A stretch of 63,999 nt of DNA, filler included, from Basidiobolus ranarum (lineage: Eukaryota): NCBI GenBank assembly GCA_040143965.1. It is 8 parts of 8 records of this genome, joined end to end, with 100 filler letters (N's around TTAATTAATTAA, not from the genome) between each part and the next. Parts side by side here need not be neighbours in the genome. Positions count along the whole stretch, not along the records: positions 48,219 to 56,130 come from JASJQH010001049.1; 7 more parts are not named here. One strand, 5' to 3'. The notes beneath the pieces are model-generated. The model had not been told where the DNA came from. It ran no database searches and was given only the letters and a program-made list of their open reading frames with translations. Shown here in pieces: positions 1-63,999 of the stretch (position 1 is its first letter; each line of letters opens with the position of its first letter). The position numbers and the translations under genes were made by a program.

Positions 1-1398
1 TGGAGTTGTGAATAGCTTTGTGAGATAATTGTTTATTGTCCAGCAATTAAACATTTTAAATTTTTGGTGGAAATACAGAATACTAACACTGAGGTTGTGT
101 TCAGAACATCTGTGGGAGTAAAATGAGCTATCTTTGGGGCAATTTGGACAAGATTGATATTTCCAATATGGAATTGCTAATTCTCACATTATTCACATAT
201 ATATATAATATATGTTCTGATTTTCAGCTAAGTGATATTTAACTAAGTAATGTTAACTAACTTATATGTGATATATGAAATAGTTAGGTGTATAAAGATA
301 GAGATAGTAAATATGATAAAGACAATAAACTTCAACATGAAATCATTAACTCAGTTTCCTTCATCTAAGCAGAATACACAAATCCCAGTCTGGAAGCATG
401 TATTCACCACAATTTCCAGAAAACAGAAAGACCCTAATGCAATCAAGACAATAATGAAGAAAGAGAGTAGTTTTGAGTATCAAACCGCTCCCAGTGTAGC
501 CAAAGAGAAATCTGCACAACTAGTGTACGGAGAGCCAAATGATTTAAAAACCCCCACCAATTCAGCATCAGAGCAAACAAGTCAAGATCTCCCATATATA
601 CAGTCAGAGCTGGATCAAGACTCTCAGCCAGCTGAAACAGTCTAACTGACAACTGTAGACAATCTCTGCTCAGCTTGTAAAGCGCTCGCAGCACAAGAAA
701 TGCATATATGCTACTTCAGGGGTATTCTGCCATGCTATCCACTTCATTGTTGGTCCTCTTGAATTCTTAACCATCTGGTGGTAATAAAAGATTGAAGAAA
801 CATACTTGTTAAGGTTGCTTCTCATTAGCTTCATAGTCTAAGGAGAGCCATAGAGGCAGTGTAAAATACTAAAAAACGGCAACTGGTGAATAGGCACATT
901 GGAATAGGTTGGTTAGGATTCAGCAAACTTAAGGCAACATTGCTAATAACATTAATAGGAATCTACTAGTGAATGCCATGATATCGCTTGAAGGAAAACT
1001 TTCTGCTTATGAGATGTGTGATTAGACCATTGTTATTATTGGCCGTGGTTATGTCAAGAGCTATACCAGTGTTCATAATGGAATCTAGAGAAGTATTGGT
1101 TGATATAATTTCCAAATAGCCAAGTGGTATCTAATTTGCAATGCCAAGAGTAATTATGAAGTCTCCTCTAGATTGTCAACGATGAGATCTGAACATTACG
1201 ACTGTATTAATTGTTTCAGTGAGCATTTCAATTTGAACAGATCCAGCAGTGAAGTATTTTACACACACTTGTCAGGTTACAGAACTAGTGGATACAGTTG
1301 CTACAATACGTTCCATAGAAGTTACATATGGGACATTCACTTGTGGCAATGCTTGTCCTTGTTTTTAGTTTATTTACTTGAAGCACAGACCTTAAAAA

Positions 1399-2140
1399 TT
1401 GAATCAAACCTCGGATTTCTTTCCCCAGGAATACGTGTACCACAATGCATCTCCCAACACCAAGGTACACCGCAAATTTTACAAGACCTATACTAATGTT
1501 GAGCAACAGGTAAGAGCAGGGTTAGTCAAGACACTTTCTATGGTTGCCACTGGGGCCTCTGATTATGGACCTCTTGTGGCTGGACACTCCATGGTAAGAA
1601 ACTGCTGGGACTGGCTAGTAGTAGGGTCATTCTGATGCGTGATATTTTTGTAGGGAGCTGCAGTTGCTAATTTGGAAGCTATGGATATCAAGGAGATATA
1701 TCTTAATTCCAAACACAACGATTTCTTTGTTCATCCATGATTGGGTGTGGTTGATGTGAGCCGGACTCACTTGCCTAACTGTGGATCCCTCAGAGTTGGT
1801 AATGAGGCAATTTGCAGCTTTGGCCTACTCCACTCTTAGCAGTGGCGCTGATCATTTCACTAAGATTGATCAAAGCACTAATCAGAATGGCATTATCCCC
1901 AGAGCTCCTCCGGAAATATTTGGATTCGTTTACACTCCACAAGAGTTTTGGATTAGCTACAAAGAATCCAATGGTGCCATCATTGAGGATCCAAATTGTA
2001 ATGCCGGGTGATTTCCTGTGAGTGTGACTATCGTGTGGCTGCCCATCTCAAATCTGGATACTAGGTTTCGAAGCGGTTGCCAGTAAGGCTAATCCATATC
2101 TGGATTCAAACCCATTACGAGCTATACATACTAGCTATGA
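1399..2140 (+). pseudogene. Decayed class-3 (Rhizomucor/Rhizopus-type) lipase gene; boundaries approximate
   Basis: KVHRKFYKTY resembles KVHxGFY. Splicing GT..AG 1594-1653 gives the nucleophile elbow VAGHSM|GAAVA. NQNGIIPRAPPEIFGFVYTPQEFWI resembles xxDIVPHLPPxxFGFLHxxxExWI but has Gly at the catalytic Asp. In-frame TGA at 1738-1740 and frame changes follow. Confidence 0.65.
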
Positions 2141-4018
2141 AAATCACACATGTTATACCAAATGGATTCCTTGTAATTCTCATTTCATCTCCATGCCTTT
2201 CAAAAGAATTCATCAATATCTCACACACCACCATGCGGTTTACGTGGAGTTCATCATGATTCTAAATGTAGCAATGGTTGTTCTTGGATACGGCTCACAA
2301 CAGAATACAGTTGTTAAGCCAATGCCTAATTGAATGAAGCATGACTTGGCCATTTTTTTTGCTTCAAGTCATCAATCAGCTTCTTACTTGACCTTGATTC
2401 TGACGAAAGATGGGAAATTTCTATGAAAGTTGAATTTGAAGTACAAGTGCCGTGAAGTAGTATGGAATGCAGTCAAAGTAGTGAATGTGATAAAAGTGCT
2501 GAAAGTGATGGAACTAAGCACTTTGCTTCTCATTTATTTCTTTTCATTGATCATACTTTGCTCTACTGCCAAGTTTTGTTGTTTAATAAACTTTGCATTT
2601 TAGTGGTACTCTCTTTTAACAGTACTTTTAACTGCAATCTACAAGCCATAGTGTACATTGGGGTAAAGTGAAAAGTAAGTTCTTTCAGTAAGGTTACTTG
2701 CGAGGAAGCTTATGGGTTACTTCTTGTATTTGAACCATCAAGATTTTGACAGTATACAAATGCTTTTTGTGCTTATGAAAACTGTTGACTTCCATCCAAT
2801 TTCAGTGTGATGTCAATACTTTTGCTATTGGTCATAGCAAGACAGAGACTAACTAACTTCCTAGCATTCATATTCCTCCTCTTTTTGCTTCTGCCTAGGA
2901 GCAAATCAACTTGGGAAAAATATGTTTGCTGACTCTCTGTTCAGGCTGTCTAGAGCTTTGCTATATCCAATACTGATGGCTATAATGGGAGGTAGAGGAT
3001 TTATCTTAGCCAGGTCAGCCGGTCTGATATATTTAGCATTTACTCATCTACATGAAGAATGAGAATGAATTCTTTTAAGCACCTCAGAACAAACTCCTTG
3101 GTTTTTACTCCATAATACCATCAGAAGTTATGTTCTTTTCATATATTTCCTTACATCATAATTTTTCCCACCATACTTGTCATTTTATAATTACTAATGG
3201 TGTGGATGAATGTCTGATTGATTATATTGAGAGAAGTATTTCGGGATAGAGAAAGCTGTTCTCTACTTGATAAAATTGATTATAACGCAAGATTCTTGGC
3301 AATGAAAGCAGATGGGATAGACTTAGCAAATCAAGAAAAAAGTAAAGAAAGAATATGGAGACTGGAAGAAGTATTGGCAGACAGCAGTAGGAAGTGTGTA
3401 AATGGATAAGATATATGCAAACTGGCATGATTGAAGGTGTGTAGTAGAAGGATGAGGCTAATGGAGTGATTTCATATGTTACCTAATGCCTCTCTGCAAC
3501 ACTTAAATTGTTACTTTGACTGCTTACTAAAAATCAACTGTGAGTAAATCTGTCTATCTGATCCAAGCAAAAATGCTAATAATAAGAATGGCATCAAAGT
3601 GGATTCAACCTATTATAGGAGAAATTAACTTAGAGAATAGTAATTACACTCGAGACGTTAAGCTAGACTAATATTTGTGCATCACTCGAAAATTGCCCTC
3701 CTAACGAACTATGTAAAGGGAAATCAATGTGATTTCGTGAATATATATATCCATAATCATAAATGCACTTGATTACAAAGCGAACTCTGGTAACGTCAAA
3801 TGCTAAACAGTTAGTCATAGCTAGGTTGATTAGGGAAAGAAAGTAAGGACGAGATATCGTGTTAGATACCTATACATTACACACATATATGCTGTAGGCA
3901 AACAGAGATAATAAACGTTAATATTGACTCAGGCTCCGTATGTATCCTATTTACCAGCTGTAGTTAATGAGTGAATCTATGTGGATATCTATGATTTATT
4001 TCTAAGACGTTGTCTATA

Positions 4019-5723
4019 TTACGATCCGATCAGCTTGGTGTATAGTAACAAAGTACCAAATGCAAATATATGCACAAAGGATTTACCAGCAATCAAGATA
4101 GAGGCCTCCGATTTCGATGCTGCACCTAGGGTCTGATCAGAACCCATATACAGTATTGGTCTCAACTCAGGCCCCTTCTGTACAAACTTCACGCCTTGCT
4201 TTAAAAGATTACTTTTTAATGTTGCTGGGTCCCAGTCTTTTTCACCCAAAATTAATGCCATTGTCCCAGTCACCTAGAAATATCAATCAATTAATCGAAC
4301 CAAATGATCAAATGAAGGACAGAATTACGTGAGGGGTCGCCATAGAGGTACCCGAGAGCGAATGACTTGATTGCGGGCCTGTCTTCCACGCAGAGACAAT
4401 ATCCGTTCCTGGAGCGTAACTGAAGTATCTGGTTAATCTCTACAAGTGAATGTCTCGAATCATTGGCACTTACATAGATACACAGGAGCCATAATTTGAA
4501 AAGCCAGTTATTCGATCAGACCTATCTATAGCACCTACCACCACTGCTTGAGATACTGAACTTGGAGAGTAACGACAAGCATTATTACCATCGTTTCCAG
4601 CTGGTAGAAATTCATGAGTATATCCGTATATATGTATCTACTTTTGAGAAGTATACTATACCTGCGATTGAGAAATGAATTCCGAGCTCAATGGCCTCTT
4701 CAATAGCGTCATTTGCAGCTTGACTGAAGTCGGCACTCAACGAAAGACTATCTAGGGTTAATTATTTGCTGGATCATGATAATAACATTGGACAATTACT
4801 TGACGATACTCTTCTGGCCAGGATTTTTAAGATGTTCTTTTACTATCCATTCGACTCCACGTAGGACGTCGCTGAGCCTTCCCGACCCATCAGCATTTAA
4901 TGCTTTAATAGATACTAGATTTGCCTGCTTAGCAACGCCGAATGTTTTTCCTAAAATGGGCCTACATTACTAATGTTCATATTTATGCCTCTCTTTTTTC
5001 CGCCCATCAATTACCTATTGCTACGCCTGCAATGAAAGTACCATGACCATGTCGGTCAGTACCATCTGGGTCCCCATTTAAGGTTGGACCCCAAGTGGCT
5101 CGCCCTTCGAATGCAAGATGATCAACGTTGACACCACTATTATGGAAACAAATTAATAACGAGCAAATCAAAGAGAGTCACCTCGAAATAGGATGAATAT
5201 TGAGCGAATCATGAGCCAAACATACGTATCAATCACATAAATGGTAACGCCTTTGCCAGAAGAAGCAGGATAACGAAATTGACCATCAGTTCCTAGTTGT
5301 TGATCGATTCTATCCAATCCCTAAACCAAAGTTAATATTTCCTTGAATACTTGCATGGTAACTACCCGAAGGACCAGAATCAACTCTTACCCAATTGGGC
5401 GGCTTATTTTGTACATCACATGTGTGTACTGGTAAATCAGGTATGATATATTCTACTTCTGGCATTTCCTTGAGTTTTGATAGCATTTCCGTCTGCAATT
5501 CTCCAGAATACCATTGAAAATCCCCGATATTTCGCATGTTCATTGAATTTGTGGAATTCGATTTGGACGCGAGCCAGGTGAAATGGTTGGACTTGGCCAT
5601 GGTAAGTGATTTCTTGAAAACAACGATATGTCCCATTCCAGCGCATACTTCCTCAAGTCCACACAGAAGGTACCAAGTCAACCATAATAACGGAAGCGAT
5701 CGACCAAGTACTGATTGAGACAT
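4019..5723 (-). CDS. Secreted subtilisin-like serine protease (S8A, proteinase K family) with I9 propeptide; multi-exon
   Basis: Hydrophobic N-terminus, propeptide (HIVVFK...PEVEYI), NW|GLDRIDQ, and catalytic motifs IYVIDT|GV, HGHGTFIAG, AGN and SGTSMATPH|VTG across short GT-AG introns. Confidence 0.95.
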
Positions 5724-6398
5724 TACTTTACCGATAAATAGGAAGATATCACGATCAAAGTGGAACTCGAACGTGAGCGTAAGGGAATGGAATGTGTACT
5801 TGGAGATCCTTCTTTCTCCCTTAAGTATATATTGGGCTACACGAAGGAAGATTAAAATGTGAGCGGGAATGCGAATGATTATCTATTATCTGCCATTATC
5901 TCATATTTTACACTAATCTCCGAAGATGCATTTATCCATAAATGGCATGTTTTTTACAATGGAATTTTAGCTACTGGACTGCATTCCATAGAGATGACTC
6001 ATTATATTATCGATAAGATTCGACGTCATCCAATGAATTGTCGGTGTATATTTAGGGTTAATACATACAATGATTTTGAGAAATATAGGGGAATTTGATT
6101 CTTAATTCGATGAAAATGATGACTTCTAAAACAATGCTGTATGCTATCAGTTACTCACAGTAGGAGATGGAAAATGAAGAAAAGTGATGAAGTGAAAGGA
6201 TGGAGACGAGTGTGTCTAATATTCACACGCTCTATAGCCCAAGGGCGTTATAAAGGTGCTCTAGTGCTAGAGAGACCAGGTGTTGGAAAGAAGTGACACG
6301 ATTGGATACAGTTAGGCGGATGAATAAATGAGAGCAAAGAGCACACGCACTAAACATGATGATGAATTTGCAGTGAAAGATACGGAGACTCACACACA

Positions 6399-7950
6399 CT
6401 ACTTGTTATGGAAGCTGTTGAATAATCCTATTGTCTCTGGAGATGCTAAGGTTTCCGGACCGCCTTTAGCGTTGTCATTGCGTAAATCTTCGATATGTGC
6501 CAAGTATTCGGTAGTAACGCCGCCGGTGATGTAGTCTCCATCAAATACAGAGGCCTCAAAGCGCTCGATTTTGGGGTTGAAGCGAGCGCAAGACTTCACG
6601 AGGTCATCCAAATCTTGGAAAACGACACAATCAGCACCAATTTCTTGGGAGACTTCGTCTTCTGTGCGTCCATAAGCAACCAATTCCTTTGCCGATGGCA
6701 TATCAATGCCATACACATTCGGGAATCTATAATACGAGTAATCTGTTAACTTTACGATCTCAGATGAATAAAAGTATATCTTGCTCACCTAATAGCGGGG
6801 GCACAAGAAGCAAAATATACTTTCTTTGCTCCGACATCTCTAGCCATTTGGATGATCTCCTTTGAGGTGGTGCCTCTCACGATAGAATCATCCACCAAGA
6901 GTACGTTTTTACCGGCAAATTCCAATGGCATAGGATTTAATTTTCTTCGTACATTCTTACGTCTCATTTGCTGTCCTGGCATAATGAAAGTACGTCCAAC
7001 ATAACGGTTTTTGATGAAGCCTTCTCTAAACAGAATTCCTAGCTTGTAAGACAGCTGTAGGGCCGATACGCGAGAAGTGTCAGGCACAGGAATAACAACA
7101 TCTATATCATGATTAGGTCCAAGTTTTTTGATAACCTGCGCGGCAAGGGCTTCTCCCATAGCCAGGCGAGATCTGTACACGGAGATGCCATCGATAATTG
7201 AATCAGGTCTAGCAAAATAGACATATTCAAAGATGCATGGTGTGTAAGGTTTCCCGGGCATCAGCATTCTCTTGGTAAAGTTATTTTTACTTAAAATGAT
7301 AGCCTCTCCGGGTAAGACATCGATGATATCGGTGAATCCGAGTACATCCAACACGACACTTTCAGAAGCAAACATATAATCGTAGCCATCACCTGAAGGA
7401 CGACGACCATAGACCAGAGGTCTGATTCCGTTAGGATCTCTAAAAGCAATGATACCAAACCCTATATCGAGGTTGAGGTTGAGTTTGAGTTTGAGAGTGA
7501 ACGGGAGAGTACAAGAACCTATTAATTACCAGCAATCATAGCAAGACAAGCGTAACCACCGACACAAGTATCATAGATACCCTTGATGGCAGTGAATATA
7601 TCTTCCTCGTTAATTCTAGTATTCAAATGAAAGAGTGAGAGATTGCCCTTTGAAATACACAATTACAAGTACCTACCTGGCTTTTCCAGTTTTTTGTAGG
7701 TTATCAGCAAATATATTTAGAAGAACCTCACTATCAGAAGAGGTATTGATGTGTCTGTGAGCATCAAAATCTAAATAGTTTCGTAAGCTCTCGGTGTTGA
7801 TAAGATTTCCGTTCTGTAGATAGAAAGGTAAGTACGGTTGAGAATAAGAATATTATCAAAGATAAGCCATACATGAGCAAAAACAATTCCGTAGGGGCTG
7901 TTAACGTAAAAGGGTTGAGCTTCCGAGGACGAAGAAGAACCAGCAGTGGG
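6399..7950 (-). CDS. ADE4: Amidophosphoribosyltransferase, 5'-truncated by contig end; multi-exon
   Basis: [58 protein letters not shown] (PRPP loop), FPNVYGIDM. Confidence 0.96.
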
Positions 7951-8050
7951 NNNNNNNNNNNNNNNNNNNNNNNNNNNNNNNNNNNNNNNNNNNNTTAATT
8001 AATTAANNNNNNNNNNNNNNNNNNNNNNNNNNNNNNNNNNNNNNNNNNNN
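7951..8050. other. Artificial contig linker
   Basis: 44 N + TTAATTAATTAA (stops in all six frames) + 44 N. Confidence 0.98.
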
Positions 8051-8200
8051 CTACAAAGGTCGGTTATAAATATTAAAATACTGTATGATTCTACTCTTTG
8101 TTCAAAGTTCTCTTTGAAACAAACGTTCGTGTAAGCTTACGAATAAGGTTATTGCATTGCAAGTACCTAAAAAAAATTCCTGATCGTACTAAGAAAGGTC

Positions 8201-11200
8201 CTAGCTCAAACTACCATATTCAGAGTTCCACTGAAGATACATTTCCAGGTCCTTATCACTAACACTCGCTCGCACTTGAGTCAGAGCATCCATGAAATCT
8301 TGAAAAGTGACTGGGCGTACGTCGTCTGCCGAAATATTACATATATCCCCAATCGAACGGATAGGTCCAAGTGCAGCTTCTCGACACAATCCGTCCATGT
8401 CTGAACCTGAGTACCCATCTGTAAGTCGGCAAATCTCCTGGATATCTGCCTCGGTTAAAGAATTCTTTTGTTTCTTCAGTAAATTTTTAATAATCGTACA
8501 TCTCCCGACAGACTCAGGAAGTGGTATATATAAACGTTTTCGAAAACGACGACCTGAAGAGAAAATGATTTAAGCATTGATATTTGAGCAACGAGTTGGT
8601 CATGAATAATTATGCCTACGTGCTGCTTCGTCTATTTCTTGGGGTCGGTTGGTCGCTCCTATCGCTTTTTAGTAAATACATGGTGTTTTTAAAGATAATC
8701 ATATAAATTATTTACCAACTATTAGGATTCTATCCTCATCTGTAGTGGTGCCACAGCCATCCTGAAATAAACGCAAGTAAATAATGGAAAATAGGATAGA
8801 TGTCGCAGCCTGGTTTAACTTACAAACTGGATCAGAAACTCGGTTTTGATTCTTCGGGAGGCCTCTACTTCGCCGTCTGTACGTTGGGTCAACAAAGAAT
8901 CGATCTAAATGTTATTCATTAGTTTACTTGGGTTTATGAATACCAAAATAACATGCTAAGAGGTAACCTCGTCAATGAATATTACAGCAGGTTGATGACA
9001 CCTTGCCACGGTGAATAAGGCTCTAACCTGTTGAAATAAATTAATGAATCTTAGAAACCATTTGCTATTCGAGCAAGTGACTATTGAAACACTTACCATT
9101 TTCTCTCCCTCGCCGACCCATTTAGATGTCAATGAGGAGGAGCTGAAAAACAAATCATACATGTGAGTTAAGCAAGTCCATGATATATAATCCAGGCTGA
9201 CATACCTGATGCTGAAAAATGTAGCTCCGGATTGACTTTAATTGATGATTTAGAATACGGAAAAACAACATAACAATTCATTCATGCAATGAGTACCTTG
9301 CAATACACTTTCCAATCAATGTCTTTCCTGTAATTCATGTGTGAGAATTAGCTTATATTAACGATATATAGAGTAGCTCTTACCTGTTCCTGGTGGCCCG
9401 AATAAAAGGAGGCCTGAAACAAAACATCAATTTACATAATCATAGAACACTAGTCTTTTAAGATTACGTACCTTTGGGTGGGCCACGGAGACCGGTAAAG
9501 ATATCTCTGGTAACATACAAATTACTTCAATAAAAGATACATTTTCGTGAACATTGAGATTGGTGTACATACGGTCGAAGCATAGGCCAAACAACAATTT
9601 CCTTAATAGTGTTCTTTGCATGTTCCAATCCTGCTATGTCTTCCCAAGTAATAGACAGAGAACGGTCCATAATCTAATTACGTTAGTTCAAAGCATTTCA
9701 TATCCAAGTATCTTCATAAAACCTTACATACTTCATTCATAATCATTTCAATCATACGAGGCTCAATGTTTTTGAGGCGTTCGTCAACCGGCTCTTCGGG
9801 ATCAACTTTGGAATCCTTGTTGTTACCACTCCCTCCGTTAAATTTGGCGCCATCAGAATTAGGTTTACGATTGACATTATTATTATTGAGATTATAGATC
9901 CTGCAAGTTAGGTGTTAGAAATTGAAAATTCAGCAGATCAAGATATACTTACCGAAAATCAGTGCGAAATTGTTCTTCCTCTTCTTCCTCAGTTTTATTC
10001 CGGTTGTTGAATGGTGTGATGAATTTTCCTCGTTTACCTGAAGTGCCGAGCGCTTTCTTCCTAGGGAAAGCTGAGTTTTGGTTGAGTCCACCTCTTGTTG
10101 AAGACGTTTGTCCGCGAAAGCTCGAATTCTGTTTCTTCTGGTGTTCAACAATCTTCCATAGAGATATTAGCATCACATACACATTGAATTTACAATAATA
10201 AATAAAAGCTTACAAGCTGCTGTTTGGCCGTAACAAATTCACTAGAACGGTCTACTTCGCTGTCAGAATTGTCGCTCGAATCAAAATACTTCTGAGGAGA
10301 GAAAATCAGTAAGTTGATAGTAAACTCGAATAAGTTTATTCTGTACCCTCTTGGTTTGTCCGGCTCCGTTCGAAAACTTTGAAGGGAATGTATCAGCCCT
10401 ATCTGTGTTTTCAAAAGGTTTCTTTTGATATCTTGAATTCACAGTGGCCTCACTGTTGACAATGGGATTAAAGCGACCTTGGAATCTAGTTTTAAAAATA
10501 AAAATAAATCATTTGATCATTACCTAAACTAGGATTGACTACATACCTATCAACTTTATCAAATGTGTTCTCGTTGTTTGAGGGTTTGAAGTAATGAGTA
10601 ACTTGTTGAGTTTCTTCTATGTGAGGATGAAATGATTCCGTAGAAGAAATGGTCGAGTTGCCTTTAGGTAAGCTGCCACGATAGTTTGGTAAGTTTGGCT
10701 GAGTGATAGTACTAGGTGCTTGGACTCCATTCGATCCTTTATAAGTATTTGTGTTAGGAATTGGGTTTGAAGTTTGAGTCCTCAAAACTTCTTTCTGCAT
10801 TATTTTCTGAATGTCCGATATTTCCAATGGAACAAGTTCCGGAAATGTATTAATACAGTTCTAAATGTTATTGATAAGTAAAATTGTTGCAAATAAATAT
10901 AAGAATAAAGTAGTTGTTCTCTACCAGTGTTGGTATTTTGTCAAGAGTGAGAGTAGATTTAGCCTCTTTAATTTTGCTGAAGAAGCCTTTACGCTCTCGT
11001 TTTCTTTGGAGGTTTTGTTCAATCTTCTGTGCGATAGGACAAGAAGAAAAATCTCTAGACGTCATCATTTCCGAATATTTATTTAGCATTTCATACACGA
11101 AAACCTTAGCCTCCCCTCGATCCGGAATCTTTGGGTCGGTATTAAGAAACTCGGTATCAACTAAGCTTAAAGCAGCCCGAATGCAGGAAGTAGCCTCTCT

Positions 11201-11305
11201 TTGCTTCTCAGCAGGGATTTCTGTGTTCTCATTTGGAGTTAATTTCTCGGCTGAAAAGATGTTTTTCTGAAAAAAGTGTAATTTGTTTGTGTTTACTGGG
11301 TCCAT
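8201..11305 (-). CDS. FIGNL1: Fidgetin-like 1 AAA ATPase; multi-exon
   Basis: [58 protein letters not shown] (Walker A), [22 protein letters not shown] (Walker B), [12 protein letters not shown], and a Vps4_C-like end ([10 protein letters not shown]). ATG at 11305. Confidence 0.9.
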
Positions 11306-13092
11306 TGTCAAGAACAACCATCGTTATTTCAAACAATCGTTAGTTTTTGTTTATTATTCAAAATACGACTGATATTTTAGAACCCTACTTAATTGGTCAA
11401 TAAAATGATACTAGGGTTCAAAATGGTTGAACGCTGCGGCTTATTCATTCTCAATTCAGTCGCTCCAAAAGTGCCTATAGGTCTGCGATTAAATTCTTTC
11501 ATTTACATTAATTAAACAAATAGGCCAGTTGCTCAAACAACTCTCCCAAATGATTATAGATGTACTGCATTTACCATATATGCTTACAGTTCTGTGCCTC
11601 CTAGGCTTGTTATTCAGCTAAGAATAGGTCATCTATTCAGATAGTGATTGAAGTACATGTTTCGGCTTACTGTATTAGGAAAGCCATCTTCCGCTTTTTG
11701 GTTCATCAGGTAGCCTATGTGTTGAAATTGATAGCTGTCATTTTGTATACTGAGCCGAAAGAGGTTGTTTGGTTACAAGTGAAGAGAACAGCAAAGAAGC
11801 AAAGTGAATAGGAATTGAAAACCAGCATTATGGCGTGCCTTCCTCGTATTGAGTAAGTTTTACAAGAGCATTTGATCTACAGATCCAAGTAATTTGATAC
11901 AAAAAAACTGGTCAGTGGCTCTAGGTTCGAGCGCTTGCAAATTTTTACAGATACATCCGTATTTGTGACTTTGAAGGTTAGGCTTAGCATACCTGTCTAC
12001 AGAATATGTGATTCAAATATTACATACGATCGCTATATGCTCATATATTTACTGCTTTATATATCAATATACCTTCTTAACTAGCCTGCTCTCTTCGTGT
12101 CCGATAGAGTGATGCTACTTCTTTTGATCTATCTCTCTCAAAATAATCGAAGTAAAGCCAGAGTTTTAAGAAGCTTATGAGAGCCTAATCGCCTTCTTTA
12201 TTCCCAATGCTCTTGATCTTCAACCCATGCGGTACCATATGTACACATGCACTCTGACTTTGAATTCGAACAACGTCATACTTTGTGCTCGTTTAACTTG
12301 AACTGAACTTCCACGTGACATCTCTCGTTCAGTCTCTAATTCCTAGATCTATTTCGATATTGTCAGAATCAAAAATAAACTAAGTTTATCTGTTTTGGAA
12401 TCAAATAACAACGCCATTTAAAACAAGTAGGGATTTCACGTTAACAATCATCATAATTATTACTCTTATGAAAGCACTAAAGATTACAAATATTGAAAAT
12501 GAAAAATCAACATGAAATGGTAACTTTTATAACATCTATTATCCTCACCTAAATGACAATTTTTGCACACGTTCTAACATCGTTTACCACGTTAGAATAT
12601 GGCATCTAGCTTTCGATCCAATTCAATCTAGTAAATGTTGACTACAGTATTATATATATTACATAGACTATGTACAAGTCAAATCCTTCTTTGCGACTAC
12701 CTAAGCTCCAGTTTTATCAGTATTTGTGCGTTCAAGTAAAATAGTTAGTGATCAGAACCTTTCAAAAAATGACTGTCGCAACTGTTAATGCCCATCAATG
12801 TAAAATGGTTATATTCTATTCAATTATGCACTTTGTTCAGCTACGATACATATATATACATAAATATTACGACTGAATTCACACGAAATAAACATCAAAT
12901 GCTTAACAAGTTGTATATTGGATATTTGTGTAAATGCATGGGAACATAAGATATGAATATATTGTACCAGTGGTTGATAAAGGTGCTTGCACAGATGCAT
13001 CCTACATATAGATTTAATCTGTGCTTGAATGAGGAAAGAATGCAAGCAAGCTCTTGCCAAAGGTAAATTATTAATGTTGTCGAATTCAAAAC

Positions 13093-13445
13093 TCACTCAA
13101 AAGCTTTTCTCCATACTATAAAGACAAGAGTTAGTAAAGAATAAGAAAAAAATGATACCTAACCAAAAAGAATATAATCAATAAGGTTTACATACTCCAA
13201 AAGGAAAATCTTCTCCCAGCCATCCTAGCGACAATAGGAAAAACGAAGGCAGTAAATAAAACCTTCAGTTGGTTCATATTTTCTTCCCATTCAGCCTCAA
13301 GATCATAATCATCTTCACTCTCTTCTGTTTCTTCTTCCTCAAGATCATGCAATTCTTGTTCCGAATCTATCTCCTCCTGTTGGGAAGATAAATCCCCTAA
13401 AGCTGATTCGTCAAGGTATCCATCACTAGTAACAGGCAAAGACAT
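13093..13445 (-). CDS. MIM2: Mitochondrial import protein Mim2-like; 2 exons (13445-13196, 13115-13093)
   Basis: Acidic N-terminus followed by EAEWEENMNQLKVLFTAFVFPIVARMAGRRFSFW|IWRKAFE*, matching the Mim2 pattern EWEESxxQL..L...P..G+..GR+F..W. Confidence 0.7.
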
Positions 13446-13829
13446 ATTTTTACTATTATATATTGAATGTGCTGTTCCCCAAATGCACACTGACACAAAT
13501 AATTAATCGTCAGAAGTTAGTATTTAAGATATGTGAGATTTAGTGAATCAAGAAAAATTTGGGGATAAGCCCTGTCTCCATAAGTAGATTAGATTTTGAC
13601 TTGGATGAAAATTTTAGGAGAAACGAAAGAGCAAAAAATAAGATAGTGCAAGCCATTTATTTCATTCTAATGTATGGTTGGTAGAGTCTCGTTTGAGCTT
13701 CAGCGGTTATTAATGTGTATCAACGATAAATACCCAAATGTAGATGAGGAACATGATGTGCGGACTCTGTCAATATGAAATTACTAGCAAAGCACATTTC
13801 GTTTTATTGAAAAATGGTTGTCGCAAAGT

Positions 13830-14147
13830 TTAGATCTCGGCAACAGTGAGGGAAGGAGGGAGAGATTGCTTGAGTTTCTCAGCCTTCTCAAGGTCAGCAA
13901 CAACAAGGGTGTAAAGGTACTTGGAGCATCTAATCTTGAATTTAACTTCGGCACCGTTCTTCTTAATACGAGCGGACTTAGCGTCCTTACGGCGAGCGAT
14001 TTCGAGGAAGTTCTTGATGTCGTGGACTTGCTTAGGCTGTGAATGAATTGAAATTATGCGTTAGTTTAACTGAATATCGATCTCAACTTGGTTCCCATCC
14101 ATCAATATGGATACCACCATCACGTATTATAAACAAAACCTAACCAT
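13830..14147 (-). CDS. RPL38: 60S ribosomal protein L38 (eL38); intron directly after ATG (14144-14037)
   Basis: [69 protein letters not shown]. Not shown in the ORF track. Confidence 0.97.
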
Positions 14148-14514
14148 TTTGAAGAACAGCCAAATAGATCGAAATGTCGAAAGAGAAAGAGTGAATGTGT
14201 CTATAATCAACCTTTATTACTCCTCATCATCGATGTGTTGTTCGTCGATTTATTGGCCTTAACCTACTCGATTTGAGAACTCTTTAGCCAATCATGCTGG
14301 GTTTTTATTTTTTTGAATTTCGTAGTAACCCTAAATTGATCTTAGACGGAGCCCCCTTATCTACCAAAACGTTTGCTATGTCAAATACATCAGAGCTATA
14401 TCTAAGCGCCTTGATTGACTAGATGCTTTATATAAGTAGAAAAGTTTTATTGAGACTTAATTGAACTTTAAAGAATGTGAAAAGGGAGCTATAGAACTAT
14501 TCAATGATCCGGTG

Positions 14515-15234
14515 CTATTTTCGGTATTTCAGACCTTTGATCGCGTGATCTTTACGTACTGTTCGTTGTTTCTCTGCATACTTAATCCACTTCTGTAGAC
14601 TTTCATTATCCAGAAGCTTATCTAGAGTATTGAATTCTATAGCAAGTACCTCGTTGGTAATCAACCGGTGGATAGCGGAATGGCAAGGACGGCAAATTGT
14701 TATCCCCTCACCAAGTTGTTCTTTAGAAAATATCTTCTTCTTCAACATTTGCCTGTGTGTAGCTTTGGGAACCAAGTGATGAAAGGTCAGTGGCATGCAT
14801 CGTGCACATAGTAAGCAGTGACCAGGTGGAATGAACTCTTCGTCCTCTTCGTCCTGGTCTAGTATTTCTTCCTTAAAACCTTCAGCCAAAAAGTCACTAT
14901 CCGACCATTTATCGACAATAGACTGACAAAAGTCCAAGCTTTGTTTCTCGTCGGAACATATTCCAAAGGATATCAGCTTTTCTGAGAGTAATTGATATAG
15001 AGTTTTGGAGCGGGTTTGAATTTCTTTTCTCTTAATTGTGGAGGGTAGGGCAACATCAGTAATTTCTACTTCTGTAGAAAAGAAAACGTTTGCTTCTAAA
15101 ACTTCCTTGGTGATGAAATCAAGGGTTTCATCGTCCAACTCAATCCCCTCTTCTATATCTAACATAAAGAGTGAATCCAGAACTATTCTACGTAGTCGGT
15201 CTGTATCTATTTTGTCCACGGCATTAGTAGTCAT
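14515..15234 (-). CDS. YisB-like / HNH-type Zn-binding domain protein, intronless
   Basis: CLLCAR..LTFHHLVPK...ICRPCHSAIH...LAIEFNTLDKLL after an acidic N-terminal region. Confidence 0.7.
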   Translation of the reverse strand: MTTNAVDKIDTDRLRRIVLDSLFMLDIEEGIELDDETLDFITKEVLEANVFFSTEVEITDVALPSTIKRKEIQTRSKTLYQLLSEKLISFGICSDEKQSLDFCQSIVDKWSDSDFLAEGFKEEILDQDEEDEEFIPPGHCLLCARCMPLTFHHLVPKATHRQMLKKKIFSKEQLGEGITICRPCHSAIHRLITNEVLAIEFNTLDKLLDNESLQKWIKYAEKQRTVRKDHAIKGLKYRK

Positions 15235-15853
15235 GAGTAATGATTAAAATAATATCTTGTTAACTGAGTGCCTTTCTGATTCATCGTTCACTTTCGTAAC
15301 TTTTTATAGTACAGCCAAGTGAAACTTATGTTGACTTGCTTTAAAATCCATTATGTTTGATAAAACCCTTTTCAACGTATCAAATGTCAAAATGCAACTG
15401 TGTTAATCACATATGAGCTACTTCATATTGCTGCGTAAATCACTCAAATCTTGGTTTACTGCGGTTGAAAGACAAAAATGTGTCAGTATAGGAAGATTGG
15501 TACCACCAGTAAACTGTATAATTTCAGTATCCTTTACTATAGAATTAGTTGTTATTCTTACCTCTTACGTACCCTTCGAGATCTTGGAAAATTATAGCAA
15601 ACTTGCAATTTTATATTACCGAATAAAATGCAATACGATATTATATTTTGTTGGGGAAATTTAATATTGCCAAAAACAATGTTACAGAATAATGACATCT
15701 ATTTGCATGCTTCATTCTCATGGTGTGCATAATCTAATTTACTACGGTAATCTGTACAAATAATATAATTTTATAGTTATTAACGATTTATTTTCATATT
15801 TATACAAAAATAAGAATATATGAGTATCTTGGGTAAATGCAACTGGAGATAAT

Positions 15854-15998
15854 TTAAACAATATAAGTGGAGCTGCTAACGTTTCCACCCTTTCCAGTCC
15901 AGGTAGTGTGGACATAGGAACCATGTTTCGCCAAGAGGTCTGAGGTAGGAGCACCGAAGTAATCACGTTGGGCTTGCAACAAGTTGGCGGGAAGGTGT
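15854..15998 (-). CDS. GND1: 6-phosphogluconate dehydrogenase, C-terminal fragment at contig end
   Basis: LPANLLQAQRDYFGAPTSDLL...HTTWTGKGGNVSSSTYIV*, in a frame not shown by the ORF track. Confidence 0.85.
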
Positions 15999-16098
15999 NN
16001 NNNNNNNNNNNNNNNNNNNNNNNNNNNNNNNNNNNNNNNNNNTTAATTAATTAANNNNNNNNNNNNNNNNNNNNNNNNNNNNNNNNNNNNNNNNNNNN
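15999..16098. other. Artificial contig linker
   Basis: Same N44-TTAATTAATTAA-N44 spacer. Confidence 0.98.
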
Positions 16099-16099
16099 G

Positions 16100-17773
16100 T
16101 CGGAGAATCCTTCTCCCAGGAGAGGCCTGTCAATCTCTTCTATACTTTCTTCCACTCCATCGGTCTCTTTGCCGCCACCTACACCGTACTCATCTCAATC
16201 CCCCCACACTACTAGCGTTCAGAACAATGCGCCATATGCTCATCATAATATGTCTCCTACCGCATCTCCTGTCGATAATTACTACAATGACTTTGAGGTT
16301 ACCCGAAAGCGCAAAGCCTCTTATAGCTATGAAGATGCCCACATGGATCAACGTATGAGAATCCGAAAGAAAATCGGGGATAAAATTTTACCTGGTATTG
16401 AAAAATACGGAAATAACCCTCGTACATTTTTATCCAATATGACCAGAATTACCTGCTGGCATGCATCTGTTGCCCAGAAATCGTATGGTACTGAGAAGCG
16501 CTTTCTTTGTCCTCCTCCGGTCGTGTCCATACATGGATCAAGCTCCGTCGAAAAACCTCAGCTAAGTATGTCTGTAATTTGCGAAGCTGGTGCTGGATCA
16601 GGTCAGCTCGAGCAGAAGGCCATGCTGGATGAAAATAATAGCGGCACATTCAAATATCTTCATGTTAGCGGCACTGCCAAAGCTAAGCAATTTGCACTGA
16701 AACTTAAGGTTTTCAACAACAAAAATCCCATTCCGCACGCTACGTTTGATTCAGCTCCTGTGTCCATCATTTCCAAACCTTCAAAGAAAACTTCCAAGAC
16801 ACGGAATGTCTCCTCCTGTATCTTTTCCGGATCCACAGTCTCTCTTTTTAACCGTATCAATTCACAGACTGTGCGCACCAAATATATGGGTATTGAATCT
16901 GGAATGCTCTGCGCCAAGAATTCAAGCTGGTCTGCCTTTTCAATCACTCTTGTTAATGCCGCCAGAAACGATACGAGTAGACCTTCTCTTAATTCACCCA
17001 TCACTTATGGGTCACAAATTATCATGACTGATACTGCTACCGGGTTTTGCTCGGACCCATTAATCATTCGCAAAGTAGAGAAGGGACAAATTGCACAGAA
17101 CGCGACAGGGCCTGTAAGCCAAATGCAAAAAGTTGCTTTACAAAAACTAGATGACACCGATTCTGGAGTGATGATGTATCTTTCTGCTTCTAGTTCTTCT
17201 AGTGATCAGCACGATGCCAATGGTGGATCAAACCCTTTCCTGTCTTACAAGAGAGCTAAAGTACAAGCCAATAGAGGTGAGCCAGTCGAGTCCTCAGGTC
17301 TTATTGAAGAAGTAGACGATTATCTTTCTTGGACAATTGTTGGCATATCCAAGTTTGAGTACACCTACCTGGAAACTCTTGGGCCTACCACTCGCCCCAT
17401 CACACCTTTCCCATCTTTGAGTAGCCCACCCATTTACAAACCGAATACAAATACTCTGGAACTCACAATCCGCCATTTCCATGCCCATGATCAACCACTA
17501 GAGGTTTGGCTTGGTAACCATGGGCCACTGGATATTCGTGTCATTTGGCCATCAGTAGGCTCAGTGGTTATGAAAGGGCATGAAACAGTGTTAGTGGCCC
17601 ATCTTCCCAAACACGAGGAATTATTTGGTTTAAACTACGGAGATGTTCAAGAGCAATTCATTGAACTCCCTCTCCTATTTGTACGCGACGATGGCCTTGT
17701 ATATAATGTATGCCAATCTCTCCGTTATGAACAAGAGCAATCCGGAAAACCCAAAAGTGTTCAAGTACTATAA
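16100..17773 (+). CDS. Fungal CSL (CBF1/Su(H)/LAG-1) transcription factor, probably Cbf11/F1 class; 5'-partial
   Basis: WHASVAQKSYGTEKRFLCPPP, ISKPSKK, VSLFNRINSQTVRTKY, VSQMQKVAL, WTIVGI (RHR-N, BTD and RHR-C motifs). The frame is open back to the contig start at 16100. Confidence 0.92.
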   Translation, partial: SENPSPRRGLSISSILSSTPSVSLPPPTPYSSQSPHTTSVQNNAPYAHHNMSPTASPVDNYYNDFEVTRKRKASYSYEDAHMDQRMRIRKKIGDKILPGIEKYGNNPRTFLSNMTRITCWHASVAQKSYGTEKRFLCPPPVVSIHGSSSVEKPQLSMSVICEAGAGSGQLEQKAMLDENNSGTFKYLHVSGTAKAKQFALKLKVFNNKNPIPHATFDSAPVSIISKPSKKTSKTRNVSSCIFSGSTVSLFNRINSQTVRTKYMGIESGMLCAKNSSWSAFSITLVNAARNDTSRPSLNSPITYGSQIIMTDTATGFCSDPLIIRKVEKGQIAQNATGPVSQMQKVALQKLDDTDSGVMMYLSASSSSSDQHDANGGSNPFLSYKRAKVQANRGEPVESSGLIEEVDDYLSWTIVGISKFEYTYLETLGPTTRPITPFPSLSSPPIYKPNTNTLELTIRHFHAHDQPLEVWLGNHGPLDIRVIWPSVGSVVMKGHETVLVAHLPKHEELFGLNYGDVQEQFIELPLLFVRDDGLVYNVCQSLRYEQEQSGKPKSVQVL

Positions 17774-20700
17774 TTTACCACTAACGGAATATTTAGTATA
17801 CGAGATCTTTATGAAATTTCAGCATCCAAAACTTCAAATAGGAAGTTGAGGAGCCATCCCCTCTGTACAGCAGCTCTGTCTATTTTTTTTTCACTTTTGT
17901 TTTATCTCCTTATTACACGATCTTGTGACGATTTTTTTGTATGATTATTTTCATGTGACTAGTAGTTAGATTTGCTTTATCATTACAATAATACGAACAC
18001 TATGCCTAAGACATTCAATTTCTTCAGCTTTTAGCGCAGCCACGAGGTGGTTTAAAAAGGGGAGTTGCCGTATACTTTAATTATTAGAAGATCCAGAATA
18101 CTATCCTATCCAAAAATTAAACAGCTCAGCCAATGCTCACACTACCCTTGAAAATGAATCCGATGAGTACGATTGATCTGGCGTATTGTGGCCAGTATCA
18201 ACATATGAATTATCAATGGAGCAGATTAACCGTCTCGGACATAATGCTTGGTTATTCAGCCATCCAACTATGTTGAGTAAGGTATCGAAGCAGGTATATG
18301 TTCTCACCGCTTAGATCGTTACCTCGTGCCTGAATCCCATGATTGTTTTGGAAAGGATATTTGTTATTGGTCTTGGTAGATCGAGTCATCATGAACATGT
18401 TACACGCATAAATTCCTACTTTGTGTTTTAGTCGATTCCGACATAGAAATGACATCAATGTGCATATGTATAGGCGTAGAAAGCCCAAGGAAATATAGAG
18501 AATGAGTTGATGTAGACCAAGTGGGTCATCATTATTATAGGAGAATCTAACTGGATAGAAAGCGGAGATAATGTATTGATAAGTACCACTTCCAGAAGGA
18601 GTAGAAATACTGAGAAGATGAAATGTCGAAAGAACATTCACAAATACCGGTTGTAAATATGAGGGAAACTGTACTTCTTGTGTTACATCACCGTCTAAAT
18701 GGGTGGAAATACTCGATTGATGGCACGAGTTAAGACAAAAAATCCACCTTCCTACTTTTATTATTCGTTCACACGTACCAACCAGACACTGGAGCTGTTG
18801 TGTGGAAAGCGATACACCACTTGCTGATTTGATCTACGCTAAATGATACTTGCGATCCCATGGAGAGTTAAGGGATCTGGCGAAAATTAAGTAGAAGCCA
18901 TTGGCTTTGTAAACCTTAAATATATTGCATAAAGAGGGGCAGTATAGTCACGATGCTACCAGCCAAACATTAGCTCATCGATGCTGCATGTATTTTTACA
19001 AGTGGCCAACGGAGCTCCTCATTGGGCCACCTTGCACCTTACTTCTCACAAAGGCTCATCACGCTCTCGACTTAGGTCAGCATGGTCGATAGCCGGCCTA
19101 TCCTTACTAGCAGTGAGGTCATGAACAGGATTAGCGAACTAATGGCACGGAGATGAAGATTAGTGTATAATGAATTCCACCATGTGAATCACTTAACAAT
19201 GGTATTTAATTTAAACGTCAACTCAGCGCTATGCATCCTTTAATAACGTGATGCCGGAGACCTTCCATATTGGGCATGCAGAGTCCATTCTTCATCAGGT
19301 GGCTCATGATTCATCATTGGTCGAACTTGCTAACAGGTCAGGCAGATGGAGATGAGAATGGCCATTATCGGTTGGGGATTGTGGGAATATTTGGGTTGGA
19401 CTTTCTTTTGCTCCTGTATTGCGCACATTATACATCCGTAAGGATCGAAGAGCCGCGGCGAATTCCGGAGATCACGGCATGATATGTATAAGCAGAGTTG
19501 TTTAAACATTAGTATGAATTTGGTTCAACGTGCATCTGTCCAAACTCGTCCTCTCCCAGTGAAAAAAGGAAGGTGGATTCGATTTTTGTCACCAGACGCC
19601 CCGAAATATTTCGAAGGGTGGGAAAATTGCATCGGGTCCAGAATCTTTGTAATAATGTGAAAATTTTATCCACATACTAGGAACGGTGGAATGTGATCAC
19701 TCTGCCAGCCTTCTCTTAATCTAGAAATCTACGATGAATTTCTCACGAAACACGATATTATTTCCCTTATGGTAAGCATACATCTAGCCTATTAGCTGAA
19801 TTGGTCTTTGCTCAACTTCTTTCCGAAATCTTGATGGGTTCTTGAGCGCTCCATCGAGCAGTTTGGATTAGGGAATAACTTGCTTCGCATGGATTATTTC
19901 TGGCTGACTACCCCAAAATATAGTGTATTTTCTCACTCTTCTGCTGCAAGACCTAATATCTGGGTCCTTGGATTTGTACTTTCCAAACCATGTCTCGTAC
20001 GAGGAGAGATTTCATGTGAAGAAGGTTAGGACATGTATGTAAGGAGGATGCTGATGTTTTCTCATCCTAGGTGGGTGAACTACACCATTTCGTCGTTGGC
20101 AAGATTCACACGATGTGATTTTCATCGACTACCCGCCTAACTTCTTAGTCATTGTTTGGGTTGACATGTCACATGAATGGGTTAGTAAAAATCCCTTTGG
20201 TCATCAGATTGTCAAATGGATTGCTCTTTTGACTGGGTAGCATTAGGTCATGTTCTACCATAGTGTATGGGAAAGTCTCGTCAATTTGCTCAAGTTCGTT
20301 ACTACAGGTTTGATTTGATTTGCCGGTTCTAGTCACCTAATTCCAAGTCCAGTTGGATGGTACGGTTCATCTTGCTTATATAAAATTCCTCACGTTTCTT
20401 TCCTAAGTCCAATCTAGTTATTGGTGATATACGAGGTGAGTTCGGTGCACAATGGTTGCGCAGTACATATACGGACATTCCCTAAGCTACCATAGCAACA
20501 TGCTTTGATATGGAATCGTACTGGAGAAACTCCATACAAGTCAAGAGATTCTTATTTGGAAGTATCAGCTTGTGTAAAGTGATCCATTTAGTAAGACCTA
20601 TATATATATATCACGTAATAACACCATCCACACCTCCAGAGATTCTAGATCCTTTAACAAAGGCTAATGAAAAACATCGATATCCTTACATCCTAAGGCT

Positions 20701-22971
20701 AGAGATACGGCAACTTGTTTCAAAGTGTTCATTTACTTCAAGTGAAGGCCAAGGGAGAGAGGTATCAGGTGACATACAGCCATACTGATCCTAAGGAAGT
20801 TGAGTCAAATGAAATTGAAAATGGAATAATGGGTTGTTGTATTACATGGTCGGATTCTTCAGTGATACACCAGTAAATGAGAAAGTGGAACCCAAACTGA
20901 TGCGTGACTTGGGAGCCAAGCTGGGAAGCTCACGGATTCATGACCATGTGAGTCAATCAATCAGAAGATTTGTATCTCCTTCCTTGAGGTCATTCATGCA
21001 ATCAATCCATAAAGGCCCATTCAAATGCAAATGGTAGAAGGTGAGTATTCTTCATACTGGGTTTGAGTAACAAAGCGGGTGTGTTCATCCATAGCGTGGG
21101 GAAATCACCAGTCTAGGTTCAGACCTTTTGTTTGAACGAATAAACAACCGGATCATGACTTCGTCGTAAGGAGGGTATCAGTCGGTATCCTGTTGAGTCT
21201 ATATTTCATCATACATATGTCGATCTATCACTTAATGACTCTTACCTTGCATGCACCATACCAGCGCCCAACTGAACATGTCTTTCTATTAATGTCTGAA
21301 AGATATTTCATATGCAACCGTAAGCACGAGACAGATTGCATCCCAAGAGGATGAGGATTATCAGCCAATGAATACCCACATATACCCACGGTAATAGAAA
21401 TTTTCAGATGGAAATTATTTGGCATTACTATATGCGAATACGAGAGATTCAACACAATGGGACGAAGGATTCCAAATAGGCACTATCCAGTAGTCAGTGT
21501 TTAAATCAGTATAGGGCTAATTGCATATATATATGGCCAAAGGAGTACCGGAAATTTCGGTGTAATGTGCAATCTAGATCCCACTTTCACCTGGTCTAAC
21601 TCGAACCACTCGTTAGAATGACATCGTTGTATGTGATCCCAACCGTTCCCACATATTGGTGATTTTATTTAGTGAAGGGCAGTTGGTGTTTTCAGCATGA
21701 CCCATTCGCATTCGCGTAAACCGGTTGACTAGGGGCCAATAGATAGTACCTGACTCCATTCCATTCTTAGCGTCCTTACAATCTATGGAATGGTAAATAG
21801 ACAGTAATGCTTCATTATGCAATCTTTAGATTGTTCTGAATATTCAACTGGCTTTTCTTGAATTTATCGTCTAGCATGGGTACCTGTAGAGGTGGCAGAC
21901 TGCGCCTAGTTTCAATGAATTAAGAGAATATATACATATAGCTACTATATTAACAATATGCTTGAAGTTCAATATATTTCCTACTTTGTTCGATATAAAA
22001 TTAGCAATATTCGGTGCGGAAATCTATTTGTATTGGCGACAGTCATACACCGCAATCGTGATACCGGCGTTGAAATATTGTATGTGTATATGCTTCTAGC
22101 TTATAAGATATATGGTACAGATGCTAACCTGGGATCGGAACTTACATACTAGATGCATATTGCCACTGTCAAATTCAAATCACTCCTCCAATTGAGTACT
22201 TTTTATCATTTGCCACTCAATACGTAATATAAGCGCATAGGTGCTCTTGATATCTAAAATGTTGACCTATTTAAATGCAATAATATCGATTCAATGTGAT
22301 ATGACTCATCATTAATCATATTATGTTATCATGGCTGATATCAGAACTATAGTAGATGAAAACATATTCCAGTAACTAAGCTGACTTATAATAAGAAACC
22401 CCTGGATTATTCATGAAGTTTGCATTTCTCTAGGAAATTATGAAATGAAAAGTGTAGTATTATTTTAAGAAATGAGCCTCTCTCAGATTGGAATTATTCC
22501 ATGTCATACTATTACCATAACCAAGCTTCAATTTTCACAATATCCGTTTTTGAGGAAAAACCATAAAGCGAAATTATAATCTTTGAGATAACTTTAAGGT
22601 ACTAGAGTCATATAGAAGAATCACATTACAAATGACATGTTATGGTAACTGTTGAAATATTAGAGTTAAGCACCTAGCTACTCATACATCTTGTTTAGTA
22701 TGGTAAATATTTTGTAAGTCAATATCGTCACCTCTATTTTGGATAGAAATTTTTCAAACTTCAATCCCAACTTCCTGAACACCTGAGAAATGCATTTGTG
22801 TCATGGTATGTTTGGTTTCTAACATAAGCATAAATACCTATTTCCAATTCAACGAATCAATAAGTGCAAATCATATATTTCTTCTAATTGTCCTACACTT
22901 CTGATTCATCGCAATTACTCACAACAGTTATCGAGCTATGCTCTATGGGATAAACAATTGGGGGAAACTGA

Positions 22972-24044
22972 TGAAATTAGCATTGCCTAAACACACATAG
23001 TTATATATAGCTTAGTATTTAGTTATCCTATATTGAACAACGATATCACCCATTATTCGATATTGGAGTTTACTTAGAAGTTTGAAGATATATGGATTTT
23101 TAAACTTGCACTAGAAGCCCCAAACTTCGCACACATGTTTCTGGGACCTTTCTTAACATATTCTACACGTTAGTATATCTACATAGTGACAAAACTACAA
23201 ACATCTACTGAATACTTAACAAATCAATAAGTGAAACCACCAATTTCTCTATTTCTCCAAGCCACTTCCAACAGGCTCCCAAAATACTCTAACAGAAACT
23301 ACAAAGCAAAAATTAAATGAGTTAAATATAAATTATGGATCATCAGGTTCCTCCCAGTGAATTCTTTAAAGAGTAAGGGCAAATTTGCAGAATCCAATCA
23401 AATCAGCAAAGTGATATCTAATTTTACTTGTACTGATATTCTCATCTCACTAAAGTACTTGCCTTCCATATCTTTTTACCCTGGGTAGTTTACTAACTGA
23501 TAAATACTATTAGAACTCCTAAAAATCTCTTGAAGCATCAATAATTAATAGTCACATATATCAGCAAATGCTTCATGGTGGGCAGTAATTGTTATTGTTA
23601 AAATAAACATAACCTAAACATCTATAAAGTTATTCCATATTTCACTAAGATTTCACTCACTATTTGCAAGAGGAATTTACTCTCAAGCTTGAAGATACAT
23701 GGATTTTCAAACTGGTCCTAGAAGCCCCAAACTTTGCACACATGCTCCCTGGATCTTCCATAACACATTTTACACATTTGTTTGTCTACCTCTTGGTATT
23801 ATTGAAATTAGCATTGCCTAAACACCTATATAGTCATATATAGCTTAGTACTTAGCTATCTTACATTTCACTAAGATCTTACCCAATATTCTCACTTGGT
23901 ATTCACTTGGAATGTTTTTGCCAACTTAAAAATTCTCAGATGTATGGATTGTTTCAGACTTGTACTAGCAGCCCCAGACTTTGCACACATATTCCTGGGA
24001 CCTTTCTAAACATATGCTACATCTTCGTTTGCTTACTTCTTGAC
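22972..24044. repeat. Degenerate direct repeat, unit about 200-250 bp, three copies (about 22972-23170, 23636-23790, 23802-24044)
   Basis: Core ATGGATT..AAACT....CTAG(A/C)AGCCCCA(A/G)ACTT(C/T)GCACACAT at about 23093, 23699 and 23944. GAAATTAGCATTGCCTAAACAC...GCTTAGTA at about 22973 and 23804. Confidence 0.85.
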
Positions 24045-24144
24045 NNNNNNNNNNNNNNNNNNNNNNNNNNNNNNNNNNNNNNNNNNNNTTAATTAATTAA
24101 NNNNNNNNNNNNNNNNNNNNNNNNNNNNNNNNNNNNNNNNNNNN
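24045..24144. other. Artificial contig linker
   Basis: Same spacer. Confidence 0.98.
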
Positions 24145-24635
24145 ATCCATAATTGACATGAGATAAAATGCACCATAGCCATGGGAAGCGAAGGGAACAG
24201 AAGTATATGCATCAAGATAATCAATCCAATGAAGAGAAGGTCCTTCCTTTTCGGTACAGCCCCCAATCAGTAAGCTTACTTAATAGGGTTTCTATAATAT
24301 GATGGAGTGTGGGTTTAAAGGGTTAAACATAAGGTTAATTGGAAATTTACCTTGTTTCTCAAAGAATTCGCAAGTCCGCGTCTAGTGTATCTAGCAGCAG
24401 AGACAGGTGAAAGCTCAAAACCATTTCTGATGCCATAGAGTTGAATATTACACTGACTGAGCTCGGCAAACTGAGCCCTGTCACCTGGCTCACCACTATA
24501 AAGCAACAATATGTGGTTGTTCAGTTCCCTACTCTTTACTTCGTCAGTTTTCATGACAGTGATGGAACGAGCAGTAGAATTATCGCTCACAGTGACAACG
24601 AAATCCTTACCAATGAAACCAAAAAGGCACTCCAT
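24145..24635 (-). pseudogene. PRE1: Proteasome subunit beta4 (PSMB2/PRE1) copy with in-frame TAA at 24282-24280; 3'-truncated by contig end
   Basis: MECLFGFIGKDFV...SGEPGDRAQFAE...LANSLRNK|KPY*VSLLIGGCTEKEGPSLHWIDYL...VPFASHGYG. The stop replaces the Q of PYQVN. Other conserved sites are also altered (DEVK for DEDK, RRGLA for RRELA). Confidence 0.8.
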
Positions 24636-25286
24636 ATTTTATTATTGATGTTGTAGTAGTCTTGGTGAATATCAACTTGCTTCTTTGATGAACTAAATAC
24701 TTCCCAAGGGGATTGTTGGTAATCTAGTGGCTTATTTTGACTTAACGCATGCTCTCGACCAGAAACTTGATTATACAATATGCCTCCATATTATGTCGAG
24801 TTTCTGTAGTAATATACATCCATCATCCATCTATCTACACGTTACCCCTGTCACAGTATAGGCAAGATCTAGACTATGTTATGTTGACTTGTGATTTAGC
24901 TTGTATTTCTTGAGCAGTTCTCAATAAAATTCAAAAATAAAGTGACAAGCATAAGCTAGAAAAAGGCACACATTGATTAAAGATAGAGGAAACGTTGAAA
25001 ATGAATGAAGGTACCAAGACTATTATAGTTTTCTAATGGTTAGTGTATGCAATTCTTGGGTACAATATCTTCTAATCATTGCTTATACTTGTGGTCAATT
25101 ATTTATGCTTCATATGGCCCGCCTTTTCTTCATCTCAAGTGTCTGCTTGAATTTTGATTTCAATAACCAATTTTTATGAAATATTTTTTTATAATCTTTG
25201 ATAGGATTTTGATTTGATGAGTGCATTAATGATATATTTCCCGTTCGATATAATCTTTGAAGAGAATACCTTAAACTGTACAGCAC

Positions 25287-28200
25287 ATGGATTACACTTC
25301 AGTAAATATCTCGCAAATATTAGAAGAGTTGGGTGCACAGAGGAAAGATTTGAGTAATTCCCCTTTGATTTACAAAAATGAGGTGGATTCTTCCTCGCTA
25401 AAGGTAAGTTTTATAGAGGGTGGTAATTAAAGGAGAGTATCCGAATACACTACTGACTACCTCTATTTACACACTTATTTAAGACGGATGGCGAACGGAT
25501 AGTGCAGGAGTTCAGTCAAGCAGATATTCCTGAAACTAGAATTAGGCATGTTATAGAGTTAGAGTCCCTTCGTACCGAAAGCCTCACAACTAAATATATT
25601 TACATAAAAAATTTAGATTGATGGTTCAAGAGTTGAGTCTACTGTTATTATGCAGTGCTTGCTTTTTAGACAGGAACCTTGAAAGCACTCAAGAGGAGAG
25701 AAAAATCTGCCATTTATATATACAGCATCGATTTGTTTTATTCGTAACCACTGAGAATATCCCGGAGCTAGAAAAAATATCAAGAATTATATTAGAAACA
25801 CCTAATCAATGGTTAAACGTATTGGTATGAAACAAGGGTATCTGCACATAACGTACTTTACATTTACTAACGATCAGCTTGGACAGGAAATCTGCAAATC
25901 ATTCACTCTTATTCAGGCCACGGAGTTGGTGTCAACATTTGTAAAAGAACAGTTGATTTTAAATGAAGTTCGTGTTAATAGTTGACAAACCCTCCGCTTG
26001 TAAATTCCATGTATAAACGTCATTTATTACATTCTAGTTTGTCAAAGGAGTATTAGTGCTGGAGTCGTATCTGCCAGAGTTTTATAAAGAGCGAATTAGG
26101 TAAAACGGAAATGGCATTCTGTAAATGGTTTAAAGTTGGAACTTTATTAATGTCTTACTTGACCATTACTTCCGTTATAGCAAATCCATCTTTACCATAT
26201 GCCAGGCGATCCCTCATCGAGCGCTAGCTATACGATATCTCCTTACTACTTCAGAACAACTCCCTGACTTGGCTCTTCGGATAACTCTTGATTATTGTAA
26301 TGACGAGGTATTTATTTGAACTCGGTTTTTGTTATTCGTGCTATTTAATGAATAATTCTACTCTTAGATTGCCTATTTGAATGCCATTTTCAATGGAAAT
26401 ACCATGTGGATAGTCCAGTCTCTGAGCAAGATGCAGGACGTTCTGTTAGGGTTACAGAAGAAGCTCTTCAATCATTTGGAGAGTGTAACTTTGTCGAGTG
26501 GAAGATCTTCTCAGATTGATGCATGCTTGATATTACGAGTTATATGTGCTTTTGGTGGCTTACTTTCCGTCAAAATCCCTGAGCAAGATGTATTCAAATG
26601 TCTAGATCTAATCAAAAACGCCAAAACCCAGCGGTAAAGTTGTAAATCTAATCGCCAAACTGTCTAGAGTCTAACATGTAAGCTTCATAATTGTGCACAG
26701 GTTGGTGAAATTAGCATTGTGCTTCATCACAATATGTTACGAAAGCATCGTGCGTTACTCAAAGGTATGACAACCCATATACTCTGGAGAGGAGTCTAAC
26801 CTGGTTATCTGGCTCACATGTTTCCTTTGTGACTGTATAGAACACTCTGCTTGACACTCTTACCGAAATCACAAAGATGGAGCACTCCGATACTGCGTTG
26901 CTGTATGCCATATACTTTCGTACTAATCAGTTCGATCAAATCGAAAATATCGTTAAAACGACTCTTCAGATGGAGGTCTCTGTGTGTATCCTTTTGTTTT
27001 ATCATTTATTACTGAGCTTTAGGATATCCGAGTAGATCTCTATATTTTCCTTCACTGAATTTCAAAGCCAAATTAGGGCTTGTGGAGTTGAAAGAAATCT
27101 TTGCCAAGACACTGTTCCCTGCAGATGCATTGGCTCGTCACGCCTTAATGCTGAAGCCTGCTAGTTTTGCCGACCTCGGGGTAACTTGACAAAGAAATAC
27201 TCAATTCTCGGTTTTACATTTCGCTCACATTCCTTTCATTCTGAATCAGACTATAGCTGAAGCGGAATCTTTAGCACTAACGTGCTTCAATCAACTACTC
27301 AATACTCGCGTATTCCAAACATACGGATTTGACATTCGTAATTGGGTATATCAACGTATTATTGAGGCGTCACTTCCAGTCTCACCTCTTCTAGTTGAAT
27401 TGATTCAAGAATATTCCTCCAGGTATCGCTTTATTTCTACACGGCCCTTGTCGCTTCAAATAACTAAATATGCATCCATTCTGGCTTTAGCATTCTTTCC
27501 ACAACCACTATATCCAAAATCCCAGAGAAAGAACTACGTAACATATTCTCAGAAAGTGGTCCAATATCCCAAAAACAAGTCCTTCTATTGCTATACATTC
27601 TAAGCTATAATCAAAATGTCATTCGTTTCAAGAAAGAAACTGGCCAAATATCAGAGCGTAAGCATTGCTCTATACAGTTGGTTAATTCTCAAAATACTCA
27701 TGGAATTCCCATCACTCTCCCGTAGAATATTCGGATAAATTGGTAGACTCCATTCATGTTATGAGGATGTTGTCTTATACTGCAAATCTCCAGGGTGGCT
27801 TGGCTTACAAACATCTTTATCCGGATCTACTAGCCTTAACTTCGTTTCATTTCCCATATCTATTCAATGTCACGAGTTTACTCACCGGGGAGGAAAGACT
27901 GCTCCAGTACGTAGCTATGATTCATTTCGATTCTCTACATCTTGGTGTGCAGGGATTATTCTCCATTTGCGTAGTACACTAACAATCTCGTGTTTAGCTC
28001 TGCATCGGAGAGCATGTCCATTGAGCATTTAGAAAGCGCCATTACGTCTGCTATATCCAATCCAGGAAAAATACTTGCTAGTACGCGGTTTTGCTCACCC
28101 GATGAATCTCGAATGCCTACTAATCTTTTTTAACACATATATAGTCATAAGCTCGTTAAATTCCAAGAGTTCGCAAGACTTGCTTCCCCATGCCACGTCA

Positions 28201-29713
28201 TTGATGAAGCTTCTACTCCCGTACCTCATATCGGAAAAGTAATGAACCCTTTTAGACCATTATTGCTGACCTGTTGTTAACATGGAATCTTTGTTGTTGC
28301 ACGAATAGTGTGGAATTAAGGGTTTTGGAAGAGTTTTATCAGCTGTGGGAAAAGTTAAATTGCTTGATTCCTGAAGAACTAAGTTTGTTGACGATTAATC
28401 TGCTGAGCTCCACGCCTGACTTTCTATCGTAAGCTTGTATTAGGCAATTGGTATTATTGAAGTATGGATCTTCAACCTATCTATTATAGAGAATGCACAT
28501 CTCAAGACCTTTTCAGAGACCCATTGATTCTACTCAAAGTGCACACATCAGTTTTCCGGAAACCTCCGCTATATCAAATATTTCTCAGAGTATGTGGTTG
28601 TGTAAACATCTCATGTACCGCACGAAAATAACCAACTCTGAATTGTTTAGATTCTGAGCATCTACATGTCAGCTTCGCGCCAAAAGTATCGCCGTCGGTT
28701 TCAAATGTACCATATAAACAATGGCAAGGTACATATCTCTCCAACCACCTCCAAAGCACCCCTGATGAATCATAGTAGCTAATGTTTGTTTGAAATCAGC
28801 GAGTGGTATTCACAGAGGCTCATCTGACATCCATGTTATACATTCAAGACACTGCAATCATGCAGTATCTTTTAGACGCTTGTCAACAAAGATTAGAGGA
28901 CGAAGCACATCCAGGTACTATATCGTTAACTAACCTCGTTGCTGAACCTATCTTAACTCGCATTCCCAACAGATGTCCTGGAGGAGATTCGCGCTATTAC
29001 CTGTGGATTTTTGCATCAAATTTTCATTGAAAACAAGTTATACATCAAATTGATTCATTTCCAAACCTACAATCCAGAGCTACTACCGGTGACTACCTTG
29101 GGAATCCCTTCAATGCGTAAGCTAACTCATCTTTCCACAGTGAATTTTACTTGCATTGACGCAACCTTATTTTGACCATATTTAAAGATGTCTGCATGGA
29201 GTTTATTCCGGAACTATTGGCTCAGCCACAAATCGACAAGCAGATGTTTGGATTGAGGCTATCTGGATATTTATTCAAACGGTACCCTTTGGCATCTAGG
29301 TGGGGGCATTTCATTCTTTGATATTGTGTAGAGGCGTAATTAATTCTTCTTGACAGCTTCGGACTAGCCAAGGACACAGTAATTCCTAAAATCCAGAGTA
29401 TAGTCCTCACCATCAACGCGGTACCTGAGCAAATCGCCATTCATTTACCAGATATCGTAGAAATCACCGGAATGATCGCTGAAGCATTTCCCAATACTGT
29501 TGAGATTTGTGTTGAAATATTGTCAGGTGAAGAACAAAAACGTCGATTAGTAGTATTTACACTCGTACTAAAGGCCTTTGCTTTTAATTGTTAGACATTC
29601 GCAATCAAACCAATCTTATTGCTTTCCCAGATGACGAAAAAGATTGTCGGAAAACTAGCTTGAAGGAGTCTATCTCTCTAGTACTAAAAGGCTTAGGAAG
29701 GCCAGATATTTGA
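25287..29713 (+). CDS. INTS2: Integrator complex subunit 2; many exons, 5' end uncertain
   Basis: Spliced segments match INTS2: ICQAIPHRALAIRYLL...LPDLALRITLD; TCFNQLLNTRVF...IRNWVYQRI; LEEIRAITCGFLHQIFIENKLYIKLIHFQTYNPELLPVTTLGIPSM|HVCMEFIPELLAQPQIDKQMFG. Compare metazoan LVHFQGYPxELLPLTVAGIPSMHICLDFIPEL. Confidence 0.87.
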
Positions 29714-30090
29714 TTTCAACAAATTAAACTGCTTCCACACGTCTTCACGCCTCTTAGAGCTCCATATGGAATTGTACATTGGTTGCTGCTTCATACGATT
29801 TTACTTAGCTCTCTATATCCCCACTTGAAACTCTATGCAAATGATAGAATAAAAATCAATCTACAAACGTTGACTATGGAAGTGGTGTCGATTTATTGGA
29901 GCTCAAGTGAACATTTGGATAAAATAATACAATGGACATTCTGATATATCGTTAAAATAACTAGCAATGCATGTAAGCAAATAAACATGTGAACCCATCA
30001 ATCATTAAGTCGACTATTCTTTGGAACTCTGCATATATATATCGGTTGGAAGTCTTTGTCTATGATCTCGATTTCTCTCCACTCGTTGTT

Positions 30091-31566
30091 ATGTCTGTTG
30101 TCTGGTCTGATTTCTTTAGTATTGATTCTGGCACCTACCTTCGTATTGTAAGTGAGGAGTTCTTAGCCAAATTCATTAAAGAACTTGAGGTTGATAGCTT
30201 TGCCTCCCATATCAAAGGTATCGACTTAAGCCCTTTATTTCTGAAAAAACCTCCAGTTGAGAAGTTGGTCAGTGAAGATGAAGCAGACTTTGAGGAGGAA
30301 GAAGTACCAGTGGTTTTCACTGACCAAGAATTATTACTTATCATTGAAAAGTGTCATAGTTTAGAGTATCTTTGTATCGGATACGGTCCTGAATTAATTG
30401 ACTCTGGTGCTTTGTTGAATATGTCCACTCCTGAGACTAATTATTCTCCACTTCGCGGTCCCGCTTTTTTGAGTGATTCCGTTTTGGAGCGTATCTCAGG
30501 GCTTTCTTCTCTTAAAGTATTAAATTTATATGGCTGTGATAACCTTAGTCACGATACTGTAGCTGCTATTGGTCGCGGTTGCACTGAACTTAAAGAGCTT
30601 TGCATTGACGGTGAAGAGGAGGAGGAAGAAGAAGAAGGGGAGGTGGATGAGAGGGGAGTCAGTAGAGTTGCTGTCAAAGAAGAAACAGCTGAAGAAAGTG
30701 AGGAGAGAGATTGGACAAAAGAGGATTGGGCACCTTTTCAAAAACTTGAAACACTCTGTGCAGATAGTGTTGATTTCTCTCTTATCTGTAACCTTCCTAA
30801 CCTCACTAGAGTTCAAGTAGACCCATATAGTACTTCGGAAGAGCTTAAAACTTTCATTAAGTCCCATAAGAGCAAACTTCGGTATCTTAATGTGTTCGAA
30901 GAGTCTACTCCATCCGAGGATGACGAGTCTGACTCTGACCAACGCTTACCTTTGGATATTCTGCAATGCCCAATGCTGGAATCGTTCAATATGAATCTGT
31001 TCGACAACAAAGAAATTCATTAACCTGGTTTCATTGATAAATTGGCCGACTCGTTTCCCAACCTAAAGCACCTGGAAGTAGCGTACAACCTGCCAGCAGA
31101 ACAATCCCTGTCTTCTCTCACTAATAGATTTCAAAACTTGGAAAGTCTTGTCTGGGAGTCTGAAGAAATCTCCGATGGTATAGTAAGTAGCATTGCCACT
31201 TCATGTAGGAAGTTACGTCATCTTTATCTTTCATTCGCCCAACAAATAACCGAAGAAGGTGTACTTTCTATCGCTGAGAATCTCCATTTTCTGGAGCAAC
31301 TAAATCTTCCAGACATAACGCCAACTGGCCTCAAAGCCCTGAAGGCCAACTGTGTTTATCTCCAAGAACTTGGTGTCCTTCAATGTAACAATATAGTCCC
31401 TGAGGATGTTATCAATTTGTTGGAAAACTTTCCATCATTGCAAACCCTTTGCATAACTGGTGAAATTGGTGAAGGGGTTTTGAAGATTATCATGAACCAA
31501 GTCCCCGAGGTGCATTATCATGTTCCCTACGACAATGAGCATGAACATAGTGATTGTGAACACTAA
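30091..31566 (+). CDS. Acidic RNI-like leucine-rich-repeat protein (FBXL/AMN1-type repeats), interrupted by one in-frame TAA at 31021-31023; possible pseudogene
   Basis: Repeats such as KCHSLEYLCI, LKVLNLYGCDNLSHDTVAAIGRGCTELKEL, SFPNLKHLEV, SCRKLRHLYLSFAQQITEEG. ORFs 29989-31023 and 31042-31566 share a frame (…EIH*PGFIDKLADSFPNL…). Confidence 0.8.
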
Positions 31567-32078
31567 ACATTCGGATTCCAAACGGCGTCACGAGCCCTAT
31601 TTAAATATAGTGGTATCCTCTATGTACATTGTTACCGTAGAGCAATTACTTGATACGATCGCTAGTCATTGAATAAACAATTGATGTATAATATCCATTT
31701 ATAAGCATTCATATATCCCACGGAATGATGGAGAATGCTCTTGAATTCAGCGGAATCCATAAGCGCTAGCTATCAATTTCCTCCAGATTTATTTAATGAT
31801 TCATGTAACCAAACCGAGGGGCTTTCTGCATTGTTCTTCATACAAACGTAGAAAAGCTTGCTTCCATGGTATTTAATGTTGAAGTAATCTTCCAAATGTG
31901 AACCCATATGGTAGATGAATGTAACGACCAAGCAAGGCCATCTCAGAAGGGCTAAAATTTAATTTTGATAAGTCAGGATGCACCATCACTGATCAAAATG
32001 GGAATTATTTAGCTTTGGGAGAAAAGGATCAGAACTTATACAAACTTACATATAATCCAAGAGGTTTATGTGTAAATA

Positions 32079-32178
32079 NNNNNNNNNNNNNNNNNNNNNN
32101 NNNNNNNNNNNNNNNNNNNNNNTTAATTAATTAANNNNNNNNNNNNNNNNNNNNNNNNNNNNNNNNNNNNNNNNNNNN
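32079..32178. other. Artificial contig linker
   Basis: Same spacer. Confidence 0.98.
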
Positions 32179-35100
32179 ATAATTATTAGATATATAATTT
32201 ACGATTTGATCTAAATCTAGAACCATGTAAATTTCGAATCAGTATTGTTGACTGGAAATCTAATAACATTCCATGCATAATATAACGGAAAAACAGAACA
32301 ATCTTTACCTTTCTTTCAGACCTAAACCTTGATATGGAGTTAGAAAATAGTCACAGTTGCATTTCGGACTAATTCCTCATTCAACAAAGTAATACGTAGG
32401 TTCGCAACCATCCTACGAAATGATTCATCCAGACTGAATATTTTCCGAGGTGGCTTAACATTGTAATTCAAATTCACCAAATAATGATTCGATAATACCA
32501 AAATAAATAAAGTAAAAAGGAAACAATGATCCTCTAAATAGAAAGGAATTGGTCTGTGAGGAGGACGGTATAGGCTACCTAGATGTTACACCTATGCATG
32601 TTTGATCTGTATGACCTATCGTTCACCCTTTATCTCTCTACCCCAAGCTCTGGTGGAAATCGCCATGGTTCTGAAGAATACTTCTTATTTGTCCAGGCGC
32701 GAATCAGTTCGCACCCACCCACGAGTTAACCCATCGAACGCGATAAGATCACGAAATTTCGAGGAGATTCTAGTTCAAACTATTATGAAATAGAAATGGG
32801 AATTCATCTGTACATAAGAAAATCCAACCACTCTATACCCAATTGATGTAATCTCATCAAGATGAATTTCCGGTTGAGATGGAGTATTTCATCTATTCTA
32901 TAATCAATAGGGTTATCTTTATTGCCGAAAATGGTATTCGATTTAAAGAAATTTTCATTCCCATATGTCATCATGATTGTTGGTAGTGATCGTTATTGTA
33001 TGGTGGGTTTAGGGTTGGGTGGCGTTCTTCATTTTACTGTGAGAAATAGTCCGTGTTTGGAAAGATTGACCATAAATGTGTCCTTTTTGGAGATAGACTC
33101 TGGTTTCTCGAGATAGTGAGATACTCTTTGAGGAAAGGGGGGGATGTTGAGCAACGTGTGGAGATGGTGGATACCGAATATGTTGAAGAGTGTCTAGCTT
33201 CTGTTGAAAGCATGAAGCGGGCTCTATTGCATTAATTCTAATGCTTGGAAGGCAGGTTGAAATCGAATCAAAAGAGCCTGGGTATCACTTCTTAATAGCG
33301 GGAGTGTAGGTAAGTGGGTGATCTGGACAAATCATTGCATTAATGAGAACTTCTAAAGTTGGCCGTCAATTTGAAACCAAACTATTGATCTTGATGGAAA
33401 TCTATTATGAATCCTCATTCGCGTTGTGTAGGCGCAGTGGATATGAATTCATACTTTCACTTTGAATAGCTGTAGTACATAAATCAACATTTACTAGCTC
33501 TACATTACCGTCCCTTCCCTTCTCTCCCTTCCCTTAAGAATTAGGGTTAGGGCTTGTGGCTTTCAATGCTACCAATGGAGAAGGCTACACTTAGGGTCAT
33601 GACACTCCGTCCAATTACGAATCTATACTACAGACTTTTGTGTTCATATCGTGATGGGCTGAACAGTAAAAATGGTCACATAGACGCAGTATTTGTCGAA
33701 AGTTGTCAGAGTTGGCCATTGGTTCGAGTGTGTGCTACCCAAATGAAAAGACCGAGCATTTCAGGAGAATATGAAGGCACTATTGTTTTCTGGGCTAGTA
33801 TCGTCGTATTTCTGATGAAAGATGCATGAGATTGAACTCGATCATTCTGCCTATTAATAGTTATCACCTATTGGGGCTCTGATGGATCATGGCATGTGTC
33901 TAGCGCTGATATAATTCCAAAATCGATTCAGTGATGCACCCATGAAGTTTGGATGGTGCCAATAAGGCAATTACTAGGTTCATGTTTATTCACGACTCCT
34001 ACGGCATTGCGGCCCTATCTTTTCTTACGAGTAGGGAATGTTTTGACGTAGTAAGGAGCGGTGGAATGGGCGGTTATTGAGCCCTGGTGGCGCTAAATAG
34101 GTAGTGGGTTATGGGACTCGCCAACTCATCCAATAACAGTCTTTCCTCCCGTCACAAGTACAAAGACGATGCTGCGGAGAGGCATCCCAGGTATGTGAGA
34201 GTATACTTCGAAGATAATGAATAGATTCGAAAATTTCTTAAAATTGTTGGTACTGTAAATTATATATGTAACTAATTGAGGAATGTACAAAAGCCAATTA
34301 CTAAAGCGTATCCTAAGGCTAACGTCACTCAGGTATACATCAGTTGCAATTGTAAATGTTCTTTTGATTCAATGGCAGCAGCAATGCATCTATTTTAATT
34401 GATCTGTAATCTTTGCTCTCTGGACATTTGAAGCTATGAATTTCATACTTCGCATACCATTTAAACAAAATTGTACCTTGAATGCAGTGATAGAAGTGTG
34501 TAGAGCATAGAGCATAGAGCTTCTTGCCAATGTGATCATCAATTATGGAGCCATAGTAATCTACAAGCTCTATTAATTGTTGAAATGGATTATCTTTATC
34601 ATATTTGTTATGACTTTGTTTATGCATCAAGCTAATTCACATCATATCCGAATTTGCCAACAATATTTAGTCAAATACGACTTAACTCAAAAGCAGAGTA
34701 TATAGGAAATGCGTGAATTACAGAAGAATTGGTAATTGAAATCTCAAATTTACCCTGGGATGATGTGCATTACTCACATAATTGTTTTGAATAGAGATAT
34801 GTACTTTGAAATAACAGATATTATATATATAAGCTGCAAAATTGAAATATCTGTGTATCTCGAAAACCTTCACTCAAGTTTCGAATTCTCACAATCTTTA
34901 TGCTACTTGCTTAATTTCTATTAGCTTTTGACAACTACATGGCATATTATAACTAGTGTAGCTAAACCTTGTTTATTTTTACTTGAATTCAATATTTACG
35001 GGAATAACCTCAATTGCTGTCCACATAGTATAGGAAGTAGTGGAATTTACAGTCGAGATATGAATTCAAATTCCACAATGATCAAGAAATCCAGCTATTG

Positions 35101-36920
35101 AGATACAGGTCATATATACCAGATACTGTACTTCTAGTCGGTTAGTGTATCTCACTCAAACTCATAGTGGCTTAAACTCTGAAAATTCTTCTCGAAATCT
35201 CAAATTTCATAATATACCTATCCAATAATAGTACATCTGGGTATTAGTCATGGACTAGCTTTCATCAGATGTTCAAATGCAGGGACTGGAAGCTTGATGA
35301 TATGAGTCTCTTGTTAAAGTTAAGAGAATTTCAAGTTCTATTGCAGGTTAAATCCACATTTCTTATCAATTACTTTCAAATGTCTATGAGCTCTGATTGA
35401 GATAGTATATGGTACTTGGCTTCAGAAGACGTGACAAGATTCAATGTATGGAATATAAGCAAAATATTAACCAATATGGAGGGTATGAGTACGTGCTCAG
35501 CCACCAGCTATGAGCTAGTGATTTTATTTCTGGACTCTTTGCAACACTAATAAGGGACAACTTCTTCGATCAATATTAGAGAGGTGGGGTCAGGATTATT
35601 CAGAAATTAAACATCATGTGTAGTAAGCTTTATATATATGGAGTACGTAGAATTTCATATAAATAACCAACTTTACTCATACCAATCGCTCTATAGCAAT
35701 TTTAACATTTGATATGGTATAGCATCGGACCTGTACCTATATTCTTTGGTTTATACCTGTACCAAGTCTCTGAAAATATCTGTGGATTGGCATCTCCACG
35801 TGCAATCATAATAGCCAACATCTTAAGCAGACCTAAAGCAAATCTGATATTTGAGGAATTAGCATGCATCTTAAGTTTGAGATAAATCTGAAATTAGTTC
35901 AGTGAGATTGTTGTAGTTTAAAAAACTTTTGTATTAATTTGATGATTATATGCTTGACTAACTCCTATACCACATCCAAGTTGATGACATTTCTTTCTCC
36001 AATATCACTTGATGGAGATATAAATCATATATTGAGGCTTAGCATGAATATATCTCGGTTAATGAAGTTGAATACAGGAGTTCAATACCCTTCAAATTAT
36101 CCCTGGGATTGCTCTTTTTCCTCTCACCATAATTAGAACTCCTTCAAATACTGATATGCATCCATTTCAGAGAGTAGAAAATACCATTCTGTGCAGGAGG
36201 ATCTTGAGCGCTACTAGCATGCACCATGTGCCTCTATTGATACTATTTGCAGTATACAGCCTAATAACCATCATTTCGATGGAGATAATTCCTTCCTTCA
36301 CTACCTATAGTACCAAAAAATGCAACATTCAATAAGTGATATTAAGAAGTCACCCCTATGCTCATTATCATTAGTAATACCAGATGAAAAGCACGTGCTT
36401 TTCATATATAACACACTCTTCCCCCGAAACTTTGACAATACTGGCTAATATATATGCATCATATCAATACTGTTACTTAATATACTCGGGTGATTCTAGT
36501 GATCGGCAACGACCATGCTACTATTTCTCCATGAAGTTAGAGGGGAGCCAAACAGCTAACTCGTGATAAGCACCACTACAAGTACTAAACATGTGGCTAA
36601 CACCAAAGCATGGTCTAAGGTATCCCACTTTAGGTTACCTTCATAGCTCGCGATATCCAAGATCTCGTAGAATTAGAAGAATCTTGATAAAATACTCGAA
36701 TGATGTCATACTATCCATCCAAAGGGGATTTTTATGGCGCAGTAAATAAAAGATATTCATGTCCGTTCCCACGTTCACCCCGGTTAACTCGGATATTCTC
36801 TTGAACACCCCCCAATCGAAATCCCTAATTTGGTCTTAAATTACCCAAAAAAATTCCCTTTCCTATTTACGCGATATTGGAAATCATTCTTGACCTAACT
36901 GAAGAGTCCAAAGAACAGTC

Positions 36921-37858
36921 ATGTCAAAGTTGTTAAAACCTTGCACTAGAGCCTTCACTTGGTATTCCAGAAATTTAGAGAGAAGACCTTTTTTGGTGAA
37001 GTCAGTTAGTACAGGTAAGCAAAACTCGAAACATAGAACTTCTTGATAGTGTACTGCTAAGCCCTGGTTTTACTTCAAAGTCCCCAGAGACGATAAAAAG
37101 AACTTGACTAACTTGTAACGTATAGCTACTATTGTAGCTTTAGGGGATGTTGCTTGTCAAAAATTGGTTGAGAAAAAACCTCAACTTGACCGAGCTAGAA
37201 CTTTACGCATGATGATACATGGTGGTTTGATCATGGTATTATGAATTTTTTTACCGTTGTCTATGAGGAATGAGAGAACTCTTTGCTAAACCAAGTTCTA
37301 TGTATATTAGGGGCCGGCGTTGAGCTTTTGGCATCCGTTCCTTGAACGCTTGGTTAGAGTACGAAATCCTCAACTAGGTATTTAAATAGAAGTCGGTCAT
37401 AAATTCCACTGGAAGTATTGTGACATTTTTAACTGATTCGGACATTTTCTAGCTCTCCTATGTCGAGTGGCTATCGATCAAACGGTATATGCACCATTTA
37501 TTGTTGGGGTGTTCTTTATCAGTCAAGGAGTCTTGTCGGGATGCTCACTTCATGAAGTCCAAGAGCGGTTAAGAGCGGTTTGTTTTGATTTATGCCTTGT
37601 ATTGGTTTAAAAAAGAAATTGAAATCTCAACGAATGAAATTTAATTCATTTTAGGGATACCCAACCGCTCTTCTTAACAATTGGAAGGTCTGGCCCATAT
37701 CAAACCTGATCATTTTCTACTTATTACCATTACATTATCGATTCCTATTAGGGAATGTGGTCTCTCTAGGATGGAACACTTACTTGAGTTTCTTGAATCA
37801 GAAAGTTACTTTCCTTACCACCAATACACCAACAATCCCTATCCTTCTTAAGAATTAG
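36921..37858 (+). CDS. Mpv17/PMP22 family membrane protein (Sym1-like); 5 exons
   Basis: WYSRNLERRPFLVKSVST|ATIVALGDVACQ...DRARTLRM...|GPALSFWHPFLER...|RVAIDQTVYAP...|GYPTALLNNWKVWP...GNVVSLGWNTYLSFLN. Not shown in the ORF track. Confidence 0.92.
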
Positions 37859-38632
37859 TGATGTGACGTTGATTCGGTCCACACTAAGCATTTACTCTAC
37901 ATCCTATAGAATTCACCTTCCCAATTCACTTTAAACCTGAGCGGATTCGAATAAGACATTTCGTTGTTGATTCCTCTCTCAACATCCTTCCACACTTTCA
38001 AGCATATAAACCAACTAGACAGTAGAATAGCCAGGGCGAATGTGATTCATCCCTTGTGATGGCCAGGTAATAAAGATGTGTATTCTGCGCTTCGTTGAAT
38101 CGCCAATTAAAAGGTGGGAACATCCTTGAACATTATATGAGTAGCTTGTTGGTTATTTTTATGCGATAAACTGGCAAGGTATGACTTATAGATTCATACT
38201 TATTTTCCACGTAGTTGCTATGCTTATTTGTTAGACTGAACCAGTATTTAGAGTAAAGGTTGGTTGTGTTGAGGATCTGTTATGTGATCGTAGCATTCAT
38301 GGTGTACCAAGAATATATATTATCAAGAAGTTTTACTCAATTGTATGGTCGTTAGTTCAATACAATGAGATGGATAGGGGAAGGCTAGTAAGACCTTATA
38401 CCAAAAATCTCTTCTATTGGAGATGATATCATGCTACCGCTAATGCCATGATAGAATTGGTAATGAAAGGAATATATTTCATTTTGGATAGGTAAAAGTT
38501 ATAGATAGATAAAGGGAAAGAGTTCTCAATGGAATGACCTAAAGTTTCATGGCAAATAAAGAATGTGTTCAGGTAAAGTGCATTTATAATGGACTCTATT
38601 TTAACGTTTCTGAAATGAACTATCATGGATTT

Positions 38633-40103
38633 CTAGTCACTATCAGTATCTGGATCTTTAGGCCCGCCAGTAGGATCTGAAAGCCATTTGAGATGGCGTT
38701 CTCTACGACGTACTTGTTGTGCTTTAATGTCATTCCTTGTCATCTTCTTCTTTCGGACAACAGGTGGTTTTACTTTGGCATTGTCAGCAAAGCTCTCTTC
38801 TGTCACGGCATTTTTGCCTTTCTTTGTCACTTGACCTGCTTCTACATACCATTGTTCCGGACAAAGAGCCCCGACAAATTCATCGTTATGCGATATCATA
38901 ACTACAGCGCCTCCCCAATCGCGAATCGCCACTGCTAGGCCACCCAAACTGTCACGATCTAAATAATTCGTGGGTTCGTCCAGGCATAGAAGATGAGGCT
39001 TAGACCACATGGCAGCAGCAATGACAACTTTGACTTTCTGTCCGCCGCTTAGGCCAGACAACTCATGATGATCGGCGATATCTCCGTCCAAACCAACGTC
39101 TTCAAAATGCTGACGAATTTCAGAGGGCTCCAAGTTTCGATAGCCAAGTCCTTCAGCACTGGCAACATGTTCATCAAATTGTAACACAATCTTAGAGAAG
39201 CCAAGTCTTAATAAATCCTCTCGGGGAATTCTAGTGTTATGTCTATGATGCATGCCAACCCATTTGACCTCATATTGAAATGATTTGTCTAGCTTGGTTC
39301 GGCCCAGAATGCACTACAAGTGTTCGAAACATATAGATTTAGTCAGGGAAATAACAAGTGAATGAATTCATAAGCCTTTCTGACCTCAATTTTTCTTTTT
39401 TCTCCTCTCACACTGATGGGAACTTCCATTTGCTTTCTATCATCATCGTCCATAATCCGTGTAGCTTTTTCCAATACTTCTCGATCATAGCCATGCTGAT
39501 ATCTCCATTGAATGTACTGATTGGGCGTCTTCTCGAGATGTCGTTCCAAATGATGGAACGCATGTTGCGCAACATACCCGACCCGAAGGTTCGGGTGCTT
39601 GTTTACCACCCCCTCCTGTGGTACAATCTCTCCAGTGAGGAGTTTGACGATGGTGGATTTCCCTGCCCCATTTGGCCCAAGAATTGCTACACGGGAGGAG
39701 AGTGAGAGGTTCAGTGATATGTTGGTAACTGATGGCTTAGTAGCGTAGGGGTATGTATAGGAAACATCTGCCATCCGAATGATAGACTTGGTTTTGGATT
39801 TCACTCCTTGTAAGAGTCCTGGGTTGGGGAACTTGAATTTTATATTAGAAGCGGTGAGTGTATAGTATGATTTGGCTTCTGGTCGCACTTTAACGAACCT
39901 ATGTTTGCAAGAAAAAAGATCACTTGGTGAGTCTCATTAGTAGTAAAATTCATGGAGAAAAGATACATACTCGGCCAAATTTCCTTTGTAGTAAGCTAAC
40001 TTCTTCGTTTCATAGTGAATGATGGCAGTGGTTACATTATCTAAAAAGGACGAGGCGTGACTGACAATAATGCTCGTGACTATCTTCTGCGATTTGAGGT
40101 AGA
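38633..40103 (-). CDS. NEW1: eEF3/New1-like ABCF ATPase with chromodomain insert; 5'-truncated
   Basis: IVSHASSFLD, FKFPNPG, GPNGAGKST (Walker A), YVAQHAFHH, LSGGQKVKVV (signature), LDEPTNYLD, and a New1-type tail RRERHLKWLSDPTGGPKDPDTDSD. Confidence 0.85.
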
Positions 40104-40203
40104 NNNNNNNNNNNNNNNNNNNNNNNNNNNNNNNNNNNNNNNNNNNNTTAATTAATTAANNNNNNNNNNNNNNNNNNNNNNNNNNNNNNNNNNNNNNNNN
40201 NNN
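40104..40203. other. Artificial contig linker
   Basis: Same spacer. Confidence 0.98.
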
Positions 40204-40439
40204 CTGCTTTTGTATGGGAAATTTGAAAGATCTCACAACTGTATTGATCGGTGATCATACTTGAAGTAACTCCGTAGATCTAGAGATTTTCGAATTTCCA
40301 TTTTATATTTTCGTTACCTCACCTGAACACACATTCTCTCGTTTCACTTAAATACGGAGGCCAAGTGCCCAATCTTTTGATTCCTATCTCAAGCTAATTC
40401 CCTATCCCATATACTTCCTTATTCTGTTCCCATTCAAGT

Positions 40440-41356
40440 ATGAGAAATCTTTTCCAACGTGTAAGCACGAATGAATCGGAAATCGAGTCGGAAAAACCGA
40501 TGCCCATGAACCCTACTAGTACCTCCATTCTCCTAAGAATTTTGCTCATTGTCTTGGTTGGTCTTGGCACGTTAATCGGCATTCTTGCTTTGGTGGCTAC
40601 TATTCCTGGTCTACGACTTCCGGCTAGTTTAGAAGATGCCAAGTATATTGTCCAGGTGTTAAAGGAATATACGCAAAATAACGAGGAGGGACAAACCAGA
40701 ACATTCCTGATCTTCACCTTACTTTACCTTTGGAAGCAAACCTTCTGCGTTCCTGGAACCATCCTACTTGTAAGTACACACTATCCTATTCTCCTTCTGT
40801 AGACAGTTTTATAACCTTGACAATTCTCTAGAATTTAATTGCTGGTGCCTTGTATGGTATGACAACCATCCCTCTTCTCTGTTTCCTCACCGCTCTGGGT
40901 TCTACATTATGTTATTACATGTTTTACTTTGCGGGGTCTGATATCCTTGAACACTATATTCCCACCAGACTTGATAAGCTACGCACTCAAATCGACGAGA
41001 ATCGGCCTCGTATGTTCCTTTACCTGTTAACCATCCGACTTTTCCCATTCGCACCTTACTGGTTGATTAACATCGTTTCACCTTTCGTTGGTGTGCCGAT
41101 ATGGAGTTTCTTCATCACTTGTATGTTGGGTATTATTCCCTACAACTTTGTCACCATTGAGGCCGGGGAGATGTTATCCCAAGTTGAAACGGTATCAGAT
41201 ATCCTTAACCCTTGGTTTATGGTGAAGCTGCTTCTCATGTCCACAGTTCCATTCTTGTTCAGTTTCATTGGTAAACGTAAGAACAAAGAGGAAGACGTAG
41301 AGAATCCCGAATGGGATGAGGAGAAGGATGTAGAACCATTAATGTCAGAGATCTAA
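40440..41356 (+). CDS. TMEM41/SNARE-associated (VTT/DedA) membrane protein; intron 40770-40831
   Basis: YLWKQTFCVPGTILL|NLIAGALYG...TALGSTLCY...YLLTIRLFPFAPYWLINIVSP. Confidence 0.9.
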
Positions 41357-42347
41357 ACCACTCAAATCATATTCATTTAGTTATCTAACCATAATTAATC
41401 AATCGCTTGTTTAATTGTTCCGTCTTTGTGTACATTCTTGTAATTAGTAATCACTTTGTAGTTAGTTAGAATTGTCTTTCTATCCACATACCCCTTTCAT
41501 GTATTCCTCGATCTATTAGTCCATCATTGATATAAAAACGTTGTTGTGAAGAGGGTACACAGAGGTCGGCAGAATTGCTACTGCCTTTACGGTAATATTA
41601 CAAATGGAGTCAAACCAAACGGGCAAGTGAGATTGGTCTCACATGGCCGAATAATGAGTCAATTGTTGGCGTGTTTACCCATTGTTAAATGAATATATAG
41701 ATTGAAAGGCTATGGACCAAAAGGGACAGGTTAAATTTCATCATCACTGCGTCAATTCCTTACCAATGATAAATAATGGGTGAGTGCAGAAAAAGGTCGA
41801 GTCATTGGCGGAAGGCGATGTAAATGAATTTTTTTCGTGGAATTATCGCTCGTTTGAATCAGAAAACTAAGTTTTCGGTCCGATTTAATTCCCCATGTAT
41901 CTGACCACCTGCTTTGGATGGATTTTCTTGATTTACCCAAATTGTCATTTATGTTACTTACATCATGGGCCTAAATCTGGCTGAGAGAGCCGCTCAATTA
42001 CTGAAAGTGGTTCTTGATGATTCTGCCTATTTGTGGAATCCAACCGAGATGCTTATCTTACGCCTTGAAATTCCACTTTTCTCATGTGCCCAAATGGGTC
42101 TTCCAAAATGGCGTGTTTACTGATGATAACGTAGAGGGTGGTTTTCAAATTAGACGTGGGTTGACTTTTATTTTACATAACATCCAAGTGCTTGTATCAG
42201 CGATAAAGATTGAATTCAACTTGATTCACCACTCAATTAAACGTGTTTATGTTGGAAATGGATGTCCATACAGGTTTGGTATATTTCCATCTCATCTCAT
42301 CTCATCGCATCTCATTGAATGGTAATGGCTTTCTCATATTTAGCGTG

Positions 42348-45300
42348 CTATGCGATGAGATCGTCCAATTTGACTACTGGTGGTAATTCCTCGGTTGGCT
42401 GTGGAGGATCATTAGGCTTTGCAAATTCTTTACCAAATTTCTTCTTGATTTGATTGCTATTTTGGGTAACCACTGTTTGACACGTTGGGCATAATTGGAG
42501 TCCTCTAGATTTGAGCAATGCACATTGATCTAGTTTCAATCCTAGCCCAGCTGAGCTTCCAGATTTGATCGCATCAGAGGCTGGTAACTCTCCATCAAAT
42601 AAACACGATTCGTGGTAGGCGTGTCCGCAGAAAAATACAATGGTGGAGCCAGGATGCACTGATAATATTGGTCTGGTTAATATCCTCCAATAACTAATGT
42701 CAGGTTTAGTGGGAACTTACCTAGGAGAAAGATTGGCTCTTGACATGTAGAACATATCATATCATCTTGGATTTTCAACCAGTTAGTACTAGAGTCAATT
42801 TGCTGATTTAAGGATCATTGATGTCAATTACCAGAACACGAGATGGCTCGTCTTTGAACCTTCTGTAGACGTTGACTAAGGTTCGAGGAGTCAGTGGTCA
42901 GTACTCGTTCACACCCTTGGCGCAATGAGAGCTAAATGTTATGTTAGTAAGGGTTGTGAGGACTGGGAATACAGTGGACATCGGCAATTGAATATGCTCG
43001 CTTACCTGGACATTATAGTCTTGAAGAATTTTGATCAATAATTCTTTGAGACCAGGAATTTCCATGCCTTCAGGTATAGTGCGGATCAGTCTAACTGGGT
43101 CAATCTGTGCTCCAACATTCTCAAGAAGCCCTCGAATAAAGGCTAATGTAGTTGCTATGTTAAAATCAAATATATACAATCCAGAGGTCACAAGTAAACT
43201 AACCGGGCTTATCCATAGAGTACTTCAGTAAATCCTCCCATAATTCCTCATCATTTTGTTCCTTGGCAAATTCAATGGCCTACAGGTTCTTTGTTAGTTT
43301 TGTAAATGAAGAGCATTGCCTCTCACAGCTCACTTACTCGATTAACATCTCCCAATCGCTTGATAATGAGCATTAGTGCTTTGTGATTATTTCCAATTCT
43401 ACCAAGGATAAACACCATCTCAGGAACAAGATCTCTTTGCTCGCATACAGCATAAGCCTATATAGGAAGTTAGAAATTCAATTTGATAGCAATTTCATGA
43501 AGTTAATGCTCAAGGAACCTTCTCAAGTGAATAGTAGTTGCTTGCTTTCAAGAAATCCATCAAACGAGGATAATCATATTCAGCATAGAGTTCCACCTAA
43601 GAGCAAGAGTCAGGTTATTGGTGTATACGTTACTAAAAAAAATGACATATATCAATACTTGTAAATCGTGGAACTCATATGCTAAATGAGCGTCTTTATC
43701 GAAAATCGCATCCAAATAGATATGCAGATATTTGGGATGTCTAGTGAGTTGCTGTACAACACGTTGAATCTATGGGGGAAGGGTCAGCAAATGCTCAGGA
43801 ACAATAAAAAAGATTTAAAGCTCGTTTTATGTTACATACCGGAATTGAGTGTACATGTTCAACAAGCATTTGTACAGCTGGACCCTTAGTTGCTCTTTTA
43901 GTGCTACTTTCGTCCAATCCACTTTTACCAGCGACCTCAAGTTCCTCTTGCTCCAGTAAATATTGATCAAAATCCATCAATAGAACTACTTTGTCCTGGA
44001 CAGAAGAGAATAGATTATTGGCCTTGATAAGTTCAAAAACGTCTGGCCGTCTTAGTCGTAAGTAGTATTCAAGTGCCTTGTCGAGTTGTCGGTTGGAGTT
44101 ATACCTAAGCAATGACGATGAAAATTCGTTAGATTGAGAGATGTATAAGAAACAAATAAATTAACTAACAATTCTGCCAGAGCATCCATTAAAACAGTGT
44201 TGTTTCCCTCTTTAGATAGAGCATCTTCAACTGCTACTATCACATTTTGTATATCGTACAGAGAAGATGGCCAGGTCTTAATGGTTTGGTTGAATAACTA
44301 GTAGAGGAGATTATCTTAGCATTGAGAGCCGAGGCCAAATAATTACATATCACTGAAAATATACCTCATGATCCGTGTTCAAGAAATAAGCCAATATCAT
44401 TTCATAGACAGTGCTGCTCAGTTGAGGATCCTCGGTAGGGACATAGGGACTGATAGCCTGTTTATATGCAAAAGATTGCATTAAGTATTGAATCTACGAC
44501 CTTTTATGATCAAAAAATAAATTACCTTAAGTTCTTTAACTTCAGCAAAACTGAACACCCATTTCTCCCACAGTTTGGGATCTTTTTTAAGCACTTTAGG
44601 ACATGTGGAAGCAGCTCTCTCGTAGTCACCTAGAAAAAATCATTAATAACTTTGCACAATCAGCGGTTTTCAGGTAACAAATAGAGAAATGAGTACCATC
44701 TTCCATTAAGAAATGGATGTATGTTTGTCCAATTTCAGTGGAATCATAGTTCTTGATTTCTCCGCTTTGTCTCTCTTCAGCTCCTTGTACAGCTTCTAGA
44801 GCTTCCTCGTACATTTGTCTCTCCAACAGCCAGGTCACATGGTCTTCTAGGTCACGGAGTTTAGCAACCACAATATCCTTAGGACTGGCCACATAGAAAA
44901 GATCTTCGGAGGGGAAAAAGTCTAGATACAATTGATACTAGTTAAACCTTGAACAAAACAGTAAGCCGTCGCATCATCACATACCTAATATATAATCGTT
45001 TGGTTGGTAATGCTCATAGCCAACCATCGAAAGCACATCACTAGAGACTTCTTCATTGTCGGAATTAATTAAACGTAATTCAGGTGGCGAAGCTATCTAT
45101 AAGGTCACATAAAGAATGAGCATTAGGTAGTAGTAGGTAAATGCCTCTCTCTGATTGAAACATACCTTTCTTTTGTGCTGCTCTACATCGACATCATCCT
45201 CTTTATGTTGGATGTTATCTGAAGCATACGTCAATAACAACAACATATCCGCAAATGGAGCAATTCCAGCAACTATGAAATCAGTACGAAACCTTGATTG

Positions 45301-46464
45301 AAACTTTAGCGTAAGATCAATCGTAAATCAGACAAGTATCTTGGAAATTTACATGGATATGATTTCTACATAGAGATTAGGTGTTCCTGGAGCTACCTCA
45401 CTTTTACTTTTCTCCTTAACCACTGCTACTTTAACGCTATCTGCCCATCCGATAAGTAATATTTTGTCCGTTTTCCAACATAAATGACAACGATAGAGAT
45501 CAGCGCGTGGACTTTGCGCTGGTCGATCGATATAAGTGATACGTTGATTCGATATTGTGTCATAGATTTTGACGCCCTTATATGCAACTCATTAGAATAT
45601 ACTACAATTATCTAAATGGTAAATATGTAATTACAGTATCATTAGCCCAAGCAATCAGATCTCCTCGCCACTCTAACGCATAGATTGGACCTTCGCCACC
45701 ATGAAGGATTGTATCTTTATGTCCTAACCAGCCTATTTCGAAGTACAACAAATCATTCGAATCGAATCATATATCGCCAATAGTGTGTAGTCTTTTCAAA
45801 CCTTTTTGGTTCATTATCAGTTGTCCAGCCATTCCACCCGATACAAATTGACGAGTGCTTTTCTTACTGAATTCAGGATCAAGAGCAATACATTTCACTG
45901 GACGCATATAATTGAATGAAAAGATCTCATCGTTGTATAAGCCAGTGATTAAAACTTTGCCTGTAATGCCGAATGTTGAGTACTAAGCTTGGTATTTATA
46001 TGACCAATATGTTATCGATACTTACCATCATCTGAAGCAGTAGCTACGTACTCCTCATGGTCATCAATACTTAAGCTATTAATTGTGGCACCATGTGGAC
46101 GGAATTTTTTTACTTCGTTGCCATTAAAATCCATGATATGTACCATACCCCAATGAGTGCCTAAAACCTGAAGTAGAATAGTTTTGTTTTTCAAGGTTAA
46201 AAAGCGACCGAGTTTAATGAAATATAAATAAAGGTGTCTTGCCATGAATCTTTCCGAGATTTTCATGATGCTTACAGTATCTTTGGTGAAAATCTCGGAT
46301 ACATCGGCACCAACTCGTTGATATTTCAATTTTGGTTCCTCATCGTCATCATACTCCTCACTATACTCAGAAGAGTACTCTCCACTGACATAAGATGCAT
46401 TCTCTGAAACCTCTTCCTCTTCTTCTTCTCTAGTGGTATCCAGTTCATTTTCTGAAGTACTCAT
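42348..46464 (-). CDS. VPS41: HOPS subunit Vps41; multi-exon
   Basis: EEPKLKYQRV, LGTHWG, ATASDDGK, IAWAND, PRADLYRCHL, VASPKDIVVA..RDLEDHVTWLL, clathrin-type repeat (EMVFILGRIG, LWEDL), and C-terminal RING-H2 (FFCGHAYHESC..CPTC). Confidence 0.95.
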
Positions 46465-48118
46465 ATTTGGAATATTTTAACCTTTAGTATCAATACCAAG
46501 GTGGCTGTTAAATGTATAAATGTACCAAATGTGAGGCACTTCAGAAAATTGTTAATTTGATTTCTCTGGTTCAGGGATGATGATAAATTAAATCCCATGA
46601 CGTCGGCAGATCGAAAAAATCATATTTAGACCATCTTACCAACTATGTTTGGATGTCGCATAAATTTAACATTGATTTAGGCCTAACTGCTGAATGCATT
46701 CATGAGACCCTAAACTGTTTCCCTCTAGAGCTACAGTACCAATGGGCTTTCTATAACTATTTGATAGTAGAGTATTTACTTGGAATAAAGTGCACATTTG
46801 TTTTCAATTACAGCATTAGCCCCAAACCTTTCTACTTGCAAGATTTGACCACAAAAGAAAGTGAGTGATGTAACCATAAAAAGGTACCATAGAAATCCAC
46901 ATGATAATGCAACTTATTTCTTCATACTCGTGGCTTTGAAGCACTAATATCTCCAAGAATGAATCCAAGGCTGTTTAACTCCAAAATGCTGCTAGGGGAT
47001 GTATGATGTTTACCTAGAATTGATGCTAGCATCATTAACAAGGCTTCCAACAAATTTGATCAAACTAGCAACGGAGTACCCAGGGCATGCAAAATGGTAG
47101 TCTCCAGGGTGCTAATGAAGTCAGGATATTCCTGAACACAACTTGAAATTACAGAAACATATTACCTAAACAGCCTTTGGATAGTTGCTTACCTGTGAGC
47201 AATAACGCCCGATACGTTAGTATTTCCTATGGGGATGATTAACTTCCTGGGGTTCTGAGAAGCTTGTACCAATTCATACGGTGATAGTGGTGTACGCATG
47301 GAAACCACTTGTCCTACATCAACATGGTAGATTAACAAATGGAGTGTATCCTAGCTTCTCTCAACCACGATAATACTCCAGTCTGTCAATTCAATTGTGT
47401 CAGGTACTACATGTTGGATAAAGTAACCAACGGATCAGAGCCATTGGCCCCACTATTGCGAGCTGGGGATTGGTGAAGCTTCACACTATTGGGAATAACA
47501 TCATTGGAGTACCGCGATGATCCATTAGTTGCTGATTGACATTTGTTGACTGACTAATTAGTTATTCGCTCTTATTTGGTAATGTAATATAACATGCGCA
47601 TAACCGAGTGTTATTTCGTGTGACCAAAAATATTGATCAGTAGCTCTGCCGCAGCAAGGCATTAGAAGATTCACTTTTATCTCATCCAGCAGTCACGCTC
47701 ATTGATGCTGATCCCGGCCATACTCCAGATCACAGAGCAAACAAGATTCTATGGCTAAAGATAATTTGAGGAGTATGTTGCTGTATATTGTTTGGGAACG
47801 TAAGCTTGTTTTCCAGCTGTAGTCCTGATTGCTAACTCATATTCTCAGCTCGGCTTATAGAGCATCAACATTCCCTTGGCCTTAGATGATGCTGGTTGAT
47901 GTTAGCTACTATTATGTAATGCGCATAGATTTTATTAGCTCTCATCAAAACCCGAATGAAGCAGGCGAAGTCAAAGCCGTGATTAGTTGATCCAAATTCA
48001 ATCACAGAACATCTCTAGTACTCGTGAGGAGCGGGACAGAGAGAAATCTACTACAGTAGCGTAGGTGGGACCAAGGTTACATAAACTGGTTTCTTCCAGT
48101 ATACAGAGATAGCATGGA

Positions 48119-48218
48119 NNNNNNNNNNNNNNNNNNNNNNNNNNNNNNNNNNNNNNNNNNNNTTAATTAATTAANNNNNNNNNNNNNNNNNNNNNNNNNN
48201 NNNNNNNNNNNNNNNNNN
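48119..48218. other. Artificial contig linker
   Basis: Same spacer. Confidence 0.98.
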
Positions 48219-48649
48219 TAATACAGACATGAGGTTACAAGCTTGTAAAAGTGAATGTTATATTTTCATTAACTATCTGTTGAATAATGGAATTTTACAA
48301 TAGCGCTTTCCAATTTAGCTTAATGAAAGTAAAAGTTTGTCAAACCAAATTGAGTTGCTTATACCTATAGAGCTTTTAGTAAGCTTAAGCTCATAAACCA
48401 GGAGTGAATGGCTAATCCTGAGTATCCCTATTTTAAAAGATTATCTTGTCCAAATAAGTGAAGTTTACATTATAACCTTCCGCTCTAGCTTTATGAATTG
48501 AAAAATTTGTGAAAGAAGTTCGCCCGGTGTGATGTACGTATATAACATCTATTAAGCTCACACCTACATACCATGGATGAATACCTAATCCGGAGTATTG
48601 CCATTAGAAAATTTCTTACCATTGATTCAACAAAATTAAATCTTGCCCA

Positions 48650-48656
48650 TATAAAA
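48650..48656 (+). promoter_or_regulatory. TATA box of peptide-precursor copy 1
   Basis: TATAAAA 77 bp before the ATG; same position in all five copies. Confidence 0.7.
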
Positions 48657-48726
48657 TGACCCACTATGGCCTTGTGTTCTGACAACTTCGCTTTGTATTT
48701 GGAACAATTCATCTACCATTCTAGTT

Positions 48727-49410
48727 ATGTATCTCCAAGTTACCCTCATCAACGTAATCTTGTTTGCCTCTCTCGCAAGTGCATCTGATACTAAACTAAG
48801 TACCTCTACTGAGAATTTTTCTCCGACTACAGCTACCACTCTCCCAGCAAGTGAGAACATAGTGCTGGGTACTGGTGCTGGTGTCTTCATTCCCGACTTC
48901 TTATTGGATGAGAATATCGAACTCACTCCTGAAGAATCACAGTTGCGTAGTGTTAACCTTAGGAAAATATTGGCTCGTTTGTCCGAATTCACTACTGGTA
49001 GGAAAGGGAAATTCGGACGATCAAAATTCGATAAAACCGATGAAGTTATGACAACGATAACTCCTGAAACTGGTGGTCAAAATACGAATATTTTAATTAG
49101 CTCTGCCAGTGCCATCGCTCCTGATTCAGACAATGTGGGGGACACCGATAGTGGTGACAATGCTGTTGAAGAAGGAAATACGGATTTGGATACTTCTCCT
49201 GAAGAGACTGAGTTGCGACGTGGAGGGCGTGGTGGCCGCGGAGGTCGAGGTGGGCGTGGACGTGGTCGATTTGGCAGAGGTGGAAGATTCGGTCGTTTTG
49301 GTGGTCGCAGATTTGGTAGATTTGGTAGGTTTGGTAGATTCGGGAGATTTGGCGGCTGGGAATCTGGATGGAACGATAACTGCGGTGGAGATGACTGTGG
49401 AGATTGCTAA
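48727..49410 (+). CDS. Secreted Gly/Arg/Phe-rich peptide precursor, copy 1 (227 aa)
   Basis: Signal peptide MYLQVTLINVILFASLASA, acidic pro-region, SPEETELRR, then the 62-aa GGRGGR...FGRFGRFGGWESGWNDNCGGDDCGDC*. Confidence 0.9.
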   Translation: MYLQVTLINVILFASLASASDTKLSTSTENFSPTTATTLPASENIVLGTGAGVFIPDFLLDENIELTPEESQLRSVNLRKILARLSEFTTGRKGKFGRSKFDKTDEVMTTITPETGGQNTNILISSASAIAPDSDNVGDTDSGDNAVEEGNTDLDTSPEETELRRGGRGGRGGRGGRGRGRFGRGGRFGRFGGRRFGRFGRFGRFGRFGGWESGWNDNCGGDDCGDC

Positions 49411-49916
49411 GGAATTTGATTTTAAAAAAAGAAAAATATCTCACAAATCTGTTTATTTTTGTAACTGCAACTTGTTTACAAATCTTTGGCACAATTAATA
49501 AATTGCAAATTCAATCAACCCAGTAACTCTTTACGGATATCTTTCATGCCAGTAAAGTAGGGAATAAATCCAATTCAACCAAAAATTAATGTTTTGATAG
49601 TGAATTTGCAAATAAGATCAGGACTTACAATATTTGAATTCAAACAGGTCCAATAAACGTTATCCATCAATGTTAATCACAATAATAGTTAATTTTATAG
49701 TAAACCTCGCTCTGAAACAAGAGTTTCTATTTAATATAATATTTTCTCATGTGATAAAATTACTAGATTTAGTATACTACATACGCACTCTATTTTCCAT
49801 CTCTTCTGAGCAATTGTATGTAATAGCCACACAGTTGTATCTTGATTCAATTCTTAAGCCGGAGTACTATCAAGAATTCTTTGAACTATTAATGTAATAA
49901 AGCCAAACTTTGCGCG

Positions 49917-49923
49917 TATAAAA
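49917..49923 (+). promoter_or_regulatory. TATA box of copy 2
   Basis: TATAAAA 76 bp before ATG 49993. Confidence 0.65.
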
Positions 49924-49992
49924 CAACCGGTAATGTACCTATTTTATGACAGCCTCGCATTGCTTTTCAACGGCCACTCAACCATTCCAAAT

Positions 49993-50664
49993 ATGTATCC
50001 TCAAATTATCTTTATCAGTACTATTTTGTTTGCCTCTTTCACTAATGCATCTGATACGAAGCTAAGTACACCCGCTGAGGATGCTCCTTTATCCACTGCA
50101 TTCACCTTGCCAGCAAATGAGAACATGATGTTAGACACTGGATTCGGCTTTTTCATTCCAGAATTCATGTTGAATGAAGTGGCCACACTCACTCCCGAAG
50201 AATCTCATTTGCGCCGTATCAACCTTAGAAAAATATTTGTTCGCTTGTCCAAGGCCTCTCCGGTTAAACATGCAATTAGAACACTTCCTGAAACTAGCGG
50301 CCAAGATACAAATACTCCTATCATTTCTGACAGCGTTACCGTACCTGACTCAGACAAAGTTGAAGACACGGATGTTGACTACAATACAGATGATGAAGGA
50401 AATACGAATTTGGGTACTTCTCCGGAAGAAACTGAGTTGCGACGTGGAGGACGCGGTGGTCGCAGAGGTCGAGGTGGACGCGGACGTGGGGGTAGAGGAG
50501 GTCGAGGACATGGTCGCTTTGGTCGTGGCCGATTTGGAAGAAGCGGAAGGTTTGGGCGTTTTGGTGGTCGCAGATTTGGTAGGTTTGGTAGATTCGGGAT
50601 ATTTAGCGGCTGGGGATTTGATTGGAATGATGACTGCAGTGGAGATGACTGTGGAGATTGTTAG
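49993..50664 (+). CDS. Secreted Gly/Arg/Phe-rich peptide precursor, copy 2
   Basis: Homologous start MYPQIIFISTILFASFTNA (ATG 49993, not 49933); LTPEESHLRR; SPEETELRR; ends GWGFDWNDDCSGDDCGDC*. Confidence 0.9.
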   Translation: MYPQIIFISTILFASFTNASDTKLSTPAEDAPLSTAFTLPANENMMLDTGFGFFIPEFMLNEVATLTPEESHLRRINLRKIFVRLSKASPVKHAIRTLPETSGQDTNTPIISDSVTVPDSDKVEDTDVDYNTDDEGNTNLGTSPEETELRRGGRGGRRGRGGRGRGGRGGRGHGRFGRGRFGRSGRFGRFGGRRFGRFGRFGIFSGWGFDWNDDCSGDDCGDC

Positions 50665-51501
50665 TCAATTTGAATTCTCACCTTGAGCACCCTTAATGAC
50701 TTTAAAGATCAGTTTATACCACACTTTCACTCTTCCTCTCAACCAATTCAATAAAAAAGGTTTATATAGAACACAATCTGATCATTAGAAAGTTCTACTA
50801 GTAATAGGCAGTTCGGTTTGCAGATGAAACTATAATAGTCACTAGACGCCAATCGTGTATTATAGAAGTAGGAAAGAATTCGGTAATAATGATAATAAAT
50901 CCCGATATTAGTATCGACTTGTTTGCTTTGACTTCGGTAGATTCTGACATTTGTCCAATTTAGCGGCGGTTAATAAATCTATAGTTAAACTAACTTGGTA
51001 TCTCAACATTAGAATTTCTTCGTTAGTAATAAAAGTCATGATATCTGTGAATGAAGTGTTGCCTCAATATAATATCTTGATAATACCTCACATGGAGGAT
51101 TTGCTCAAAGTAGTAACTGCTGCTAAATTACCAAATTTTACCAGCGTGCAAAAATCTATAATTCAATTTACTCGTTGTTTTTTTACTATCAAAAGCAGTC
51201 ATACTTTTAATACATTAAGCGCGAAGTTCACTATGTTAAATACACATTCAACCCACAGTCTTAGTGATAGTTAATGTTAGGGATATAGTGATTTGGAACT
51301 TGAAGACAGATAATTACCAGTTTGAAAATGATAACAATATATTCCTCGGGTTTAGCCCCGTTAATGCAAAGAACCATCTAATAGTTTGGTAGTTGTATAA
51401 CATGTATTAACCTCACTCATATATTTAGGATGAATACTTGGTACTGATCATTACGATTGGAAATCTCTTCCTGTTGATATAAGAAAGTTACATCTTGCAC
51501 A

Positions 51502-51508
51502 TATAAAA
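51502..51508 (+). promoter_or_regulatory. TATA box of copy 3
   Basis: TATAAAA 76 bp before ATG 51578. Confidence 0.7.
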
Positions 51509-51577
51509 TGACTTGATATGTCGTTATTCTCTGACAGATTCGATTATCATTTCAACAAGTCATCTAGCGTTCCAAAG

Positions 51578-52276
51578 ATGCATCTCCAAATCACTTTTAG
51601 CAATGCCCTCATGTTTGCCTCTCTCGCTTATGCGTCTGGTACCAGGCCAAGTTTACCTGCTGAGAATGCTGCTCTAACCACATCTGTGACCATCCCAGCA
51701 AGTGATAACATGATATTCGAGACTGGCACCGACTACTTCATCCCTGATTTCATGTTAGATAAAGAGATCGCGCTCACTCCCGAAGAATCCCAATTGCGTC
51801 GTGTCAACCTTGGAAAAATATTTGCTCGCTTATCCAGGTCTTCTCCTGATAAGATAAGGAAACTGAGTCCATTCAAGTACCAAGAAACTGGTACACTCAT
51901 GCCGAGTATGATTCCTGATACTGGTGTGCAAAATCTAAATACTCAAGTCACCTCTGACAGCATTGCTGCACCTGATTCGGACAGAGTTGAGGACACGGAT
52001 GTTGACTACAGTGCAGATGGTGAAGGAAGCACGGATTTAGACACCTCTCCTGAAGAAACCGAGCTGCGACGTGGAGGGCGCGGTGGCCACGGACGTGGGG
52101 GTCGAGGACGTGGTCGCTTTGGAAGAGGCCGAGGACGCTTTGGTCGTGGCCGATTTGGCAGAGGTGGAAGATTCGGTCGTTTTGGTGGTCGCAGATTTGG
52201 TAGGTTTGGCAGGTTCAGCGGCTGGGGATCCGGATGGAATGATGACTGCGGTGGAGATGACTGTGGAGATTGTTAA
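51578..52276 (+). CDS. Secreted Gly/Arg/Phe-rich peptide precursor, copy 3
   Basis: MHLQITFSNALMFASLAYA; LTPEESQLRR; SPEETELRR; ends GWGSGWNDDCGGDDCGDC*. Confidence 0.9.
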   Translation: MHLQITFSNALMFASLAYASGTRPSLPAENAALTTSVTIPASDNMIFETGTDYFIPDFMLDKEIALTPEESQLRRVNLGKIFARLSRSSPDKIRKLSPFKYQETGTLMPSMIPDTGVQNLNTQVTSDSIAAPDSDRVEDTDVDYSADGEGSTDLDTSPEETELRRGGRGGHGRGGRGRGRFGRGRGRFGRGRFGRGGRFGRFGGRRFGRFGRFSGWGSGWNDDCGGDDCGDC

Positions 52277-52633
52277 TTAATTTGAGTTCAAAAATAAAGC
52301 ATTCTTAATGACTCTAAAAAAATCAGCATACACCACACGTGCACCCTATATTTCTCTCTTCCTCTCGATTAATTCAATAAAAAATGTTCTAAAGTATCAT
52401 TCAGAAGTTATACTAACGGCCGACACTTTGCTTTGCAGATACAACCACAATAGTGACTATGTTTACGATTCATTAAACGTTTAATAGATCTTGATAGTAG
52501 ATTTGTAGATCAGAGCAGGATTTACAATAACTTAATTTAGACGTCTCCAACAAATATGATCATCAAAATTAATCACAGTTATAGGCAATTCTGGTAATCC
52601 TCACTCTGAGGATGCGGGGGTCGGACCGCTTTG

Positions 52634-52729
52634 TTCGGCAGAGGTGAAAAATCCAAGTTTGGTAGATTCGGAAAATTCGGTGATTGGGAATCCGGATGGC
52701 ATGATGATTGTAGTGGATGAGATTGCTAG
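52634..52729 (+). pseudogene. Decayed remnant of a further precursor copy (C-terminal peptide)
   Basis: Translates FGRGEKSKFGRFGKFGDWESGWHDDCSG*DC*; no signal or pro-region upstream. Confidence 0.85.
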
Positions 52730-53027
52730 TCAATATGATTCCAAAAAAAGAAAAATCTCCACATCTCACAAATCAGTTTACATCACTTTCATATCTTTAT
52801 TACCCTCCTTCTAACTGCTGATCAAATAAAACGGCCGGATTTCAGTATGTCTCGAATGCACTGCGGATGGCAGATGGAGCATTTAAGAAGCTTATTATTT
52901 GAAGTAAAATATCTAAAAGATTAGTAATACTGTCATGTATTTACCATTTCGATATACATAACGTTATTGTTTGTTCCTGGTAACATAGGAACACTCGACC
53001 CATCGAAAAACCGATAAACTAAAGATA

Positions 53028-53129
53028 ATGGTAACTCCTGAAACAGGGGGCCAAGATACAACGCTTCCACATCTTTACGATGCCATCGTACCTGATTATG
53101 ATAAAGTTGAGTACACAGATGTTGATTAG
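53028..53129 (+). pseudogene. Decayed remnant of another precursor copy (pro-region)
   Basis: MVTPETGGQDTTLPHLYDAIVPDYDKVEYTDVD* compared with TPETGGQDTNT...PDSDKVEDTDVDY in intact copies. Confidence 0.8.
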
Positions 53130-53947
53130 CAACGGTTTGTATATCTAAACTTGGATAACAGGAGTTCATTTATCCAATTTAAGAACTGTTAATAAACTTA
53201 TAATTAAGCTAACTCAATATCGTCGTATAAACATTCCTTCGTTAGTAATTACCGCCATATTTCCAACATTAAACTTCGGATCAAGATTACTTCTTGATAG
53301 TAGTTCAGATTTGCACATCAGAGCAGGACTTAGATTTCCTAAATTTCCAACAGACGATGATGTCATCAACCAATTTTTGAAGAATGCAACACACTGAATC
53401 AGATTAGCTACGGCATACAACACTAACTTATATATTTCAGTCAATAATAAAGTTCATGTTTTCGATATATTAAATTAACATTCCACCTTTCGTCTTGAAA
53501 GCAGCTCATTACTATTCAATTCAAGACAAGTAATCACGAGCTTGCAAAAGTGAATATCATATTTTCATCAACTACTTGTTGAATAGTGAAATTTTCCAAT
53601 AGTGCTTTCCAATTTAGCTTAATGAAAGCAAAAGTTTGTCAAACAAAATTGACTTTTTTATACCTATAGAGCATGTGGTAAGCTCATACTCATAAACCCG
53701 GAGTGAGAAGTTAAACCTGAGTATCGCCATTTCAAAAGATTATCTTGTCCAAATAAGTGAATTTTCAATCCAACTCTCCACTCAAGCTTTATAAAATGAA
53801 CACTTTGTGAAGCAAGTTCGCTGAGTTTGATGTACGTACATAATATCTATTAAGCTCACACTTACATACCATGAATAAATACCTAATCTGGAGTATTGCC
53901 ATTAGAAAATGTCTTACCATTAATTCAACAAAATTAAATCTTGCCCA

Positions 53948-53954
53948 TATAAAA
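53948..53954 (+). promoter_or_regulatory. TATA box of copy 4
   Basis: TATAAAA 77 bp before ATG 54025. Confidence 0.7.
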
Positions 53955-54024
53955 TGACCCACTATGGCCTTGTTTGCTGACAACTTCGCTTTGTATTTGG
54001 AACAATTCATCTACCATTCTAGTT

Positions 54025-54669
54025 ATGTATCTCCAAATTACCCTCATCAACGCAATCTTGTTTGCCTCTCTCGCAAATGCATCTGATACTAAACCAAGTA
54101 CCTCTACTGAGAATTTTTCTCCGACTACAGCTACCACTTTCCCAGCAAGTGAGAACATAGTGCTGGGTACTGGTGCTGGCGTCTTCATTCCCGATTTCAT
54201 ATTGGATGAGGATGTTGCACTTACTCCTGACGAATCTCAATTGCGTCGTGTCAACCTTGGGAAAATATTTGCTCGCTTGTCCGAATTCACTCCTGGTAAG
54301 AAAGGGAAATCTAGTCGATCCCAATTCGATAAAACTGGTGAAGTTATGACAACGATGACTCCTGAAACAGGTGGTCAAGATACGAATACTCTAATCACCT
54401 CTGCCAGTGCTTTCGCACCTGATTCAGACAATGTGGGGGACACCAATAGTGGTTATAATGCTGTTGAAGAAGGAAATACGGATTTGGATGCTTCTCCTGA
54501 AGAAACTGAGTTGCGACGTGGAGGTCGAGGTGGACGCAGACGCGGACGTGGTCACTTTGGTAGAGGTGGAAGATTCGGTCGGTTTGGTGATTGTAGATTC
54601 GGGAGATTTGGTAGTTGGGGATCCGGATGGAACGATGACTGTGGTGGAGATGACTGTGGAGATTGCTAG
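54025..54669 (+). CDS. Secreted Gly/Arg/Phe-rich peptide precursor, copy 4 (closest to copy 1, shorter repeat)
   Basis: MYLQITLINAILFASLANA; LTPDESQLRR; SPEETELRR; GGRGGRRRGRGHFGRGGRFGRFGDCRFGRFGSWGSGWNDDCGGDDCGDC*. Confidence 0.9.
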   Translation: MYLQITLINAILFASLANASDTKPSTSTENFSPTTATTFPASENIVLGTGAGVFIPDFILDEDVALTPDESQLRRVNLGKIFARLSEFTPGKKGKSSRSQFDKTGEVMTTMTPETGGQDTNTLITSASAFAPDSDNVGDTNSGYNAVEEGNTDLDASPEETELRRGGRGGRRRGRGHFGRGGRFGRFGDCRFGRFGSWGSGWNDDCGGDDCGDC

Positions 54670-55491
54670 TTATTTAGAATCCAAAATGAGAAAACACTCA
54701 ATGACTCTGATAAATCTGTTTATGTCGATTTGAATTCAAAACTTGAATATCTTTGTTGCTTCCCACAAATGTTTCAATTTAATTTCCACATCGTTGTAAC
54801 TAACCTATTGACTAATCTAATAAAACGGTTTTGTATAGGAGGCAGTACCACACTATTATGAAATTGCAATAGTGTCCGGTGTTGTTCAACAAGTAAAAAA
54901 ATGAAAACTCTCAACAGTTGGTAATCTTTCCATCATAATTGAATTAAGTCGGTACCAGGCTAGTATCGTACTCTTTGCCAATAAATTGTTACATTTTCTG
55001 GAGGAAGAACAGTTTCAGTATCAAGTAATGCGGATGACATAAAGCAGATGGAACAGAAATATTTAGTAAACTTATGATATGAAGTAGAATCTCTAAATGA
55101 TTAGTAACATTATCACTGTTTTATCACATTGAAGCAGAGTAAATAACGTTGTGTTAATGTTCACACGGTTATAGAAACTTCACACAGTAGTAATTGCGGT
55201 CATACTTCCAGATCAACATTTCATCTGGATAGTAGTTTAAATGATGGATTTGCACATCAAAGCAGGACTTGAAATATCCTGAATTGCGTACCTGCAAAAA
55301 TGAATTTCGTATTATCATCAACTATTGGTCCAATAATGGAATCTTGCAATTTAGCTTAACGAAAACCAAAGTTTGTCAAACCAAATTGACATGTTTAGTT
55401 ATACCTATGTAGCATGTATTAAACTCACTTTCATATATCAGGAGTGAGTTCCTAGTCCTGAGTATCGCTATTTCACAAAATCTCTTGTCTG

Positions 55492-55498
55492 TATAAAA
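55492..55498 (+). promoter_or_regulatory. TATA box of copy 5
   Basis: TATAAAA 75 bp before ATG 55567. Confidence 0.65.
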
Positions 55499-55566
55499 GG
55501 ACCAAGTATCGCCCTTTTGTTCAACAGTTCAATTTGCTTTCCAATAAACAATCTACCATTACAAAG

Positions 55567-56130
55567 ATGTATCTCCAAATTACCCTTATCAACGCCATCC
55601 TATTTGCCTCCCTTGCAAGTGCATCTGATACTAAACTAAATACGCAGATTGAGAATTTTTCTCCAACTATAGCTACTACCTTCCCAGCGAGTGAAAACTT
55701 GATACTTAAGACTGGTACCGACTTCTTCATTCCCAATGTTATGCTCGATAAGAAGGTCGAGCTCACTCCCGAGGAATCTCAGATGCGTCGTGTTAAGCTT
55801 GGAAAAATACTCGCCCGCTTGTCCAAGTCAATTCCTGGTAAGATAGAGAAATTCAAGCCATCGAAGTTATTATATTATACGACAATACTTCCTGAAACTG
55901 ATGGTCAATACACAAACACTCCTATCACCTCCGATATCGTTACTGTACCTGATTCAGGCAATGTTGAGGATACTGAGGTTGATTACAGTGCGGATGGTGA
56001 AAGAAATACGAGTTTAGATACTTCTCCTGAAGAAACTGAGTTGCGACGTGGAGGTCGAGGTGGACGTGGAGGCCGTGGTCGTGGTGGGTGAGGGAGAGGG
56101 CGAGGAGGCGTTGGTGGGTGTCGCTTTTGG
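55567..56130 (+). CDS. Secreted Gly/Arg/Phe-rich peptide precursor, copy 5, running into the contig end (apparent TGA at 56089-56091 lies in noisy terminal sequence)
   Basis: MYLQITLINAILFASLASA; LTPEESQMRR; SPEETELRRGGRGGRGGRGRGG. GR-like codons continue after the TGA up to the linker. Confidence 0.82.
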
Positions 56131-56230
56131 NNNNNNNNNNNNNNNNNNNNNNNNNNNNNNNNNNNNNNNNNNNNTTAATTAATTAANNNNNNNNNNNNNN
56201 NNNNNNNNNNNNNNNNNNNNNNNNNNNNNN
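56131..56230. other. Artificial contig linker
   Basis: Same spacer. Confidence 0.98.
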
Positions 56231-56337
56231 GAGAACTGGAGAAATCATGGGAGGATAGAACCAAGTCTAACTTTTACAACGAAAATCAAAACGTACATCT
56301 ATGTGTTTCAATAGATAGGAGACGGATAAAACGAGAA

Positions 56338-58910
<2,573 letters not shown>

Positions 58911-59520
58911 TGGGATGAAGAGAGAGTGAAGCTGTATGTAGACACTAACGTGGCAACTAGCTTATTATATCTAAAGAAAATCTGGATTGTCAGTGGGCCA
59001 ATCGGTGGCGGCTGTGCATATTATTGGAAAGAATGTATAGGTTTACTAAATGAGCCATTATCGTGAAACCTAAATCACTATTGGAAGGGTTGCCATATAC
59101 TCTAGTAAAGCCAATAACTACCCATGTTGATATCACATTGAGCAGATATTCTGAGCAGCAAGATGTTTTTCCCAGGGCGAGATGATACAAAGAAGCCATC
59201 TAATTGAGTTGGTATATAAATAAATTTGAAATGAATACGATCAGATATCTAGAGCAAAATCCATATTAGGGTGATTCCTCATACTCATGACCATAAAAAC
59301 CACCACCTCCTTCCTTATTCGATTTCTTCCAGGGGCATACAGAGGCTCGTTTTCATCACGCAAATTCTACACCATACTAAAACAGACCATTATGGAAGCG
59401 ACAATACTAAACGGGTAAATAGATGGTGTCCGCGTGAAACGATCTATTGATAAGAAGCGATTTTATCCATTTCCTGCAACGACGCTGCTTATATAAAATC
59501 ATTATACGAATCGACTGCAG

Positions 59521-59529
59521 ATGACTCAT
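59521..59529. promoter_or_regulatory. Candidate Gcn4/CpcA site upstream of ARG5,6
   Basis: Perfect ATGACTCAT about 610 bp upstream of the ATG. ARG genes are classic general-control targets, but the same 9-mer also occurs at 5994 and 22301. Confidence 0.3.
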
Positions 59530-60282
59530 TCGGTGTCTACCTAGATCTATTGCCATAATTACAGCAGTGAGAAATACTGCGAGAAGTGGCATAATGCCCT
59601 TATTTTCAGTGCGCAATAGACGAGTTGCGGTCGGAAATGTTCGTCTCTTTCTGGTCACTTATCCGAGATTTCCGTATACAAGCAAGGCAGAACACTTCAT
59701 CAGCATGGTAATGAATCACTCTGATCATGCATCGTCCATCCCATCTTTACTCAAAGAATGGGGCTATTGTGGAAGCTAAGCCACTACGCATGTGTACATA
59801 CCACATCCTAGCGTTTGCAACAAATAAAACAGGTATGAAGATTCCAGTTTGCCGTAATCAACCTTGAGGTTGTCTACGGTATCCGGACTGTATCTCTTTT
59901 TTCTTGGTTATTACAGAAAAATATCGCTACCTCCTGTCACTTCCTGGTATCTACTTGAGCCTTGAAATAGGTACTGCTTTTCAATTAATAACTGTGCAAT
60001 CCCGCGTTCTCTTTTGGTCCGGGTTACATTTTAGGCCCCTATTATACAGCCTATCTCATGAAGGCTTATGCTACTATTCAATTGGTTGCCAGTGTCACAC
60101 GATATTCGTTACAGTACTTCATGCAGGTTTAAACATTCTTCACGAGAATGATTACAAGGCTTTGTTTATTTGTTGCCTTCATTTGTAAAACTCATCAAGA
60201 AAATTGGGAACATTGATGTACACAAACAGTAGGAGGAGTTCATTTTCCGTTGGACTCAATTGATATTAAGGGAAGAAATCTG

Positions 60283-60836
60283 CTAAGACAAACTACGGAC
60301 AGTTCTTGATCGTTTCAAAGAACGTTTAAGGACTACCTGCTCTGTCTGAATTGAGAATACATCACCACGAGTCTCTATCTGGGATACTTCAGTACGTATT
60401 ATTATGAAGAATTGATCGCCTAAACCGTACTCGGGATAGACGTATAGTCCTGCTCGCCCTTGGCCTACTGATATGCTAGAGCCTAGTAATGCCACATAAA
60501 CGGGTGATGTGGAGTCATTATCGGCCGGCTCATATTTCCAAAGTTCGACGTTCACGTGGTCGCTTTGATCTAAATAGAGAATGGGTGATTTATAGGAGAT
60601 GAAGTATTTCAGTAATATGACCACTACCTGTGCCTTCATCGTTCCAGGTTACAAAGACGAATTCTTTGTGGTATAGAACCTTGCCATGTGCAGGGTCAAT
60701 TACGGCGAAGCCTGGTCCCGAACAAAAAAGTTTAGTATTCTCAAGAAAAGATCGGTTGCTTCCAAGATAAATTTTCTTTACTTTTGGCGAGACTTGCTAC
60801 TGACAGAAAGATGAGGAGAAGTTTCAATCCGAACAT
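60283..60836 (-). CDS. Small secreted protein, Kre9/Knh1 N-terminal Ig-like (Ser-Thr-rich GPI family) fold; 3 exons
   Basis: Spliced MFGLKLLLIFLSVASLAK|SFAVIDPAHGKVLYHKEFVFVTWNDEGT|DQSDHVNVELWK...YPEYGLGDQFFIII...GDVFSIQ...KRSLKRSRTVRSLS*, fitting the I.P..G......VTW...V.I.L...F.I pattern. Confidence 0.65.
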
Positions 60837-62034
60837 GGTATTGGTGGAATTTGGTTGGAAACCTGATATTTGAGTCTTATTTATGGAATTCAGGAGTTCA
60901 GCACAATTGAATTATAACTGCTTAGTGCATACATACACGTCTGAAAGTGTGCAATGTGTATGCTCTCAACCTAAGCAGACAATGAGCCACAATGTATGCA
61001 AACAGAAAGGAATATTAAAGGCGCTTCCGATATACTATATTTCCGAATCTATTAGCCAATGCGAAGAAAGAAAACTTCTGTTGGTGGCTATTTTGTAAGA
61101 ACCGTAATGCGGGGCTTCTCAATACCATTACTGTCTATTCCATAGGTTTTACTGACATATCTGCATAGAAACAGCGCTATTATGGTTTAGTAGCTATGCT
61201 AGATTCCTATGATTCTACATTGTATAATTTATGTTGTGTATAGTAACGAACCATACAAAGTGATAACTTTGCATGTAAGAAGTGTAGTCCACGAATATTA
61301 GCAAATATAATCAGGGGTTTCAAGAATTAAGCATGTTCGTTGCGAAAGATTGTATTAGGACGATACGCTGATCAACAAAGTTGTGCTTTCTGTTCGTCTC
61401 TAGCTGTATTGTAGTTTGTATGAAATAACAACAGTCATCCAGGTTTTTTTATGTGCGATCGCCGGCATTTCATTCCTACTTCAGTAATTCCTGTTATGAT
61501 GGAGAGTCGACCATATCGATAATGAGACAGGTTCTATTTCGGTTGGATAGCATGTGCATTGGCTGCATGGGAACTATAGTGAATTGGGGGCATAATCGAC
61601 GGCACTTTTCTTTCTCAAATGATGCCATCCTATCCTCAATTTCATTTCCCTAAAGCTAGTTGAAACACGTTCGCCGGCTGTTCTATCGTTGAGAGTGTCT
61701 GTAATTAAGATGAATTCTAATCTGTGCACTGCACATGTATCTGTATATGAGCATCTCATAGGCGTATGTTGTACAACTGACACCAGAGTGGCTCGGCGTT
61801 GCTTAGCATGCTTATATTCCTAATGCCACTGACAACTAAGGCGATGAGTGTATGTCAGATCCTTTTGATAATCACTTTATTAAGACGAACTATACAAATC
61901 AATCTAATTATCTCGTCATCAGTGAAGTCAACGTCCGGATCTTCCCTACAAAGTCGATAATTTAGAACTGAGATTTATCGAGTTCACATGATTCAGAGTT
62001 GGACAAATTTCGATGATAACTCTAAGCAATCTAT

Positions 62035-62898
62035 CTATAACTTCGACTTCTCAAATATCTCTCTCGTTAACGCCAAGATAGCCTCCTTATAAGTTTCGTC
62101 TTTCCAAGTTGTGGAGCGAGGTATATTTCTAATAGGTTGGGCAGTTTGTGTTTCCCTATTTGCTAACGCTCTAGCACTATCTAAGACTTCTGTTTGTGGT
62201 GCAATGCCATGAACTAATCCAGCCAGCAGAGCAGAATCTCCAGGAAAGGGACGGATTCCCCAGAAGCACTCTCGATAAACTTCTTCGGATAACTTACCTT
62301 TAACTATAGGTATCATCGCTTGCGTTAAAGGATGTAGAAAGTCTACTTCATACTAAGCAATGGAGTTAATCGAAAGTTGCATCCAAGCGCAAGTAATTTT
62401 ACAGTCTTTACCATACACAAGTATCCAAGATCGGAGCACATAGTTCGATAATCATGGGCTATAGCTAATACCTAATAATTATGATAGTCTCAATGGAATG
62501 TGTATATACTAGAAACTGTTGAAGTGTAAGGGAAACAATACCATTCCTTCGCCAAAAGCATTACCATTAATAGCGGCAACTGTTGGTAGGGGAAAAGTGA
62601 TTAATCGTAGCAATAGTTTTTTGTACATTTCAGTTGTGGCTCTATTATTTTTTAATATATTTTCGTGGTCAATTCCAGTGGCGTAGAGTTCTTCCCAACC
62701 GGTGGTAATCACTGCACATGGCCCATCCACTCCTTGTTTGGGTACACATTCCTCAACTTGATCGAATGCTTGTAGTAGACAGTTGAGTAATTCTTTATTC
62801 AGGTGACATCCCTGCAATCGCATACGTATAACGAAGTGTGGTCCTTCTCTCCTCAAGCTCACCAACGTCTCTCCATTAAAGTGATAATCGAAACGCAT
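62035..62898 (-). CDS. Crotonase-superfamily protein (enoyl-CoA delta-isomerase-like); multi-exon
   Basis: AVITTG..LYATGID, LLLRLITFPLPTVAAINGNAFGEG, LAIAHDYRTM..GYLC, ALLAGLV. Confidence 0.85.
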
Positions 62899-63650
62899 TG
62901 TTCAAAAGAGAGGGCTTAAAGTTCAATGATACAATACAAAGTGTAGACAGATATAACCGCTTCTGAGCTTATGTCAAGAGTGATGTCTCTTATATCACGC
63001 ATTCTCGCCCTTTGATGCATGTTTCATTAGGAGAGATCGAAACTATCTTTTTATGATTTATACTTGATCCATAATATAACCATAGGTAGATTAAAAACGG
63101 GAGCGGTGGGGGATCTGTCTGTTCATTACCAATTGCACAAGAACTGAATAAGGTGTATTGATATTATAAATAAACAACATTTACTTGAGCTGAGACCAGG
63201 GGAGTGGGCTTCAGCGCTACCCATCTAGCATGTTGACAGAAGGGAATAAGCTTGTGCCATCATGCAGCAAGCATTTCGATGTCTCGTTCCAAGTAGGGAC
63301 AAGTCGGTTCGACTCTTCAGGTGGGATCAAGAATAGAGAACGCACACACTTATTGAGGGCTCCATTACATTCTAATGGTATCGCCATTTAAAGATTCGGG
63401 TGTTGTTTCTGAACAATGCATTAGGGCTTTCACACATATATTATTGCGACCCAATTTCAGGGAAAATCCAGTTAAGCTGAATTGGCACTTTGGTTTGTAT
63501 CCTTTGTCAGGATCAAATTAATAGTTGGCATGTGGGTTTCCCACATGCTCAGGGATAGATATGTAATTACTGTGAAAGCTATTTCCTTAAAGCCAATTTA
63601 TTATTTTCAAGAATTCCGAAATCATCTTAGCTATAGAAGAAGTGAACTGA

Positions 63651-63998
63651 TTAAATATATGTTTCAGGAATTTGGTCGAGTTGTAGGTTCTTGGGGATAG
63701 CTGGCGGTGTGGCCTCTTCTGAGTGCTCAAGAATAATTCTCAATAAATGAACTCTCTGCCAGTCTGGTATGTATCTTCTAATCGGGTAATAATGTGACGC
63801 TAACGTTAAATCGGGGAACAGCTGTGTTTGTTGGGGATCATCTACAGCAAGGAAAAGATTCTCCCTTTCGCTACCAACGCTTTGCTTGGCAACTTCCGTT
63901 AGAACCTCAGGATCGATAGGCTCATCATACTCGGTGATCGAATAGATCGATACCAGCTTGGAAATCTGAGCTGGATTTAAGAGATAACAGACTTGGAT
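63651..63998 (-). CDS. C-terminus of a class V myosin / DIL (dilute) domain protein, cut by window end
   Basis: Open frame IQVCYLLNPAQISKLVSIYSITEYDEPIDPEVLTEVAKQ...RRYIPDW...* resembles the Myo2 tail C..L.P.QI.KL...Y...DYE.PI..EIL..VA...Y.P.W. Missed by the ORF track because it has no start codon. Confidence 0.72.
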   Translation of the reverse strand: MQVCYLLNPAQISKLVSIYSITEYDEPIDPEVLTEVAKQSVGSERENLFLAVDDPQQTQLFPDLTLASHYYPIRRYIPDWQRVHLLRIILEHSEEATPPAIPKNLQLDQIPETYI

Positions 63999-63999
63999 T

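Follow-up and report, generated by a model that had tools for sequence, protein, structure and literature searches.

Does each precursor encoded at this locus of Basidiobolus ranarum carry one protease-recognition element twice, and is a membrane-active helix freed behind the first of the two sites? Members of the genus Basidiobolus share the gut of amphibians and reptiles with bacteria, and at times cause infections in people and animals. The window (the whole stretch of DNA analysed, 63,999 nucleotides) is a chain of ~8-kb contigs joined by N-linkers, so that adjacency across the linkers carries no information. The contig of interest, C1049, contains five copies of one family and two remnants, and nothing else (Table 1). 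It is flanked by N runs at 48175-48218 and 56131-56174; over the whole window, N runs lie near 7951, 15999, 24045, 32079, 40104, 48119 and 56131. Ordinary genes are found on other contigs: an ARG5,6-like gene (56581-58482, minus strand), a Vps41-like gene (46012-46464, minus), a VTT-domain gene (40859-41356, plus) and an enoyl-CoA hydratase-like gene (62509-62898, minus). The ARG5,6-like and Vps41-like genes were rejected as genomic context, as they sit on other contigs.

The copies share one layout (residue numbers such as 74-75, Arg84 and 164-165 follow copy 3). From the N-terminus, a hydrophobic start is followed by a variable stretch, a conserved acidic block with box 1, and an amphipathic segment of 11 residues; then come a basic stretch of variable sequence, the acidic linker, box 2 together with RR and, lastly, the Gly/Arg/Phe tail. 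By inspection of the sequence, the hydrophobic N-terminus has 19 residues and ends in A-x-A in all five window copies, and a helix at residues 3-20 is found in this region in the model of copy 3. In the same model the pLDDT is under 50 across residues 89-148, in the region of the basic stretch and linker. The tail of copy 5 is 13 residues long and ends at a stop close to the contig end. An acidic tip containing Trp and three Cys closes the tails of copies 1-4 (49349-49407 in copy 1); it is kept in most own-genome copies and absent from B. meristosporus, and its odd Cys could link chains.

Table 1. Features of contig C1049 in window coordinates (candidate cuts are marked A, B and C).
Feature	Position	Strand	Remarks
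Contig C1049 (whole)	48219..56130		7912 bases; C1049:509 = window 48727
Copy 1, 227-aa precursor	48727..49410	+	ORF
Copy 1, likely signal peptide	48727..48783	+	19 hydrophobic residues ending A-S-A, by inspection
Copy 1, conserved acidic lead-in to box 1	48880..48921	+	G-x-F-I-P-x-F-x-L-D-E-x-I-E; P56 in 33/34 rows; dN/dS 0.12
Copy 1, box 1	48922..48945	+	LTPEESQL; dN/dS 0.10
Copy 1, positions 74-75, candidate cut A	48946..48951	+	RS (RR in copies 2-5)
Copy 1, amphipathic 11-residue segment	48952..48984	+	positions 76-86
Copy 1, aliphatic-x-x-Arg84 motif, candidate cut B	48967..48978	+	ILAR; motif in 34/35 rows
Copy 1, variable basic stretch, then disordered acidic linker	48985..49191	+	dN/dS 0.62 and 0.42
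Copy 1, box 2 + RR, candidate cut C	49192..49221	+	TSPEETEL + RR
Copy 1, Gly/Arg/Phe-rich tail	49222..49407	+	62 aa, net +10; acidic three-Cys tip
Copy 2	49993..50664	+	box 1+RR 50188-50217; helix 50218-50250; box 2+RR 50416-50445; tail 50446-50661
Copy 3	51578..52276	+	box 1+RR 51773-51802; helix 51803-51835; box 2+RR 52043-52072; tail 52073-52273
Two degenerate family remnants	52619..53126	+	tail-like 52619-52726; linker-like 53001-53126
Copy 4	54025..54669	+	box 1+RR 54220-54249; helix 54250-54282; box 2+RR 54490-54519; tail 54520-54666
Copy 5	55567..56091	+	box 1+RR 55762-55791; helix 55792-55824; box 2+RR 56020-56049

An earlier note on this DNA had described two related PEE-x-x-LRR sites in each precursor, and in this respect it is exact. 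The upstream motifs of copies 1-5 are LTPEESQLRS, LTPEESHLRR, LTPEESQLRR, LTPDESQLRR and LTPEESQMRR, respectively. Each is followed by (V/I)(N/K)L(G/R)KI(F/L)(A/V)RLS, then by the variable basic stretch, the acidic linker and SPEETELRR. In copy 1 the span 48922..49221 runs precisely from the Leu of the first motif to the end of the RR of the second.

The likeness of the two sites was assessed at the level of single sequences and of the family. Tested singly, the pair of sites is the best internal match in all five window copies, with a weak signal (2, 36, 22, 13 and 16 of 300 shuffles reach it); in the paralogue P0010 the pair is not significant (171/300), and it is the best internal match in none of three B. 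meristosporus proteins. The family alignment comprises 35 rows (27 from the own genome and 8 B. meristosporus proteins); not included are fragments and remnants, as well as two gene models that are fused and three that are broken or have no box 1. In the 35-row profile, where the B. meristosporus rows have gaps at the site-2 RR columns, positions 61-75 match positions 151-165 with a score of 30.5, against a maximum of 17.4 in 1000 column shuffles (0/1000). When shuffling is confined to the two conserved blocks the maximum is 21.6 (0/5000), and after removal of the S/T-P-E-E cap columns a likeness of 15.4 is left (0/20000 shuffles). The 8 B. meristosporus rows alone give 17.9 on the box diagonal, which falls short of their best match and coincides with the average of the best matches after shuffling; the strength of the profile thus comes from the own-genome rows. 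A DNA pattern spanning both boxes matches 34 times in the 65-Mb genome, always within the family, and the reversed pattern has no match. Judged by the profile, the two boxes are homologous, one element repeated within one precursor, and an old internal duplication would be the simplest origin.

The substitution pattern locates the constraint in the box. Near-invariant columns are P56, P68, E69, E70, R84, D155 and E160, and the Arg pair 74-75 is not among them; Leu163 is present in 31/31 aligned rows. Pairwise dN/dS among 22 close paralogues (the pairs being non-independent, and values from only two codons noisy) is 0.10 for box 1, 0.66 for RR74-75, 0.38 for the segment 76-84, 0.62 for the basic stretch, 0.42 for the linker, 0.07 for box 2 and 0.35 for RR164-165. 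The second boxes of B. meristosporus read EL-WGR in 14/15 cases and are followed directly by a dibasic pair in 0/15, with RR further on in many tails; basal members show LYRR, LARR or LWGR at this place. As the boxes are constrained and the Arg pairs far less so, the dibasic pair is unsupported as the conserved signal. It is the acidic box PEE-x-(Q/E)-L that is conserved here, rather than the Arg pair.

At site 1 the pair is dibasic in 22/35 rows and shifted by one in 4 more, and losses also occur in full-length genes. On a DNA tree built without the codons counted, RR74-75 changed ~6-7 times among the 22 paralogues (HR 3-4, RS 2, FR 1) and Arg84 once; by codon, the loss events number 4-5 at 74, 2 at 75 and 1 at 84, small counts taken by eye from the tree. 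Codons at all three Arg positions contain CpG, so that mutation bias singles out none of them. The RS of copy 1, earlier taken as a natural processing variant, is indeed a loss of the dibasic pair but not a unique one, being one of about six independent losses. Most changes fall on 74, and Arg75 is kept in 20/22 members of the expanded clade, so that 75 may be cut.

The helix expected behind the first box is recovered in the structure models (predicted for residues 68-88). It begins at Pro68 and extends to ~87-88 across the RR both in the full-length model of copy 3 (pTM 0.19, 156/232 residues under pLDDT 50, from a shallow input alignment of 35 rows) and in an AlphaFold model of the 54-residue front module (helix pLDDT ~80, pTM 0.39). 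With these pTM values a compact pro-domain is not supported by the models. Searches with the front-module model gave no match in Foldseek and, in a fold search, a best Z of 4.1 to generic helices, which is uninformative on the fold. In respect to the segment 76-86, the hydrophobic face (76/78/81/82/85) is conserved and the alignment-averaged periodicity peaks at 100-110 degrees. The hydrophobic moment is 0.44-0.54 with shuffle p values of 0.08-0.30 in the window copies, and p is below 0.05 in 1/35 rows. The amphipathy claimed for the helix is therefore real but modest; the helix is also short and only weakly charged, with a net +2/+3 in the window copies and no net charge in 6/35 rows.

Within this helix lies another Arg of interest. 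An aliphatic-x-x-Arg84 motif closes the segment in 34/35 rows, with Ile commoner than Leu at P4 and mostly Ala or Ser at P2 (Asp in 6 rows); the site is fully dibasic in 5 basal rows (LFKR, LLRR, LIRR, MVKR). Conservation drops right after positions 84-86 (mean entropy from 1.56 to 2.42), and every one of the 35 rows retains RR at 72-75 or the Arg84 motif. In the kexin motif P1 is Arg and P4 is preferably aliphatic, and P2 may vary (PMC8528282; bioRxiv 10.1101/2020.05.27.120113); AR, ER and PR are cut more slowly (PMC13404059), and accessibility and structure also affect cutting (PMC2515848). Since it fits this motif, Arg84 is, from the sequence, a serious second candidate cut site, with the caveat that aliphatic-x-x-Arg arises easily in amphipathic helices.

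These observations bear on the proposal that Kex2 cuts at RR75 and frees a membrane-active amphipathic peptide starting V/I-N-L as a second product. The frequency of the dibasic pair at 74-75, the retention of Arg75, the conserved hydrophobic face and the predicted helix speak in its favour, and the N-terminus of the 76-86 segment presumably recalls the mastoparan-type peptides of wasps. The front-module-only gene P0011 (C605, L032:3669-3986, minus strand) ends, with no acidic linker, in a 25-residue helix-like stretch of net charge +8 after LIPR. Its moment has p 0.009 or 0.067 depending on the window chosen, and it is the best antimicrobial-peptide look-alike in the family; but P0011 itself has LR and not RR. 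Small residues at P1' are common in cleaved sites (PMC2515848). Against the proposal, dibasic pairs downstream of the helix occupy no conserved position in the 35-row alignment, and cuts at 75 and box 2 would leave a fragment of 72-100 residues that is net acidic in 31/31 rows having both sites. Together with the rows of zero charge, the single row in which the moment beats the shuffles, the repeated loss of RR and the Arg84 within the helix, this leaves a discrete membrane-active helix unsupported as a product. The twin motifs stand as observed, whereas the idea of a free helix peptide is weak, and a short membrane-attacking peptide released from behind box 1 is unlikely.

Both models, with their continuous helix across the RR, would also suit a site 1 that is never cut, T-P-E-E being a helix cap and residues 68-88 one binding helix (a sorting signal or a partner-binding element), with site 2 alone processed. 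Ser or Thr before Pro is a typical helix N-cap, and the residue before Pro is Thr in 33/33 own-genome first boxes and Ser/Thr in 29/34 second boxes; conservation on both sides of the RR points the same way. However, AlphaFold readily extends helices in disordered chains, the pTM of 0.39 argues against a compact fold, the likeness of the boxes survives removal of the cap columns, and the cap residue is replaced by Ala or Ile in 11/14 first-box units of B. meristosporus. An uncut site 1 is therefore rather doubtful. A quite different cut, directly after PEE-x-E-L by a dedicated protease, with the Arg as the mere start of Arg-rich products, would agree with the free variation of the residues after box 2 (RR, QR, RG, RH, YR, AR, WG) next to the fixed Leu163, and with tail repeats that begin in register just behind this Leu (P0012 has WGR units, P0010 has YRR units). 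The four kexin paralogues of the genome could differ in specificity; kexin, however, requires Arg at P1, all basal members fit L-x-x-R, and no known secretory protease of such specificity was identified, which makes this cut quite improbable.

The proteins might also be secreted mostly uncut, as disordered acidic/cationic block polymers of an adhesive or matrix, in which the boxes would mediate interactions. The whole chains are near neutral and have their charges in separate blocks, which agrees with this, as do Gly/Arg/aromatic repeats, terminal Cys, many tandem copies and the adhesive material on the capilliconidia of Basidiobolaceae, described in a sister genus (PMC13370150). It is at odds with the Arg-ended kexin-type motifs behind both boxes in nearly all rows and with the fusion of the front module to a six-Cys domain, and we regard it as improbable. 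Two further candidates were rejected: the double-glycine leader of bacteria, on account of its misfitting spacing and of the hydrophobic signal with which these proteins begin, and an S-x-E phosphorylation motif, since basal members have D, N, A or I at the residue in question.

The reading we prefer, at a probability of roughly 45%, is that of a two-module precursor, each module consisting of an acidic spacer, a box, an Arg cut and a cationic segment, which would be cut by kexins to give the Gly/Arg/aromatic tail as the main product. The acidic motif probably marks where the precursor is cut. Once the signal peptide has been removed, the acidic parts would roughly cancel the cationic charge during secretion, and behind each box a Golgi kexin would then cut at the first Arg that suits it. 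Counted without the signal peptide, the precursors of copies 1-5 carry a net charge of -3, 0, 0, -8 and -2, respectively, and the tails of copies 1-3 carry +10 to +12. The cut behind box 2 (RR, or L-x-x-R in basal members) would free the tail, which is most likely a polycation acting on microbial surfaces, a guess from its composition. Further RR pairs in the tails of copies 1-4 make the ends of the product uncertain. Behind box 1 the candidates are Arg 75 and 84, with an amphipathic segment of 9 residues between them; this segment would be the helical end of a conserved pro-region or, at most, a peptide of 7-9 residues, and no free membrane-lytic helix would arise. Against the kexin reading, P4 in the window copies is not the preferred aliphatic residue but Gln (site 1) or Glu (site 2), the AlphaFold helix 68-88 spans both candidate cuts, and some family members have no box 1 or no box 2. 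Four kexin-like loci with catalytic motifs and a P domain are present in the genome (two in opposite orientation on C6895, one each on C2655 and C6903); a mushroom also has several kexin paralogues (PMC9769878), so this number is not unusual as such. Of the repeated protease-recognition leader proposed earlier, the homologous repeat within the precursor and the presence of kexin-type genes are borne out, but not the dibasic signal.

The family is large and, within the searches made, confined to Basidiobolus. A search of the own genome yields 49 matches at a threshold of E<=10 (a count of matches, not of copies), and the loci fetched contain 33 first and 34 second boxes, including remnants and one inverted pair counted twice; the family size is some 35-45 copies. 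The inverted pair (C10419, L021, 2.3 kb) consists of two near-identical frame-broken copies and may be a real duplication or an assembly artefact. One database search returned 7 family proteins among 1075 candidates, all from Basidiobolus, and a database of 1.84 billion representatives gave 11 family matches, the 10 looked up being 8 from B. ranarum and 2 from B. meristosporus. Further searches found 5 family proteins among 8000 candidates scored, and 3 among 100, with 10 cluster members. All database relatives bearing a name are called "hypothetical protein", and none was found outside Basidiobolus in these searches; a metagenome scan gave 250 pattern matches and 0 confirmed relatives. Pfam has no family for the five window copies (0/5 at E<=1) and nothing above cut-off for 8 further family queries, the PDB searched by sequence gave low-complexity matches (best E 0.063), and the ESM Atlas had no usable match for copy 4 or for the six-Cys domain. 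A literature search, with most subscription journals outside its coverage, found no description of the family, and the family motifs as text occur in unrelated papers. Among 25 papers on Basidiobolus and antimicrobial peptides, the 20 listed do not describe it, judged by title or the start of the abstract; a preprint on 19 Basidiobolus genomes, searched by term, has no passage on it.

Variation across the family concerns mainly what follows the front part. Tails are of Gly/Arg/Phe, Gly/Arg/Trp or Tyr/Arg/Asp type. In two tandem chimaeras (C3789, L031:2-445 and 1311-2000), which have no box 2, the front or middle part is fused to a Lys-rich six-Cys domain; the same domain, without a Pfam or Atlas match, also occurs alone behind its own signal peptide (C7298, L074:1381-1719). 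In two open copies box 1 and the helix are missing, whereas box 2 and the cationic tail are retained (C1492, L035:978-1577; C541, L046:2132-2500, minus strand). In P0010 (C10182, L030:1837-2448) the tail consists of six-residue Tyr/Asp/Arg repeats separated by RR. A bolder interpretation of this shuffling is that the box is a portable address read by a dedicated Basidiobolus protease (perhaps a kexin paralogue), which would pick one bond among many Arg, dibasic or not, and that the front module (signal, box 1, helix) is a shuffled secretion and processing cassette for unlike cargoes, namely the three repeat types and the six-Cys domain. We hold it to be speculative and on the whole unlikely; if true, this early-diverging gut fungus would have a way of exporting peptides that has not been described before.

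In general, some 35-45 probably secreted precursors with strongly cationic tails are a testable candidate for how Basidiobolus acts on its neighbours, and the box offers a precise handle by which cut sites can be predicted and members recognised in newly sequenced genomes. Should processing depend on the upstream acidic box and not on the dibasic pair, screens based on a KR/RR rule would miss such precursors.

The precursors had been likened to Kex2-processed repeat proteins (KEPs) and to dikaritin precursors. By definition a KEP has at least three tandem repeats, each of 8 residues or longer, that lie between dibasic sites (Umemura 2020, PMC7329392), and B. meristosporus, with 43, is the most KEP-rich strain of that survey. 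The family is likewise made of fungal precursors, probably secreted, with dibasic sites (in the window, 4/5 copies at site 1 and 5/5 at site 2), but here the acidic box is repeated and not the core, two unlike products are expected in place of at least three like repeats, and a window copy, if cut at every KR/RR, would fall into 3-5 fragments that are unlike one another, so that membership is not supported. Even P0010, the most KEP-like member, has repeats of 6 residues, below the limit of 8. None of the family accessions encountered appears in the KEP table; ORX90060.1, numbered within the B. meristosporus array, is listed there as a stand-alone KEP (PMC7329392), and this one member may, going by the accession number alone, have been machine-listed. 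Dikaritin membership is likewise unsupported, as there are no highly repeated core peptides and no UstYa/DUF3328 gene on the 7.9-kb contig; a search of the fragmented genome assembly gave 0 matches but was silent in control genomes too.

Ece1 of Candida albicans is similar in being a fungal polyprotein from which kexin cuts could free a cryptic amphipathic peptide. Candidalysin, however, has 31 residues and needs cuts on both sides (PMC5784256), whereas the amphipathic part of the family has 9-11 residues with no conserved dibasic end beyond; candidate kexin-type sites flank only the 9-residue segment 76-84, and no sequence relation to Ece1 was found in the database searches. With the K2PP effectors (Outram 2021, PMC8528282; bioRxiv 10.1101/2020.05.27.120113) the family shares a disordered pro-region in the first half that ends in KR, RR or LxxR. 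It differs from them in having two boxes and, in the window copies, no folded mature domain (pTM 0.19 for copy 3); a Cys-rich C-terminal domain occurs only in the C3789 chimaeras.

The closest architectural analogue, by likeness of design, is the complex precursors of linear peptides in spiders (cupiennins). In these an anionic propeptide precedes cationic peptides with anionic linkers between them, and the C-terminal portion of the propeptide serves a second time as a linker (PMC7889660); the family, too, has anionic linkers between its cationic segments. The spider precursors are animal proteins with no homology found, and their linkers are 11-13 aa long versus 60-70 in the family. Their PQM rule (Arg at -1, Glu at -2 to -4; PMC7889660) holds at window site 2 but fails at site 1 (SQLR, QLRR) and at the LWGR of B. 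meristosporus. The convertase-processed precursor of several segments with acidic spacers is a known design; what is new in the family is that its acidic box, duplicated and strongly conserved, outlives the dibasic pair, and that the front module bearing it is shuffled among cargoes.
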